Shown here: piece after piece, positions 1 through 64,000 of the stretch
Position numbering within the stretch: position 1 is the first letter of the stretch
Layout: each line of letters starts with the position of its first letter
From: Mediterranea sp.
Lineage (GTDB): Bacteria > Bacteroidota > Bacteroidia > Bacteroidales > Bacteroidaceae
Direction of reading: 5' to 3'
Assembly: GCA_031261785.1 (NCBI GenBank)
Contig: JAISIZ010000094.1
Coordinates: 1,471-65,470 of the forward strand
Length of the DNA: 64,000 nt
Notes under the pieces: generated by a model
Databases searched by the model: none
The model's input: only the letters and a program-made list of their open reading frames with translations
Told to the model about the DNA's origin: nothing
Position numbers and translations under genes: made by a program

Positions 1-1087
1 CGTCGTCGGGAATGCCGTTTTTGTAGGCGAAGCTCTTGATGTCGACGGTGAGCGAGGTCGTTGCCGATTTCTGCTTGATGGCGAAACGCTCGTCGTTGGC
101 GAGCCGTTCGAGCAGCTCGGCGAGGTATGGGTAGGCGGGGATTCCCTCGCGTAGCAATCCCCGTAGGTTGGCCATGGCGTAGGGCACGCTCTCTACGAAG
201 TGCGTTTTCTTCTCAAAGTATCCCCTGAAGCCGTAGGCGCCCAGCACCTGTAGCGTGCGCAAGAGGACGAAGTGACGCAGCTGTTCGCGGAAGCGTTCGT
301 CGTCCACGGGCTGGTACTGGCGCAGGGAGTCGATGTACTCGTTAAGCAGTTCTTGGCGTAAAGTCTCGGGGAAATTGGCTTTCGCCTGCCACAGGAAGGA
401 GGCCACGTCATAGTGCGGGGGACCCTCGCGTCCGCCTTGGAAGTCGATGAGCCAAGGCTCGCCGTCGCGAATCATCACGTTGCGGCTCTGGAAGTCGCGG
501 TACATAAAGGTCTGTTTGGGCATGCACGCCATGACGTAGGCCATCTGGTCGAAATCGTCCTCCAGTCGCTCCTCGCTGAATTCCAGGCCCGTAGCCTTGA
601 GGAAACAGTACTTGAAGTAGTTGAGGTCCCAGTACACCGAGCGGCGGTCGAACGTGCTTCGCGGGTAGCAGCGCGTATAGTCGAATCCCTTTGCGCCCTC
701 GAACTGTAGGGTGGGTAGCAGGCGGATGGCGCGGCGCAGGAGCCTTTTCTCTTCTTCGTCGAAGTTGCCGGTGGCGCGCCCGTTGGCGATGGCTTGGAAG
801 AGTGAGGTGTCGCCCAGGTCTTCTTGCAGGTAGCGGCTCTTGTCGGCGGAGACGGCGTACACCTCGGGCACGGGAAGTCCCGCCTGGCGGAAATGCGCGG
901 CCATGTAGAGGAACGCTTCGTTCTCGGGCGTAGAGGTGCCGATCACTCCAATCATGGGGCGTGTGCCTGTCAGGCGGTAGTATCTTCGGTTGGATCCCGC
1001 ACCGGGGAGTTCCACCATGTTGTCGGAGGGGCTTCCGGTAGCTTCCCGGTATAATTCCTTCAGCTGTTCGTCATTCATCGGTTTCAT
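1..1087 (-). CDS. APH/AmgK-like phosphotransferase fused to a RapZ C-terminal-like domain (runs off window start)
   Basis: Hand translation from ATG 1087: MKPMNDEQLKELY...GAGSNRRYYR...YRDFQSRNVM...IDFQGG...YDVASFLWQ (APH-kinase Brenner motif and DFQ), then VDIKSFAYKNGIPDD at the window edge (RapZ-CTD-like). Absent from the ORF track because there is no stop in the window. Confidence 0.85.
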   Translation of the reverse strand, partial: MKPMNDEQLKELYREATGSPSDNMVELPGAGSNRRYYRLTGTRPMIGVIGTSTPENEAFLYMAAHFRQAGLPVPEVYAVSADKSRYLQEDLGDTSLFQAIANGRATGNFDEEEKRLLRRAIRLLPTLQFEGAKGFDYTRCYPRSTFDRRSVYWDLNYFKYCFLKATGLEFSEERLEDDFDQMAYVMACMPKQTFMYRDFQSRNVMIRDGEPWLIDFQGGREGPPHYDVASFLWQAKANFPETLRQELLNEYIDSLRQYQPVDDERFREQLRHFVLLRTLQVLGAYGFRGYFEKKTHFVESVPYAMANLRGLLREGIPAYPYLAELLERLANDERFAIKQKSATTSLTVDIKSFAYKNGIPDD

Positions 1088-1120
1088 GTCTGTCGCAAAT
1101 GTGGGCCATTCCCAAAGTTT

Positions 1121-2674
1121 TTATTCCGTCTTCCATCCCGTGATGCCTCTCGTTTCTTTGTCGTAATTCACACCCACTTTCACTACTGTCCTCCCGTCGG
1201 CCTCGTAGGGGACGGCGTAGTCTTTCGCTCCGATCTGCGCCAGCGCCTCCTCGGGCGTGGAATTCACTTTCAATTCGAAGAGGTAGACATACTGCTGGTT
1301 GGTGACCACCACGTCGACACGGCCGGTGGAGGTCTTCACCTGCGTATGTGTGAGCTGCCCCATGAGCGTGAAGATGATGTAGAAGATGGTCTCGAACCTC
1401 GACTCGTTGTCGCTCTTCTTCTCGTAGGGGATGGAGGCGACGAACGCACGCAGGCGCGTCAGGCAGCCGTCGATGTCGCCCGTGTCGAGCGCTTCCTTCA
1501 TGGCGATGAGGCTCATGTCACTCTCCATCTTGCTGTAGCCCAACACGGTGGGAAGCAGCGAGCGCAGGAAACCGTAGCGTACCTCCTCGTTGGGGTAGCC
1601 CAGGGTGTAGATGCCATTCTTGAAATCCTTGATGGTAAGGTATCCACTCTGGTAGAGCACGGGGATGGGGTCGGTGAGCGTGTCGGTCGACTGGTCGAAC
1701 GCGTCGGGCATGGCCTTGCAGCCTTCCATGTCCATCAGCGGCATGTTCCGCGCGCGCAGCAGGTCGATAAGGAAGGTGGGGGTTCCGGTGGAGTACCAGT
1801 AACTACCATACTCTTTGGAGTCGAGCACGTTGATGATGCTGAACGGGTTGTAAATGTGCTCGCCGCGATGGTTGAAACGGTAGCCGTCGTACAGGCGGGC
1901 GAGGTGCGCCAAGGCCTGTTCGTAGGTCTCGTCGTTGTTCGCCGCCAGGGCTTCGATGTCTGGCTTGAAATCCCTGACCAATTCGGTTTCGGTGATGCCG
2001 CATATACTGTTGTATTGCTGCCACATACTGACGTTCTTGAGGCTGTTCAGCTCACTGAAGATGCTCATCTGGCTGAACTTGGTGATGCCGGTGATGAAGA
2101 GGAAACGGAGAAGGTGCGTGTTGTCCTTGATTGGGCTGAAGAATTCGCGGGTGATGAGGCGCAGTTCCTTGCGTAATACCTCGTCGCCGGTGGAATCGAG
2201 CAAGGGCGAATCGTACTCGTCGATGAGGACGACGACGGGCAGCCCCGTTTGCTCGTAAGCCCGTCGGATAATCCCTTTGAAGCGGGCGCCATAAGTGTCC
2301 TCCGAAGGTTTTCCGCCATAGCGTTCTTCCCAATCGAGAAGCTGGTTGTTCAGCAGCGTATGCAAGTTCTTCGCCTCATTGTAGCGCGTCTGGGCGAAGG
2401 AGATGTGCAGCACGGGATACGCCGTCCACTCCGTCTCTAATCGCTCCATGGCCAGCCCCTCGAACAGATGTTTTTTCCCCTCGAAGTAGGCTTTCAGCGT
2501 GGAGAGCAGCAGGCTCTTGCCGAAACGGCGGGGGCGGCTTAGGAAGTAGACGCGGTTGGTATTGGCCATCCGGTAGACCAGGTCGGTCTTGTCCACGTAT
2601 ACGTAGTGGTGGCTACGCAAGTCTTCAAAGCTCTGTATCCCTATGGGGAAGATGCGGGTGGGTATGTTTGCCAT
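1121..2674 (-). CDS. AAA-ATPase-like domain + C-terminal PD-(D/E)XK nuclease (copy 1, 517 aa)
   Basis: Walker A RPRRFGKS, Walker B VLIDEYD, conserved LYQSGYLTIK, nuclease GRVD...FELK...Q-x3-K-x-Y; matches the AAA-ATPase_like/PDDEXK_9 architecture. Confidence 0.9.
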   Translation of the reverse strand: MANIPTRIFPIGIQSFEDLRSHHYVYVDKTDLVYRMANTNRVYFLSRPRRFGKSLLLSTLKAYFEGKKHLFEGLAMERLETEWTAYPVLHISFAQTRYNEAKNLHTLLNNQLLDWEERYGGKPSEDTYGARFKGIIRRAYEQTGLPVVVLIDEYDSPLLDSTGDEVLRKELRLITREFFSPIKDNTHLLRFLFITGITKFSQMSIFSELNSLKNVSMWQQYNSICGITETELVRDFKPDIEALAANNDETYEQALAHLARLYDGYRFNHRGEHIYNPFSIINVLDSKEYGSYWYSTGTPTFLIDLLRARNMPLMDMEGCKAMPDAFDQSTDTLTDPIPVLYQSGYLTIKDFKNGIYTLGYPNEEVRYGFLRSLLPTVLGYSKMESDMSLIAMKEALDTGDIDGCLTRLRAFVASIPYEKKSDNESRFETIFYIIFTLMGQLTHTQVKTSTGRVDVVVTNQQYVYLFELKVNSTPEEALAQIGAKDYAVPYEADGRTVVKVGVNYDKETRGITGWKTE

Positions 2675-2725
2675 CTCTTTCTAAATTAAAAATTGAGAAT
2701 TGAGAATTAAAAAATGAATGTATCG

Positions 2726-2733
2726 CGAAGATA
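2726..2733 (-). promoter_or_regulatory. Bacteroidetes sigma-70 -7 element TATCTTCG for AAA copy 1
   Basis: TAnnTT(T/C)G variant 51 bp upstream of ATG 2674; identical element at 5552..5559. Confidence 0.6.
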
Positions 2734-2815
2734 GGGCTTTTCCGCGGATATTCCTTGGGAAATGAAGAACTAAGAATGGAGAACGGGAAGAGCATTGGGG
2801 ACTATGTATGATGAA

Positions 2816-2854
2816 CGAGAGGATACACGCTCTCGCGTGGCGTGTATCCTCTCG
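2816..2854 (-). terminator. 15-bp perfect stem-loop downstream of the DUF5043-like gene
   Basis: CGAGAGGATACACGC (2816-2830) / GCGTGTATCCTCTCG (2840-2854), 9-nt loop; weak U-tract. Confidence 0.65.
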
Positions 2855-2906
2855 AGGATATGGATGCCTCGTCTTCCAATGGAAGAAGAAGTGGTGGTAT
2901 CGAATC

Positions 2907-3611
2907 CTATGGTATCATTTCGATAGGTGTCGACTCGGATTGCGCCGGTTCATTTTCCGATGGCGTTGGCTCTTTTTGCAAGGGATTGTCCGGGTCGTCA
3001 AGCAATGGTGGCTGAGGATTGGAAGGAGCGGCGGGAGAGAATGGAGGGTCTACGCCGGGACGGGTCTCGCCGACTTTCTGTATCCAATTGAGGAATATGC
3101 AATTCAGTCTTCTTCCGTATTCCGTCGGGGTGAACCAAATATGCCTTTTCAGTTCAAGCTCTATTCTTCGGTACACGGCAGGGGGAAATTTCGCGGCGAT
3201 ACGGTCGGTAAGGAATTCAAATTCCACATCGACAACCTTGCCTGTGCTTGGATCAATATACAGGCTTGTCGACAGCTTGAGACCATTCTGTGCCTCTGGA
3301 TTCAGTGTGGAAAAGAATGCCTCATTCACGATCTCGTAGCACTTGCGCTTGCTCCAGTCCTCGAGCGCGTAGGGAAGATGCGAATTTGATATGGGCGGAT
3401 ACTTTCCTGTATCTTTTTAGACCTGGTCGACGTCGATCCATGTATGCTCCTTGTTGCAGAGCTGGCCCCATCCACCAGGTTTCAGTTTGCTTTGATATTG
3501 GCAATCGTCCAAAGTGAAAGTCTTCGGGATATCATAATAATATTGGGCGAAGGCGGTTTGTGCATAGCACATAAAAACCACCGATAAAAATAGAATCTTC
3601 GTCATGATCAA
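2907..3611 (-). pseudogene. DUF5043-like secreted protein interrupted by an in-frame TAA at 3417..3419
   Basis: ORFs 3417..3611 and 2907..3329 are in the same frame; read-through gives ...WIDVDQV*KDTGKYPP...CYEIVNEAFFSTL...TGKVVDVEFEF...WFTPTEYGRRLN. N-terminal signal peptide MTKILFLSVVFMCYAQTAFA. Family assigned from recall. Confidence 0.75.
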
Positions 3612-3892
3612 CAGTTCTTGGTTAATTGATTAAGGGTAGAGAAATTGTTAGTCCCTTCCAGGGAATCGTCGTACGAAAAGCTGCCGTAGCCTCTCTTTTT
3701 GAAGGTGTCACGCATCTCTTCCAGATATTTAGTTAGTTTGGCTTCCGTCATCCCTGGCATGAGTTGCCCTTTGCCATTCACCTGCTCTTCCAACTTTTTC
3801 ACGCTCCTAAGAAGTACATTGTTGTTGTAATTTGCCTCCCAACGGCTTCCCGCATATTCCGGCAAGGTTTTCAAGTACATATATTAGGCATA
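3608..3892 (-). pseudogene. 3' remnant (about 90 aa) of a larger gene, overlapping the DUF5043-like start
   Basis: ORF 3608..3880 is preceded in frame by TAT GCC TAA TAT (Y-A-*-Y); its stop overlaps the next ATG (ATGA); there is no room for an N-terminus before the AAA copy 2 stop at 3954. Confidence 0.5.
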
Positions 3893-3953
3893 AGATTCCA
3901 TCGACCAAAGGGGTAGGAAGCCAATCGCTTCCCGAAAGTAAATCCGTCTGGCG

Positions 3954-5507
3954 TCATTCCACCTTCCATCCCGTGACGCCCCGCTCCGTTTTGTCGTAGT
4001 TGACGTCGACTTTCACCACCTCTCGCCCGTCGGCCTCGTAGGGGATGGCGTAACCTTTCGCACCGATTTGCGCCAACGCCTCCTCGGGAGTGGAATCCAC
4101 TTTCAGCTCGAAGAGGTAGACGTAGTCGTTGTTGCTGACGACCACGTCGACACGGCCGGCTGAGGTCTTCACCTGCGTGCGGGTGAGCTGTCCCATGAGC
4201 GTGAAGATGATGTAGAAGATGGTCTCGAAGCGCGACTCGTTATCGCTCTTCTTCTCGTAGGGGATGGAGGCGACAAACGCGCGTAGGCGCGTCAGGCAGC
4301 CGTCCACGTCGCCTTTGTCGAGCGACTTCTTCATGGCGATGAGGCTCATGTCGCTCTCCATCTTGCTGTAGCCCAATACGGTGGGAAGCAGCGAGCGCAG
4401 GAAGCCGTAGCGCACCTCCTCGTTGGGGTAGCCCAGGGAATAGATACCATCCTCGAAGCCTTTGATGGTGAGGTATCCGCTCTGGTAGAGCACGGGGATG
4501 GGGTCGGTGAGCGTGTCGGTCGACTGGTCGAACGCGTCGGCCATGGCCTCGCAGCCTTCCATGTCCATCAGCGGCATGCCGCGCTCGCGCAGCAGGTCGA
4601 TGAGGAACGTGGGGGTTCCGGTGGAATACCAGTAGCTGCCGTATTCCTTTTTGCTCAGCACGTTGATGACGCTGAACGGGTTGTAGACGCGCTCGGCGCG
4701 GTGGTTGAAGCGGTAGCCGTCGTACAGGCGGGTGAGGTGCGCCAGGGCCTGTTCGTACGTCTCGTCGTTGTTCGCCGCCAAGGCTTCGATATCGGTTTTG
4801 AAATCGCGGGTCAATTCGCTCTCCGTGATGCCGCATATACTATTGTATTGCTGCCACATGCTGATGTTGTCCAAGCTGTTCAGCTCGCTGAATATGCTCA
4901 TCTGGCTGAACTTGGTGATGCCGGTGATGAAGAGGAAGCGAAGGATCTCGGTGTTGTCCTTGAGCGGGCTGAAGAACTCGCGGGTGATGAGGCGCAGCTC
5001 CTTACGCAACTTCTCGTCGCCGGTGGAATCGAGCAGGGGCGAATCGTATTCGTCGATGAGGATGACGACCGGCAGCCCCGTTTGCTTATAAGCCCGTTGG
5101 ATGATCGTTTCCAATCGGCCGCCGAAATTCTCTTCTTTTTCACTTTGGCCATAGATCTCTTCCCATTCGGAAAGCTGCTTATCCAAGAGCCTCTTCAGAT
5201 TGTCCGCTTCGTCGTATCGTGTGCGGGCGAAGGAGATGTGCAGCACGGGATACGCCGTCCACTCCGTCTCTAATCGCTCCATGGCCAGCCCCTCGAACAG
5301 GTGTTTTTTCCCCTCGAAATAGGCTTTCAGCGTGGAGAGCAGCAGGCTCTTGCCGAAACGGCGGGGGCGGCTTAGGAAGTAGACGCGGTTGGTATTGGCC
5401 ATCCGGTAGACCAGGTCGGTCTTGTCCACGTACACGTAGTGGTGGCTACGCAAGTCTTCAAAGCTCTGTATCCCTATGGGGAAGATGCGGGTGGGTATGT
5501 TTGCCAT
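3954..5507 (-). CDS. AAA-ATPase-like domain + PD-(D/E)XK nuclease (copy 2, 517 aa)
   Basis: Same motifs as copy 1; first 94 aa identical. Confidence 0.9.
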   Translation of the reverse strand: MANIPTRIFPIGIQSFEDLRSHHYVYVDKTDLVYRMANTNRVYFLSRPRRFGKSLLLSTLKAYFEGKKHLFEGLAMERLETEWTAYPVLHISFARTRYDEADNLKRLLDKQLSEWEEIYGQSEKEENFGGRLETIIQRAYKQTGLPVVILIDEYDSPLLDSTGDEKLRKELRLITREFFSPLKDNTEILRFLFITGITKFSQMSIFSELNSLDNISMWQQYNSICGITESELTRDFKTDIEALAANNDETYEQALAHLTRLYDGYRFNHRAERVYNPFSVINVLSKKEYGSYWYSTGTPTFLIDLLRERGMPLMDMEGCEAMADAFDQSTDTLTDPIPVLYQSGYLTIKGFEDGIYSLGYPNEEVRYGFLRSLLPTVLGYSKMESDMSLIAMKKSLDKGDVDGCLTRLRAFVASIPYEKKSDNESRFETIFYIIFTLMGQLTRTQVKTSAGRVDVVVSNNDYVYLFELKVDSTPEEALAQIGAKGYAIPYEADGREVVKVDVNYDKTERGVTGWKVE

Positions 5508-5551
5508 CTCTTTCTAAATTAAAAATTGAGAATTAAAAAATGAATGTATCG

Positions 5552-5559
5552 CGAAGATA
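5552..5559 (-). promoter_or_regulatory. -7 element TATCTTCG for AAA copy 2
   Basis: Identical context to 2726..2733. Confidence 0.6.
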
Positions 5560-5576
5560 GGGCTTTTCCGCGGATG

Positions 5577-5708
5577 TCACGCGATGTGACGCGTTGACTT
5601 GTGGGTGATGCCGAAGCCACCTTGTCCCGGCGTCTCTTGGACCGTATAGGCGAATTCTTCGCTCTGGATCGTGGTGTCCGGAGGTAGCTGCCGCTCGCGA
5701 TTGTCCAT
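5577..5708 (-). pseudogene. Truncated N-terminus (43 aa) of a second Hanks-type Ser/Thr kinase
   Basis: Hand translation: MDNRERQLPPDTTIQSEEFAYTVQETPGQGGFGITHKSTRHIA*. Contains the kinase Gly-loop GQGGFGIT. Starts 6 bp after the FHA-like gene stop and ends 1 bp from the repeat boundary. Confidence 0.75.
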
Positions 5709-5714
5709 GGGCGA

Positions 5715-6839
5715 CTATCTGTTTGCCCTGAACACGATGCGCACGTCGCGCTCGGGAGCCGGAATCACAAGCTCCGCTCCGGAGGGTAGCGAATAGTACT
5801 GCATATTGCCACCCTTGCTCAATTCGTTGACGACGATATCGCCTTTCCTCCTGTTGGAACTGATCTTGCCATACGTAGCGAATTCGAAAACCGGCAATTT
5901 TCTCCCGTTCGCGTCCGTTTTCCCCTCGTTCTCGGGCTTGTACACGATGATGAGGTAGGGATTGGTTTCCAGGGCGACATCGAGGCGCCATACCGTATTG
6001 GGAAGGTTGCGGCTGTCCGTCTTGCCGGTGATCTCGATGCGGTGTTCGCGCATCTCGAAGCGGTTGTTGCCCTCCTGGAGCACGGCCAACACGCCCGATG
6101 TGCGGGAAGGTTGGGGAGATTGGGGAGGCTGGGGAGTGGTACTCCCTTTGGGATTATCCTTAGGTTCTTTCGCCGACGAGCCCGATTGGGGAAGATAAGG
6201 GATGAAGAGCGGGGTGAACGTGCGGGCATCGTCCCACATTCCGATATCGACAAAGTTCTCTTGCGCCATGGCGACTGTTTTTCGGACATTCGTATTCGAC
6301 TCCTCGGTATCGTTCATGTCGTAGGATGGCCGCGACGGGCCGAAGGGCTTCGTCCGGATGATGGGTTTGCCCAGTGTTGGTACCTCCGTGTTCTTCTCGT
6401 CCTTGCAATGTTCGGGCGAGCGGAATTGGAAGTGCCAATACTTGACGGGGATTTTGAGTATCTTGCCGCTTTTCTTCTGTCCCTCGCTCACAAGCCGTGG
6501 CAGCTCCACGCAGAGTTCCATGGCGATGTACGGAAAGGTTTCTCTCAACCGAAGAAAATCCTCGTCGCAAAGGTCGATGAAGACGCACATGGGGAAATAC
6601 ATGATATTCTTCATCTGGTTCTCCGTGCTTATCGTTCGCTCGAAGGCTTGTTCCACCATATATGCTACGCGATGGAAGGGCAGCTCGGCTGGGACGGACT
6701 CCGCGGATTTGCCTGATACGGGGTTGCCTGTCTTCGCCTCTTTTTTTTCACTCTTCGGGTCTTTTGTGCCGCCCTCGAGGATGAGTCGATTCAATCCTTT
6801 ATTGAGCTTCTCGCCCAAATCTTTCCATATATTTGCCAT
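5715..6839 (-). CDS. Kinase-associated protein with FhaA-N/DUF3662-like N-terminus and degenerate FHA-like C-terminal beta domain (374 aa)
   Basis: N-region MYFPMCVFIDLCDEDF...KYWHFQF, Pro/Ser linker, C-region IEITGKTDSR...YLIIVY...FEFATYG...LPSGAELVI. Resembles Bacteroidota FHA proteins (recall) but lacks the canonical GR and SxxH residues; directly downstream of a kinase. Confidence 0.55.
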   Translation of the reverse strand: MANIWKDLGEKLNKGLNRLILEGGTKDPKSEKKEAKTGNPVSGKSAESVPAELPFHRVAYMVEQAFERTISTENQMKNIMYFPMCVFIDLCDEDFLRLRETFPYIAMELCVELPRLVSEGQKKSGKILKIPVKYWHFQFRSPEHCKDEKNTEVPTLGKPIIRTKPFGPSRPSYDMNDTEESNTNVRKTVAMAQENFVDIGMWDDARTFTPLFIPYLPQSGSSAKEPKDNPKGSTTPQPPQSPQPSRTSGVLAVLQEGNNRFEMREHRIEITGKTDSRNLPNTVWRLDVALETNPYLIIVYKPENEGKTDANGRKLPVFEFATYGKISSNRRKGDIVVNELSKGGNMQYYSLPSGAELVIPAPERDVRIVFRANR

Positions 6840-6886
6840 GGCCTCTATTGTTTTTTAATATCCTATTATGATAATAAATTCTTGTC

Positions 6887-8116
<1,230 letters not shown>

Positions 8117-8272
8117 TATGCCGTAAATGGTTGGTTATCGGCGTAAAGGTACGACGTTTTTAGAATACGGCAAGCAAATACCTCGCATTATTTATCGCGT
8201 GAAGACGCAAAAGGTCGGATTGGCAGATAGAATTAAGGCTCACGAGAGTAGGATATTCAGAATTTATTTGTT

Positions 8273-8280
8273 TACCTTTG
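8273..8280 (+). promoter_or_regulatory. -7 element TACCTTTG for the men operon
   Basis: Exact TAnnTTTG 27 bp upstream of ATG 8308; a divergent variant TACCTTTA lies at 8144..8151 for the kinase. Confidence 0.6.
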
Positions 8281-8307
8281 TAACCCGAATCAGAACTAAA
8301 AGTAAAC

Positions 8308-9540
8308 ATGAAGTACAGATTATTAGTGCTCGACGTGGACGGAACGCTTCTGAACGACGCGAAGGAGATCACCCAACGCACCTTGGCCGCCTTGCTCAAG
8401 GTCCAGCAGATGGGCGTGCGCATCGTGCTGGCCTCGGGACGTCCCACGTATGGCATGATGCCTCTGGCCAAAACCCTGGAGTTGGGACGCTACGGCGGCT
8501 ACCTGCTGTCGTACAACGGTTGCCAGATCATCAGCGCCAGCGACGGCCAGGTGCTGTTCGAGCGACGCATCAACCCCGAGATGGTTCCCTACTTAGAGAA
8601 AAAGGCGAGGAAGAATGACTTCGCCTTCCTCACCTATCACGACGAGATTATCCTGACCTCGCACCCCGACAACGGACACGTGCAAGACGAAGCCCGGCTC
8701 AACGGGCTGCGCGTCATCGCCGAGGAGGTGCTGTCGGCAGCCATCGATTTCGCCCCCTGCAAATGCGTGCTGGCGAGCGACGACACCGAGGCGCTCACCA
8801 GCCTGGAAGAACATTGGAAGCGGCGCCTCAACGGCGCGCTCGACGTGTTCCGCTCCGAACCCTACTTCCTCGAGGTGGTGCCCTGTGGCATCGACAAGGC
8901 CAACACGCTGGGTGCCCTGCTGGAGATGCTCGAAGTGAAACGTGAGGAAGTGATGGCCATTGGCGACGGCGTGTGCGACGTCACCATGCTCCAGCTCGCC
9001 GGACTGGGTGTAGCCATGGGCCATGCCGAGGATTCGGTAAAAATATGCGCCGACTACGTGACCGACTCCAACGAAGAGGATGGCGTAGCCACCGCCGTGG
9101 AGAAACAGATCATCGCCGAGGTGCGCTCCTCGCAGATCCCCATCGACCAGCTCAACCTGCAGGCCCGGCACGCCCTCATGGGCACGCTGGGTATACAGTA
9201 CACCTACGCCGCCGACGACCGCGTGGAAGCCACCATGCCCGTCGACGAGCATACCCGCCAACCTTTCGGCATCCTGCACGGAGGAGCCACCCTCGCCTTG
9301 GCTGAGACGGTGGCCGGACTGGGTTCGATGATCGCCTGCCAGCCCGACGAGTTCGTGGTAGGTATGCAGGTGAGCGGAAACCACATCTCGTCGGCCCACG
9401 AGGGCGACACGGTGAGGGCCATCGCCACCATCGTACACAAGGGACGCTCCTCGCACGTGTGGAACGTCGACGTGTTTACCTCGACCAACAAATTAGTATC
9501 GACAATACGAGTCATCAATAGTGTAATAAAAAAGAGATGA
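8308..9540 (+). CDS. menI: Cof-type HAD-IIB hydrolase fused to a hotdog thioesterase (DHNA-CoA thioesterase, MenI-like)
   Basis: HAD motif I DVDGTLL, motif IV GDGVCD; C-terminal QPFGILHGGATLALAET hotdog motif; first gene of the men cluster. Confidence 0.85.
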   Translation: MKYRLLVLDVDGTLLNDAKEITQRTLAALLKVQQMGVRIVLASGRPTYGMMPLAKTLELGRYGGYLLSYNGCQIISASDGQVLFERRINPEMVPYLEKKARKNDFAFLTYHDEIILTSHPDNGHVQDEARLNGLRVIAEEVLSAAIDFAPCKCVLASDDTEALTSLEEHWKRRLNGALDVFRSEPYFLEVVPCGIDKANTLGALLEMLEVKREEVMAIGDGVCDVTMLQLAGLGVAMGHAEDSVKICADYVTDSNEEDGVATAVEKQIIAEVRSSQIPIDQLNLQARHALMGTLGIQYTYAADDRVEATMPVDEHTRQPFGILHGGATLALAETVAGLGSMIACQPDEFVVGMQVSGNHISSAHEGDTVRAIATIVHKGRSSHVWNVDVFTSTNKLVSTIRVINSVIKKR

Positions 9541-10769
9541 AGATGAAAGAAACAGGAAAAAGTCTGCTCTTGAAGCTGAAAGAAGAAGGAAAAGGTCTGT
9601 TCTCCAGCCAGGAAACCGAAGACCGGGTCTTGAGAGGCTTTTCAAGGATCCTCACACGGGAAGCATTTCTTTGTAACCGTCCTGTCGTCCTATTCAAATT
9701 ACCGGGTGAGAGAACCCATTATGTCGTGGATCTCTTGGATCCAAAGGAGATGACGTTCTTGTATGACCTAAGAGAACTCAACGGGAAAAAGGGCTTTGTC
9801 TTCGCTCCTTTCCACGTCAGCGAAGAGCATCCCATCATCCTATTCGAAGCGAGTGATGAAATCCTCGATGAAAATGGGCATCTCTTCCCCTTGCCGCTCC
9901 TACCTTCTACATTCAAGGCCCCTCTCTTTGAGGAGCAATCGACGTACGCTCCCGTCCCGGAGAGCTATGCCAGGCGGTTTCAGCGCTTCAGCGACGCTTT
10001 GCGTGCCGGAATGTTTGAGAAGCTTGTCCTGTCGCGTGCCGAAAGCATGTCCTGTCGCGAGGATTTCTTCTTTCCAGACCTGTTTTACGATACTTCTATC
10101 TTGTACGCGAACTCCTACATCTATACATTCTACATCCCCGGCAGGATGCTTTGGGCGGGAGCCACTCCCGAAGTGCTACTCTCCTCGAAAGACGGGAACG
10201 TATGGAACACCGTGGCGCTGGCCGGCACGCAGTCCCTATGTGCCGGCGGGGAGCTACCCCTGAAATGGGACGAGAAGAACCGGCAGGAGCAAGCCTACGT
10301 AGCCGACTACATCAGGAAGCAACTCTCTTCATTAGGCATCCGGGCGGAAGAGAGCGAACCGTATGCCGTCCGGGCAGGGGCATTGTCGCACCTAAAGACC
10401 GATTTCCACTTCACCCTCGCCGACAAGGAACACCTGGGCGACCTGATCAAAACGCTCTATCCTACCCCCGCCGTGTGCGGCTTACCCAAGGAAGAGGCCT
10501 ATCGCTTCATTGTGGAGAACGAGGGATACGACCGCTCCTACTACTCGGGCATCGTGGGCTGGCTGGATCCTAACGGACAGACGGACCTTTACGTCAACCT
10601 GCGTTGCGCGGAAGTCCATACGTTGGCAGACAAGAGCCTGGGAGCTACTTTATATGCCGGAGGAGGATTGCTCGCTTCCTCCAATCTCGACGACGAATGG
10701 CTGGAGACGGAGAAGAAGATGCAGACCATGCGCCGAGTCGTGGGCAGCACGGGTGATACCAAGAGATAA
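9537..10769 (+). CDS. menF: Isochorismate synthase
   Basis: KLVLSR, GATPEVLL, ALAGT, YPTPAVCGLP, LYVNLRC, YAGGGLL; upstream of menD. Confidence 0.9.
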   Translation: MKMKETGKSLLLKLKEEGKGLFSSQETEDRVLRGFSRILTREAFLCNRPVVLFKLPGERTHYVVDLLDPKEMTFLYDLRELNGKKGFVFAPFHVSEEHPIILFEASDEILDENGHLFPLPLLPSTFKAPLFEEQSTYAPVPESYARRFQRFSDALRAGMFEKLVLSRAESMSCREDFFFPDLFYDTSILYANSYIYTFYIPGRMLWAGATPEVLLSSKDGNVWNTVALAGTQSLCAGGELPLKWDEKNRQEQAYVADYIRKQLSSLGIRAEESEPYAVRAGALSHLKTDFHFTLADKEHLGDLIKTLYPTPAVCGLPKEEAYRFIVENEGYDRSYYSGIVGWLDPNGQTDLYVNLRCAEVHTLADKSLGATLYAGGGLLASSNLDDEWLETEKKMQTMRRVVGSTGDTKR

Positions 10770-10791
10770 CCGTTACATGATGATATAAAAA

Positions 10792-12468
10792 GTGTACTCG
10801 AACAAACAAAACATTCTCGAATTGGTGGCCTTGCTGCGAGAGCACGGGGTGACAAAGGTCGTCCTCTGCCCCGGCAGCCGTAACGCGCCCATCGTGCACA
10901 CGCTCTCCACCTGCCCCGACTTCACGTGTTACTCCGTGACCGACGAGCGGGGAGCGGGTTACTTCGCCATCGGACTGGCGCTCAACGGGGGCGCTCCAGC
11001 CGCCGTGTGCTGCACCTCGGGCACGGCGCTTCTCAACCTCCATCCCGCCGTGGCGGAGGCTTTCTACCAGCAGGTGCCGCTGGTGGTCATATCCGCCGAC
11101 CGTCCCGCCGCCTGGATCGGGCAGATGGACGGGCAGACGCTGCCGCAGCCCGGCGTGTTCGGCACGCTGTCGAGGAAGTCGGTCACCCTACCCGAGATCC
11201 ATTCCGACGAGGACCGATGGTACTGCAACCGGCTCATCAACGAGGCGCTATTGGCCACACACCACCACGGCAAAGGGCCGGTGCACATCAATGTCCCACT
11301 CTCCGAACCGCTGTTTGAGTTCACCGTGGCCGAGCTGCCCAAGGTACGTGTCATCACCCGCTACCAAGGGCTGAACGTGTACGACCGTGCGTACGACGAT
11401 CTCATCCTGCTCCTCAACCACTTCCGCAAACGGATGGTCGTCGTGGGGCAGATGAACCTCATCTACCTCTTCGAGAAACGATACGTCAAGCAACTCCACA
11501 AGCACTTCGCCTGGCTCACCGAGCACATCGGCAACCAAACCGTGCCGGGTATCCCGCTCAAGAACTTCGACGCGACCATCAACGCCATGTCCGAAGCCCA
11601 GGCCGAGGACATGACGCCCGACCTGCTCATCACCTACGGCGGGCACATCGTCTCCAAGCGGCTGAAGAAATTCCTCCGCGCGCACCGCCCCAAGGAGCAC
11701 TGGCACGTGTCGGCCGACGGCGAGGTGGTCGACCTCTTCGGCTCGCTCACCACCGTCATCGAGATGGACCCTTTCGAGTTCCTCGAGAAGATAGCCGGGC
11801 TGATCGACTCCGAGACCCCCGATTTCCCCCGTATGTGGGAAAACTATTGCAAGGAGATTCCCGAACCCAACATCGCCTACTCCGAAATGTCGGCCGTGGG
11901 TGCCCTCATCAAGGCGTTGCCCAACCCGTGCGCCCTGCATCTGGCCAACAGCTCGGCCGTGCGCTACGCCCAGCTCTACACCTTGCCCCCCAACGTGGAG
12001 GTGTGCTGCAACCGGGGTACCAGCGGCATCGAGGGGTCGCTCTCGACCGCCGTGGGCTACGCCTCCGTGTCGGACAAGCTGAACTTCGTGGCCATTGGCG
12101 ACCTTAGCTTCTTCTACGACATGAACGCCCTGTGGATGGGCAACAACATCCGCCCCAACCTCCGTATCATGATGCTCAACAACGGCGGCGGAGAGATTTT
12201 CCATACCTTGCCGGACCTCGACATGTCGGGTACTTCGCACAAGTTCATCACCGCCGTGCACAAGACTTCGGCCCGAGGATGGGCCGAGGAGCGGGGATTC
12301 GTCTACCTCCGCGCCGAAAACGAGGAAGAGCTGGCCGAAGCCATGACCTCCTTCGCCCGCCCCGAAGCGCAAGAACGGCCACTCCTGCTGGAGGTGGTGA
12401 CCAACAAGAACAAGGACGCCCGTATCCTGAAGGAGTATTACTATCAATTACGACAACAACAATCATAA
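10792..12468 (+). CDS. menD: SEPHCHC synthase
   Basis: [57 protein letters not shown]. Confidence 0.97.
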
Positions 12469-12480
12469 ACCATAAAGCGT

Positions 12481-13305
12481 ATGTCCACACCAAGAGAATG
12501 GATACCCATCCGTGAGTATCAAGACATCCTGTTCGACTTCTACAACGGGATTGCCCGTATCACCATCAACCGCGAGCGTTATCGCAATGCTTTCACTCCT
12601 ACCACTACCGCCGAGATGAGCGATGCCCTTCGCGTCTGCCGCGAGGAGGCCGACGTCAACGTCGTCGTCCTCACCGGGGCGGGCGACAAAGCCTTCTGCT
12701 CGGGAGGCGACCAGAACGTGAAGGGACGGGGCGGATACCTCGACAAGGACGGCGTGCCCCGCCTCAGCGTACTCGACGTCCAGAAGCAGATACGCAGCCT
12801 CCCCAAGCCCGTCGTAGCCGCCGTCAACGGCTTCGCCATCGGAGGCGGGCACGTGCTGCACGTGGTATGCGACCTTTCCATTGCCTCCGAGAATGCCATA
12901 TTCGGACAGACCGGCCCGCGCGTGGGCAGCTTCGACGCCGGCTTCGGCGCCTCCTACCTGGCACGGGTGGTGGGGCAGAAAAAGGCCCGCGAGATTTGGT
13001 TCCTCTGCCGCAAGTACGATGCCCAAGAGGCGCTGCGGATGGGATTAGTCAACAAGGTCGTCCCGCTCGACCAACTCGAGGACGAGTACGTGCGATGGGC
13101 CGAGGAGATGATGACGCTAAGCCCCCTGGCGCTCCGCATGATCAAGGCCGGACTGAACGCCGAACTGGACGGGCAGGCGGGCATACAGGAACTGGCGGGC
13201 GACGCCACTCTCCTCTATTACCTCACCGACGAGGCACAAGAGGGAAAGAACGCCTTCCTCGAGAAGCGTAAACCCAACTTCAAGCAATACCCCAAGTTTC
13301 CGTAA
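12481..13305 (+). CDS. menB: 1,4-dihydroxy-2-naphthoyl-CoA synthase
   Basis: Crotonase fold [29 protein letters not shown]. Confidence 0.97.
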
Positions 13306-13360
13306 TCGTCGCTTTTTCCCACGAAAGCAACGATATGCACGCTGTTCAAACATTACAACT

Positions 13361-14407
13361 ATGGACTGCCATATTGAAATCATTCCCCGCACACTGCATT
13401 TCAAGCAACCGGCGGGGACTTCACGAGGCATCTACACCACCCGCAAGGTGTGGTACCTGCGTCTCACTTCCCCCGACGAGCCGGGACGAGTAGGCATAGG
13501 AGAATGCGCTCCGCTGCCTAACCTGAGTTGCGACGACCTTCCCCAATACGAGACATTGCTGCAAAATGCCTGCCGACGGCTGGAAGCCAAGCGCGGTATG
13601 CTCGATACCGACGCCTTACGCCCCTATCCCTCCATCCTCTTCGGATTGGAGACAGCCTTCCGGCATTTCGATGCCGGAAGCTACGCCCTGCGCGACACCC
13701 CCTTCTCGAGGGGCGATGCGGGCATACCCATCAACGGCCTCATCTGGATGGGCGAGTACGACAAGATGTTGGCGCAGATAGAGACGAAGATGCAGGCGGG
13801 ATACCGCTGCGTCAAGCTCAAGATAGGCGCCATCAACTTCGACGACGAGTTGGAGCTGCTCCGCCACATCCGCCGACACTTCTCTGCCAAGGAGGTCGAA
13901 CTGCGTGTCGACGCCAACGGCGCCTTCGCGCCAGCCGACGCCCTGGAAAAACTCGAACGCCTCGCCGAGCTGGACATACACTCCATCGAACAACCCATCC
14001 GGGCAGGACAATGGGAGGAGATGGCACGGCTCACCGAAAAGTCGCCCCTCCCCATCGCCCTCGACGAAGAGCTGGTCGGACAGAACATGCGGCAGCAGAA
14101 GTTCGACCTGCTCAAGGCGCTGCATCCACGATACATCATCCTCAAGCCATCCCTGCACGGCGGCGTCGCGGGATGCGACGAATGGATAGAGCTGGCCCAG
14201 AGGATGAACGTTGGCTGGTGGGCCACCTCCGCCCTCGAGTCGAACATCGGCCTCAACGCCATCGCGCAGTGGTGCGCCACCTACCAAAACCCGCTGCCAC
14301 AAGGATTGGGCACGGGGCTGCTCTTTACCGACAACGTGGAGATGCCGCTCGAGATCCGGCACGATTGCCTCTGGTATACCGCCGGCCACAAAGGAGGCCA
14401 GGCATGA
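13361..14407 (+). CDS. menC: o-succinylbenzoate synthase
   Basis: Enolase-superfamily KLKIG, RVDANG, EQP, ALDEE, SALES; men context. Confidence 0.93.
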   Translation: MDCHIEIIPRTLHFKQPAGTSRGIYTTRKVWYLRLTSPDEPGRVGIGECAPLPNLSCDDLPQYETLLQNACRRLEAKRGMLDTDALRPYPSILFGLETAFRHFDAGSYALRDTPFSRGDAGIPINGLIWMGEYDKMLAQIETKMQAGYRCVKLKIGAINFDDELELLRHIRRHFSAKEVELRVDANGAFAPADALEKLERLAELDIHSIEQPIRAGQWEEMARLTEKSPLPIALDEELVGQNMRQQKFDLLKALHPRYIILKPSLHGGVAGCDEWIELAQRMNVGWWATSALESNIGLNAIAQWCATYQNPLPQGLGTGLLFTDNVEMPLEIRHDCLWYTAGHKGGQA

Positions 14408-15471
14408 CGCTCGACAGGCAACACCAATGCCTGCTGCTCGAGGGACGGCCCTACGCGCCCCACCAACTTGACGAACTCGCCGAACGGGGAGGGCGGGACC
14501 TATACGACTTCCTGAGCGACTGGTTCGATCCCTCGCCCTACCTCGACGTGCAGACCTCCGGATCCACCGGCATCCCCAAGACCTGGCGGGCACGCAAGGA
14601 GCAGATGACGCAAAGCGCACGCCTCACCTGCCAGACACTTGGGCTACGGGCCGGCGACACCGCCCTGCTCAACATGAACCTGCGCTACATAGGCGCCAAA
14701 ATGATGGTGGTACGCGCGCTGGTAGCGGGATTGGACCTGATGGTGCGTCCCGCCTCCGGCCATCCGCTGGCCGACGTGCCCACACCCCCGCGGTTCGCCT
14801 CCATGGTGCCCCTGCAGGTGTACAACACCCTGCAAGTGCCACTCGAAAGGGAGAGACTGCGGCAAGCCGAGGTGCTGATTATCGGCGGGGGAGCCATCGA
14901 CGACGCCCTGCTGGCCGAGGTACGCCAGCTCCCCGGTGCCGTCTACTCCACCTACGGAATGACCGAAACCCTCTCGCACGTCGCCCTCCGCCGCCTCAAC
15001 GGCCCCACCCCCTCGGAGCGCTACGTCCCGCTACCCTCGGTCGACCTATCGCTCTCCGGAGAGGGCACGCTCATCATCGACGCCCCGCTGGTGTGCGACG
15101 GGCCGCTGCGCACCAACGACGTGGCACGCCTATACCCCGACGGAAGCTTCGTCATCCTGGGACGGATAGACAACGTGATCGACAGCGGCGGCGTCAAAAT
15201 CCAGGCCGAGGAGCTGGAACGGCGGCTCTGCCAGCTGACCGACGCGCCCCTCGCCATCACCTCACGCCCCGACGCCCGCCTGGGCGAGGCCATCGTCTTG
15301 CTTGTCGGAGGCTCGCCGGACGAGAACGAAATCGAGGCGCTGAAGGCACGGATACAAGCCTCCATCGACCCTTACAGCCGCCCCCGCGCCATCGTCGCCC
15401 TACCCCATATCCCCGCGGCAGGCAACGGCAAAGTGGACCGAGCGGCCTGCAAGAAGCTTGCGAATTCTTAA
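14404..15471 (+). CDS. menE: o-succinylbenzoate-CoA ligase (true start 14404, not 13528)
   Basis: ATGA overlap with the menC stop; TSGSTGIPK, YGMTET, GRIDNVIDSGGVK, GKVDR. Confidence 0.92.
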   Translation: MTLDRQHQCLLLEGRPYAPHQLDELAERGGRDLYDFLSDWFDPSPYLDVQTSGSTGIPKTWRARKEQMTQSARLTCQTLGLRAGDTALLNMNLRYIGAKMMVVRALVAGLDLMVRPASGHPLADVPTPPRFASMVPLQVYNTLQVPLERERLRQAEVLIIGGGAIDDALLAEVRQLPGAVYSTYGMTETLSHVALRRLNGPTPSERYVPLPSVDLSLSGEGTLIIDAPLVCDGPLRTNDVARLYPDGSFVILGRIDNVIDSGGVKIQAEELERRLCQLTDAPLAITSRPDARLGEAIVLLVGGSPDENEIEALKARIQASIDPYSRPRAIVALPHIPAAGNGKVDRAACKKLANS

Positions 15472-15510
15472 AAAACAAGGCGTTTCGCTTGCGACTACTT
15501 GAATAATATT

Positions 15511-15518
15511 TATCTTTG
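15511..15518 (+). promoter_or_regulatory. -7 element TATCTTTG for oxyR
   Basis: Exact consensus 29 bp upstream of ATG 15548. Confidence 0.7.
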
Positions 15519-15547
15519 TCCCCGCAAGTACCAACGTTGAAAGAAGA

Positions 15548-16474
15548 ATGACCATACAACAATTGGAATACCTGCTGGCCGTAGACCGCTATCGGCATTT
15601 CGCCAAGGCGGCCGAACAATGCGGGGTGAAGCAACCCACGTTGAGCGCCATGATTCAGAAGTTGGAGGAGGAGTTGGGCGCGAAACTGTTCGACCGCAAC
15701 GTTCAGCCCGTGCGCCCCACCCCCGTCGGACGGAAGATTATCAAGCAGGCACGCGTCGTCATCGCGCAGGCGTCGTTAGTCAGAGACATCGTCTATGAAG
15801 AGAAACGCACCCTCACCGGCATATTCAGGCTGGGAGTGCTACCTACCATAGCCCCTTATCTGCTACCCCGCTTCTTCCCCCGGCTCATGGAGGAGCATCC
15901 CGAGCTGGACATCAGGGTGAGCGAGATGAAGACCCACCAGATCCATCAGGCCCTGCGAAGCGGGGAGCTGGACGCCGCCATCGTGGCCAGCCGCCTCGAC
16001 GACGAGGCCCTGGCCGAGGAGCCGCTTTTCTATGAGCAGTTCTTCGGATACGTCGCGCGCGGCGAATCGCTTTTCGGACACGACCTGATACGCACCTCCG
16101 ACATCACCGGCGAGCGGCTCTGGCTGCTCGACGAGGGGCATTGCTTCCGCGAGCAGCTGACACGCTTCTGCCAGCTGGAATCGGTCAAGCTTAGCCAGAT
16201 GGCCTATCGGCTGGGCAGTATGGAGACCTTCATGCGGATGGTGGAGAGCGGCAAAGGCATCACCTTCATCCCCGAACTGGCCACCCTACAGCTCTGCGAG
16301 GAGCAACGGCTGCTGGTGCGCCCCTTCGCCATCCCCCGGCCTACCCGACAAGTGGGGCTGGCGTACGGCAGGGACTTCGTGCGGCGAAGCCTGCTCGACG
16401 TGCTGAAACTGAGCATACAGGCCGCCGTGCCCCGGGAGATGCTCGCCCCGCGCGTAGAGCAGAGCCTCGTGTAG
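15548..16474 (+). CDS. oxyR: LysR-family H2O2 sensor
   Basis: LysR HTH, GVLPTIAPYLLP, DEGHCFREQLTRFCQ with both redox cysteines 9 residues apart. Confidence 0.93.
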   Translation: MTIQQLEYLLAVDRYRHFAKAAEQCGVKQPTLSAMIQKLEEELGAKLFDRNVQPVRPTPVGRKIIKQARVVIAQASLVRDIVYEEKRTLTGIFRLGVLPTIAPYLLPRFFPRLMEEHPELDIRVSEMKTHQIHQALRSGELDAAIVASRLDDEALAEEPLFYEQFFGYVARGESLFGHDLIRTSDITGERLWLLDEGHCFREQLTRFCQLESVKLSQMAYRLGSMETFMRMVESGKGITFIPELATLQLCEEQRLLVRPFAIPRPTRQVGLAYGRDFVRRSLLDVLKLSIQAAVPREMLAPRVEQSLV

Positions 16475-16573
16475 GCAATCACCCGGGAGAAAAAGAGCGG
16501 AATACGGCAGTCGGGGGCGAACCATTTTAAGAAGAAAGAGTTTATTCATTATATTTATTTAATTGACAAGTTT

Positions 16574-17257
16574 ATGAAAAAGTACATTGCAGAAATGATT
16601 GGCACCATGGTGCTTGTGTTAATGGGTTGCGGAAGCGCGGTGTTCGCCGGCAGCGTAGCCGGAACGGTAGGCGCCGGCGTGGGAACGCTGGGTGTAGCCC
16701 TCGCTTTCGGACTATCGGTAGTGGCCATGGCCTACGCCATCGGCGGCATCTCCGGATGCCACATCAACCCGGCCATCACGCTGGGCGTGTTCCTCTCGGG
16801 ACGCATGAGCGGTAAGGACGCCGGTATGTACATGCTGTTCCAGGTCATTGGAGCCATCATCGGATCGGCTATCCTCTTCGCACTGGTTTCCACCGGAGCG
16901 CACGAAGGTCCCACGGCCACCGGGTCCAACGGCTACGGCGACGGTGAGATGCTTCAGGCCTTCATCGCCGAGGCGGTATTCACCTTCATCTTCGTGCTCG
17001 TAGTGCTCGGCTCCACCGACGCCACGAAGGGCGCGGGCAACTTCGCCGGCTTGGCCATCGGCCTCACGCTGGTGCTGGTGCACATCGTGTGCATACCCAT
17101 CACCGGCACGTCGGTCAACCCCGCACGCAGCATCGGTCCGGCCCTGTTCGAGGGTGGAGCGGCCCTGTCGCAGCTCTGGCTCTTCATCGTGGCTCCGTTC
17201 GTGGGAGCGGCGCTCAGCGCGCTGACCTGGAACCTCTTCGCCGACAAGAAGCAGTAA
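16574..17257 (+). CDS. aqpZ: MIP-family channel (aquaporin Z-like)
   Basis: Two NPA motifs (HINPA, SVNPARS). Confidence 0.9.
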   Translation: MKKYIAEMIGTMVLVLMGCGSAVFAGSVAGTVGAGVGTLGVALAFGLSVVAMAYAIGGISGCHINPAITLGVFLSGRMSGKDAGMYMLFQVIGAIIGSAILFALVSTGAHEGPTATGSNGYGDGEMLQAFIAEAVFTFIFVLVVLGSTDATKGAGNFAGLAIGLTLVLVHIVCIPITGTSVNPARSIGPALFEGGAALSQLWLFIVAPFVGAALSALTWNLFADKKQ

Positions 17258-17282
17258 ACGAGGGGACACCAGTTGACCAGGT

Positions 17283-17321
17283 AAAAAACGAGGGGCGGCA
17301 GTTTCACAACTGTCGCCCCTC
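17283..17321 (-). terminator. Intrinsic terminator for the nigD-like gene
   Basis: 12-bp stem 17290-17301 / 17310-17321 followed by a T6 run on the minus strand. Confidence 0.75.
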
Positions 17322-17422
17322 TGGCTTGCATAAGCAAATTATATATTAAAAAGAGTGTGTCACCTTTCTCTCAGGAGCCGTGTCCTATTCCGGAACTGAA
17401 TCAGGGTGTCGGTTGTCTGATA

Positions 17423-18154
17423 CTAATCTGTCGAAAAACTTATTTCGTATTGCTTAATGCCATCGTAGAGGGTATTCACTCGCACTTTCACTCCTTTCTT
17501 TCCCTCCAGGAGGCTCTTGATCTTGTCGAGTTTGAAGGAGACGTATCCCTCGCCGAGGCGGACAGGCTCGTCGCCTTCGTCATTGTGCCTGAATTCCAGG
17601 TCGGCGAACTCGCCGCTCCCCGTCTCTCCCGTCGTGGCCGGGTTGACGACGAGGTTCAGCAGATGCTTCTTGTCGGCGTTGTCCGTGCCGTAGTATTGAA
17701 ATTCTATGGTCAGGTACTTACGGTCTTTGCTGATCCACAGGTAGGTGGCGTTTATCTTGTCGTCGCCCACTTTCTCTTCCGTATTCTCCCCTTCGCCCAG
17801 AGTGACTACCTCCTTGGTAAGCACGGGGGTCACTTGCTTCACGTCGACATTGTAATCGTATCCTTCGGCCGGGGTATCCATATTGTTGAACAGCACGAAA
17901 GCCCTTTGCCCGTCGGTGTACTCCTCCGTCGCCCATCCCGTGCCGCCGGCAGGAAACAGCGTCTCGCCACCGTCGGTGGTGAAGTAGTATCCCTTGTCGG
18001 TCCGGACCGTCGCCACCTTGTTGATGGTGGCCAGCGCCAGCAGGTCGGGCTTCTCCTCCTTCAGGCACGATTGCGTCAATCCCGCCGTACCAAGGAGGAT
18101 GGCGACGATACCCAAGAAGGCTTTCACATTCAATTTTCTCATCGCTTTCATCAT
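17423..18154 (-). CDS. NigD-like lipoprotein (NigD1-type; start 18142-18154, not 18400)
   Basis: Lipobox [32 protein letters not shown]; divergent from an ECF sigma gene. Confidence 0.85.
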
Positions 18155-18265
18155 GATTGCTTTCAGTTTACGCAAGGTAAACGCGAAGTACGGACAAATA
18201 TTGCGCCATCCATCTGTTAAAGAGATAAAAAGGCATGAAGAATTGCTCACTCGGCGCAATATCCA

Positions 18266-18273
18266 TACCTTTG
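18266..18273 (+). promoter_or_regulatory. -7 element TACCTTTG for the ECF sigma operon
   Basis: Exact consensus upstream of the sigma gene. Confidence 0.6.
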
Positions 18274-18305
18274 CCGCGTTTAAAAAGTGACGCGTGTCGA
18301 CAGAG

Positions 18306-18857
18306 ATGACGGAAATGGAACTTGCAGAGCGGTGCAAGCTTGGCGACAACCAAGCGCGCAAGGAGCTGTATGAGCGGTATGCGGGGCGTATGCTCGGCAT
18401 CTGCCTGCGTTACGCGGGCGACCGCGATACGGCCGAAGACTTGCTGCACGACGGTTTTCTTCGCGCCTTCCGCTACTTCGACAAGTTCAACTGGCGGGGC
18501 GAAGGCTCCCTGAGGGCATGGATGGAGCGGCTGATGGCCAACGTCGCCCTGCAATACCTCCGCGACAAGAACGTGCTCAGCCAGGCCCAGCCCATCGACG
18601 AGGTGCGCGAGCTAAGCGACGACGAACCCGACGCCGACGATATTGAACGGGTGCCCGAGGAAGTGCTGATGAAATTCATCGGTGAGCTGCCCACGGGCTA
18701 CCGCACGGTGCTCAATCTCTACATTTTCGAGGAGAAGTCGCACCGCGAGATCGCGCGACTACTGGGCATCAACGAGAAATCGTCGGCCTCGCAGTTCTTC
18801 CGCGCCAAGCACCTGCTGGCCAAGAGAATCAAGGAATGGATAGCCTGCAACGAATGA
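18306..18857 (+). CDS. ECF sigma factor (EcfO/Das1-like; alternative GTG start 18294)
   Basis: Region 2 [10 protein letters not shown]...WMERL, region 4 [12 protein letters not shown]...[11 protein letters not shown]...SASQFFRAK. Confidence 0.93.
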
Positions 18858-18886
18858 TAGATACGTATAAAAAAGGAACGATATAG

Positions 18887-20140
18887 ATGAAAAAGAATGA
18901 ATTGTGGACCGATAAGCTGAAGCAACGGCTGAGTGAGCACACGCCGCCGCTGCCACCCGACGGATGGGAACGACTGGAGCGGGAGCTTGCGCCCACGCCC
19001 GTGATGAAGACGCGCCCCCTTCGCCAATGGGTACGGATGGCTGCCGCCGTAGCCGCGCTCGTAGCCCTCTCCACCGCCGCATATCTCTACTGGGTGCCCG
19101 ATGGAGCGACCGAGCTGGCGCAAACCGCCCTACCCGGAACCTCGCCCGACCTCCTGCCATCCCACCCCCTGCCCGATAGCTCCACCGCCGCTCCCCATAC
19201 TTTGCCGGTAGTTACCGCACGCCCTGCCCATACGGGCGAGAAACTCATCGCGCAAGCCCGAACCGAGGAGGAAAAAGCCATACCGCCCGACACTCCCGCC
19301 GACGAAGGCGAGCAAACGGCGATATCCTCTGGCACTCCCACCGGCGTAAAGAAAGACAGCGACAAAGAGAAAGACACCGACAAGGAGAAGGCCATCGGCA
19401 CCACCCAAAAGCGGACACGCCCCGCACGTCCTTCATCCAAAGACAAATATCAGCTCCCCGCGGAGAAGACTCCTAAGCGTGGAGGTGGCTGGTCGATGGG
19501 CATATCGGCCGCTGGCGTCATCGCCTCCTCAGACGGGACTATCGAACGAGGCAACGGCTATCCCTCGCGGATGAACATCGCTTCGTCTGCCGATGCCTTG
19601 GTGGAGGTTCCCAAGGGCGAACAAGTGGTGTTTAACGACGGCGTGCCCTACCTGCTCGCCGGTAATCAGATAACCGACATCAAGCACCGCCAGCCTATCT
19701 CGGTAGGCGTGTCGGTACGCAAGGCGCTACCCCGCGGCTTCTCCGTCGAGACGGGGCTGACCTACACCTTGCTTTCCTCCGACGTCACCCTGTCGGGATC
19801 CGAGCGTGCCGTCAGCCAGAAACTGCACTACATTGGCCTACCCGTCCGTGCCAACTGGAATTTCCTCGAGAAGCGACTCGTCACCCTCTACGCCAGCGGC
19901 GGCGGCATGGTGGAGAAATGCGTGTATGGCAAGCTCGGTTCCGACAAGCTTACCGTGAAGCCCCTGCAATTCTCCGTCATGGGAGGCGTGGGCGCGCAGA
20001 TCAACGCCACCAAGCGCGTCGGATTCTATGTCGAACCCGGCGTGGCCTACTACTTCGACAATGGCTCTGCCGTACGCACCATCCGCAAGGATACTCCCTT
20101 CAACTTCAACTTGCAGGCCGGACTACGATTGACGTATTAA
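18887..20140 (+). CDS. Dual-membrane-spanning anti-sigma factor (Reo/Dma1-like)
   Basis: Short cytoplasmic N-domain (WTDKLKQRL...GWERLE), TM helix, long P/T/E/K-rich linker, C-terminal beta-barrel ending LRLTY; follows the ECF sigma gene. Confidence 0.8.
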   Translation: MKKNELWTDKLKQRLSEHTPPLPPDGWERLERELAPTPVMKTRPLRQWVRMAAAVAALVALSTAAYLYWVPDGATELAQTALPGTSPDLLPSHPLPDSSTAAPHTLPVVTARPAHTGEKLIAQARTEEEKAIPPDTPADEGEQTAISSGTPTGVKKDSDKEKDTDKEKAIGTTQKRTRPARPSSKDKYQLPAEKTPKRGGGWSMGISAAGVIASSDGTIERGNGYPSRMNIASSADALVEVPKGEQVVFNDGVPYLLAGNQITDIKHRQPISVGVSVRKALPRGFSVETGLTYTLLSSDVTLSGSERAVSQKLHYIGLPVRANWNFLEKRLVTLYASGGGMVEKCVYGKLGSDKLTVKPLQFSVMGGVGAQINATKRVGFYVEPGVAYYFDNGSAVRTIRKDTPFNFNLQAGLRLTY

Positions 20141-20250
20141 AGAATTCCTGGCTTCATCACTTTTCCCCGCCATCGCATAGCGTGCATGGATAATCAATCA
20201 CTTACTGTCCGTGTCGTCGTGAGCGAATCTTCGCTGACCGGCGAAGAGCT

Positions 20251-20302
20251 TACGCGCCGCATGGAGATTTCGCAGGGGCGACAAATTTCAATCGCGGATT
20301 CG
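20251..20302 (+). repeat. Dispersed ~52-bp non-coding element, copy 1
   Basis: 45/52 identical to the reverse complement of 58904..58955, with a 24-bp perfect core CGACAAATTTCAATCGCGGATTCG. Confidence 0.9.
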
Positions 20303-20422
20303 TGAGAAGCGGGAAGCCCAGACTTTTGTAATCAGATTTCGGGAATGGAGAAAAAAGCCCGGGCTTTTGTAATCATACTTCGTGCATGAAGAAAAAAGCC
20401 CGGGCTTCTCGTCCCACGCGAA
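20300..20422. repeat. Three degenerate 41-bp tandem units with palindromic core AAGCCCGGGCTT
   Basis: Cores start at 20314, 20355 and 20396 (exact 41-bp period). Confidence 0.8.
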
Positions 20423-20446
20423 CCCGCGTGAAACATTTCGCTCATT

Positions 20447-22078
<1,632 letters not shown>

Positions 22079-22155
22079 AATTCTTGTACTTTATTACGTT
22101 CTCTATATTAACGATTTACGTTGTTTCTTTGTTTCTTTCCCGCGAAGATACTCAT

Positions 22156-24147
22156 TTACCCGCCCACCTGTTCCATGCGGGCGATTAATTCGTCGCCCAG
22201 GGCGGTCTTCACCTCGATATGGCGCAGCACGGCGGTGACGAAGGGGTTGCTCTCGAAGTCGCCTCGCACTTGCTCGAAGTCGAGCTTCATCTCGTCGTGC
22301 GAGCCGTCGGCTCCGAAGCCCGTCATGGAGGAGAGGGAGAACTCCTTCTTGGCGTCCTCGTAGATCAGCTTGTCGAGCTTCACCACCGCCTCTTTCCAGG
22401 CGCGCACGATGGCGATCACGTCCTTGGCCGTGACGCGCTCGGGTTCCAGTCCGTAGAATTCCCCGATCTTGGCGTAGGCCCATGTCCATTCGTAGGTGTA
22501 GTAGTTGGCGTGCATCCGTTCGAAGGCGGCGTTGATGCCTTTCAGCTGGTTGATGTTTCCGTTCTCTATGCCGTCGAGCAGGCGGTCTACCTCGCTCTTG
22601 GGGGCTATCAGTCCCGAGATGTCGACCCATTCGCCCAGCCCGATCTCCGTGTCGGGGCGCAGGCGTCGGCGTATCTCCTCGTCGCTTTGGAAGAGGGTGC
22701 CCTCCAGGCGCTTGATGATGGAGTTGCCCAGGAACTTGTTGATAGCTATCTCGTAGAAGGCGACGCCTTTGTTCAGTGCCGAGTTGCGTATCTTGGCGCT
22801 TTGGTAGGAGTATATCTCCGACGTCTCGCCCGACACCCGTTTCAGCTCCTTCAGCAGGTGGCGTCCGGCGAACATCTTTTGTATGGTGTAGGGGCTTAGC
22901 AGGTTGTAGTTGATGTAGTCCAGCCGGTTGGGGTCGGTGCGCTTGTCGCGCTTGGGCCACTTCTGCGCGTCGCGGATGGTGCCCACGCTGCGCAGGTTCA
23001 CTCCCGGCACGAGGTAGGTGGTGTTGCGGTCCTCGATGAGGTAGGAGAAGGGGAGGTTGGAGGTGTCGGCGTGGTTGACGTGGCGTCCCATTACCAACGA
23101 GAAGGCCCCTACCCGTGCGGGCCACAGCACGTACGAGTCCGAGGTGGTTTTCGCTCCCCGTTCCAGCGTGCCTTGGTGTATGGGTCCGAGCTTGTACATG
23201 TGGTTGCTCTGGTTGGATCCCGAGCCGGCGTTCATGAACGAGAACATACCGGCGATGAGCAGGGTCGACTTGTGGTGCGTCACGGTGAATGGTCCCGCGA
23301 AGATGGCGCATGCCTCGCCGTTCTCGCCTTGGCAGTTGCTGAAGAAGAGCGAGTCGGAAGCCGAGTAGTTGTGTCCCAGCTTGCAGGCCTGTCCCACGAA
23401 ACAGCGGGTGAGCATCGTGCCGTCGTCGACGGTGGATCCCGACGAGATGATGAAGTCGTCGCAAATCACCCCGTGGCCGATGTAGACCGGTGCCTCGGCG
23501 TTGCTGTTGACGCTGCCGTTGGAGAGGCGGCTGGCTCCGTTGATACGGCAGCGGTCGCCTATGCGCACGGCTTTGATGGATCCGGTGTTCAGGATTGTCA
23601 CGTGGTGGCCGATGACGCCTGTCGCCGCGGCATGCTTGTTGGAGTAGAAGTCGGCTATCGCCTTCATCCGGCAGATCAGCTCGGGACGGTGCCGGTAGAG
23701 TGCCAGGATATAGGCTTGGTGCGCGGAGAGCTTGTCGTTGATAAGTACCTCGCGGCCTCCTGTCTCGTTGAGCACCGCCACCTCCACGCCGTTGCCGAAC
23801 GTGCTCATGCCATCTACCAGGATGGTGTCCACGTTCTCGATGAGCGTGTGGTCGCCAATCTCGTAGTTGGCGATATAGTTCTGCACGTTCTCGATGAGGC
23901 AGTTGTCGCCCACCGTCACTTGGTGCAAGGTGGCGTGACGTATGCCCGAATGTTTCTTCAGTCCTCCCGGCATCACGAACTCTGTCTCGAACACGCCCAG
24001 CCGTACTTCGCCCGAGAAGCGGGCATGGTGGACATACTCGCAGGTGAACCGCTTGTCCACCCTCACTTTTTCCCAGTCGTCGGCTTCGCACGCTTGGTTA
24101 GTCAGCCGAAGTTTCTCCGCTTCGGTCAGTTTACGGTATTCTTTCAT
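22156..24147 (-). CDS. DUF4954-family protein with left-handed beta-helix repeats (663 aa)
   Basis: Hexapeptide-like repeats; GPFTVTHHKSTLLIAG, GSGSNQSNHMYKLGPIHQG typical of the family (recall). Confidence 0.75.
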   Translation of the reverse strand: MKEYRKLTEAEKLRLTNQACEADDWEKVRVDKRFTCEYVHHARFSGEVRLGVFETEFVMPGGLKKHSGIRHATLHQVTVGDNCLIENVQNYIANYEIGDHTLIENVDTILVDGMSTFGNGVEVAVLNETGGREVLINDKLSAHQAYILALYRHRPELICRMKAIADFYSNKHAAATGVIGHHVTILNTGSIKAVRIGDRCRINGASRLSNGSVNSNAEAPVYIGHGVICDDFIISSGSTVDDGTMLTRCFVGQACKLGHNYSASDSLFFSNCQGENGEACAIFAGPFTVTHHKSTLLIAGMFSFMNAGSGSNQSNHMYKLGPIHQGTLERGAKTTSDSYVLWPARVGAFSLVMGRHVNHADTSNLPFSYLIEDRNTTYLVPGVNLRSVGTIRDAQKWPKRDKRTDPNRLDYINYNLLSPYTIQKMFAGRHLLKELKRVSGETSEIYSYQSAKIRNSALNKGVAFYEIAINKFLGNSIIKRLEGTLFQSDEEIRRRLRPDTEIGLGEWVDISGLIAPKSEVDRLLDGIENGNINQLKGINAAFERMHANYYTYEWTWAYAKIGEFYGLEPERVTAKDVIAIVRAWKEAVVKLDKLIYEDAKKEFSLSSMTGFGADGSHDEMKLDFEQVRGDFESNPFVTAVLRHIEVKTALGDELIARMEQVGG

Positions 24148-24261
24148 AAGATTTCTGTTTTTAAGTAGTCAAAATAGTTAAGTAGTTAGAAGCGGTTAGG
24201 TAGAGATGAACTGCTGATGGACAGTAAGTGACAGCGGCAGTATCCTACCTGGCTACTTGGA

Positions 24262-25536
24262 CTACTTCGATGGTTCATTATTCTCTTCTTCCTCATAGTT
24301 TTGGAACAAGAAGTCGTTGTAGGGATACTTTTGGACGTGCAGCTCCTTCACGCGGGCATAGACCACGTTCTTCAGCTCGTCGATGTTGACGCGGTCGCGG
24401 GCTGAGATGAATATGCAGTTGTCTTCCATCTTCGCCATCCACGTTTTCATCAGCTCTTCCAGTGTTAAGTTCTCTTTCGTTGGGGGGGTAAGGTCGTCGG
24501 GGTCTTTGCGCACGTAGGTGTACGCGTCTATCTTGTTGAACACGAGTATCATGGGCTTGCCGCCTGCGCCGATGTCGGCCAGCGTCTTGTTCACCACCTC
24601 AATCTGCTCCTCGAAGGCGGGATGCGAGATGTCCACCGTGTGCAGCAGCAGGTCGGCCTCGCGTACCTCGTCGAGGGTCGACTTGAACGAGTCCACCAGG
24701 TCGGTGGGCAGTTTGCGGATGAATCCCACGGTGTCGGACAAGAGGAACGGCAGGTTGTCGATGATCACCTTGCGCACGGTGGTGTCGAGCGTGGCGAACA
24801 GCTTATTCTCGGCGAAGACCTCGCTCTTGGCCAGTAGGTTCATCATGGTGGACTTCCCTACGTTGGTGTATCCCACCAGTGCCACGCGTATCAGCCTTCC
24901 CCGGTTCTTGCGCTGTGTCGTCTTCTGCTTGTCGATCTCCGCCAGGCGCTCTTTGAGCAGGGCCATGCGGCCGAGGATGATGCGTCGGTCCATCTCCAGC
25001 TGGGTCTCGCCGGGGCCGCGCAGTCCCACGGAGCCTTTGCCTCCTCCGGCTCCCGAGCCTCCGCCTTGTCGCTCGAGGTGCGTCCACAGGCGTTGCAGGC
25101 GGGGGAGCATGTACTTGTTCTGCGCCAGCTCCACCTGCGTCTTGGCGTTGGCCGTTTGCGCGCGCATGGCGAAGATGTCGAGGATGAGCGAGGTGCGGTC
25201 GAGGATCTTGATCTTCAGCTCGCCTTCGATGTTGCGGATCTGCTTGGGCGACAGCTCATCGTCGAAGATGACCATCCCCACTTCCCGTTCCGCCTCCTCT
25301 TCCTCCTTGATGTATCGCTTGATTTCCTCCAGCTTCCCTTTACCCACGTAAGTCACGGAGTTGGCCGTAGGCAGTTTCTGGGTGAAGCGTTTCACCACCT
25401 CCGCCCCCGCCGTCTCGGCCAGGAAAGCCAGCTCGTCGAGGTATTCGCCCGTCTTGCGCTCGTCCTGCGTCTGGGTGACGATGCCCACCAGTACGGCTGT
25501 TTCCGCCTTTGCTTCGGATATTACGAACTCTTTCAT
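24262..25536 (-). CDS. hflX: Ribosome-splitting GTPase HflX
   Basis: GYTNVGKS, FATLDTT, DTVGFI, NKID; -7 element TATCTTTG at 25576..25583. Confidence 0.97.
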   Translation of the reverse strand: MKEFVISEAKAETAVLVGIVTQTQDERKTGEYLDELAFLAETAGAEVVKRFTQKLPTANSVTYVGKGKLEEIKRYIKEEEEAEREVGMVIFDDELSPKQIRNIEGELKIKILDRTSLILDIFAMRAQTANAKTQVELAQNKYMLPRLQRLWTHLERQGGGSGAGGGKGSVGLRGPGETQLEMDRRIILGRMALLKERLAEIDKQKTTQRKNRGRLIRVALVGYTNVGKSTMMNLLAKSEVFAENKLFATLDTTVRKVIIDNLPFLLSDTVGFIRKLPTDLVDSFKSTLDEVREADLLLHTVDISHPAFEEQIEVVNKTLADIGAGGKPMILVFNKIDAYTYVRKDPDDLTPPTKENLTLEELMKTWMAKMEDNCIFISARDRVNIDELKNVVYARVKELHVQKYPYNDFLFQNYEEEENNEPSK

Positions 25537-25602
25537 TCTTGCTTCTCTTGTTGTTTCTGAATGTCAATGCGGGCACAAAGATAAGGATAAAAGCTGATAG
25601 TT

Positions 25603-25636
25603 GGCGAGAGACAAGTTGACAACTTGTCTCCTTGCC
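25603..25636 (-). terminator. Stem-loop after the lpxA paralog / RND operon
   Basis: GAGACAAGTT-GAC-AACTTGTCTC perfect 10-bp stem (25608-25630) with an imperfect extension. Confidence 0.6.
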
Positions 25637-25639
25637 GGC

Positions 25640-26410
25640 TTACTTCACGATTCCTCGCCTGGAGTTCTTCACGAAGTCGACGATATTCACGATCTCCGGA
25701 CTCGTGGGCACTTGGTCTTCCACCTTCTGCACGGCGTCGTGTACGCTGAAGTTGCCTTGGTAGATGAGGCGGTAGGCGTTGGCGATGTGTCGCAGGATGC
25801 GCTCGTCCATGGCGCTCCGCGCGGCGAGCACCTCGGCGTTCACGCCGTGGTAGGACACCGGGTTGCCGGCCATGATGATGTAGGGGGGCACGTCCTTGGA
25901 GATGCGGCATCCGCTCTGCACCAGCGTCCACCGGCCGATGTGGCAATGCTGGTGGAGGATGACGTTTCCGCTCAGGATGACGTGGTCGTCGAGCGTGCAC
26001 CGTCCGGCTATGGTTGTGCCTATGCCCACCACGCAACAGTTCTTGATCTCCACGTCGTGGCAGAGGTGCGCCTTGTCCATGAGATAATTGTCGTTACCCA
26101 GCCGGGTGGCGTCGCCCGCCTTGGTGGCCCGGCTGATGACCACGTTCTCGCGGATGTCGTTATTGTCGCCGATGATGAGGTTGCTCTCCTCGCCGGTGTA
26201 TTGGAAATCTTGCGGCTCGGCGCCCAGCACGGCGTGTTGGTGCACTTTGTTGCCTTTGCCCATCCGCGTGCCTTTCAGCACGGCGGCGTAGGCCATGATG
26301 ACGCAGTCGTCGCCAATCTCCACATCCTTCTCGATATACGCGAAGGGCAGTACGGTGACGTTGTTCCCGAGCTTCGCTCCGGGGTCTACATAAGCTAATG
26401 GACTAATCAT
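25640..26410 (-). CDS. lpxA: LpxA-family acyltransferase (probable second paralog)
   Basis: Hexapeptide repeats, PQD, RENVVISR, HLCHD, HQH, DVPPY; last gene of the RND operon. Confidence 0.85.
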   Translation of the reverse strand: MISPLAYVDPGAKLGNNVTVLPFAYIEKDVEIGDDCVIMAYAAVLKGTRMGKGNKVHQHAVLGAEPQDFQYTGEESNLIIGDNNDIRENVVISRATKAGDATRLGNDNYLMDKAHLCHDVEIKNCCVVGIGTTIAGRCTLDDHVILSGNVILHQHCHIGRWTLVQSGCRISKDVPPYIIMAGNPVSYHGVNAEVLAARSAMDERILRHIANAYRLIYQGNFSVHDAVQKVEDQVPTSPEIVNIVDFVKNSRRGIVK

Positions 26411-26431
26411 AATATGTTGAGTGCTTTAAAG

Positions 26432-27826
26432 TTAATCGTTCCGTCCTCCACCCAAAGCCTGGTAGAGGTTGATGACGGCCTGCATCTGGTCGTACCTGTC
26501 GGATACCTCGGCGATTTGCGCGCTGAGGTAGGCCTGCTGCGCCGACAGGACCTCCAGGTAGGAGGAGGTGCCCAATTGGAACAGTTCCTTGGTATCTTCC
26601 GACGCCTTCTTCGAGGCCTTGACCTGCATGTCGCGGGCTTCGGCCTTCTCGCTGTTGCGTTGGTAGAGGCTCAGGGCGTTGCTCACCTCGCCGCCCGCGT
26701 TGAGGAGGGCTTGCTGGAACGAGTTGCGCGCCTGTTCCTCCTGCGCCTTGGCCATCTTCAGCTGGGCGATGTTGGCGCCGTGGGCGAAGAGGGGTTGCGT
26801 GAGCGAGGCGATGGCGCTGGCCAGGAACTTGGCGGGGTTGACGATGGCCGCCCCGGCGCTGTTGGTCCATCCGGCCGATCCGCTCAGCGTGATGTTGGGA
26901 TAGAAGTTGGAGCGTGCCACGTTGGTCTGATAGTAGGCCGCCGCCAGCGACATCTCGGCCACCCGCACGTCGGGGCGGTTGGCGAGCAGCTGCAAGGGCA
27001 CTCCGGCCGACAGTTCGCTGGGGAGTGTCTGCTCGTCGAGCGTACTCCGGGCGATGCTATGGGGAGCGTCGCCCAGCAGGATGGAGAGCGCGTTCTCCAC
27101 CTCGCGTATGTTCTGTTCCAGGTCGGGGAGGGAAGCCATCACTTGCGCGTAGGCCGCCCTGCTCTGTTCCACTCCCGCGGAGTTGATGCCGTTGATGGCT
27201 CCCTGCATCATGGCCTCCATCACTTCGGTGTTGCGTTTCAGCACGTCGGAGGTCTGCCGGGTGATGTCGAGCTGTCGGTCGAGCATCAGCAGGGTGTAGT
27301 ACATGTTGGCGATGTTGGCGATGATTTGCGTCTGCACGGCCTGGCGGTAGGCCTTGGCCTGTTCCAGGGCCGCTCCGGCTCCCCGTTTCTGGTTCAGCAG
27401 TCCGCCGAAGAGGGGGACTTGCCAGCTGGCGGTGACGGGCAGGGAGTAGGTCTTGGTGGCCGCGCTCCTGTCGAAGCTGCTGATGGTACCCTGCGGCGAG
27501 AGCGCCAGGCCCGGGATGAACGCCAGCTTGGCGGCCAGCAAGGGCGCTTGCGCCATCTTGACGGAGAGCATGGCGTTGCGCAGGTCGGTGTTGCGTTCCA
27601 GTCCCTGCTCGATGAGCGCCTGTAGTTGCGGGTCGGTGAAGACCTCCCGCCAGGGCGTGTTGCCGAAGTTCGTCGTGTCGGCCGCCAGCAGCGTGTCGGT
27701 CATCGACACGGGATCGCGGTACAGTCCCTCGGCGCTGATGCCGTCGGGCCTGTCGTACGACTTGTAGATGTGGCAACTGCTCAGTAGGGCGGTGGCGCAC
27801 ACCATATATAGGATTTGTTTTTTCAT
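26432..27826 (-). CDS. RND outer-membrane factor lipoprotein (OprM/TolC-like)
   Basis: Lipobox LLSSC, QLLANRPDV, SYLEVL, LYQALGGG. Confidence 0.95.
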   Translation of the reverse strand: MKKQILYMVCATALLSSCHIYKSYDRPDGISAEGLYRDPVSMTDTLLAADTTNFGNTPWREVFTDPQLQALIEQGLERNTDLRNAMLSVKMAQAPLLAAKLAFIPGLALSPQGTISSFDRSAATKTYSLPVTASWQVPLFGGLLNQKRGAGAALEQAKAYRQAVQTQIIANIANMYYTLLMLDRQLDITRQTSDVLKRNTEVMEAMMQGAINGINSAGVEQSRAAYAQVMASLPDLEQNIREVENALSILLGDAPHSIARSTLDEQTLPSELSAGVPLQLLANRPDVRVAEMSLAAAYYQTNVARSNFYPNITLSGSAGWTNSAGAAIVNPAKFLASAIASLTQPLFAHGANIAQLKMAKAQEEQARNSFQQALLNAGGEVSNALSLYQRNSEKAEARDMQVKASKKASEDTKELFQLGTSSYLEVLSAQQAYLSAQIAEVSDRYDQMQAVINLYQALGGGRND

Positions 27827-27850
27827 ACGTTCTATGTGCTATATCTCGTT

Positions 27851-30800
27851 TTATTTGGAATACTGTTCAATCTCGGGCTGGGCGTCCGTATTGTCGATAT
27901 CCTCCCATTCCATCGGGCTGATCTTCTCTTGCAGGTACTGGAAGACGACGAACAGCGCGGGTACGATGAATATCTGGAATACCATACCGATGAACATGCC
28001 TCCCACGGCCGTGGTGCCCAGCGTGCGGTTGCCGTTGGCTCCCACGCCGAAGGAGATCATCAGCGGGATCAGTCCGACCACCATGGCCAGCGAGGTCATG
28101 AGGATGGGTCGCAGACGGGCGCCGGCTCCGAGCACGGCGGCCCAGGTGATGCTCATGCCCATCTTGCGGCGATCGAGGGCGAACTCCACGATGAGGATGG
28201 CGTTCTTGGCCAGCAGACCCATCAGCATGATGAGGGCGATCTGCATGTAGATGTTGTTGGACATGGTGCCCAATATCATCTTCAGGGCCGCGATGTTGCC
28301 TATGGCGCTCATGCCGTTGACGAACAGGAAGCTTCCCATCAGTCCGAAGGGTACGGAGAGCAACACGGCGAGGGGCAGGATGTAGCTCTCGTACTGCGCG
28401 CTCAGCAGCAGGTAGACGAAGACGAAGCAGAGCAGGAAGATGATTCCCGTGGTGCTGCCGCTGGTCTCGGCCTCCTCACGGGCCATACCGCCCAGCTCGT
28501 AGCCGTAGCCGGTGGGCAGTTTCTGCTGCGCCACCTCTGCCAACGCCTTCAGGGCCTGGCCGGAGGTGTATCCCGGTGCGGGCGACACCATGACTTTCAT
28601 CGAGGTGTACATGTTGAAGCGGGTGATGATGTCGGGGCCGTACACGCGGTCGATGCTGACGAACTGCTTGATGGGCGCCATTTCGCCGGCGGCGTTGCGC
28701 ACCTTGATGATGTTGAGCGACTCGATGTTCTTGCGCGAGAGCGGGTCGGCCTGGATCATCACGCGGTACATCTTTCCGTAGCTGTTGAAGTTCGACGCGT
28801 AGAAACCGCCGTAGTATCCTTGCATGGTGAGCAGGATGTCGCTGGGGCTGATGCCCGCCTTTTTGCAGGCGGCGGCGTCGATGTCGATCATGTACTGCGG
28901 GTAGTTGGGGTTGAACGTGGTGGATGCCGAGCTTACCTCGGGACGTTCCATGAGCGCGGCGTTGTACTGGTTCACCACGTCGAAGAAGCGGTTCAGGCTA
29001 CCGCCCGTCTTGTCCTGCATGTTCATCTCGATGTCGGTCGAGGCTGAGTATCCGGGAATCATAGGGGGGGCGAAGACGAGTACCTGCGCCTCCTTGATAA
29101 CCTTCTGCGCCCGCATGAACAGCTCGGCGCCGATGATGGTGGAGCTTTGCGTCAGCTTTCGCTGGTCCCAGTCCTTGAGGCGGATGAACATGGAGCCGTA
29201 GTTAGGCCCTTGTCCGCCAATCATGCTGAAGCCCGACACTAAGCCGCGCGCCTCGACGGCGGGATCGGAAGCCACGAGGCTGTCGAGCCGGGCGAATATC
29301 CGCTCGGCACGGTCTTGCGAGGTGCCTGGAGGCAGTGTGACGGTGGCCAGCAGCGTGCCGGTGTCCTCGTTGGGCACCATACCCGTTGGCGTGCTCGTCA
29401 TGAACAACGCCAACACCACGATGGAGCCTACCACTAATCCTCCCACCAGCCACTTGCGCTGGATGACGAAGAGTACCCGTTTCTTGTAGCCCTTCAGTAG
29501 CCCGTCGTACTTGCGGTTGAACCAGTTGTGGAATCGCGCCACGGCCGAGACCTTCTGTCGCGAATGTCCTTCACCCTCCTTCGCGTGCGGTTTCAGGAAG
29601 ATGGCGCAAAGGGCGGGGCTTAGCGTCAGGGCGTTCAGTGCCGAGAGGCCGATGGCCACGGCCATGGTCAGGCCGAACTGTCGGTAGAAGACGCCGGCCG
29701 TGCCTCCCATGAAACTCACGGGGATGAACACGGACATCATGACGAGCGTGATGGAGACGATGGCGCCGCCCAGCTCGTGCATGGCGTCGATAGCGGCTTG
29801 CCTGGTGGAGGTGTAGCCCTGGTCGAGCTTGGCGTGCACGCCCTCCACCACCACTATGGCATCGTCCACCACGATGGCGATGGCGAGCACCAGGGCCGAG
29901 AGGGTGAGCAGGTTGATGCTGAAGCCGAATATCTTGAGCAGGAAGAAGGTGCCGACCAGGGCCACGGGGATGGCGATGGTGGGGATGAGCGTGGAGCGGA
30001 GGTCTTGCAGGAAGACGTAGACCACGAAGAACACGAGGATGAACGCCTCGATCAGCGTCTTCACCACCTCGTGTATGGAGGCGAAGAGGAAGTCGTTGGT
30101 GTTCATCGTGATGCCCACCTTCATACCGGCGGGCAGCTGCTTGGCCGTCTCGTCGAGCACCTTTTGTATGTTCTCGATGGTGACGGTGGCGTTGGTTCCC
30201 GCCATCTGGTACACGAGGCAAGTCACGGCCTTGTGGGCGTTGGTCTGGCTCATGAAGTTGTAGCCCTGGCGGTCAAGTTCAACCTTGGCCACGTCCTTGA
30301 GGCGGAGCACCTCTCCGTCGGGGAGCGACTTGATGACGATATTCTCGAACTCCTCGGGCTTTTGGAGGCGTCCCTTGTAGCGTATGGTGTACTGGAACGT
30401 CTGGTCGCTACGTTCGCCAAACTGTCCCGGGGCGGCCTCCACGTTCTGTTCGGCCAGCGCGTTGGTGACGTCGTTGGGCACCAGCTGGTATTGCGCCATG
30501 GTGGCGGGGTTGAGCCAGATGCGCATGGAGTAGTTCTGCCCCAGCACGTTGGCGTCGCCCACGCCCTGGATACGTTGCACCACGGGGATGAGGTTGATCT
30601 TGGCGTAGTTCTCGATGAAGGCGTCGGAATAGGTGTCGCTCTCGTCGTAGAGCGAGAACACCATCAGGATAGACGTCTGGCGCTTACGGGTGGTGACGCC
30701 CACCTTGGTCACCTCGGCGGGCAGCAGTCCCTGCGCCATGGAGACGCGGTTCTGCACGTTCACCGAGGCCATGTCGGGGTCGGTGCCTTGCTTGAAGTAA

Positions 30801-31078
30801 ATATCGATCTGTCCCACGCCGGTGTTGGAGGCGCTGGAAGTCATGTACATCATGTTCTCCACACCGTTGATCTGGTCCTCGAGCGGAGCGATGACGGAGT
30901 TCAGCACCGTGGCGGCGCTGGCTCCGGTATAGACGGCCTGCACGGAGACGGTAGGCGGCGCGATGTCCGGATACTGGGTGATGGGAAGCGTAAGCAAGCC
31001 GATTCCTCCCAGTATGACTATCAGGATGGAGATCACCGTCGATAGTACCGGGCGTTTAATAAATCTATCTAAGTTCAT
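27851..31078 (-). CDS. RND efflux permease (AcrB/HAE1 family)
   Basis: VDDAIVVVE, LLAKNAILIVEFA, RLRPILMTS (proton-relay D-D, K, T present). Confidence 0.97.
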   Translation of the reverse strand: MNLDRFIKRPVLSTVISILIVILGGIGLLTLPITQYPDIAPPTVSVQAVYTGASAATVLNSVIAPLEDQINGVENMMYMTSSASNTGVGQIDIYFKQGTDPDMASVNVQNRVSMAQGLLPAEVTKVGVTTRKRQTSILMVFSLYDESDTYSDAFIENYAKINLIPVVQRIQGVGDANVLGQNYSMRIWLNPATMAQYQLVPNDVTNALAEQNVEAAPGQFGERSDQTFQYTIRYKGRLQKPEEFENIVIKSLPDGEVLRLKDVAKVELDRQGYNFMSQTNAHKAVTCLVYQMAGTNATVTIENIQKVLDETAKQLPAGMKVGITMNTNDFLFASIHEVVKTLIEAFILVFFVVYVFLQDLRSTLIPTIAIPVALVGTFFLLKIFGFSINLLTLSALVLAIAIVVDDAIVVVEGVHAKLDQGYTSTRQAAIDAMHELGGAIVSITLVMMSVFIPVSFMGGTAGVFYRQFGLTMAVAIGLSALNALTLSPALCAIFLKPHAKEGEGHSRQKVSAVARFHNWFNRKYDGLLKGYKKRVLFVIQRKWLVGGLVVGSIVVLALFMTSTPTGMVPNEDTGTLLATVTLPPGTSQDRAERIFARLDSLVASDPAVEARGLVSGFSMIGGQGPNYGSMFIRLKDWDQRKLTQSSTIIGAELFMRAQKVIKEAQVLVFAPPMIPGYSASTDIEMNMQDKTGGSLNRFFDVVNQYNAALMERPEVSSASTTFNPNYPQYMIDIDAAACKKAGISPSDILLTMQGYYGGFYASNFNSYGKMYRVMIQADPLSRKNIESLNIIKVRNAAGEMAPIKQFVSIDRVYGPDIITRFNMYTSMKVMVSPAPGYTSGQALKALAEVAQQKLPTGYGYELGGMAREEAETSGSTTGIIFLLCFVFVYLLLSAQYESYILPLAVLLSVPFGLMGSFLFVNGMSAIGNIAALKMILGTMSNNIYMQIALIMLMGLLAKNAILIVEFALDRRKMGMSITWAAVLGAGARLRPILMTSLAMVVGLIPLMISFGVGANGNRTLGTTAVGGMFIGMVFQIFIVPALFVVFQYLQEKISPMEWEDIDNTDAQPEIEQYSK

Positions 31079-31105
31079 ACGAATCTTCTACGTTTGTGGG
31101 GTTGT

Positions 31106-32284
31106 TTAGTTGAAGGCTGTCTCGAGCTTTCCGTCCCGTTGGTCTTCCAGGTGCTGCTTGTAGGTGGCCTCTTTCTGGGCGGGGGTGATGGGTTTTATCT
31201 TCTCGCCGTCCTTGAGGGTTTGCACGCCTTCTATCACGATCTTGTCGCCTGTCTTCAGTCCCGAGGTGACGAGGTAGACTTTGCCGTCGTCGAGGTTGTA
31301 GACGCCTATCTGGGTAAACTTCACGGTCTCGTCGGGCTGTAGCACGTACACGAACTTCTTGTCCTGTATCTCCACCGTGGCCTCTTGGGGGACGCTTATT
31401 ACGTTATTCTCGTCGTAGGGAATCATCACGTTGCCGCTTCCGCCACTGCGCAGGATGTGTTGCTTGTTGGGGAAGATGGCGCGCATGCTCACCGAGCCGG
31501 TCGATTGGTCGATGACGCCCGTCACGGCGTCGATCCGTCCATCCTCGCCGTACATGGTGCCGTCGCTCAGCCGCAGCTTCACGGCCGGCATCTTGGCCAC
31601 TTGCTCGGCCAGCGTGCCTCCCTCGCGGGTGAGGGCGAGCAAGTCTTTCTCTGTCATGGAGAAGTAGACGTACACCTCTTCCGACATGTCCGACACGGTG
31701 GTCATGGGCGTGGCGATGGATGGGCTGACGAGCGCGCCGACGCGGTAGGGGATGTCGTTGATGACACCGTCCGAGGGGCTGCGTACCTCGGTGAACGACA
31801 GGTTTTGGTTGGCGGCCACCAGCTGCGCCTGCGCTTGCGCCAATTGCGCTTGCGCCTGTGCGTAGGTGTTCTCGGCCATGGAGAGGTCGTAGTCGCTAAT
31901 GATCTGTTTCTTGTTTAGCGCGCGTTTGTTGTCGACGGTAATCTGTTGGGTGCTCACGGCTGCCTTGGCGGTCTCCACCGCTGCCTTGGCGGTGCGTACG
32001 GCGGCTTCGTACTGCGTGGGGTCGATCATGAACAGCAATTGTCCCCGGCGCACGGTGGCGCCTTCGTCCACGCAGAGCTTGGTGATAAATCCCGAGACTT
32101 GTGGGCGTATCTCTACATCTTGTTTACCCCTGATGCTGGCGGGATAAGATGTCGTAAGGTGCGCGGTGGTCTGTCGTAACTCCAGCACCGCGTACTCGGG
32201 CACTTTTCCGGTGTCATTGCCCTTATTGCCGCAAGCGGACAGGAGGGCTAAGCAAAATGCGATTAAAGCGAATCTACTTCTCAT
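31106..32284 (-). CDS. RND periplasmic adaptor (AcrA-like lipoprotein)
   Basis: Lipobox LSAC, IRPQVSG, VRSPSDG, lipoyl/hairpin architecture; -7 element TACTTTTG at 32409..32416. Confidence 0.95.
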   Translation of the reverse strand: MRSRFALIAFCLALLSACGNKGNDTGKVPEYAVLELRQTTAHLTTSYPASIRGKQDVEIRPQVSGFITKLCVDEGATVRRGQLLFMIDPTQYEAAVRTAKAAVETAKAAVSTQQITVDNKRALNKKQIISDYDLSMAENTYAQAQAQLAQAQAQLVAANQNLSFTEVRSPSDGVINDIPYRVGALVSPSIATPMTTVSDMSEEVYVYFSMTEKDLLALTREGGTLAEQVAKMPAVKLRLSDGTMYGEDGRIDAVTGVIDQSTGSVSMRAIFPNKQHILRSGGSGNVMIPYDENNVISVPQEATVEIQDKKFVYVLQPDETVKFTQIGVYNLDDGKVYLVTSGLKTGDKIVIEGVQTLKDGEKIKPITPAQKEATYKQHLEDQRDGKLETAFN

Positions 32285-32375
32285 ACCTTAAATTATCTAT
32301 GTTTCTATTACTAATATATTACATTCTATGATAGTGTTTTGTTCACGGATATGGGAGTTTAAGGCAGAAAAGCCG

Positions 32376-32401
32376 AAAACTATATGCGATGGTATAGTTT
32401 T
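32376..32401. promoter_or_regulatory. Palindromic candidate operator of the RND operon
   Basis: AAAACTATA-N8-TATAGTTTT, immediately downstream of the -7 element. Confidence 0.5.
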
Positions 32402-32599
32402 TAGACCGCAAAAGTACTGCTATTTTAGGGCTGTTGTACCCCTTCGTTCCTTTTTTTAACGATGTTTTTTATTTGTTGCGGTTCGGACAGGGAGAAGCTC
32501 TCCCTTTTTAATTCAACACAATGGGGAGGTATTCCGAGGTCAGCGTTTACGACAAGCTGGAGCCGGGCCGGATGCGGTTCCCTATTCGGGCACGGGCAT

Positions 32600-33844
32600 T
32601 CACGGCAGGTACTCCACGCGTTTGCAGGCGTTGGCTTGCAGAAATTCGTTCAGCTCCTCGACGTGGTTGCCGCGCAGCACGATGTGATGGTTGCCCAGCG
32701 GGGTCTTGAGGAAATACTCCACGGGGGAGTCGAGCTTGATGCGCACCTGCGTGCGGCAGAGGTTGATGTAGTTGGTGTTCTCCGTCAGCGTGCCGGTGGC
32801 GAGGTAGAATTCGTCGAGGCTCTCGCCTCCGCACTTCAGCAGGGTGACGTCCTCGGTGGGCAATATGCCTTGGATGGCGATGCCCTTACCCGTCTCGAAG
32901 TGGTCGCGGATGATGTACTTTTCGGTGAGCTTCAGCCCGGTGGTGCAGTGGGCCAGCACCAGCTCGTTGGCGCGGGTGTTGACCATGGCGGGGTTGGCCA
33001 TGAATCCTTCGCGTCCCACGAGGGCGCGTGCCACCATCAGGGTGAAGATGGACTGCAGGTCGCCCTCACAGCCGGCGGGTATCCCGTCGTCGTTCAGCAG
33101 CGACAGGGCGAGGCATCCGGTGACGCCGAGGTCTTCCACCATCTTGAAGCAGCTCAGCGTAACGGCCTCGAGGCGCTCCTCTTCGCATACTTGGCGGATG
33201 GCGCGGTAGAGCTTCATGGACTTCACCATGTCGTCGGGCGTACCCTCGCGGCAGGCCATAGCTTGCGACACGACGGCGGCGCAGGCCGGCCCCACGTCGG
33301 CGTCGGCGAGGCGATGGTAGCGCTCGTACACCTGTTCGAGCGGGATGTCGACATATTCCACTCCCCAGCGTCGCTTGGCCAGCAGGTAGTCCACCCCGCT
33401 GGCCACCAGCCAGGGCGAGGGGGTGCCTATCACGCCTACACGCTGGCCGTTGAGCGTGCGTGCGGCGCGGAAGTTGTTGTACAGGATGCGCATCCGGCGG
33501 CTGATGGTCGGTAGTTCGCCATGCAGGATCTCGCTCTTCATTCCCCGCTGGCGCAGCCAGGTGGAGACCTCCATGGCGGCGGCGAGTGAGTTCTGCATGC
33601 CGTCGGCCAGCAGGATGGCGGGGCGCGGCAGCTGTTCGAAGTGCCTGACGACGATGTTCTCCACGCCGCCGCTGGCGACGAACACGACCTTGAAGTCGTC
33701 CGCGCCCAACGTCTCCATCTCGGTATGGTCGACCAGGTTTACGGTGTAATACTTTTCCAGTTCGTTCAGGATTGCCTCGTGCGAGTTGGTCAGCGAGCTT
33801 TTCTTTTGCAGGGGCGAAGCGAACGCTATAAGATTTATAGTCAT
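32600..33844 (-). CDS. L-fucose/L-arabinose isomerase-like protein
   Basis: TLSCF, GCEGD, LAHCT, LGNHHIV motifs of the fucose-isomerase C-terminal fold. Confidence 0.7.
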   Translation of the reverse strand: MTINLIAFASPLQKKSSLTNSHEAILNELEKYYTVNLVDHTEMETLGADDFKVVFVASGGVENIVVRHFEQLPRPAILLADGMQNSLAAAMEVSTWLRQRGMKSEILHGELPTISRRMRILYNNFRAARTLNGQRVGVIGTPSPWLVASGVDYLLAKRRWGVEYVDIPLEQVYERYHRLADADVGPACAAVVSQAMACREGTPDDMVKSMKLYRAIRQVCEEERLEAVTLSCFKMVEDLGVTGCLALSLLNDDGIPAGCEGDLQSIFTLMVARALVGREGFMANPAMVNTRANELVLAHCTTGLKLTEKYIIRDHFETGKGIAIQGILPTEDVTLLKCGGESLDEFYLATGTLTENTNYINLCRTQVRIKLDSPVEYFLKTPLGNHHIVLRGNHVEELNEFLQANACKRVEYLP

Positions 33845-34013
33845 TGCGATGATTTTGTTTCTTACAAAAGTATGCTTTTCTTTCGATACGTGGAGCCAAA
33901 TTTCACCCTTGCTAAGCTTTTTAAAGCTTTTATGTGCCCCGTGTCCGTTTTATTGTGTACATTCGCGACTTTAGAAAACGGAAATCACTTTTTAAGCAGA
34001 CAGAGAACGCATC

Positions 34014-35213
34014 ATGCCAGCTATATCTATCCGCGGGAACGAGATGCCCGCGTCTCCTATCAGGAAGCTGTCGCCCCTGGCCGACGCCGCCAAAGGACGG
34101 GGCGTCCACGTGTTTCACCTCAACATCGGGCAGCCCGACCTGCCCACGCCGACAGCCGCTATCGAGGCTATACGCCACATCGACCGGACCGTGCTGGAAT
34201 ACAGCCCCAGCGCCGGCAACCGGAGCTACCGCGAGAAGCTGGTGAAGTACTACGCCAAATATCGCATCAACCTCACCGTCGACGACATCATCGTCACCTC
34301 CGGAGGTTCCGAGGCGGTGCTCTTCGCCTTCCTCTCCTGCCTCAACCCGGGCGACGAGATCATCGTCCCCGAGCCGGCCTACGCCAACTACATGGCCTTC
34401 GCCATCTCGGCCGGGGCGGTGATACGCACCATCGCCTCCACCATCGAGGAGGGCTTCGCGCTGCCCAAGGTGGAGAAGTTTGAGGAACTGATCAACGAAC
34501 GTACCAAGGCCATCCTCATCTGCAACCCCAACAACCCCACCGGATACCTCTATACCCGCCGGGAGATGAACCAGATTCGCGACCTCGTGGAGCGCTACGA
34601 CCTCTTCCTCTTCTCCGACGAAGTGTATCGGGAGTTCATCTACACCGGCTCGCCCTACATCTCGGCCTGTCACCTGGAGGGGATAGCGAACAACGTGGTG
34701 CTGATCGACTCCGTGTCGAAGCGCTACTCGGAGTGCGGCCTGCGCATCGGCGCGCTGATCACGAAGAACAAGGAGGTGCGCGGCGCCGTGATGAAGTTCT
34801 GCCAAGCTCGCCTCAGTCCCCCGCTCATCGGGCAGATTGCCGCCGAGGCGTCGCTCGACGCGCCAGAGGAGTATTATAGGGAGACGTACGACGAGTATGT
34901 GGAACGCCGCAAATGCCTCATCGACGGGCTTAACCGCATCCCCGGCGTCTACTCGCCCATCCCCATGGGCGCGTTCTACACCGTGGCCAAGCTACCGGTC
35001 GACGATGCCGACAAGTTCTGCGCCTGGTGCCTGTCCGATTTCTCGTACGAGGGGCAGACGGTGTTCATGGCTCCCGCCTCGGGCTTCTATACCACGCCCG
35101 GATCGGGCATCAACCAGGTGCGCATCGCCTACGTGCTGAAGAAGGAGGATCTCGTGCGCGCCCTCTTCATCCTCAAGAAAGCCCTCGAAGCCTATCCCGG
35201 CCGCGTGGACTAA
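34014..35213 (+). CDS. PLP-dependent class I/II aminotransferase
   Basis: LNIGQPD, NPNNPTG, DEVY, SVSKRYSECGLRIG. Confidence 0.93.
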   Translation: MPAISIRGNEMPASPIRKLSPLADAAKGRGVHVFHLNIGQPDLPTPTAAIEAIRHIDRTVLEYSPSAGNRSYREKLVKYYAKYRINLTVDDIIVTSGGSEAVLFAFLSCLNPGDEIIVPEPAYANYMAFAISAGAVIRTIASTIEEGFALPKVEKFEELINERTKAILICNPNNPTGYLYTRREMNQIRDLVERYDLFLFSDEVYREFIYTGSPYISACHLEGIANNVVLIDSVSKRYSECGLRIGALITKNKEVRGAVMKFCQARLSPPLIGQIAAEASLDAPEEYYRETYDEYVERRKCLIDGLNRIPGVYSPIPMGAFYTVAKLPVDDADKFCAWCLSDFSYEGQTVFMAPASGFYTTPGSGINQVRIAYVLKKEDLVRALFILKKALEAYPGRVD

Positions 35214-35237
35214 TCACTAACCCTTAGCGCTCCCCCC

Positions 35238-36482
35238 GTGTCTTTCCCCCTGTTCATTGCCCGCCGCATCTACCGCGAAAGCGATGGTGGAAAGCAGGTG
35301 TCGCGTCCGGCGGTGCTCATCGCCATGGCGGGCATCGCCATCGGGCTGGCGGTGATGATTATCGCCGTGGCGGTGGTGATAGGCTTCAAGAGCAAGGTGA
35401 GGGACAAGGTGGTAGGCTTCGGCTCGCACATACAAATCGTGAATCTCGACGCGGTGAGTTCGTACGAGACACGTCCCGTGGTGGCCGACGACAGTCTGCT
35501 GCGTGTCCTCTCGGCCTATCCCGGCGTGACCCACGCGCAACGCTTCTCCACCAAGCCCGGCATGATAAAGACCGACGACGCGTTCCAGGGCATGGTGCTC
35601 AAGGGAGTGGGACCCGAGTTCGACCCCACCTTCATGAGGCAGTACCTGGTGGAGGGCGAGATCCCCGCCTTCAGCGACACGGCCGCCACCAACCTGGCGC
35701 TCATCTCGAAGACGCTGGCCTCGAAATTGAAGCTGAAGCCGGGCGACAAGATCTATACCTATTATATACAGGACAACATCCGTGCCCGCCGCTTACAGAT
35801 AGCGGGCATCTACCAGACCAATTTTTCCGAGTACGACAAGCTCTTCCTCATCACCGATCTCTACCTGGTGAACCGCCTGAACGGTTGGCTACCCGGGCAG
35901 GTGACGGGCGTGGAGCTACAGATACGCGACTACGGCCAACTGGCGCCCACCACCGACGCCATAGCCTCGCGTCTTGACACCCGGCCCGACCGCTACGGCG
36001 GCGTGTACTACGTGCGCAGTGTCGAGCAGCTCAATCCGCAGATATTCGCATGGCTTAGCCTGCTCGACCTCAACGTATGGGTCATCCTCATCCTGATGAT
36101 AGGCGTGGCGGGATTCACCATGATCTCTGGACTGCTCATCATCATCATCGAGCGCACCAACATGATCGGTGTGCTGAAGGCGCTGGGCGCCACCAATTTC
36201 ACCATCCGCAAGACGTTCCTCTGGTTCGCCGTCTTCCTCATCGGCAAGGGCATGCTGATAGGCAATGTCGTCGGCATCGCCCTCTGCCTGCTTCAGTCGG
36301 CTTTCGGCCTGTTCAAGCTCAACCCCGAGACTTACTACGTGGACACCGTCCCCGTCTCCATCAATCCCCTGCTCATCCTGCTCATCAACGTCGGTACGCT
36401 GGCCGCCTCGGTGCTGATGCTCATCGGCCCGTCGTTCCTCATCACGAAGATCCATCCCGCACGCTCCATTCGCTACGAGTAG
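35238..36482 (+). CDS. lolE: LolC/LolE-family lipoprotein-release ABC permease
   Basis: IAIGLAVMIIAVAVVIGFK, ERTNMIGVLKALGA, YYVDTVP; 4-TM FtsX-like topology. Confidence 0.85.
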   Translation: MSFPLFIARRIYRESDGGKQVSRPAVLIAMAGIAIGLAVMIIAVAVVIGFKSKVRDKVVGFGSHIQIVNLDAVSSYETRPVVADDSLLRVLSAYPGVTHAQRFSTKPGMIKTDDAFQGMVLKGVGPEFDPTFMRQYLVEGEIPAFSDTAATNLALISKTLASKLKLKPGDKIYTYYIQDNIRARRLQIAGIYQTNFSEYDKLFLITDLYLVNRLNGWLPGQVTGVELQIRDYGQLAPTTDAIASRLDTRPDRYGGVYYVRSVEQLNPQIFAWLSLLDLNVWVILILMIGVAGFTMISGLLIIIIERTNMIGVLKALGATNFTIRKTFLWFAVFLIGKGMLIGNVVGIALCLLQSAFGLFKLNPETYYVDTVPVSINPLLILLINVGTLAASVLMLIGPSFLITKIHPARSIRYE

Positions 36483-36503
36483 GGCGATAAATCCCAATCG
36501 CGG
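36482..36503 (+). repeat. Partial degenerate third copy of the dispersed element
   Basis: GGGCGATAAATCCCAATCGCGG vs GGGCGACAAATTTCAATCGCGG (19/22), directly after the lolE stop. Confidence 0.55.
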
Positions 36504-36624
36504 CTATTCCTGGTCTCCGCTTCATTTGTTCCCTGCCGGTTCGCGTGAACGGGGAGTCCCGCACAGGACAAACGCATTTGCCTATAACGCGCTTAGCGCT
36601 ATTTAACATATCTAACGCACGAAG

Positions 36625-36653
36625 TGAGACATAATATGTACGGAATGAGACAT
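36625..36653 (+). promoter_or_regulatory. TGAGACAT direct repeats, 21-bp spacing, upstream of the orphan pilin
   Basis: Copies at 36625-36632 and 36646-36653; degenerate -7 element GATCTTCG at 36673..36680. Confidence 0.5.
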
Positions 36654-36777
36654 TTATAACACCGAAAATACAGATCTTCGCGGCAGCAATGAGAATTGCG
36701 GAAATCAGCTCCATTGGCAGCAGATTGAGAAAAGAGAAAGTAGAATAGAAAGTAAATTAATGAAAGAGAAGAAAGGT

Positions 36778-38893
36778 ATGAAAAAAACCATTTTCCACAT
36801 CCTATGCGCATTCGCCTTGCTCTCGTTGGTTGGTTGCGCCGAGGACATTACCGTTCCGACGGAAGTCAACCCGGCATCTTCCCCCGATGCCTACGGCATG
36901 GTGAGTTTCCGCCTTGCCGTGGAGAACGAAGCCTATCAAGACGGGTACCCGCAGACCCGCTCCGCGCAGGAAGAACCTATACAGTTTGTCCAAGAAATGA
37001 GCGATGGCTATACGCTGATATCCGAGCTGACCCCTGCCCCGGCGACCGTAAGCACACGCGCCCCGCTGGAGACGGGCACCAAGGTGCTCATGATCGTGTT
37101 CGACGACAAGGACAATCCCTCCACGCAAGACGATTCCCCCATAGGCTACCAACAGATCACCGTGAGCGAGACTGGCTCACTCGGATTCGACCTCCCCGTG
37201 TCCGACACCAAATATCGCCTGGTATTCTACACCGAGAATAGCTCGACGGACTTCACGGTTAGCGAATTCGTCGGCGGAGATACACAGGCTATAGGAAACA
37301 AAGGGGTACTACGAGGTGACCGACGGCTATCTCGGCGACAAATACGTCACCGTCACCTCGGCCACTTCCGGCACCAATAACGAGATTCCCGCCGACGCGA
37401 TGTACGCCCTGGTCGATGACGTCTCGGTCTCCGGCACGGAGGCCATCCTACCGGTCAAAACGATCACGTTCCACCACATGTTCGCGCTGCTGAACTGGAC
37501 GCTCATGGTCAACCCCGCGTCCCAGATCCATGAATCCATAGGCCGCACGGAGATCGGTCTCTATCCCCGGCGTACGCTCGCTCTCCTCAAACTTGGAAAA
37601 GTGGCCATGGCCAGCGACCCGAACGCCATTTCCACAGCGGACACGTGGCTCGGTAGAGGCACCTCGGTCAACGCCAGCACCGCTCAGAAGGGCCAGTTCC
37701 TCCACTACGACGCGCTGGGCGACGATACGAAAAAGGAGACTACCCTCACCCAGTCCCTCCGCTTCATCCCCATACCGACTTCCACCGTCGCCTCCACCCT
37801 CGTGATGAACATGCTGACGTTCAAGACGGATATCGACACCGTTACCATATATAAAAAGGAATATCCCATCAAGTATAAGAGCGGGTCAACGGAAAAGGCT
37901 GTAGTGTTCCAGCCCGGCAAGCAATACAACGTCACCAGCAAGCTGACGAAGGCACCGTTCTTCAAGGCGAAGAAAATATTGGCGATTACCACTGGAGGTC
38001 CCGAATCCATATATGCGGGTGCCGCCGGCGCTTCCAACGCGTTCCTGACGAGCGTGTACAACTTCTCGTTGAATGGAGTACTACCTGTCAACGGCGGCCT
38101 TACCATCGCTTCACTTCCCGCTCTGACCGCCGAGAACATAGGCACGGGATCCTCCTCCGAGGCTGACGATATTGTAGCCACCCTCAATACCAACCCCAAG
38201 CCCGACATCGTCATAGTTGGGGAGGATTGCTATTGGGACTCGGTGAATGTCGCGTCGAAAGCCATATTGGACTATATAGACCATGGAGGCGTGGTTATCA
38301 TGCTTTATGCGGGTGGGAACATACCGGAAGCAGTGGGTGGAGTCTGGAAAGCGACAGATTACAAGATGAAATTTGGCGGCACCGTGAATGGCCCTGGCGC
38401 AAGATACTTGATGAATGGTCCGGAAGGGGATCCCATCATGACGGGAACTGTCGGTGGCGTAACCTATAAATTCAAGACCGGGAGTTCCTTGGCTGGATAC
38501 TATTGGGGAGACGATTCGGAAGCCAACACGTACGTGATAGAACCGGGACACTCCGGGGATTTCGTGGTCTATTCGTCATGCGATGGCGCGCCGATCATGG
38601 TCCGATACAAGAAAAAGAACCTGTTCTTTGTGGGCGGCTCGGGATTCCTATCCGGTACCATACCCAGCAGTAACAATAATACGTCCTATCCCTTCGCGAC
38701 TGGATCCTCTCCCAAATATCACGCAAATTCCAAATTCATGTCCGGAGGCTACTCTGGCACAGGTATGGGTTCTGGCAGCGGCACAACTGAGAACGCCCAC
38801 ATCTTCGGCAACATCATGGCTTGGGCCATTTACCAGGCGCAGTATTACGGCATCAACACGTCGAATGGGCTTACTGGCATGCCGGCGGAGTGA
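36778..38893 (+). pseudogene. Type V pilin (fimbrillin-family) lipoprotein, ~704 aa if intact, split by a +1 frameshift near 37303..37306
   Basis: Lipobox LVGC, TRS/TRA processing-type sites, TFHH. Removing one G from GGGG joins ORF 36760..37380 to ORF 37316..38893 (…GNKG|YYEVTDGY…). Confidence 0.75.
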
Positions 38894-38915
38894 ACGCCGT
38901 GCGGCGTTCGCTCCG
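38886..38915 (+). terminator. 13-bp stem-loop spanning the pilin stop
   Basis: CGGAGTGAACGCC / GGCGTTCGCTCCG, loop GTGC; no U-tract. Confidence 0.5.
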
Positions 38916-38926
38916 TATGAGCCGGT

Positions 38927-39064
38927 CATCCATCCCCGAGAGGAGCATCGTCCTCTGCCCGTGAGGACCCCTCCATCTCTCCCTAAGAGAAGCCCCCCAT
39001 CTCTCCTTGGAGGGAGCATCCATCTCTCCCAATGAGTACGGAGCTTCTGTCCCTAAGCGTACGG
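38927..39064. repeat. Degenerate 23-24-bp tandem repeat (about 6 units, core CCATCTCTCC)
   Basis: Cores at 38973, 38997 and 39020; flanking units are more diverged; CCCTAAG recurs at 38981 and 39051. Confidence 0.7.
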
Positions 39065-40633
39065 ATAGACTCTTTGCTCCACCAGCCACTCGCCCAGCGT
39101 GCGGGTCTCCTTGCTGAAGGCCGCGCCGATCTTCACCAACCGCTTGCCGCTGGCGTTGTAGGGGATGAGGTATCCCTTCTCGTCGATCTGTCGCAGCGCG
39201 TCGTCGGCGGTGCCGTAACCGATCATCTTGAACTCGAAGACGTAGACGGTGCCGGCGATCTCCACCACGAGGTCGGCTCGGCCCTTGGCTGTCTGCCGCT
39301 CCATGCGCGAGCGTTCGCCCATGAGGGTGAAGAGGATATAGAGCGCGGTTTGGTAATAATTCTCCGACTTCTCCTCGGTGCCGTAAGGAATGTCGGCGAG
39401 GAAGGCTTGCAGGCGGGTCATGAAGGCTTCGACGTCGCCGCGGTAGAGGTCGCGCAAGAAGATTTTCGAGTCGAATTGATCGTCGTCCCCCCTGGGGAAA
39501 TAGAGCGGTAACAGGTTTTGCAGGAAAGCTATCCTGACCTCCTCGTTGGGGAATCCCAGCGTGTACAACTCCAGCACGGGGTCGTAATCCAGGATGGTGA
39601 GGTATCCACTCTGGAACATGAAGGGGATGAGGTTGTCCGAGCCTGCTCGGTAATCGGTAAACTTGGATTGCGAGACGAGTATGTTGCCTTCCAGATTGGG
39701 GACGTTGATGTCTCCCGCCTTGATGAGTTTCACTAAGAACGTGGGGGTTCCGGTGTGCGACCAGTAATAGGCGTATTTCGATTGGTCGAGCGTGTTGAGC
39801 ACGCTGAATGGGTTGTACACTCCCTCGGTGTTTTCGCAGAAATGGTAGCCGTCGTACATCCGTCGCATCTTCGCCAAGGTCTCCTCGTAAGTCACCTGTC
39901 CCGCTTCAGCCAAGGCGTGCAGCTCGGGCTGGAAGTCGCGCACAAGCTCCGTCTCCGTGATGCCGCAGATGCCGGCGTATCGCCTGTCCATGCTGATGTC
40001 CTTTGGCTGGTTCATGCCGCTGAACACGCCAGCTTGCCCGAATTTCGTCACGCCCGTGAAGAGGAGGAGCCGAAGATATGGGTCGGCGCTCTTCAGCACG
40101 CCGTAGAAGGCCTGGAGCTGGGGGCGTATCAGCGCGTGCAGCTCGGGATTGTCCATCGTGTCGAGCAGGGGCTTGTCGTACTCGTCGATGAGTACCACCA
40201 CACCTTTGCCCGTTTGCCGATAGGCTCTCTCGATGAGGCCTTTCAGACGGCTTGGGGGAGTGTCGTCGCTTTCATCTTTTCCCCACTGTTTCTCCAATAC
40301 TTTCAGGTTGGTGTTCAGCGCGGTCATGAACGTGTCTATGCTCGTGTAAGCGTCGACGTTCATGTCTAAGTGGAACACGGGATATTCTTCCCACTCCGTC
40401 TCCAGCTTCTCGATGGCCAATCCCCCGAACAGCTCGCGCTTGCCGAGGAAGTAGGCTTTGATGGTGGAGAGAAGCAGGCTCTTCCCGAACCGTCGGGGGC
40501 GGCCGAGGAAGTAGGGCTTTCCTTGGTAGGCGAGGCGGTAGATATATTCCGTCTTGTCCACGTACACGAAGTCGTTCCGACGAATGTACTCGAAATCTTG
40601 TATACCGATAGGCAGGGGTCTGCTGTTCATCAT
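39053..40633 (-). CDS. AAA-ATPase-like + PD-(D/E)XK nuclease (divergent copy 3, 526 aa)
   Basis: RPRRFGKS, VLIDEYDKP, FQSGYLTI, GRAD...FEFK, QIDEKGY; -7 element TACCTTTG at 40662..40669. Confidence 0.9.
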   Translation of the reverse strand: MMNSRPLPIGIQDFEYIRRNDFVYVDKTEYIYRLAYQGKPYFLGRPRRFGKSLLLSTIKAYFLGKRELFGGLAIEKLETEWEEYPVFHLDMNVDAYTSIDTFMTALNTNLKVLEKQWGKDESDDTPPSRLKGLIERAYRQTGKGVVVLIDEYDKPLLDTMDNPELHALIRPQLQAFYGVLKSADPYLRLLLFTGVTKFGQAGVFSGMNQPKDISMDRRYAGICGITETELVRDFQPELHALAEAGQVTYEETLAKMRRMYDGYHFCENTEGVYNPFSVLNTLDQSKYAYYWSHTGTPTFLVKLIKAGDINVPNLEGNILVSQSKFTDYRAGSDNLIPFMFQSGYLTILDYDPVLELYTLGFPNEEVRIAFLQNLLPLYFPRGDDDQFDSKIFLRDLYRGDVEAFMTRLQAFLADIPYGTEEKSENYYQTALYILFTLMGERSRMERQTAKGRADLVVEIAGTVYVFEFKMIGYGTADDALRQIDEKGYLIPYNASGKRLVKIGAAFSKETRTLGEWLVEQRVYPYA

Positions 40634-40841
40634 AAGAATTGCCTTTAAAGGGTTTATGCGACAAAGGTACGAATCTATTTCGTAGCGCGGAACACCAATA
40701 GGCTCTATTGGGAGCTATTCGGTCGTTTTTTTATAGGGATCCGGTTTGATGATCGTCTTGAAGCTAATCTTTGCAACTTTGCTGAACATTTTTCCCGCTC
40801 TTCCGTTCCTTGATATAGATAACTAATAAACATATAAAAGT

Positions 40842-42320
40842 ATGGTTACAAATCAGAATAAGACGGATATCGGGCTGGTAGGCTTGGCCGTGATGGGCGA
40901 GAACCTTGCCCTGAACATGGAAAGTAAAGGTTGGCGTGTATCGGTGTACAACCGTGTCGTGCCGGGCGTGGAAGAAGGCGTGGTGGAACGCTTTGTCAAC
41001 GGCCGCGGCAAAGGCAAGAACATCCAGGGATATACGGACGTGAAGGATTTCGTGGCATCGCTCTCGTCGCCCCGCAAAATCATGATGATGATACGGGCCG
41101 GAAGCCCCGTGGACGAGATGATGGAACAACTCTTTCCGCTGCTCGCGCCGGGCGACATCCTCATCGACGGCGGCAACTCCAACTACGAGGACACCAACCG
41201 GCGGGTGAAGCTGGCCGAGGAGCGCGGCTTCCTGTTCGTGGGAAGCGGCGTGTCGGGCGGCGAAGAAGGCGCCCTCAACGGCGCGTCCATCATGCCCGGC
41301 GGCTCGGCCAAGGCATGGCCCGAGGTGAAGCCCATCCTGCAAAGCATAGCGGCGAAGGCCGACGACGGCACGCCCTGCTGCCAGTGGGTGGGACCGCAGG
41401 GAGCGGGACACTTCGTGAAGATGATCCACAACGGCATCGAGTATGGCGACATGCAGCTCATCTCCGAGGCCTACTGGGTGATGAAGAACCTGCTCCGGAT
41501 GAGCAACGATGAGATGGCCGCCGAGTTCGCCCGCTGGAACGAGGGAAAGCTGCGGAGCTACCTCATCGAGATCACCTCGCATATCCTCGGACACAAGGAC
41601 GAGCGAGGCGAGTACCTCATCGACCAGATTCTCGACACCGCCGGACAGAAAGGCACCGGCAAATGGTCGGTCATCAACGCCATGGAGCTGGGTATGCCCC
41701 TCGAGCTTATCGCCACGGCCGTGTTCGAACGCAGCCTATCGGCCGAGAAGGAGTTGCGCGTGAACGCCTCCAGGCTGCTGCGCCGACCCATCACGATGCA
41801 AGTGTACGACCGGCCGACCATACTCCACCAGCTCGCCTCGGCGCTCTACGCCTCCAAGCTCGTCTCCTACTCGCAAGGCTTCGCCGTGCTGCAGAAAGCG
41901 TCGAAAGAGTTTGGCTGGAACCTCGACCTGGCCTCTATCGCCCGTATGTGGCGTGGCGGATGCATCATCCGCAGCGTGTTCCTCAACGACATCGCCGCCG
42001 CCTTCGAGGCCGACGAAAAACCCGAGCACCTGCTGCTCGCCCCCTTCTTCCGCGAAGAGATGGAATCCATGCTCTACGGCTGGAAGAATATCGTGGCCGA
42101 GGCCACCAAGACGGAGATCCCCGTGCCGGCCTTCGCCTCGGCGCTGAACTATTACTACTCCCTCTCGTCGGCCGATCTTCCGGCCAATATGATACAGGCG
42201 CAGCGCGACTACTTCGGCGCCCACACCTTCGAGCGGGTGGACCAGCCCCGCGGGAAGTTCTTCCACGAGAACTGGACGGGACACGGCGGCACCACCAAGT
42301 CGGGAACATACAACGTATAA
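40842..42320 (+). CDS. gnd: 6-phosphogluconate dehydrogenase (NADP, decarboxylating)
   Basis: GLAVMG, IDGGNS, VSGGEEGA, KMIHNGIEY, QKGTGKW, QAQRDYFGAH. Confidence 0.98.
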   Translation: MVTNQNKTDIGLVGLAVMGENLALNMESKGWRVSVYNRVVPGVEEGVVERFVNGRGKGKNIQGYTDVKDFVASLSSPRKIMMMIRAGSPVDEMMEQLFPLLAPGDILIDGGNSNYEDTNRRVKLAEERGFLFVGSGVSGGEEGALNGASIMPGGSAKAWPEVKPILQSIAAKADDGTPCCQWVGPQGAGHFVKMIHNGIEYGDMQLISEAYWVMKNLLRMSNDEMAAEFARWNEGKLRSYLIEITSHILGHKDERGEYLIDQILDTAGQKGTGKWSVINAMELGMPLELIATAVFERSLSAEKELRVNASRLLRRPITMQVYDRPTILHQLASALYASKLVSYSQGFAVLQKASKEFGWNLDLASIARMWRGGCIIRSVFLNDIAAAFEADEKPEHLLLAPFFREEMESMLYGWKNIVAEATKTEIPVPAFASALNYYYSLSSADLPANMIQAQRDYFGAHTFERVDQPRGKFFHENWTGHGGTTKSGTYNV

Positions 42321-42323
42321 CGG

Positions 42324-43838
42324 ATGGAGGCTGAATGCGTTATGGATAAATTTGTCATGGTGATATTCGGCGCCTCGGGCGACCTCACCAAACGGAAACT
42401 GATGCCCGCCCTCTACTCCCTCTACCGCGAGAAGCGGCTGGGCGGAGAGTTCTACATCCTCGGCATCGGACGCACGAATTACTCCGACGAAGGCTTCCGC
42501 TCGTACATCCTGCGGGAGATGAAGGAGTTCCTCAACCCCGCCGACCTGGAGGAGGAGACGATGGCCGCCTTCGCGGACAGGCTGCGCTACCTCCCCATGG
42601 ACCCGTCGAAAGACGAGGGATACCCCGAGCTGCGGAAACGGATCGTCGAGCTGAGCGGAGCGGAGCGTCCCGACAACCTACTCTTCTACCTCGCCACGCC
42701 GCCGGTACTCTACGGCGTGGTGCCCCTGCACCTGAAGAAAGTGGGGCTGAACACCCCGCACGCGCGCATCATCGTGGAGAAGCCCTTTGGATACGACCTC
42801 AAGTCGGCTCAAGAACTAAACCAAATATATGCCTCCGTCTTCGACGAGAGCCAAGTCTACCGCATCGACCACTTCCTGGGCAAGGAGACGGCGCAGAACG
42901 TGCTGGCGCTCCGGTTCGCCAATGGTGTGTTCGAGCCGCTGTGGAACCGCAACTACATCGACTACGTGGAAGTGACGGCCGTGGAGAACCTCGGCATCGA
43001 GGAGCGCGGCGGATACTACGACGCCTCGGGCGCGCTGCGCGACATGGTGCAGAACCACCTCATACAGCTCGTCGCCCTCACCGCCATGGAGCCGCCGGCC
43101 GTGTTCAACGCCGACAACTTCCGCAACGAAGTGCTGAAGGTGTACGAATCGCTCACCCCACTCACCGAGGAGGACTTCCAGGAGCACATCGTGCGCGGGC
43201 AGTACACCGCCTCGGAGCACCGCAAGGGATACCGCGAGGAGAAAGGCGTGGCGCCCGAATCGCGCACGGAGACCTACATCGCCATGAAGCTGGGCATCAG
43301 CAACTGGCGATGGGCGGGTGTACCCTTCTACATACGCACCGGCAAGCAGATGCCTACCAAGGTGACGGAGATCGTGGTGCACTTCAAGCCTACCCCCCAC
43401 CAGATGTTCCACGCCGCCGGAGGCGAGGCGCCAAAGGCCAACGCGCTGGTGATACGCATACAACCCAACGAGGGGTTCGTGCTGAAGACGGACATGAAGA
43501 CACCCGGCGCCGGATTCGACGTGCAACAGGTGTCGATGGACTTCACCTACGGACAGCTGGGAGGCGTGCCCGCCGGCGATGCCTACGCCCGCCTCATCGA
43601 CGACTGCATACAGGGCGACCCCACCCTGTTCACCCGAGGCGACGCCGTGGAGGCGTCGTGGCGATTCTTCACTCCCGTACTCGACTACTGGAAACAGAAC
43701 CCCGACGTATCGCTCTACGGATACCCCGCCGGCACGTGGGGACCGAAGGAGAGCGAGGCCATGACGCGCGAGCACGGGGCGGAGTGGACCAATCCCTGTA
43801 AAAACCTTACCAATACGGACCAATATTGCGAGTTATGA
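42324..43838 (+). CDS. zwf: Glucose-6-phosphate 1-dehydrogenase (start may be 42342)
   Basis: GASGDL, EKPFG, RIDHFLGKE, RDMVQNH, RTGK. Confidence 0.98.
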   Translation: MEAECVMDKFVMVIFGASGDLTKRKLMPALYSLYREKRLGGEFYILGIGRTNYSDEGFRSYILREMKEFLNPADLEEETMAAFADRLRYLPMDPSKDEGYPELRKRIVELSGAERPDNLLFYLATPPVLYGVVPLHLKKVGLNTPHARIIVEKPFGYDLKSAQELNQIYASVFDESQVYRIDHFLGKETAQNVLALRFANGVFEPLWNRNYIDYVEVTAVENLGIEERGGYYDASGALRDMVQNHLIQLVALTAMEPPAVFNADNFRNEVLKVYESLTPLTEEDFQEHIVRGQYTASEHRKGYREEKGVAPESRTETYIAMKLGISNWRWAGVPFYIRTGKQMPTKVTEIVVHFKPTPHQMFHAAGGEAPKANALVIRIQPNEGFVLKTDMKTPGAGFDVQQVSMDFTYGQLGGVPAGDAYARLIDDCIQGDPTLFTRGDAVEASWRFFTPVLDYWKQNPDVSLYGYPAGTWGPKESEAMTREHGAEWTNPCKNLTNTDQYCEL

Positions 43839-44542
43839 AACAGAATATCTTCTCCACACCCCTCGAGGCGTCGCGCGCGCTCATCCATTACCTCACGGGG
43901 TTGATCGACGAGCATCCCGGCCAGACGTTCAACATCGCCCTGAGCGGTGGCACCACGCCTGCCCTGATGTTCGACCTCTGGGCGCGCGAATACAAGAAGA
44001 GCACCCCATGGGAACGCCTGCGCCTCTACTGGGTGGACGAGCGATGCGTGGCACCCGACGACCTCGACAGCAACTACGGCCTCACACGCCGTACCCTGCT
44101 CGACAAAGTGTCGCTGCCTGCCGCCAACATCTTCCGTATCGAAGGCGAGAACGTCCCCGAGGAGGAGGCCGCGCGCTATTCCGCGCTGGTCATCAACCAA
44201 GTGCCCGAACACGACGGACTGCCGCAGTTTGACGTCGTCCTGCTCGGAGCGGGATACGACGGGCATACCTCGTCCATCTTCCCCGGACAAGAGGAGCTGC
44301 TCACCACCGACAAGGTATATGCCGTAGCTACGCAGCCCAACACGGGACAGAAACGGGTGGCCCTCACCGGACGCCCCATCCTCAACGCCCGGCACGTGAT
44401 GTTCCTCATCTCGGGCAAGGGCAAGGCCGCCGTGGTGAAGAGCATCCTCGAAGACGCCGACGCCGGGCCTGCCGCCTACATCGCTCACCGAGCGGCCAAC
44501 GTGGAGCTGTTTCTCGACCAAAGCGCGGCGACGGTGGTCTGA
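43835..44542 (+). CDS. pgl: 6-phosphogluconolactonase
   Basis: ATGA overlap with zwf; SGGTTP, VDERCV, GAGYDGHTSSIFP. Confidence 0.95.
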   Translation: MKQNIFSTPLEASRALIHYLTGLIDEHPGQTFNIALSGGTTPALMFDLWAREYKKSTPWERLRLYWVDERCVAPDDLDSNYGLTRRTLLDKVSLPAANIFRIEGENVPEEEAARYSALVINQVPEHDGLPQFDVVLLGAGYDGHTSSIFPGQEELLTTDKVYAVATQPNTGQKRVALTGRPILNARHVMFLISGKGKAAVVKSILEDADAGPAAYIAHRAANVELFLDQSAATVV

Positions 44543-44560
44543 CGCATATACATTATATAT

Positions 44561-46219
44561 ATGAATACCTTCGGCGAATCCATCATTCACCGCTTCCGGC
44601 ATCGGGTGACGCACATCGCGCCACCCGATCGGTTTACCTATCCCTTCCATTATACGCCGCATCCGCTATGCGTGCTGGCGACGGAGGAGGTGAAAGCCTA
44701 TCTCGCCCGGCAGGCGCGGTGGCGGGAGGAGATCGACGCGGGGAAGATGTTCGGCGTGCTCGCCGTACGGACGACGGAGGGCGACATCGGCTATCTGGTC
44801 GCCTTCTCGGGCAACCTGGCCGGAGAGAACATTCATGCGGGTTTCGTGCCACCCGTGTACGACATGCTGCGCCCCGGCGAGTACTTCAAGGAAGAAGAGG
44901 CCGAAATATCCGCCATCAACCGACGGATAGAAAAGATGGAGAACGACCCGCATTACCTCGATTCCGTGGCGCGGAACCGGGAGGAAGTGAGGGCCTTCGA
45001 GGCGGAGCTGGAGCAAGCCAAGGCCACGATGAAGGCGGGAAAGGAGGCGCGCGACCGCCGACGGCAGACACCGCCCAAACCCACCGCGGCGGAGGAGGCG
45101 GCGATGATCCGCGAGAGCCAGTTCCAGAAGGCGGAGGTAAACCGCATATCGACGCGGTTCACGCAACGATCGGACCATCGCCTCAGCCAATACATAGCCG
45201 ACCAGTCGAAGCGCGTCGCACTAATGAAATCTTTCAGGAAACGCCGCTCGGCGGCCTTGCAGCGCTGGCTGTTCGCCCAGTTCAGGATGCGCGACGCCAA
45301 GGGTGGGGAGAAGAACCTCCTCGACATTTTTGAGCGGAGCGCGCATAAGCTGCCGCCCGCCGGGGCCGGGGAGTGCGCCTTGCCCAAGCTGCTGCAATAC
45401 GCCTACCTGAACGGGCTGAAACCGCTCGCCATGGCCGAGTTCTGGTGGGGGCGCTCGCCCGAGGGCGAGGTGAGGCATCACGGCTATTACTATCCGTCGT
45501 GCCAAGGGAAATGCGGCCCCATCCTGGCCTATATGCTGCAAGGGTTGGACGTGGACGACAATCCGCTATCGCCCAACCAACATCAAGGGCGGCAGCTCGA
45601 CCTCGTGTTCGAGGACGCCGACCTCGTGGTGGTGAACAAGCCGGCGGGCATGCTCTCCGTGCCCGGCAAGGGCGAAGATGAGGATTCGGTCTACGCCCGC
45701 CTGAGAACGCTGTATCCCGAGGCCACCGGACCGATGGTGGCGCATCGGCTCGACATGGCCACGTCGGGCCTGATGGTGGCGGCGAAGACGAAAGAGGCGC
45801 ACCAACGCCTACAGGAGCAGTTCGAGCGGCGTGAGGTGAAGAAGCGATACGTCGCCCTGCTGGAAGGAACGCTGCCCGACGACAAGCTGAGTGGACGCGT
45901 CGAACTCCCGCTCTGTCCCGACCCGCTCGACCGCCCGCGCCAGCGGGTGAGCTACGAGCACGGCAAGCCGGCCGTCACCGAATACGAAGTCTTGGAACGC
46001 ATGGACGGACGCACGCTCGTCCTCTTCCGCCCGCTCACGGGACGCACGCACCAGTTGCGGGTGCACGCCGCCCACCAGGCGGGGTTGGGACATCCCATCG
46101 TGGGCGACACGCTGTACGGGCAACCGGCCGACAGGCTCTACCTGCACGCCGAGTACCTGGAGTTCGCCCATCCGGCCACGGGCGACACTATCTGCCTGCA
46201 ACGAGAGGCTGAGTTCTGA
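44561..46219 (+). CDS. rluA: RluA-family pseudouridine synthase with long N-terminal extension
   Basis: NKPAGMLSVPG, HRLDMATSG, GRTHQLRVH, LHA. Confidence 0.9.
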   Translation: MNTFGESIIHRFRHRVTHIAPPDRFTYPFHYTPHPLCVLATEEVKAYLARQARWREEIDAGKMFGVLAVRTTEGDIGYLVAFSGNLAGENIHAGFVPPVYDMLRPGEYFKEEEAEISAINRRIEKMENDPHYLDSVARNREEVRAFEAELEQAKATMKAGKEARDRRRQTPPKPTAAEEAAMIRESQFQKAEVNRISTRFTQRSDHRLSQYIADQSKRVALMKSFRKRRSAALQRWLFAQFRMRDAKGGEKNLLDIFERSAHKLPPAGAGECALPKLLQYAYLNGLKPLAMAEFWWGRSPEGEVRHHGYYYPSCQGKCGPILAYMLQGLDVDDNPLSPNQHQGRQLDLVFEDADLVVVNKPAGMLSVPGKGEDEDSVYARLRTLYPEATGPMVAHRLDMATSGLMVAAKTKEAHQRLQEQFERREVKKRYVALLEGTLPDDKLSGRVELPLCPDPLDRPRQRVSYEHGKPAVTEYEVLERMDGRTLVLFRPLTGRTHQLRVHAAHQAGLGHPIVGDTLYGQPADRLYLHAEYLEFAHPATGDTICLQREAEF

Positions 46220-47558
46220 GCAACTGCCCCTTCATCCTGCGATACACGTACCAGAACGCCGGCACGAGGAAGAGGTCGGCCGCCACCCAGGCCGCGGGAT
46301 CGCCGTAGCATACCGCCAGGAACCCCCACGCGGGTACGGCGAAGAGGCTTACCACAATGCGGGCGATCATCTCCGAAACGCCCGAGAGCATCGCCAGGTT
46401 GGTGTAGCCCACCCCCTGGATGGAGTAACGCAGGATGCACAGCAAGCCCAGCACGGGGAAGAAGAAGCAGGAGATGTGCAGATATCGCTCCGTGAGTTCC
46501 AGGATCTCCGTCTCCGACGGGTCGACGAATATCAACGCGAAATACTTGGCACCGGCGAGGATCAAGATCATCGTCGCCACGGCGTAGACAAGCATCAGCA
46601 GGCCGCTGGCCTTGATGCCCTGCCACACCCGCTCGGGCTTTCCCGCCCCATAGTTTTGTCCGCTATACGTCGCCATGGCGATGCCGAGGCTCTCGAAGGC
46701 GCAGATGAAGAACTGCTTGATGCGCATGGCCGAGGTGAACGCCGCCACGGCCACGGTGCCCAACGCGTTGTTGGCGCTCTGCAGCATGATGCTGCCGATG
46801 GCGGTGATGGAGAACTGCAAGCCCATGGGCACGCCGATGTAGAGCAACGTCCGCGCCAGCCGGGGCTGGAACCGCCGCTCGCGGGCGGTGCCGCGCAGGA
46901 TCTCGAACTTGCGGTGCATGTAGATGTAGCACAGCACGGCCGAGAAGCCTTGCGAGAAGACCGTGGCGATGGCCGCCCCCGCCACGCCCCACCCCAGCAC
47001 GAGGATGCAGAAGAGGTCGAGCACGATGTTCATCACCGTGGAGAGCAGCAGGAACCAGAAGGGTGTCTTGCTGTCGCCCAAGGCACGGATGACGCTCGAC
47101 AGCAGGTTATAGAAGAACGTGAAGGGGATGCCGAGAAACGTCACCAGCAGGTAGGCGTACGCCCCGTCGAAGATATTGGACGGCGTGCGCATGGCGCGGA
47201 GGATGTCGGCCGTGGTGAGGCTGGTGACGAGCGTGATGACCGCGGCCATGCCGATGGAGAGCTTCAGGCTGACGGCCACGTAGCTACGCATGGTGCTGTA
47301 GTCGCGCGCGCCAAACTTCTGCGCCACCGGTATGCCGAAACCGCCGCAACAGCCGTTGCAGAAACCCAGTATGAGGAAGATGACCGAGGTGCTGGCACCT
47401 ACCGACGCCAAGGCGTTGATGCCAAGGAATTTGCCTACAATGGCGGCATCGACAAGCGAATACGTTTGTTGCAAGAGGTTGCCGAGCAAGAGCGGCAAGG
47501 TGAACTTTAAAATCAGCGGCAGGGCGGGGCCGGCCGTCATCTCTTTGGAAGTTGCCAT
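46188..47558 (-). CDS. MATE-family efflux transporter
   Basis: LQQTYSLVDAAIVG, RALGDSKTP, GVAGAAIAT, GQNYGA; -7 element TATCTTCG at 47582..47589. Confidence 0.93.
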   Translation of the reverse strand: MATSKEMTAGPALPLILKFTLPLLLGNLLQQTYSLVDAAIVGKFLGINALASVGASTSVIFLILGFCNGCCGGFGIPVAQKFGARDYSTMRSYVAVSLKLSIGMAAVITLVTSLTTADILRAMRTPSNIFDGAYAYLLVTFLGIPFTFFYNLLSSVIRALGDSKTPFWFLLLSTVMNIVLDLFCILVLGWGVAGAAIATVFSQGFSAVLCYIYMHRKFEILRGTARERRFQPRLARTLLYIGVPMGLQFSITAIGSIMLQSANNALGTVAVAAFTSAMRIKQFFICAFESLGIAMATYSGQNYGAGKPERVWQGIKASGLLMLVYAVATMILILAGAKYFALIFVDPSETEILELTERYLHISCFFFPVLGLLCILRYSIQGVGYTNLAMLSGVSEMIARIVVSLFAVPAWGFLAVCYGDPAAWVAADLFLVPAFWYVYRRMKGQLLRTQPLVAGR

Positions 47559-47708
47559 AGCATGTTTTGAGAAATCGGGCGCGAAGATAATGAAAAGGCT
47601 ATCTCGCTGATGCTTTTTTCTGTCCCAATTCTCACTTTTTAATTTAAAAAGATTACTTTTGCCCGCATATTGTTTTGGAAATCATTATTTATCTAACTCC
47701 CAGAAAGC

Positions 47709-49742
47709 ATGAAGAGAGTGAAACTCTTGCTGGCACTGTGCCTTGCTAACACCGCGCTACTCGCGCAAACCGAATCGATCCCGTCACAGGCAGAGCCTTA
47801 CAAGATGGAATACGACCTACGACTTATCGTGAAAAACCAACCCGTGGACAACGCCTACGAGGCCATACGCAAGCTGCCCGGCGTGATGACGCTCGATGGC
47901 GCTATACTCGTGGGTGGAGAAGAAGCCACGCTCACCATCAACGGAGAGGCTTCCATGCTTTCCGACGAACAAGTGCGCACCATCTTGGCCAATACGCCCG
48001 TAGACTGGGTAGACACCGCGGAGCTGATGTACCATGCCTCGGCCGACCAGCTCACCAGCGGCGCCATCATCAACATCAACCTCCGACGCACGGACGACGA
48101 CCAAGCGAACTCCCTCCGCGGAGAGCTATACGCCAAGTACAGGGAACGTCACTACCCGAGCGCGCACACGCGGGGGAACCTCTTCCTCAAGCAAGGCAAG
48201 CTCTCGGCCGACTTGACGTACGGGTACACTTTCAATCAGGAATATGCCAGCTCCATCTACCAACGGGTGTCCACTGGCACGGGAGTCTCCGATGGATACA
48301 GCGAGCCGTGGTTCTACTCCTCCGCAAGCTCGAGGATAAGCCTGCACGACGTCAGGCTGAACGCAAGTTACGCCTTTGCGCCCAATCACCAGCTGAGCCT
48401 GACCTACGCCACCGAATCGAACAACGACCACAGCGAGACACTCGACCGAAGCGATATGGATACCCCTTACGGGACTTATGTGCGGACGGAGAGCAATCAG
48501 GGACGCCAGATGACCCAGACGCACGATGCACGCATGGACTACCTGGCTCCTTTCGGGATGAAGGCGGGCGTGGAGTTCAAATTTGTCAAGCCCGAGTCGG
48601 ACTGGATGTATAGGTGGCGGCAATTCTCTGTCGACGAAAATGGCACCGAAGATCCGGCTTCTTACGGACACAGTCACTCTTGGGGACATTCGTATGACCG
48701 GACGTGGCGGTTCTACCTGGCGCAGACACACCAATTACCACTGGGCTGGAGGCTGAACTACGGCGCTTACTACACGCTTTACTCAGGATATAGACCCGAA
48801 ACGGCGGAGGATGTGGGAGGTGCGTCATTTTCCAGCGAGCTGACCGGCGTGCTGTTGTCGAGCGATAGCTATTGGGACGCACCCAAGCGTACCCAGTCGG
48901 CCCAACTTTATGCCGGCTTCGAGAAAGTCATGGGACGCTTTGCTGTGGAGGGTTTCGTGAGGGGAGTCTGGTTCGGGCACACGCGGCTGGAACGTTGGCA
49001 TTTCTTCCCTAACATAAACCTCACCTACACGCTCTCGCCCGATCATGTTTTCAGATTGGGATTGAAAGGTAACAAGCGCGACACTTCCGTCTACGGCTTT
49101 TCATACTATCCTATCTACAATCCCGACTTCTCCTATATAGCAAAATGGTTTCCCATTTCCTCCAAGGAGTACAGCGCCTCGCTCAGCTACACGCTGAAGA
49201 AAAAATACGTATTCTCAGTCTGGCTCAAACGTCGCACGCTGGATGTCAACGATCTCGAGCAGGGACTCTTCACCAACGTTTACGACCATCGGGATCAAGC
49301 CGGCTTGCAGGCTTCGATGTCGCATACATTCGGAAACTGGCTCGAGTCGCGCGTCATGCTCTCGGGCGCATGGGAGCATAACCGGGGGACAGACGCTTGG
49401 TCGGACTACCCCGTCCCGTTCAACCGCGTCAGCTTCTGGGGAATGGCGCGCATGACCAATATCTTCACCCTCCCCGTAAAGCCCGACCTGAAGTTCACGC
49501 TCACGGGCATCATCTACAGCTTCCGTCACCGGGGATACCTCAACGTGCCCACCGTGGGGAGCTTGGATACCTACTTGCGCTACACCTCGCCACGGGGACG
49601 GGTAGTGGCGACGCTCTACGGCACCGACCTCCTTGGCACTTACCAAGTGGTGATGCGCGTCCCCTCCGATCCCAACAAGCCCAACCGCAACGCCCCTTAC
49701 CGCGAGTTCGGCGCCTCGGTAGCGTGGAAGTTCGGGCGGTGA
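47709..49742 (+). CDS. Outer-membrane beta-barrel protein with plug (TonB-dependent-receptor-like)
   Basis: Signal peptide, plug-like KLPGV...ING...GAIININL, alternating beta-strands, C-terminal VAWKF; -7 element TACTTTTG at 47654..47661. Confidence 0.8.
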   Translation: MKRVKLLLALCLANTALLAQTESIPSQAEPYKMEYDLRLIVKNQPVDNAYEAIRKLPGVMTLDGAILVGGEEATLTINGEASMLSDEQVRTILANTPVDWVDTAELMYHASADQLTSGAIININLRRTDDDQANSLRGELYAKYRERHYPSAHTRGNLFLKQGKLSADLTYGYTFNQEYASSIYQRVSTGTGVSDGYSEPWFYSSASSRISLHDVRLNASYAFAPNHQLSLTYATESNNDHSETLDRSDMDTPYGTYVRTESNQGRQMTQTHDARMDYLAPFGMKAGVEFKFVKPESDWMYRWRQFSVDENGTEDPASYGHSHSWGHSYDRTWRFYLAQTHQLPLGWRLNYGAYYTLYSGYRPETAEDVGGASFSSELTGVLLSSDSYWDAPKRTQSAQLYAGFEKVMGRFAVEGFVRGVWFGHTRLERWHFFPNINLTYTLSPDHVFRLGLKGNKRDTSVYGFSYYPIYNPDFSYIAKWFPISSKEYSASLSYTLKKKYVFSVWLKRRTLDVNDLEQGLFTNVYDHRDQAGLQASMSHTFGNWLESRVMLSGAWEHNRGTDAWSDYPVPFNRVSFWGMARMTNIFTLPVKPDLKFTLTGIIYSFRHRGYLNVPTVGSLDTYLRYTSPRGRVVATLYGTDLLGTYQVVMRVPSDPNKPNRNAPYREFGASVAWKFGR

Positions 49743-49833
49743 TGGAATAAGTTGATTTGAAATAAATCTATTCCAAACTTGTTTGTTGCATGGTTCTTCG
49801 CTATCTTCGCGGAAATCATCAAACGTAGGCAAT

Positions 49834-50973
49834 ATGGAAACTCCTTTCCTGTACGGGCGAATAGCCGAGAACGAGAACTTCACGGATCGCGATAGCGAGG
49901 TCGAGTTCTTGGTGAGGAACTTCGAGAGCCTCATCAACACCATCATCATCTCCCCGAGGCGCTGGGGAAAGACTTCCTTGGTGAACAAGGCGGCGCGAAT
50001 CTTGAGGGAAAAAGAGGCGGACGTGCTGATTTGCCAAGTCGACATCTTCAACTGCCGGACCGAGGAAGAGTTTTACACGGCGTTCGCCAACGCCGTGTTG
50101 CGTTCGGCCGCGACCGCTTGGGAAGAGTTTGTCCGAGGGGTGAAAAAATACCTTGGCCAATTGGCGCCCATCGTCTCCATGTCCGACGAGGGACAGACGT
50201 ACGAGTTCTCCTTCGGCCTCAGCTTCAAGGACGCCAACCTCTCTTACGACGAGATATTGGACCTTCCGCAGACCATCGCCAACGATAAAGGGAAAAAGGT
50301 CATCGTCTGTATCGACGAGTTCCAGAACATCAACGAATACGGTGACTCGCCGGCTTTCCAGCGCAAGTTGCGTGCCCATTGGCAGAAGCACTCCTCCGTG
50401 GCCTATTGCCTGTATGGCAGCAAGCGCCACATGTTGCTGGATATATTCAATAGCTACAACATGCCTTTCTATAAGTTCGGCGATATTCTCTTCCTGCAGA
50501 AGATAAAGAAGGAGGAGTGGATCCCCTTCATCTCCCGACGCTTCGCCGACACGGGGAAGCGAATAGCCCCTGAGCTGTCGGGGCTGATTGCCGACAAGAT
50601 GAGGAACCATCCGTACTACACGCAGCAACTCAGCCAGCAAGTGTGGCTGCGCACCCCTCCCGACGCGGAGTGTACCCTTGCCATCGTGGAAGAGGCTTTC
50701 CGCGCCCTCATCGACCAATTGAGCCTGCTCTTCGCCAACATCGTCGACGCGCTCACCCCCAGGCAGATAGGCTTCCTGCTCGCCGTGGCCGACGGGGTGA
50801 CCAACTTCTCCTCCCGGGAGGTGCTGGAGAGATACAAATTGGGCACTTCTTCCAACATCAAGAACTTGAGGAACGCCACGCTGGAGAAAGACCTGATCGA
50901 CCTCCTTCCCGGAGGACGGATCGAAATGCAGGATCCCGCTTTCGAATATTGGCTCAAGCACGTCTATCGGTAG
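49834..50973 (+). CDS. P-loop ATPase (archaeal-ATPase/AAA family) with C-terminal winged-helix-like region
   Basis: F-x-D-R start, Walker A SPRRWGKTS, Walker B CIDEFQ, GSK, HPYYTQ; -7 element TATCTTCG at 49802..49809 supports start 49834. Confidence 0.85.
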   Translation: METPFLYGRIAENENFTDRDSEVEFLVRNFESLINTIIISPRRWGKTSLVNKAARILREKEADVLICQVDIFNCRTEEEFYTAFANAVLRSAATAWEEFVRGVKKYLGQLAPIVSMSDEGQTYEFSFGLSFKDANLSYDEILDLPQTIANDKGKKVIVCIDEFQNINEYGDSPAFQRKLRAHWQKHSSVAYCLYGSKRHMLLDIFNSYNMPFYKFGDILFLQKIKKEEWIPFISRRFADTGKRIAPELSGLIADKMRNHPYYTQQLSQQVWLRTPPDAECTLAIVEEAFRALIDQLSLLFANIVDALTPRQIGFLLAVADGVTNFSSREVLERYKLGTSSNIKNLRNATLEKDLIDLLPGGRIEMQDPAFEYWLKHVYR

Positions 50974-51004
50974 CGTCGCCTAAAGCTTTATCCGAGCCAA
51001 GTCA

Positions 51005-51039
51005 CCAGGGGGCAGCTTCACGTTGAAGTTGCCCCCTGG
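51005..51039. terminator. 16-bp stem-loop after the ATPase
   Basis: CCAGGGGGCAGCTTCA / TGAAGTTGCCCCCTGG (one G-T pair), loop CGT. Confidence 0.65.
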
Positions 51040-51099
51040 TCGTAGATATATTCCGTGTCTGGCTAAAAAGTCACATGTTGTCGTTTTGTCTTTTTCTGT

Positions 51100-51158
51100 T
51101 TTGGCAACTACTATTGACCCTTTGACAACCACGCCCATTTCTCCCTTCTGTACCTTTG
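51100..51158 (+). promoter_or_regulatory. Pilus operon promoter: 12-bp direct repeats (21-bp spacing) plus -7 element TACCTTTG
   Basis: TTTGGCAACTAC (51100-51111), TTTGACAACCAC (51121-51132), -7 at 51151..51158. Confidence 0.6.
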
Positions 51159-51209
51159 CCTCCAAACCAAAGAATACTTTGGAGCTAATAACCATTAATA
51201 GCTGATTAT

Positions 51210-52568
51210 ATGGATAAAACAATTCCTCTTTTGCCAACTGCTCTATTTGGGCTGTTGCTTAGCGTTGTTCCGTTGCATGCGCAGGAAACGTCTGCTCCCG
51301 GGAGGGAGATAAACGAAGCTATGCGCAATCAAGCGCTTCAAGACGGACGTATTCTTGTAGGATATATCTCATTTCCGATGGGTTCGTCCGACATGAACAG
51401 CTGGTTCAAGCCCAATGCGACCGAACTGGGTAAATTGGAGTCCTTCTTCAGAGATGCCTCACGCGACCCTTTACTCTTCCTCGGTACGGCCGAAATCAAA
51501 GGGGGGGCTTCCATTGACGGATCGTTTGCCCTGAACGAAAAACTCTCTGCCGAGCGCGCACATGCACTCCTTGAGATCTTAGACGAGCGCTTCGATATCA
51601 GCGAGAAAATCCCGTTGCGTGTCGTAGCGATAGAAGAAGATTGGGAAGGGCTGGAGAAACAGGTCCGCGAAACGCCTGCTACGCTATTTCCCCAAAAAGA
51701 CCAAGTGTTGCGCATGTTGCGCGAAGTCTCCGATGCGGAACAGCGCGAACACTTGTTGCGTCGCATGGACGACGGGCGCGTGTGGAACTTCTTGAAGGAG
51801 GAGGTCTTCCCGCAGCTGCGCCTCTCCACGCTCACCATCGTGTACGACAAAGCGCGCGTGCAGGCCTATCTGGATGAACTCGCCCGCGAAAAGGCCGAGG
51901 CCGAACGGGAGGCTGAAGCCAAGCTACAGGCCGAAGCCCGCCGCCGCCAAGCGATGGAAGCCGCACGCCTTGCCGAACAGGAAGAGGCAGCTCGGCAGGT
52001 CCTTCTTCTGGCGGTACAAAAGAAAATTCGTCCGCGACTGGCCGTAAAGACCGACCTCCTGACGCTCATCGGTATCACTACCGAACCGAACTACCGCTCT
52101 CCCATGATCAACCTGGAACTGGAGTGGTTCTTCTCGCCGCGCTTCTCGCTGGCCGGTTCGGCGCTATTCAACAGCTTCTCGCACGCCGATGAGTACGACA
52201 AATGGTGCGTCACCTCCTACACCCTCGAACCGCGTTGGCGCGTGTTGCCCCTTGACGGGTTCGACGGCCTCTACCTGGGCCTCTACGGACGCGTGGGCGA
52301 CTACAAGTACTTCAAAGAACCCCGCGACTTCGAAGATATCAGCCACACGGGGCGTTATCAGGAAGTGGGACTCTCCGTGGGCTACACCTACACGGTCAAG
52401 CAATGGCTTTTCGAAGCAGGCACCAGCGGTGGCTACCGACATGTCGGCGGCAAGGAATACATCTATGTTCCCGCCACTAATCGCAATCATTTCCTCGGTC
52501 GCCAGAATCGGAACAAGGTAGCGTGGACCTCACTCTTCTTGCGCGTTGGCTATCAATTCCAATGGTAA
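51210..52568 (+). CDS. OmpA-like domain + coiled coil + DUF3575-like beta-barrel (pilus-associated OM protein)
   Basis: Signal peptide, GGASIDGS...NEKLSAERA, EDWEGL, EAEA-rich helix, AVKTDLL...NLELE...GYQFQW. Confidence 0.8.
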   Translation: MDKTIPLLPTALFGLLLSVVPLHAQETSAPGREINEAMRNQALQDGRILVGYISFPMGSSDMNSWFKPNATELGKLESFFRDASRDPLLFLGTAEIKGGASIDGSFALNEKLSAERAHALLEILDERFDISEKIPLRVVAIEEDWEGLEKQVRETPATLFPQKDQVLRMLREVSDAEQREHLLRRMDDGRVWNFLKEEVFPQLRLSTLTIVYDKARVQAYLDELAREKAEAEREAEAKLQAEARRRQAMEAARLAEQEEAARQVLLLAVQKKIRPRLAVKTDLLTLIGITTEPNYRSPMINLELEWFFSPRFSLAGSALFNSFSHADEYDKWCVTSYTLEPRWRVLPLDGFDGLYLGLYGRVGDYKYFKEPRDFEDISHTGRYQEVGLSVGYTYTVKQWLFEAGTSGGYRHVGGKEYIYVPATNRNHFLGRQNRNKVAWTSLFLRVGYQFQW

Positions 52569-52603
52569 CCCCGAACAGCACACACCTAAAAAAAGAAACA
52601 GTT

Positions 52604-53509
52604 ATGAAAATAAGTATATACATGCTGCTCGCTTTAGCAAGCACGGCGCTCATCGCCTCGTGCGTCAGAGAATCGAATATAGAGCCGGAGCTTCCCCGAG
52701 TACCGCTCGAATTGACATACAACTATCCCGAAGGTGCCGTCAAGCCCGTCAACGGAGAGGTAGTAAACATCCTCTCGCATCCGGCCAAGCGACAGGTCGG
52801 ATCCTACGAGTCGGCGCGGTCTCCCTTCACGACCACCTTGCTACCGGGCGAATACAAGCTCTATATTTACTCCCACGCTGACGGCATACAGTTGGACAAC
52901 GCCGAAAACTTCGACCGCGCGCAGCTCCGCGCGAATGCCAACTTGGCTCCGATAGGGCCGCTCTACTCGGCCATCGTCGACAGCTTCTACGTCGATCCCA
53001 TGACGTGGACCCGTTCCCTGAATTGTACCATGCAGCCCATGAGCGGTATCATACGCCTGCTGATAGAAAACAATACGGGGATAAACTTCACCAACTTTTC
53101 GGGTTCGCTCAACGGACTGGTCAAGAGTCGGCTCATAGCCGACGGCTCCGCCCTGTTCGACGAAGGCGAGGGAACATACAATTTCTCGACCGCTTTCGAC
53201 GCGCAAACCGCCCAAACCACGATCGACATCCCTTGCCTGGGCATTTTCAACCCCCATCCCGACAAAAATGTAGCGCCGCGCTACACCGCCAAAGTGGCGA
53301 TAGACATCTCCACCACCGCCTCTCCCATGCCCGAACATATAGAGCGCGACATCACCGCGCAGCTGGGAGAGCTTATGGGCGGTGCCCCGAGCGCACTGTA
53401 CCAAACCGTCAAGATTGTGATTGAGGGTGCCGACCTGGCACACATCAACATCAAAATCAGCGTGCTGCCGTGGGAAGACGGAGGCGACACGAACTATAGC
53501 GCAGGATAG
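52604..53509 (+). CDS. FimB/Mfa2-like pilus anchor/assembly lipoprotein
   Basis: Lipobox IASC with no Arg processing site, LPGEYKLYIY, C-terminal ISVLPWE; operon context. Confidence 0.7.
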   Translation: MKISIYMLLALASTALIASCVRESNIEPELPRVPLELTYNYPEGAVKPVNGEVVNILSHPAKRQVGSYESARSPFTTTLLPGEYKLYIYSHADGIQLDNAENFDRAQLRANANLAPIGPLYSAIVDSFYVDPMTWTRSLNCTMQPMSGIIRLLIENNTGINFTNFSGSLNGLVKSRLIADGSALFDEGEGTYNFSTAFDAQTAQTTIDIPCLGIFNPHPDKNVAPRYTAKVAIDISTTASPMPEHIERDITAQLGELMGGAPSALYQTVKIVIEGADLAHINIKISVLPWEDGGDTNYSAG

Positions 53510-53594
53510 TACCGATACGTGCAAACGATTTACAGATTAATGTTTTAAACAGTTTTTTCTACCGTTCATTTCCAATTTTTAAAAACAACGATTT

Positions 53595-54707
53595 ATGAAC
53601 AAATTATTTTTCTACACAGCGGCTGTTTTCACCATGCTATTCGCGTCGTGCAGCCAAAACGAAGAGGTTGTGACAACAACATCCAAAGCTAAAGACGCCA
53701 CACTAAGTGTAATGCTTGTGGGACAACCTTTGTCGCGTACAGCCGGCATCCCGGCTGTTTCCGGAGATCTGCCCGGCGAGAGCAATCTGAACACCGTCAC
53801 CATGGCCTTGTTCGACTCTACCGGAAATCTTAGCAGCGAGATTAAAACCTTCACTACCGATCTCACCGGAACGTTGAACATCAACGTAATCTCTGGAACC
53901 GGGCAGACCCTGTTCGTGCTGGCCAACATTCCCGAGTCATACTTCACGGGGTTGACAACATTGGCAGAGTTTTATGGTGTCAAAGCCAAACTGACCGACA
54001 TCCTAAACGCTGCCGGTGAATTCGACAGCTACAAATTGCCCATGATGGGAAAAGTAGACAATATGACTGTCACGAAAGGCGACGCTTTACTCGTTGACGT
54101 GATCATGACACGCATGGTTGCCCGCGTGATGCTCAACAGCATCGACATCCAAGTGGGCACCAAGCGCCCAGGCGCGACGTTTGTCCCCACGCGTGTCTTC
54201 ATGTATAACTCGGCGACCGAAATGCTGACCGACCCGACCAAGGATTTCCTGAGCACGTGGTCGGCTATCAATACCGGCGAGGAGTTCACGAATCCCACCG
54301 GCCTCGAATACTTAGGCAACGACTATGATGCCTTGGCGCCCAACAACAAGTTCTGGTATTACATTCCATCTTATGAATACGATGCCACCGACCCCGATTG
54401 GGAAGATCGTCTGGTCAAGCTGGTCATCAAGGGACAGTATAAGGCAAGCGCCACCGACGCAGAAAAGACTGTCTACTACATGATAGTCGTCAACAACGAC
54501 CAATATGGCGCTGTCACCTTCACCGGGAACAACCCATTCGCCGGCGACGGTAAGATCTACCATAACACCACCTACACCATCAATGCGGTATTGAAGGGGC
54601 AGGGTTCCGATAGTCCCGGTGATAACGTTACGCCCACCATGCTCGACGTCAACCTGACTGTTGATGGCTGGGCACTCGACATCACACAGGACATTACGTT
54701 TGGCTAA
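53595..54707 (+). CDS. Type V pilus major subunit (Mfa1/FimA-like lipoprotein)
   Basis: Lipobox FASC, LSR processing site, MTRMVARV, NTTYTINAVL, C-terminal donor-strand-like VNLTVDGW...QDITF. Confidence 0.8.
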   Translation: MNKLFFYTAAVFTMLFASCSQNEEVVTTTSKAKDATLSVMLVGQPLSRTAGIPAVSGDLPGESNLNTVTMALFDSTGNLSSEIKTFTTDLTGTLNINVISGTGQTLFVLANIPESYFTGLTTLAEFYGVKAKLTDILNAAGEFDSYKLPMMGKVDNMTVTKGDALLVDVIMTRMVARVMLNSIDIQVGTKRPGATFVPTRVFMYNSATEMLTDPTKDFLSTWSAINTGEEFTNPTGLEYLGNDYDALAPNNKFWYYIPSYEYDATDPDWEDRLVKLVIKGQYKASATDAEKTVYYMIVVNNDQYGAVTFTGNNPFAGDGKIYHNTTYTINAVLKGQGSDSPGDNVTPTMLDVNLTVDGWALDITQDITFG

Positions 54708-54742
54708 TCTCGGAATGGCCGCGATTCCCATATAATGAACTT

Positions 54743-54788
54743 CGGCCTGCCGCCAGATCCGGATCACGCTTGATGCGGCGGCAGGCCG
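54743..54788 (+). terminator. Intra-operon stem-loop after the major pilin
   Basis: CGGCCTGCCGCC / GGCGGCAGGCCG perfect 12-bp stem; 22-nt loop containing GATCCGGATC. Confidence 0.65.
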
Positions 54789-54824
54789 CTATCGGTTACT
54801 AACTTTTTACATCATAAAAACAAT

Positions 54825-56774
54825 ATGAAAGCAACTGTTTACAACATAGTGTTTATGCTCGTCACGCTCTCGGCCACCTTGGTCGGCTGTCGGAGCGAAG
54901 ACTTCCCGGACATAGGCAGCAACGGCAAAAAAGTAGCAGTGCGCTTCTCGATCGAAGCGTCTGAAATGGCGACTAACTTCCTAACGACACGTAGCCAAGC
55001 TACCGAAGCCGAAAGCAAAATCGATAACGTCTATCTCCTTATCTATCACGATAGCAAGTCCGTTCCGGCTCAAGACATGCTTGTGGACGACACGGTGCAT
55101 TACTTCGCCTCGCTGGACGACTTCAACAACGGTGCCAGTTTCGAACTGGCTCCGGGCAACTATATCGCCTACGCCTTCGCCAACGTGAACAACAGTTTCA
55201 AGTCCGTCAATGGCGACAACAGCGAAGATCCCTTCACCACGGCATACGCTTCTCCCCGTAGCAACCTGCTGGATAATGCCGTCAGCTATGTGCCGCAAGG
55301 ATCAGGATTCACTATGGATAGCTTCAAGAGCAGTATGGAAATGTCGGGCAGTGTAGAATTTACGGTAGTGGAGAACGTCTCAAGCGGGCAAAGGATGGAG
55401 ATGCACCGGCTCGTTTCCAAGCATGTCGTCAAGGCGGTCAAGTTTGAGAACAGCAACCCCAGCGGCATCGTTGTCACCGACATCAGCCTGCACAACACGC
55501 CGCGCCAGAGCTATTACGTGCCACACCCGCTCTCTACCGAAGACGATATTGACGACGCGGACGAGGCGGCTTCCGACGCCAAAGGCGCGGTGGGCAACAT
55601 GGCGCGCTTCGAAGACACCTCCCCATTGACTTGGGACGGCGCGTCGGATCTTACCTTCTACATGTACGAGAACCGCCAAGGCTTGAAAGTCGTCTCCGAC
55701 CAAAAGGACAAGAACTTCAATATTGCCCCCCAAGACGCGGCCTACCTCACCATCACCGGCTACTCCAACAACTTCGGACGCCTGACGTGGAATATCTACC
55801 TCGGCGGCAACATCACCAGCAACTTCAACGTGAAGCGGAACAAAAGCTACATTTACGAGATCACCCTGGGTGAAGACGACCAAGACGTGCGCATCGTGCA
55901 AGACTGGTACATAGCCCCCAGTGGCACGTGGGCCGGCAGCAACATTTACTGGAACGGCACCAATCTCACCTTCGACGTCAATTACGACCCCGCCTCTCCC
56001 CATTGGAACTACCAAGGCGTCTATTTTCGTTGGGGCAGCCTCGTGGGCATTAGTTCCGCATCCGGCGGAGGACAATTCTGGACCGGCACGCAAGTCTACT
56101 GGATGAACGCCGCCGGATCTATGGCGACGGACGCCACTGATCCGGAGACCCCCTGGGCGCTAAACTATGGTGGGAATGACCCCTTCCGCGTCACTCTTCC
56201 CTATTTGGACGACATGACGATCACCAACGCATCCGATCCGATCTACAACGATAATGTGGTGATACAGCCAAACGACAGGTTCCAGGTGTTCCAAAGAGGC
56301 GACATCTGCTACTGGCTGGGACGCCTGGGCTATGCCCCCAATGGTTATCGCTTGCCCACTACTAACGCCGCTGTGGGAGACATACCGATCCAGACGTCGT
56401 GGCTGCCCGCCAATTTGGCTGACCTGCAACAGCCGGAAAGGGCAGGAGAGGACGGAGGAACCACCGCGCTACAGAAGAATGCCTTTACCTTCTATCCGCA
56501 GGCATCCACCTACCCGTACAAGGAAACCAAGTTTCCCGCTTCGGGCATGCGCGTAAACGAAATCGTCGCGCCCGGAGATGAAAACGGCAGTGTCGTGTAC
56601 GTGGGACAAAAAGCGCTTTACTGGACAGCGGACGGCGCGAACGGTACCGGCGACGCTGCCCTCTTCGGTATCGAAATAGACAATTTTGGCACACTCCAGA
56701 TCTATTCTCCAACCAACGTCTTCAAACAAGAGAGACGCTACAATGCCTATCCCATTCGCTGCGTCAAGAAGTAA
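54825..56774 (+). CDS. Type V pilus minor/tip pilin with C-terminal lectin-like (Fib_succ_major-like) domain
   Basis: Lipobox LVGC, TRS, FYMYENRQG, FNVKRNKSYIYEI, GVYFRWGSL, GYRLPT, YWTA, YPIRCVKK. Confidence 0.8.
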   Translation: MKATVYNIVFMLVTLSATLVGCRSEDFPDIGSNGKKVAVRFSIEASEMATNFLTTRSQATEAESKIDNVYLLIYHDSKSVPAQDMLVDDTVHYFASLDDFNNGASFELAPGNYIAYAFANVNNSFKSVNGDNSEDPFTTAYASPRSNLLDNAVSYVPQGSGFTMDSFKSSMEMSGSVEFTVVENVSSGQRMEMHRLVSKHVVKAVKFENSNPSGIVVTDISLHNTPRQSYYVPHPLSTEDDIDDADEAASDAKGAVGNMARFEDTSPLTWDGASDLTFYMYENRQGLKVVSDQKDKNFNIAPQDAAYLTITGYSNNFGRLTWNIYLGGNITSNFNVKRNKSYIYEITLGEDDQDVRIVQDWYIAPSGTWAGSNIYWNGTNLTFDVNYDPASPHWNYQGVYFRWGSLVGISSASGGGQFWTGTQVYWMNAAGSMATDATDPETPWALNYGGNDPFRVTLPYLDDMTITNASDPIYNDNVVIQPNDRFQVFQRGDICYWLGRLGYAPNGYRLPTTNAAVGDIPIQTSWLPANLADLQQPERAGEDGGTTALQKNAFTFYPQASTYPYKETKFPASGMRVNEIVAPGDENGSVVYVGQKALYWTADGANGTGDAALFGIEIDNFGTLQIYSPTNVFKQERRYNAYPIRCVKK

Positions 56775-56822
56775 GCGGAATGGTCGTCGGCATCACAAGT
56801 ATATATACACTTTGCCCATTTT

Positions 56823-56865
56823 TGACGGGACGTCCTTTCTTCGTGCATGCAAGGACGTCCCGTCA
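56823..56865 (+). terminator. Terminator of the pilus operon
   Basis: 15-bp perfect inverted repeat TGACGGGACGTCCTT / AAGGACGTCCCGTCA followed by a T-rich tract. Confidence 0.75.
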
Positions 56866-57051
56866 TTTCTATACTTCTTTTTGCTGCTCATGCCAACGAA
56901 AGAGAGGAGGCGAAACAAAAAAACGAGGAAAAGTATCCCCAATAGGCTCTTTTTATTGGATATTGTTGTATATTTACGCCAGATAAAGATTCTTTCAGGA
57001 TAGAGAGACACAAATGCGTAGAGCATAATTAAAGTAAAACAGATAACAGAT

Positions 57052-58815
57052 ATGCGTAAAAGAGGAATTTCATTTGTTTACCTTGCATTAAATGTTTTCA
57101 TGCATCTCCATGCCGTGGAACAGAACCCTTTCGCCGATATGGCGGCGGGCAAATCGTACTTATCGTACATTGGGCAACTGCACGACGTGGGACGTAGATT
57201 GGACAAAACACGTCCCGACGAGTGGCTGCTCACTATTTCTCGGCTGCGCGAGGCTGGAAAGACGGACTTGAATATGGAACTGGAAGCCCGATTGTTGGAA
57301 ATCAGGTACCGACAAGACGTGGAAGGCCAGTCGGCGCACGTCAGCGCGGACGAGCAGGTGGAACTCGCTGCCCGTGCGGGAAGTAGTGGCCACATTTATG
57401 CGCGGTTGCGCATCCTCTTCACCCTTTTCAGTAATTACCGGAATGTACTAAAGGACTTCGAAAGCGCCATCGGCGTGGCGGAAGAGATTGTCGCGACATC
57501 CTCCGGGGTGGACGAGAAGACGTTTCCCTGCATCCTCCGTTACTACGCGGAAATTGGTGAGCTGTGCTGGCTGTTGGGATACTACGACGAGATGCAGGCT
57601 TTGATGACGTATGTGACGCGAAGTCCGCATGCGGCCCATAGTGTACGCGCTCTGGCGTTGGCTTACAATTACATGGGTCTTTATAACCTCTATCAAAAAC
57701 GTTATGATGACGCCGAACACATGTTCCGTCTCATTAGCCATCGCCAGCACATTGCCAGCATGGACGCGGAGGTGGACGATGAATGGGCTGCCATAGCCGA
57801 GGGCAACGTCGGCTACGTCCTTTACAAACGAGGGGAGTATGAACAAAGCGTTCCCTACCTGAAAACAGGATTGGAAGGTGCGTCCAAAGGGGGACGCGGC
57901 ATTTACGCCGCATGCAAGTTCGCTGTTGCCCTGGGCGACATTTGTGTCAACCTCAACCGTCTCGATTCGGTGGAATATTACATTCGGGAAGCAGAGAGGT
58001 ATAACAAAATCAGCCCCTTCGGCCGGCATGAATTTGATCTTTGGATCCTAAGGAGCGAATATAACTTTGCCTTGAAACAGGAACACGAGGCAAGGGCGGC
58101 TCTTGACTCCGCGCTCGAAGCTTCTTATCGTTTTCGTGAGGCGTTCAATCTCAATAAGGGGGTGCGTTTTAGCCGCGGCACGCGCATAGAGAAAGGCGAG
58201 AGCACGGATGCGCGTTTCCTTGTGTCGCTGGTGGCTCTCGTCATTTGCCTTGGCGGCTACCCGCTATATCATTACTATCGAAAAAAACGCGTGGCTGCCC
58301 CTCCCCCTCCCCCTGAGTCGACATCCACGGGAGAGTATGGGGAATTACTTTTCAATCGGATAACCCAATATATGGAAGAAGAGAAAATTTATCTGCAAGC
58401 CGACTTCAATCTCAAAAAGATGAGTTGCGACTTGGGCATTAATCGTTCGTATCTCTCCTCGGCCATCAACACACATGCCCGATGCAATTTCCGTACATTA
58501 GTCAACAATTACCGTGTACTTGAGGCTATCGGCTTGCTCGAAAAGAACGACGAAAACAATCTTTCCATCGAAGCTATCGGCGAAAAGGTGGGTTTCCCCG
58601 ATCGTTTCCGCTTCTACAGGGTGTTCAAGGATATCACTAAATCCAGCCCGATGCAATACCTGAATCAGCGAAACGACATCGCCGACAACACCTCCATGGA
58701 CAACCTGTCAATCCGGATAGATTGGTTGAAGAAGGGTGAGAACAATAGGAGCTCATCGCGCTTAAACAGGTTCAAGGCCAGATGGAGGGAGATACGCGAA
58801 AGTACGTGGCCCTAA
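57052..58815 (+). CDS. Membrane-spanning TPR + AraC-HTH transcriptional regulator
   Basis: N-terminal hydrophobic segment, TPR-like helices (AYNYMGL, GNVGYVLY), TM FLVSLVALVICLGG, AraC domain (GINRSYLSSAIN...IGEKVGF...FYRVFK...SPMQY). Confidence 0.85.
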   Translation: MRKRGISFVYLALNVFMHLHAVEQNPFADMAAGKSYLSYIGQLHDVGRRLDKTRPDEWLLTISRLREAGKTDLNMELEARLLEIRYRQDVEGQSAHVSADEQVELAARAGSSGHIYARLRILFTLFSNYRNVLKDFESAIGVAEEIVATSSGVDEKTFPCILRYYAEIGELCWLLGYYDEMQALMTYVTRSPHAAHSVRALALAYNYMGLYNLYQKRYDDAEHMFRLISHRQHIASMDAEVDDEWAAIAEGNVGYVLYKRGEYEQSVPYLKTGLEGASKGGRGIYAACKFAVALGDICVNLNRLDSVEYYIREAERYNKISPFGRHEFDLWILRSEYNFALKQEHEARAALDSALEASYRFREAFNLNKGVRFSRGTRIEKGESTDARFLVSLVALVICLGGYPLYHYYRKKRVAAPPPPPESTSTGEYGELLFNRITQYMEEEKIYLQADFNLKKMSCDLGINRSYLSSAINTHARCNFRTLVNNYRVLEAIGLLEKNDENNLSIEAIGEKVGFPDRFRFYRVFKDITKSSPMQYLNQRNDIADNTSMDNLSIRIDWLKKGENNRSSSRLNRFKARWREIRESTWP

Positions 58816-58903
58816 CCCGAGGCGAGGTTGACGCGGGGTGAACTCCGCTCACCGATAGGCTGGTAGATGCCCGTGGGGAAATTGAAGGCGTAGTAAGTCT
58901 TCC

Positions 58904-58955
58904 CGAATCCGCGATTGAAATTTGTCGATCTCGCGAAACCTCCATGCGGTGCGTG
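58904..58955 (-). repeat. Dispersed ~52-bp non-coding element, copy 2
   Basis: Reverse complement matches 20251..20302 at 45/52; begins 11 bp after the MFS stop. Confidence 0.9.
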
Positions 58956-58966
58956 ATTACACGGAA

Positions 58967-60571
58967 TCAGATCATGTCGTCGCCCGTCTTGGCGTAAACC
59001 ACCTTGATGGTCTTGTGGAAGGGAATAAAGCGCGACACGACGGCGATCACCAAAGTGATAATCATCATGTAGCCCAGAATCTCCTTCAGCGCCAGCAACG
59101 TGCTTTGCTGCATCAGGGTGGTGTAGAGGTTGTTGGTGGCCATCTGCGCCGCCTCGGCGTGGCCGTGCCCTTGCGCGATAGCCGACTGCAGGGCTTGGTT
59201 GTAGCGCGACACGGCCAGAGGGTCGACCGAGGTGACCGTCTCCGAGAGCGAATACATGTACGACTGCTGCAAGCGATAGAGGGCGTTGCTGAAGAAGGCC
59301 GTGCCGAACACGGGCGCCAGCACCGAGCGGAGGGCGATCATGAAGAACGCGTTGGGGATGAGGTAGCGGGGATCGAGATCCTCGGTGGCGAACAGGGCGA
59401 AGGCGATGAACAGCACCATCATGCCCACGCCGCGCAGGAAGATGGGCAGGTAGAGCATCTCGTAGGTGGATCGGGGCGAAACGGTGAAGTAGAGGATGCC
59501 GAAGAAGAGGGTGAAACAGCCCATGCCCCCCGCGATGAGGAAGCGGAAGCGCCACCGCTGCCACCTGAACCACCAGAAGCAGATCAGCCCGCCCACGGCG
59601 AAGCTGAGCGGCATCCAGATGTAGAGCGTGTAGGTATGGGTGGCGTCGACCTTGAGGATCGCGGTGAGGTAGTTGGTGATGAGCGTGGTGGAGCTGCTGA
59701 AGAACATGGCCAGCATCATGTAGAAGTAGGCGATCATGCACTTGGGCTGGAACAGTGGCATGAGGTTGACGTAAGGGTGGCGCGAATAGTGCTCGCCCCA
59801 GATAAAGAGCGCGATGAGCATGGGCGCGAGCACGATGTAGACGCAGACGCGGGCCGAACCCATCCAGTCGAGCAGCTTCCCGTAGTTGACGGCGTACATC
59901 AGCATGAGCAGCCCGGTGGAGATCACGGTCACCTCGCGCACGTGCAGCTCTTTCCAACCAATGGCTTGCAGCGGCTTGTTGTGCCTGAAGCAGATGGCCA
60001 CCAGCAAGATGGCCAGCAGGATAAGGAGCATCATGAAGTAGTACATGTACTTCCAGTTGTAGTGGTAAGCCAGCTGCGCCGTGAGCACCATCGAGAGCTG
60101 TCCGCCGCCGTACACCATGGGATAGAAGTAGGCGTAGAATTCGCTGCGGACGTCGTTCTTGCTAAAAATTCGCTTGGAGTAGCGGATGAAGAGCACGATG
60201 ATGTACTCCTTGAGGAAGCCGATGGTGAAGCTGCACACGATGAGCACGTCGATGGAGCTGGTGCGGGCGCAGATCCAGCTCAGGAAGAACTGCAGGGTGA
60301 GGTCGGCGATGATGAGGAGCTTGGCCGAGACGGCCGACAGCACTCTCGGCACCAGCGGATAGCCTACCGCCATGCCGGCGGCGGCGGAATAGAAACCCAT
60401 GGTGATGTCCTCGGCATTGGTGCCCAGCGTGCCCGACACCTCGACCATGCTGCCCGTGTACGAGCCGTTGAGCATCATCACCGGCAGCACGGCGGCGAAG
60501 ATGGTGACCGTGCCCAGCCAGTCGGGTACCCAGTCGCGGACGGGTATCCCGAGTTCTTTCATCGATATCAT
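58967..60571 (-). CDS. MFS (EmrB/DHA2-like) efflux permease
   Basis: About 14 hydrophobic segments; in an operon with EmrA-like and TolC-like genes. Confidence 0.85.
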   Translation of the reverse strand: MISMKELGIPVRDWVPDWLGTVTIFAAVLPVMMLNGSYTGSMVEVSGTLGTNAEDITMGFYSAAAGMAVGYPLVPRVLSAVSAKLLIIADLTLQFFLSWICARTSSIDVLIVCSFTIGFLKEYIIVLFIRYSKRIFSKNDVRSEFYAYFYPMVYGGGQLSMVLTAQLAYHYNWKYMYYFMMLLILLAILLVAICFRHNKPLQAIGWKELHVREVTVISTGLLMLMYAVNYGKLLDWMGSARVCVYIVLAPMLIALFIWGEHYSRHPYVNLMPLFQPKCMIAYFYMMLAMFFSSSTTLITNYLTAILKVDATHTYTLYIWMPLSFAVGGLICFWWFRWQRWRFRFLIAGGMGCFTLFFGILYFTVSPRSTYEMLYLPIFLRGVGMMVLFIAFALFATEDLDPRYLIPNAFFMIALRSVLAPVFGTAFFSNALYRLQQSYMYSLSETVTSVDPLAVSRYNQALQSAIAQGHGHAEAAQMATNNLYTTLMQQSTLLALKEILGYMMIITLVIAVVSRFIPFHKTIKVVYAKTGDDMI

Positions 60572-61638
60572 TTCCTGAAAGCCTCCGTCTCCACCATCAT
60601 GCCGGCACGCAGTTGCGCCATGTCCTCGGGCGACACGTCCTTGAGGTCAATCCGCACGGGGATGCGCTGTTGCACTTTTACGAAATTGCCGGCGGAATTG
60701 TCGGTAGGCACCAGGGAGTACTTGGAGCCGGTAGCCTCGGAGATGGCGGTCACCACGCCGTAGAACATCTTCCCCGGCATGGCGTCTACCTTGACGCGTA
60801 CCCGCTGTCCGATGTATATGTTGACAATCTTCGTCTCCTTGTAGTTGGCCGTGATCCATTTGTCGGTGCTCCGCACCAGGTACGAGATGGTCTGCCCGCC
60901 CTGCACGTATTGCCCGGGTTCGAGGGTGCGCCGTCCCATGTAGCCGTCGTATGGGGCGATGAGCACGGTGTACGACAGGTTGAGCTTGGCCAGGTCGAGC
61001 GCCGCTTCGGCGCGCAGTATGGCGGCCTCGGCGCTGGTGGTGCGGCGGGTGGTCTCAGTGTATTGCGAGGTCACCGCCTGCTTCTGCTCTACCAGCGCCT
61101 GGTAGCGTGCCTGGGCGGCTTCGTAGGCGGCCTTGGTTTGCTCGTACTGTTGTTCGGGCACCGATTCTTCTTTCAGCAGCCGTCCGAATCGTTTGTAATC
61201 CTGCTCCAGCTGCCACAGCCGGGCTTTCGCCTCGGCGATGTTGGCGTCCTGCACGGCGATGTTGGCGTGCGACACCTCTATGCCCGAGTGGAGCACGCTT
61301 TGCGAGCCTCGGGCATCGAGCAGGGCGGCCTCGGCCTCTTTCACCTTGATGGCGTACTCGCGGTTGTCGAGTACCAGCAACGTGTCGCCTTTGCGCACCA
61401 TCTGGTGCTCGGTGAAACGTACCTCCTTGATGTATCCCGCCACGCGGATGTTGAGTGGCGACACATATTGGTCCACGAAAGCGTCGTTGGTCACCTCGTA
61501 GTTGACGTAGCGCCAGAAGTAGGTGACGGTCCACCACAGGCCCGACAGCGCTATGCATACGCATGTGAAGTTGAGTATGACGTTGCGGGTCCGCAATCTC
61601 TTGAGCCGTCGTTGCTTTCGTTTCAGATCTGTTTCCAT
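60568..61638 (-). CDS. HlyD/EmrA-family periplasmic adaptor
   Basis: TNDAFV, VRKGDTL, APYDG, ANYKET, PTDNSAGNFVKVQQRIPVRI. Confidence 0.93.
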   Translation of the reverse strand: METDLKRKQRRLKRLRTRNVILNFTCVCIALSGLWWTVTYFWRYVNYEVTNDAFVDQYVSPLNIRVAGYIKEVRFTEHQMVRKGDTLLVLDNREYAIKVKEAEAALLDARGSQSVLHSGIEVSHANIAVQDANIAEAKARLWQLEQDYKRFGRLLKEESVPEQQYEQTKAAYEAAQARYQALVEQKQAVTSQYTETTRRTTSAEAAILRAEAALDLAKLNLSYTVLIAPYDGYMGRRTLEPGQYVQGGQTISYLVRSTDKWITANYKETKIVNIYIGQRVRVKVDAMPGKMFYGVVTAISEATGSKYSLVPTDNSAGNFVKVQQRIPVRIDLKDVSPEDMAQLRAGMMVETEAFRK

Positions 61639-61666
61639 GTTTATGTTCTCTTCTTATTCGATATAG

Positions 61667-62980
61667 TTACAGTTGGCCGCAGGCTTTCTGTAGTTGGTAA
61701 TACGTATAGATGACCCGCGTGCGCGCGGTGACGAGTTGCAGCTCCACGTTGAGGTGTACGGTGTAGGCGTCGAGCAGGTCGGTGAGTATGGCGAGCTGGC
61801 CGAGGTAGCGGTTTTGCATGATGCGGTAGTTCTCTTCGGCTTGCCGCTCGGAGAGCCTCAGCGCCTCTACGCGCTGCAACGCCTCGCGGTGGCGGAGGTA
61901 GGCGGTGCGCACCTCCATGCGCAGGTTCTGCATGCGTTGCGCCTCTTCGTTCCGGCTCAGGACGACGGCCCATTTTTTCGCCTTGATCTGGTGGCTGTTC
62001 TTGTAGAGCGACGACAGGGGGTAGGAGAAGGAGAGGCCGATGTTCCAGTTGTTGTTGTACATGTCGGCCAGCGTGCGCGACACGGGTCGGGCCAGCGTGT
62101 TGGAGGCGTAGAGCGAGAGGCTCGGCAGCGAGGCGGAGCGTGCCAGGCGCACGTCGTTGTCGGCCAGCCGCGCCCGCGCCCGCAACAGCCTCACGTCGGG
62201 GTCGTTGGCGAAGGCGGCCAGCACGTAGTCGTCGTATGTTTCCAGCGCCACGGCCTGTGTCAGCAGCATGGTGTCGGGTTTCAGCAGCAGGTTCTCGTCC
62301 AGACCGATAAGGATGTCGATCTGTTGGGAGACGAGCGTGATGCTGTTCTCGGTCTCCTCGCGTGCCAGACGGTCGTTGGTGAGCTGCATCTCGCTGCGTA
62401 GCACGTCGTTGTTGGTGATCAGTCCCTCTTGCTTCATCCGACGTATATCCTGGAGGCGTCGCTCGGATTCCTCGATATTACGCGCCAGCACGTCGTGCTG
62501 CTTATAGAGGCTGAAGAGATTGAGGTATTGGTTGAGCAAAGCCAGCTTCACCTCGCCCCGGTCGGTGAGGGTTTGCAGCTCGGCGATCTCTTTCTCGATG
62601 TCGGCTTTCTTGATGTTTCGTAGGATTTTGCCTCCCGCGTAGAGCGGTTGCGCGAGGTCTATCTCGTAGTTCTGCGACCAGTCGGGCGCGTCGGGGGTTG
62701 TAGCCGCCGACAGCCCTCGTTGCCAGACGACGGGTTGACCGATGAATCCGCCTTTCAGTCCCACCTGCACGTCGGGCATGCGTCCGGAGCGTGCGGTTTT
62801 GGTGCTTTCGCGGGCGATGGATTCCTTTAGCGCGTCGGCTTGAAGCCTCAGGCTGTTTCGCGTGCCTTGCTCAAACAATTGGTCGACCGTAAGAAACAGT
62901 GAATCCGTTTGGGCAATAATGGTAGGTACGTAGGCAAACAGGAGACTTAGGATAAGACAATACATTTTACATTTTGCCAT
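61667..62980 (-). CDS. TolC-family outer-membrane efflux protein
   Basis: Signal peptide, QPLYAGG, TNNDVLR, AILTDLLDA; -7 element TACCTTTG at 63024..63031. Confidence 0.9.
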   Translation of the reverse strand: MAKCKMYCLILSLLFAYVPTIIAQTDSLFLTVDQLFEQGTRNSLRLQADALKESIARESTKTARSGRMPDVQVGLKGGFIGQPVVWQRGLSAATTPDAPDWSQNYEIDLAQPLYAGGKILRNIKKADIEKEIAELQTLTDRGEVKLALLNQYLNLFSLYKQHDVLARNIEESERRLQDIRRMKQEGLITNNDVLRSEMQLTNDRLAREETENSITLVSQQIDILIGLDENLLLKPDTMLLTQAVALETYDDYVLAAFANDPDVRLLRARARLADNDVRLARSASLPSLSLYASNTLARPVSRTLADMYNNNWNIGLSFSYPLSSLYKNSHQIKAKKWAVVLSRNEEAQRMQNLRMEVRTAYLRHREALQRVEALRLSERQAEENYRIMQNRYLGQLAILTDLLDAYTVHLNVELQLVTARTRVIYTYYQLQKACGQL

Positions 62981-63055
62981 ACATTTCTCTTTGTGTCCCT
63001 GAAAAACAATCTTTAAACGGGCGCAAAGGTACTACATTTTCACTACTTTCGCGCC

Positions 63056-64000
63056 ATGAACAACGAAAAAGTGCATAAAAGCCGCTCGCGAGGAGGCTGG
63101 TGGACGCTCAGTCCGCTGCTTGTCTTTCTCGGCGTTTACCTCTTCCTGATGACCCGTTTACATGCCGATAGCGGTGTCCATCTTCCCATCACCGTAGCCT
63201 TCCTGGCGGCAGCCTGCTACGCCGTCGCCATCACGCGGGGGATGACGCTGGAGGAACGCGTCAGGCAGTTCTCGGCGGGCGCGGCGGACAAGAACATACT
63301 CCTCATGATCTGGATATTCGTGCTCGCCGGAGCCTTCGCGCAGAGCGCCAAGGAGCTGGGAGCCATCGACGCCACCGTCAACCTCACCCTTTTGTTGCTG
63401 CCCGACAACCTGCTGCCCGCCGGCATATTCATCGCCGCTTGCTTCATCTCGCTCTCCATAGGTACCAGCGTGGGCACCATCGTGGCGCTCACTCCCGTGG
63501 CCGTGGGACTGGCCGATCGCACCGGCATGGCTCTCCCTTTCATGGTGGGCGTGGTGGTGGGCGGCTCCTTCTTCGGCGACAATCTCTCGTTCATCTCCGA
63601 CACCACCATAGCGGCCACCAAGACGCAGGCGTGCGACATGCGCGACAAGTTCAAGGTCAACTTCCAGATCGTGGTGCCTGCCGCCATCGTGGTGCTGGGC
63701 ATCTACGTCGTCAAGGGCTTCGCGATAACCGGCTCGGCTCCCACCGATGCCATCGACTGGGTGAAGGTGATTCCTTATATTATCGTATTGGCGACGGCGC
63801 TCGCCGGTATGAACGTGATGGCCGTCTTGCTTATCGGTATAGCGGCCGTAGGGGCGATTGGTCTCGTCACCGGCACCTGGGACATGTTTCATTGGTTTGG
63901 CTCCATGGGAACGGGCATCACCGGCATGGGCGAGCTGATCATCGTCACTCTCCTGGCGGGAGGCATATTGGAGCTGATACGGGAAGGGGGAGGTATCGAC
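63056..64000 (+). CDS. NhaC-family Na+/H+ antiporter (runs off window end)
   Basis: Hand translation MNNEKVHK...IFVLAGAF...SLSIGTSVGT...GGSFFGDNLSFISDTTIAATKTQ...DKFKVN. Confidence 0.9.
   Translation, partial: MNNEKVHKSRSRGGWWTLSPLLVFLGVYLFLMTRLHADSGVHLPITVAFLAAACYAVAITRGMTLEERVRQFSAGAADKNILLMIWIFVLAGAFAQSAKELGAIDATVNLTLLLLPDNLLPAGIFIAACFISLSIGTSVGTIVALTPVAVGLADRTGMALPFMVGVVVGGSFFGDNLSFISDTTIAATKTQACDMRDKFKVNFQIVVPAAIVVLGIYVVKGFAITGSAPTDAIDWVKVIPYIIVLATALAGMNVMAVLLIGIAAVGAIGLVTGTWDMFHWFGSMGTGITGMGELIIVTLLAGGILELIREGGGID

Follow-up and report, generated by a model that had tools for sequence, protein, structure and literature searches.

A 43-codon kinase gene remnant, probably truncated at the leader of a multicopy DUF1703 gene, in a fragmented FHA/PP2C/kinase operon of Mediterranea sp.

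The 43-codon open reading frame at positions 5577-5708 (minus strand; ATG start, TGA at 5577-5579) of the window, by which is meant the whole 64,000-nucleotide stretch of Mediterranea sp. DNA analyzed here, is, with a probability that we put at about 0.85, a genuine kinase pseudogene remnant: the 5′ end of a gene for a Hanks Ser/Thr kinase of the LGQGGFGITY type, truncated at the leader of an adjoining AAA-ATPase_like/PDDEXK_9 (DUF1703) gene. This stub, as it is called below, retains the start codon and the glycine loop; approximately its first 40-42 codons are kinase-derived and the remaining gene is absent. Its ATG lies 6 bp past the TAG of a gene for a 374-aa protein (5715..6839, minus strand), the coordinates and the translation of the short frame being exactly those given in the first-pass annotation. 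The order of genes on the minus strand is kinA (8116 to 6887), the 374-aa gene (6839 to 5715), the stub (5708 to 5577) and a DUF1703 gene designated AAA copy 2 (5507 to 3954), followed by a low-GC patch with small or broken open reading frames, a second DUF1703 gene designated AAA copy 1 (2674 to 1121) and an APH-like gene. kinA (6887..8116, minus strand) is intact and encodes a 409-aa Hanks kinase with a Pfam Pkinase match at 1e-42, the VAIK, HRDLKPAN and DFG motifs and a C-terminal membrane anchor. Together with its 374-aa partner and the stub it makes up the entire complement of signaling genes in the window; PP2C, Pfam-recognizable FHA and SEDS-transpeptidase genes are absent from the cluster. 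Taken alone, the stub, a dead kinase 5′ end of the sort that annotation pipelines would skip, is of little consequence. As a marker, it would identify the kinA/374-aa pair as the remainder of a larger FHA/PP2C/kinase/SEDS-PBP operon that has been dismantled in this genome, and it places one break of that operon at one gene of an ATPase-nuclease family that has undergone enormous expansion.

A six-frame search with the stub against its own genome yields three further matches, all of them N-termini of long open reading frames with Pkinase bodies. These paralogs are its closest relatives (46-53% identity, E 1e-9 to 6e-7): a 505-aa protein on contig C92 (C92:32696-34213; N-terminus MENRTLQLAPGTALKGEKFAYTIQRVLGEGGFGITYLAT...; 53% identity over residues 1-40, E 1.0e-9), a 400-aa protein on C124 (C124:31300-32502; E 1.2e-7) and a protein on C27 that is cut by the contig end (C27:3-761; E 5.6e-7). 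The C92 paralog belongs to a Bacteroidales family with >7800 matches, whose N-termini follow the pattern M..QL..GT.LQGGK.Y.I..VLGQGGFGITYLA and whose C-termini vary (FGE-sulfatase/SUMF1, WG repeats, TonB_C, CarboxypepD_reg); the NCBI names for it include 'bifunctional serine/threonine-protein kinase/formylglycine-generating enzyme family protein'. From its start Met to about residue 40-42 the stub aligns in register with the N-termini of these Bacteroidales Hanks kinases, and it carries the signature QL..GT.L...Y.I...LGQGGFGITY from the start Met, with departures at five near-invariant positions. On a profile made from 106 family N-termini the stub scores 35.3 bits, against a maximum of 7.3 for 500 shuffles of its sequence; these values and the paralog matches bear out the originally proposed match to the start of the N-lobe of Bacteroidota Hanks kinases. 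Intact family members score 53-83 bits on the same N-terminal profile, all above the stub, which also falls below two paralogs that were outside the profile's training set (52.3 and 56.9 bits). By sequence comparison the stub is beyond doubt a homolog of kinase N-termini, and the most degenerate member seen. Stub-type kinases occur in only 4 of 121 genomes of the genus, none of them nearer to the stub than are the paralogs in its own genome, and no orthologous intact kinase gene was recovered among those 121 genomes.

The alignment with the 106 family N-termini specifies what has been kept and what has changed. The invariant residues L8, Y21, G28, G30-G33, I34 and T35 are retained, and with them the GxGxxG glycine-rich loop, present as GQGGFG at residues 28-33. 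The departures are L14I, K18E, L27P, Y36H and A38S; the five positions are 94-100% conserved among the relatives, and at each of them the stub's residue is found in 0 of 106. Positions 27 and 36, at which the stub has P and H, are L and Y in 104-106 of the 106. The L>P and Y>H changes that were initially read as decay are accordingly real, and they form part of a wider, five-position pattern. The case for decay under relaxed constraint rests on these departures from family conservation, 43 codons being too few for dN/dS, and they point that way, as does a profile score that is the lowest in the family. The reading of the frame as the decayed N-terminal remnant of a second Hanks kinase is upheld by family homology and by departures at conserved positions alike.

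What is missing is the catalytic core. In the paralogs, VAIKE follows at about residue 57-61, and then HLDLKPANIL and DFG; the stub stops at residue 43. Compared with intact LGQGGFGITY-type Bacteroidales kinases, it has the first 40-42 residues in register and keeps GQGGFGIT, but it lacks the VAIK lysine, the HRD loop, the DFG motif, the C-lobe and the C-terminal domain, and its 43 codons represent ~8% of the 400-880 codons of full-length homologs. A peptide without the catalytic Lys, HRD and DFG cannot be a kinase. Pfam assigns the 43 residues to no family at E up to 1, as is expected, because only ~15 residues of the kinase domain are present.

The stub may nevertheless be transcribed, and even translated, because no terminator-like site separates it from its neighbors (a terminator scan between the 374-aa gene and AAA copy 2 found none); with its start codon retained and its place in the transcription unit of kinA and the 374-aa gene, it may give rise to a 43-residue peptide. 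That such a peptide has been retained as a functional small protein, either a glycine-loop peptide that modulates kinA or the 374-aa partner or a uORF that couples transcription or translation of the operon to AAA copy 2, strikes us as exceedingly improbable. The intact ATG, the lack of an internal stop, the tight spacing and the lack of a terminator-like site before AAA copy 2 would all suit such a role, but homologs of comparable length are not known, the substitutions sit at the most conserved positions of the parent family, and the small open reading frames found after the partner gene in two related loci (L024 and L025) encode unrelated hydrophobic peptides. Nor does an open frame of this length, 43 codons, by itself argue for function. 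If the stub is instead a kinase pseudogene remnant, as we prefer, it would have drifted after truncation and presumably has lost its function.

The kinase homology ends within 1-3 codons of 5575/5576. Alignment of the two AAA upstream regions, blastn against the genome and comparison of 17 AAA copies place the junction between kinase-derived DNA and the AAA leader at 5575..5576 (minus strand), to within ~2 bp. The DNA that is common to both AAA copies in the window begins at 5575, 2 bp below the TGA of the stub, and at least 15 other AAA copies in the genome also share sequence from that position (blastn of the upstream region). The contention that the gene was cut at the boundary of the AAA cassette is in agreement with this placement. 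The junction falls inside a longer version of the leader rather than at a canonical end of the element: the leaders of copy 1 and of copies on C48, C70 and C80 reach ~50 bp further upstream than does that of copy 2. An endpoint of deletion or illegitimate recombination therefore fits better than a clean transposon insertion.

The body of the kinase gene is not to be found nearby. On the 66-kb contig (C15) a tblastn search with E up to 50 matches only kinA and the stub, and no orphan kinase body that would complement the stub exists in the whole assembly, a 131-contig draft that is 94% complete; the only kinase fragments in the assembly are those at the contig ends of C27 and C25, and those two fit each other. 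Two simple schemes were considered and rejected. Insertion of a cassette into an otherwise intact kinase gene would leave a kinase remainder, and there is none downstream of either AAA copy. For shufflon or cassette switching, no DNA-level repeat of the stub is present elsewhere in the genome (blastn) and no recombinase is seen nearby. The junction might also be an artefact of assembly, a chimeric join made through the repeated AAA leader, with the kinase intact in the real chromosome; the draft is fragmented, its contigs often break at AAA copies, and the first ~350 bp of AAA copies 1 and 2 are nearly identical, as are their leaders. This is very unlikely. The 3′ end of the stub is unique sequence abutting a repeat, and a misjoin in a repeat alters what follows the repeat, not the entry into it; no contig carries a kinase body minus its first 42 codons; and the substitutions of the stub at invariant positions are those expected of a dead gene. 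Genuine truncation at the AAA leader remains the preferred reading of the junction.

The gene on the other side of that junction belongs to a large family. AAA copy 2 (3954..5507, minus strand) is intact, encodes 517 aa and has the DUF1703 architecture, with PF09820 at the N-terminus (5e-70) and PF08011 at the C-terminus (5e-15); AAA copy 1 (1121..2674, minus strand), also 517 aa, is 87% identical to it. The conserved 68-bp leader of copy 2 (5508..5575, minus strand) contains TATCTTCG at 5552-5559 and an AT-rich 5′ UTR. Placed side by side, 17 AAA copies share a conserved leader, ...ATCCGCGGAAAAGCCCTATCTTCGCGATACATTCATTTTTTAATTCTCAATTTTTAATTTAGAAAGAGATG, with a TAnnTTTG box. TAnnTTTG is the -7 promoter motif of Bacteroides, and we take TATCTTCG in the leader of copy 2 to be a putative -7 box of the Bacteroidetes type. 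The near-identity of their 5′ ends points to later gene conversion between copies 1 and 2. The family numbers ~65 loci in the genome, 25 of which share 70% identity or more with copy 2; many of its members are found at contig ends. On the 3′ side the copies cease to be homologous at the stop codon; on the 5′ side the length of shared sequence differs from copy to copy. The unit does not behave as a transposable element: neither shared, defined ends nor terminal repeats are seen, and there is no sign of independent mobility.

An expansion of this kind has been described in Cardinium cCpun, which has 25 DUF1703 paralogs and recombination among them (PMC6387759). The likeness lies in the presence of both domains and, here, in dozens of paralogs, many of them at contig ends, with signs of exchange; that the AAA family serves as a recombination substrate is plausible. 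The differences are three: the repeated unit in the present genome includes a conserved leader with a putative promoter, one copy abuts a broken gene, and copies adjoin all four of the stub-type kinase loci.

The 374-aa partner protein (5715..6839, minus strand) has no Pfam match and a C-terminal β domain that is weakly FHA-like. A word-based search retrieves only the protein itself, which is absent from 40 relatives; exhaustive HMMER searching identifies five distant clusters, and six 50%-identity clusters of the family are found among 1.84 billion representatives. The homologs are ~320 aa long. Those of 318-320 aa are 35-36% identical to the 374-aa protein over its full length, and their genes directly follow kinA-homolog kinases on the contigs that carry the nearest kinA homologs. 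The kinase upstream of the partner gene is of the kinA type in loci L017, L019 and L024 (57-61% identity to kinA in the first two) and never of the stub type; the more distant kinase of L027 has no match to kinA. The 374-aa "orphan" belongs, in other words, to a rare conserved family, with a kinA-type kinase before it, where that kinase could be typed, and a PP2C after it. Its original designation as FHA-like finds weak support. A structural model built from the family alignment has a pLDDT of 57.6 overall and 70-83 in the C-terminal β domain, and the top Foldseek matches of this model in the PDB are FHA domains (Rad53 FHA1, SLMAP and APLF; E 6e-3 to 8e-2, probability 0.90-0.98). Pfam finds no FHA domain in the protein. 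The modeled resemblance to FHA domains is suggestive, though not significant.

The fullest of the related loci (L017) is on a contig (JAISIN010000085) of the MAG 'Prevotellaceae bacterium' Hm464_bin62. Its order is an AAA/PDDEXK_9 gene, a kinase-FGE gene (579 aa, stub type), LytTR, FHA, a 330-aa protein, a second FHA, PP2C, the kinA homolog, the 320-aa partner, a PP2C-FtsW/RodA-transpeptidase fusion (1633 aa), a third FHA, another kinase-FGE gene (688 aa, stub type) and a PDDEXK_9 gene on the opposite strand. Both stub-type kinases of this locus are 38-43% identical to the stub. A search for related loci with a 3-sequence alignment has the L017 contig as its sole match among genome contigs and no match in metagenome contigs. 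In all six independent loci (L017/L018, L019, L023, L024, L025/L026 and L027-L029) a PP2C gene, free or fused to a SEDS-transpeptidase, comes after the partner gene, with a ~50-aa hydrophobic two-TM peptide interposed in some of them. The guess that a PP2C phosphatase has been lost from the window was a good one. An FHA gene then follows in the three loci that reach that far (L017, L018 and L025/L026), and PP2C, FHA and SEDS-transpeptidase are carried in cis with the kinase in L017, L025 and L027. A kinase gene immediately after the partner is seen in none of the six loci; the stub-type kinases of L017 stand only at the outer ends of the super-operon, adjoining AAA/PDDEXK_9 genes. The ancestral locus had been proposed to be kinase-FHA-kinase, perhaps longer. 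The six loci are indeed longer; the proposed order, with a kinase directly after the partner, is not theirs. The sequence search and the synteny comparison likewise gave different answers to the same proposal, the first returning significant matches to kinase N-termini and the second no second kinase directly at that place in related loci.

The gene content of these loci resembles that of the actinobacterial cell-wall signaling locus fhaA-fhaB-pstP-rodA-pbpA-pknA-pknB (M. tuberculosis Rv0020c-Rv0014c; PMC6554272), in that loci of the kinA/374-aa type also carry FHA, PP2C and FtsW/RodA-transpeptidase genes together with two or more Hanks kinases on a single strand. The Bacteroidales counterpart has a fused SEDS-PBP protein (in L017, L025 and C96). 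Unlike the actinobacterial locus, the window retains only kinA, the 374-aa partner and the stub, and other sets lie on C99 and C96. We know of no actinobacterial counterpart of the 374-aa partner family or of the kinases with FGE-sulfatase tails.

Parts of such an operon are found elsewhere in this genome. An intact FHA-PP2C pair at C99:2916-4621 (L020; 62% identity to the L017 PP2C) is orthologous to the FHA-PP2C that precedes the kinA homolog of L017; it stops at a tandem pair of tRNA genes on the other strand, with pfkB beyond, so that in this genome the break in the operon falls between PP2C and kinA. No PP2C remnant is present upstream of kinA. An apparently intact cluster at C96:7738-18553 (L021) consists of a kinase (429 aa, with an Lcl_C tail), PP2C, an FtsW/RodA-transpeptidase fusion (1403 aa) and FHA, with a 1022-aa BrxL-like Lon/AAA protein next; on C92 an AAA gene is followed by the stub-type kinase. 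The stub is an ordinary gene relic of this fragmented FHA/PP2C/kinase operon, and its locus would be one piece of a larger FHA/PP2C/kinase/SEDS-PBP operon with its parts scattered over C99, C15, C96 and C92. In a complete genome from the same genus (G002), 2 Mb separate the blocks that flank the region in the window on the APH side and on the HAD/men side, which makes the region a synteny breakpoint; no empty site is definable, the flanking APH and HAD/men genes not being neighbors in relatives.

The events that produced the present arrangement can be reconstructed as follows, with perhaps an even chance that this particular sequence is the correct one. A kinase/partner operon would once have ended with a full-length kinase gene of the LGQGGFGITY class, its start 6 bp beyond the 374-aa gene. 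Deletion or illegitimate recombination would then have eliminated all of the sequence from about codon 43 on; the second endpoint of the event would lie in the upstream leader of a multicopy DUF1703 gene, with the result that the 5′ end of the kinase gene became joined to the leader of AAA copy 2. Because none of the six related loci has a kinase directly after the partner, a full-length kinase at exactly the position of the stub is something that we infer. The reconstruction also has a cost: to turn an L017-type order into that of the window, the PP2C-SEDS-PBP and FHA genes would in addition have to be lost or replaced. The gene order of the related loci, in which a kinase never comes after the gene of the 374-aa family, would be accommodated without a resident kinase if a short kinase 5′ fragment, never full-length at this location, had been copied or carried in by the recombination that brought the AAA unit; stub-type kinases adjoin AAA/PDDEXK_9 genes in C92, C124, C27 and L017, and joint travel is possible. 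We consider this origin unlikely. The 5′ end of such a fragment would have to coincide exactly with a kinase start codon, 6 bp after the upstream stop, and 6 bp is normal next-gene spacing in such operons (2-10 bp in L019, L023, L024, L025 and L027). In C92 and L017, moreover, the AAA gene is upstream of the kinase and not downstream of a kinase 5′ end, and a DNA-level copy of the stub is lacking in the rest of the genome. Truncation of a resident kinase gene is for these reasons the reading that we retain.

All four stub-type kinase loci in the genome (the stub on C15, C92, C124 and C27) have a DUF1703 gene no more than 3.1 kb away; a random locus would be so placed with a probability of 0.096, and four of four with one of ~8e-5 if the loci are independent. 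On the contig of L017, from an unrelated MAG, the kinase operon is bounded at each end by a DUF1703 gene (1754-3319 and 19659-20294), and directly upstream of the AAA gene there, at 724-1313, is a decayed kinase-FGE-sulfatase remnant in which a segment of the kinase C-lobe is fused to one of FGE and no N-terminus remains: an independent case of a kinase relic beside a DUF1703 gene. These kinases may lie near DUF1703 genes because both occupy variable regions, because recombination has done damage there, or because the two are functionally coupled. A bolder proposition, that DUF1703 units are recombinogenic or mobile and settle preferentially beside LGQGGFGITY kinases and break them, or are functionally coupled to them (for example, as a phospho-regulated nuclease/defense module), is speculative and on balance doubtful. 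Were it true that DUF1703 units break kinase genes, the birth and death of kinase arrays would be driven by these units, and the stub would be a footprint of that process. A link in statistical terms between DUF1703 genes and this one class of Bacteroidales kinases merits a test over many genomes.

Other irregular genes came to light in the course of the analysis. In the low-GC (46%) patch between the two AAA copies, a DUF5043 gene (window positions 2907-3611) is apparently split or truncated: its pieces are a 64-aa open reading frame with a signal peptide (3417-3611) and a 140-aa open reading frame (2907-3329) that covers profile positions 77-156 only. The 400-aa open reading frame at C124:31300-32502 (415-1617 of locus L003) consists of a kinase N-lobe (residues 1-183) fused to FGE-sulfatase, with no kinase C-lobe, and is another rearranged member of the stub's kinase family. 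In another species of the same genus, a locus on contig C45 of genome G098 (L015; G098:C45:22000-38000) holds an array of six Hanks kinases with TonB_C, WG-repeat and FGE-sulfatase C-termini; the array is headed by a PP2C gene and is interrupted by radical SAM/SPASM and DUF3990 genes.

Follow-up and report, generated by a model that had tools for sequence, protein, structure and literature searches.

The repeats in the window (the whole stretch of 64,000 nt analysed here) are very probably MITEs, that is, non-autonomous deletion derivatives of insertion sequences (IS) of the IS1634 family (IS4-related, DDE), of a 1684-bp Bacteroidota type. They are an ordinary kind of selfish DNA and not a new RNA element. 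Their ends are homologous to those of the IS, they are present in many copies in intergenic DNA, four of them are flanked by direct repeats, and for one copy the empty site is found in a congener. Between the ends lies a core made of two inverted arms around a minisatellite (X-array-X'), which we infer to be of foreign origin. A species-specific REP- or MITE-like repeat had been proposed in the preliminary description; the MITE part of that proposal stands on the TIRs, the approximately 100 intergenic copies, the duplications, the empty site and a middle part that is in no other genome searched, and what did not stand is the size and the boundaries.

Copies in the window and anatomy of the complete element

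The match from which the analysis started was reproduced exactly, with positions 20251-20302 (+) and 58904-58955 (-) identical at 45/52 positions around a 24-bp perfect core (CGACAAATTTCAATCGCGGATTCG). These two stretches had been described as an element of about 52 bp that should have many copies genome-wide. The copies are there, since genome-wide BLAST and an nhmmer profile search yielded 105 clusters of copies and fragments in the genome (3.77 Mb in 131 contigs, 57% G+C; the assembly is 94% complete and highly fragmented). The unit is a different one: full copies measure 510-590 bp, the 52-bp stretch is an inner piece corresponding to MITE positions ~203-254, and copy 1 belongs to an element of ~295 bp that extends over window positions 20145-20440 and from which the right end is absent. 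A near-complete 67-nt stretch around the core is present in 47 of the 105 clusters.

The anatomy of a complete copy was determined from an end-to-end alignment of five complete copies. These begin (TT)CCTGACTTCATCAC... and finish ...GGGTGGCGCATTGACGAAGTCAGG(AA), with 13-nt TIRs (left (TT)CCTGACTTCATCA, right TGACGAAGTCAGG(AA)) and with CCTGACTTC(A/G)TCA at both ends. The 13-nt TIR core has 61 hits in the genome, which fall into two inward sequence types, left and right. Inside the left end are subterminal GGGTGGCG(C/T)A repeats, which are probable transposase-binding sites, then a well-conserved stretch, and then arm X. The centre is a head-to-tail array of 2-7 units of a 41-bp sequence (AAAAAAGCCCGGGCTTTTGTAATCAnATTTCGGGAATGGAG), flanked by arms X and X', which are mutually inverted, imperfect copies. 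The order in a full copy is left TIR, subterminal repeats, decayed promoter and ~22 codons, X, array, X' and right TIR. The features recognised in the window are as follows.

20145-20207 (+): left end of copy 1, TIR and subterminal sequence (model 2-63; nhmmer with the MITE profile, E 6e-13)
20145-20159 (+): TIR of copy 1, (TT)CCTGGCTTCATCA (TIR scan)
After 20207: internal deletion in copy 1 of ~88 bp (model ~64-151)
20204-20230 (+): relic of transposase codons ~11-22, ACTGTCCGTGTCGTCGTGAGCGAATCT = TVRVVVSES (translated hmmsearch; DNA-level alignment)
20231-20313 (+): arm X of copy 1 (model ~185-262), which holds 20251-20302 (nhmmer E 1.9e-41 for 20204-20350)
20314-20407 (+): 41-bp minisatellite of copy 1, 2.3 units of AAAAAAGCCCGGGCTTTTGTAATCAnATTTCGGGAATGGAG (TRF at C15:21784-21877; full-copy alignment)
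20408-20440 (+): start of arm X' in copy 1 (model ~440-473; the nhmmer alignment stops at model 473)
36482-36503 (+): proposed copy 3, which agrees with copy 1 at 19 of 22 positions and lies immediately 3' of the stop codon of a MacB/LolE-type FtsX permease gene
58898-58962 (-): copy 2, a solo 65-nt fragment of arm X (model 192-259; nhmmer E 1.3e-14)

Copy 1 lies a few bases 3' of a same-strand OMP beta-barrel gene (18887-20140), and its left end is homologous to the 5' ends of IS1634-family IS. The ~88-bp deletion took out the subterminal GGGTGGCG repeats as well as the relics of the promoter and start codon. The TVRVVVSES relic has its counterpart in intact transposases (GTISVVVVSKAS), but its coding function is lost. 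Arm X, which is imperfectly complementary to arm X' beyond the minisatellite (reverse-strand self-hits, profile search), has no counterpart in the IS, whose profiles match nothing past MITE position 180. The copy is truncated at 20440 and has lost the remainder of X' together with the right TIR and the relic of the transposase stop codon; the fumarate hydratase gene beside it ends at 20447. A scan of its flanks gave no direct repeat. The flanking genes (OMP beta-barrel and class I fumarate hydratase) are neighbours in 0/8 congeners, and the empty-site test failed for this copy; truncated and repeat-less, it therefore sits at a synteny break, and the site is possibly a recombination junction between MITE copies.

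Copy 2 carries neither TIRs nor minisatellite and is located between the stop of a same-strand MFS transporter gene (58967-60571), a few bases 3' of it, and the 3' remnant of another gene. When the whole intergenic region was searched by BLAST, solely the arm X stretch was repeated. The gene remnant that adjoins it (58813-58907, -; ...GKTYYAFNFPTGIYQPIGE...) has 77% DNA identity to a stretch on another contig of the nearest congener (G527). The site of copy 2 looks like a deletion junction; its intergenic region is not conserved in congeners, and the empty-site test failed here as well.

A partial third copy had been claimed at 36482-36503. No shuffle of the window reproduced its 19/22 match to copy 1. 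However, outside the recognised copies the genome has no second 22-mer of this kind, the MITE profile search misses it at E<=10, and in local alignment to full elements it scores at best 12.5, where shuffles give 12.0 +/- 1.6 and random window segments 12.5. It is unsupported as a member of the family and is at most a tiny relic.

Across the genome, the left end is present in ~20-27 clusters, the right end in 33-39 and the X core in 54-64 (of 105). Genes were called with a codon-bias model (2470 genes, 84% coding), and an overlap of more than 30 nt with a called gene is seen for only 2 of the 105 clusters, a distribution that would be explained by selection keeping MITE copies to intergenic DNA. 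Approximately 30 clusters touch a contig end, which makes the 41-bp arrays a major cause of breaks in this short-read assembly; the MITE explains a good share of these breaks, and should be masked in annotation, lest pieces of it be called small ORFs, sRNAs or terminators. Copies are mutually 80-92% identical and most are truncated, with the TIRs and the relic promoter region being the best-kept parts.

Origin of the ends and insertion into target DNA

The ends of the MITE are shared with full insertion sequences. A search with the 23-nt right end (CCTGACTTCRTCAAYGCGCCACC), which covered a single genome of each species, found more than 107 matching loci in many Bacteroidota, often at contig ends, including Bacteroides, Prevotella, Parabacteroides, Odoribacter, Alloprevotella, Tannerellaceae, Paludibacteraceae, Lentimicrobiaceae, Saprospiraceae and others. 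Nine of these loci contain a full IS of 1677-1685 bp delimited by the same ends, with a gene for a protein of 508-517 aa. The protein of one of them (L045) scores 373 bits against the IS1634-family transposase model NF033559 (cut-off 100) and also matches Pfam PF01609 (DDE_Tnp_1), and eight further transposase homologues are 59-62% identical. A match to a known IS end, which the preliminary description had listed among the outcomes that would refute its proposal, is present in that the MITE ends are IS1634-family ends.

Profiles of the first 420 nt (5') and the last 300 nt (3') of seven such IS delimit the shared parts. Nucleotides 1-180 of the MITE match the 5' profile of the 1684-bp IS (nhmmer, E 1e-27 to 1e-30) in one colinear alignment that takes in the TIR, subterminal repeats, promoter region and gene start, while the last 30-55 nt match the 3' profile (E 1e-6 to 1e-8). 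The first ~22 transposase codons survive in decayed form in the 5' part, where translated full copies read LYVCGKKESSGTVIVVVVGESS and transposases have MYVRKKKNRSGTISVVVVSKAS (hmmsearch; profile lyvrkkknrsgtisvvvvskas), and the last ~4 codons plus the stop are retained inside the right TIR. The IS profiles detect no homology between positions ~185 and ~490, a stretch in which the 52 bp lie. The MITE is thus a chimera, since its middle ~300 nt have no detectable IS origin.

Two candidate links were set aside. Arm X read as a continuation of the transposase frame (codons 18-37, in another frame) shows a suggestive similarity with a score below zero, and no claim is made from it. IS1634-family IS with CCTGACTTC ends occur in ~10% of congeners, and those in G481, G012 and G487 were considered as the parent; their left ends are too distant, being farther from that of the MITE than the Prevotella/Bacteroides-type 1684-bp IS, so the congener IS is not the parent.

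Transposase supplied in trans would presumably have spread the MITE copies by cutting at the TIRs, and staggered cuts in the target at insertion would leave long direct repeats of variable length, of which 14-58 bp are seen. Four MITE copies whose left end is intact have direct repeats that abut the element on both sides:

C101: direct repeat of 14 bp, 1 mismatch
C41: direct repeat of 22 bp, 3 mismatches
C16: direct repeat of 32 bp, 2 mismatches
C125: direct repeat of ~58 bp, 1 mismatch

Unrelated flank pairs score 9 or less, and flank pairs of truncated copies are not above chance. In the same flank scan, two complete copies (C27 and C33) have no direct repeat. The 32-bp repeat around the copy at C16:42525-43215 contains a Bacteroidetes-type promoter box (TATCTTTG) and lies upstream of a gene starting MDAVKEIPYGMSNFE.

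For the copy on C125, an empty-site query was made from both flanks joined by one copy of the repeat and searched in 120 congeners. The query is contiguous and the repeat region single-copy in ~100 of them, as expected for the 3' end of a conserved relA/spoT-like gene, which is what this region is. In a pairwise alignment the nearest congener, G527, aligns over both flanks with the 58-bp sequence single and the element absent, and is the empty site for the insertion. The duplication restored an intact end of the relA/spoT-like gene beside the insertion, so the 58 bp let the MITE enter the gene end without truncating the gene. At this locus (C125:34102-34500; L118:1099-1497) the ~58-bp repeat abuts a right end that is without a TIR and truncated near model position 488. 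A repeat beside a TIR-less right end is not explained by simple cut-and-paste.

Long repeats of this kind have precedents. The direct repeats of IS1634 and IS1549 are long and variable (8-514 bp) and their mechanism is not known, the usual duplication in the IS1634 family is 5-6 bp, and long repeats are documented for two members only (PMC2266710). The MITE repeats of 14-58 bp, from four informative copies only, fit the long variable type. The L045 element in Ca. Parvibacillus calidus (CP058702, 5536-7212) is an intact IS1634-family IS of 1677 bp; on its two sides the end of a solute-binding-protein gene is duplicated over roughly 400 bp, which also fits this type.

The family now looks like a fossil. 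It is probably old and inactive, since copies are only 80-92% identical and mostly truncated and the direct repeats have mismatches. A search of the genome for an autonomous IS (NCBIfam NF033559 over its cut-off, tblastn and six-frame hmmsearch, with nine transposases) found no intact transposase, and the sole IS1634-like trace is an unrelated C-terminal fragment on C53. Given an assembly that is incomplete and broken into so many contigs, a multicopy autonomous IS could be hidden in the gaps.

The inner part of the MITE gave only chance-level matches of 31-34 nt in 40 relatives and then in 400 genomes of 35 same-family genera, and JGI metagenome contigs gave zero hits with the 24-nt core and the minisatellite unit as queries. 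The composite MITE is therefore lineage-specific as far as these collections reach. Elsewhere, other derivatives of the same IS occur in the form of ~104-bp mini-MITEs, internally deleted IS of 591-962 bp and MITEs with other inner sequences, and the minisatellite is in none of these. Because the ends are conserved across much of Bacteroidota, one search pattern finds the full IS, the ~104-bp mini-MITEs and the other derivatives in many gut genomes.

The inner core and alternative readings of the repeat

It might be that the X-array-X' core belongs to a broader class of intergenic elements of this genome that has not been described, a proposal that we regard as doubtful. If true, a shared period among unrelated sequences would point to a mechanism that sets the length, or to a protein able to recognise or create phased palindromes of 41 bp, and the IS1634 ends would have captured one such unit. 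The genome contains 137 non-overlapping tandem arrays with a period of 40-42 bp, and 0 of them are in called genes (examples are C1:12242-12474, C14:42163-42553, C76:9234-9677 and C92:4195-4585; in the window there is only 20314-20407). Sixty of the 137 consist of the MITE unit, and the other 77 fall into at least 20 families with unrelated unit sequences and a short palindrome in each unit. When the flanks of the other 41-bp arrays were compared to X and X', only adjacent true MITE copies and 13-15-mers matched. Arrays with a period of 22-23 bp are enriched as well (46 arrays, 3 in genes), and a 400-kb sample of the congener G078 has 22/23-bp arrays and their multiples, with the 41-bp class absent.

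At least one of these further array families is itself a composite dispersed element of ~500 bp, the second in this genome, in which 5-6 units of CCGCGAACTGTTCACGCGAACCGCATGGCCGTCTGTCAGGC stand between a conserved leader and tail; it was found at 13 loci (among them C1:~12000-12700, C14:~21700-22400, C65, C79, C61, C27, C104 and C121). Its ends look like imperfect inverted repeats of ~40 bp (GGCTCAYGCGCA..TCCGTGG..), and on C79 it runs into the MITE at a short motif common to both.

That the repeat is instead a functional RNA module under selection (a 3'-UTR stabiliser, terminator or sRNA), with the 52 bp as its conserved core, is very unlikely. The reading draws on the position of both window copies just downstream of same-strand genes, from which it had been claimed that the element is always 3' of a gene in sense orientation. 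This is true of these two, but genome-wide the orientation is near random, with 38 clusters in the same and 26 in the opposite orientation relative to the upstream gene, and 34 and 33 relative to the downstream gene. Conservation likewise does not single out the 52 bp, which at 0.86-0.87 are no better kept than the rest of the element, compared to 0.95 for the TIRs, and the element is in none of the relatives searched.

Folding was also considered, since whole elements fold far better than shuffles (z -3 to -7) and every 41-bp unit contains the palindrome AAAAGCCCGGGCTTTT. The strong fold of the whole element comes from the palindromic arms and the array; a MITE would be expected to fold in this way, and no function follows from it. 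By themselves the 52 bp fold no better than shuffles (z -1.6 and -0.6), and the consensus fold of 36 copies reaches -3.2 kcal/mol with a covariation term of -0.25 kcal/mol and a double change in just 2 of its 17 pairs. The (G)CGA-N10-TCGC hairpin that had been proposed can form in a minority variant, but most copies read ...TCGACAAATTTCAACCACGG. An Rfam scan of 19800-20700 at E<=10 gave a best E of 0.12, far under the gathering score, and a simple promoter/terminator scan of 19900-20700 gave no site. The analogous BrickBuilt element has promoter activity (PMC4596501), which would favor this reading; on the other evidence, the conserved 3'-UTR RNA or sRNA of the preliminary description is unsupported.

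Less probable still, and largely refuted, is the reading as a palindromic REP/REPIN-type repeat that a RAYT (Y1, IS200-like) transposase would have spread. The genome does encode a RAYT-like protein (C73:364-828; PF01797, 71 bits). Inverted repeats of ~135 bp surround its gene and are found again elsewhere in the genome as inverted doublets. Directly beside the gene lies an X-array-X' fragment without TIRs (C73:1066-1463), and the X and X' arms make a long palindrome. The repeats that flank the RAYT gene are, however, a different sequence family with the core GAGACGCGGCATGCCACGTCTC, and one adjacency in 105 clusters is within chance. Y1 transposases (IS200/IS605) make no target duplications, whereas full MITE copies end in IS1634-type TIRs and have them. 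By itself, the C73 locus resembles a REPIN-RAYT system of a Bacteroidota: the RAYT-flanking repeats (C73:60-1065; L138) occur as inverted doublets at ~15 other loci, and their core palindrome GAGACGCGGCATGCCACGTCTC occurs 30 times. A second PF01797 match lies within an 818-aa ORF (C31:92817-95270).

A small protein encoded by the repeat can practically be dismissed: a 39-aa ORF at 20186-20305 (MDNQSLTVRVVVSESSLTGEELTRRMEISQGRQISIADS) spans copy 1 and a 57-aa ORF starting within copy 2 has a similar peptide (MEVSRDRQISIADS), but the ORF start lies in sequence that is non-homologous in full copies, indels of 1, 3 and 10 nt and stops occur among copies with differing best frames, the motif VRVVV is a relic of the transposase N-terminus, and copy 2 lacks the first half.

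Comparison with known systems

The IS1634-derived MITE resembles several described elements in part. REP/BIME and REPIN-RAYT repeats are similarly intergenic, palindromic and sometimes tandem, but belong to other sequence families, and the MITE differs from them in its DDE-type TIRs and target duplications. With IS1634-family IS (IS1634 of Mycoplasma mycoides and IS1549 of Mycobacterium smegmatis; NF033559) it appears, from the four informative copies, to share long variable direct repeats, and it provides clean examples of such IS1634-type target duplications, the mechanism of which is not known. The 1684-bp Bacteroidota IS clade, seen in loci L013, L106, L078, L107, L060, L096 and L007, has the 13-nt TIRs, subterminal GGGTGGCGC repeats, and homologous first 180 nt and last 30-55 nt in common with the MITE. 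In contrast to these IS, the MITE is only ~550 bp long, the transposase gene is absent, and inverted arms of presumably foreign origin, with a 41-bp minisatellite, take the place of the middle.

The ~104-bp mini-MITEs of Prevotella- and Paraprevotella-type genomes (L032, L037, L052 and L103; also C48:471-568 of the present genome) have TIRs and subterminal sequence identical to those of the MITE. They consist of the left ~78-91 nt joined to the right ~26 nt, without X arms and without the minisatellite. In the library of papers searched, no published description of these mini-MITEs or of Bacteroidales IS1634-derived MITEs was found.

In architecture, the closest described analogue is BrickBuilt, a MITE of Porphyromonas gingivalis composed of a leader, an internal spacer-less minisatellite and a tail (Klein et al. 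2015, PMC4596501). It is strictly intergenic and species-restricted, with many truncated forms and few copies with both TIRs, and has a 23-nt unit, IS5-type TIRs (GAGACCTTTGCA), 19 copies, candidate duplications of 4-5 bp and no transposase remnant (PMC4596501). The likeness is one of architecture only, and includes a Bacteroidales host, a minisatellite inside the element between leader and tail, intergenic location, restriction to one species, many truncated forms and a small number of copies that have both TIRs. No sequence similarity to the published BrickBuilt sequences is evident, including at the TIRs (CCTGACTTC compared to GAGACCTTTGCA). The MITE described here differs in having a 41-nt unit, IS1634-type TIRs, ~100 copies or fragments, duplications of 14-58 bp and a clear relic of the transposase start, and it is a second case in Bacteroidales, after BrickBuilt, of a MITE built around a minisatellite.
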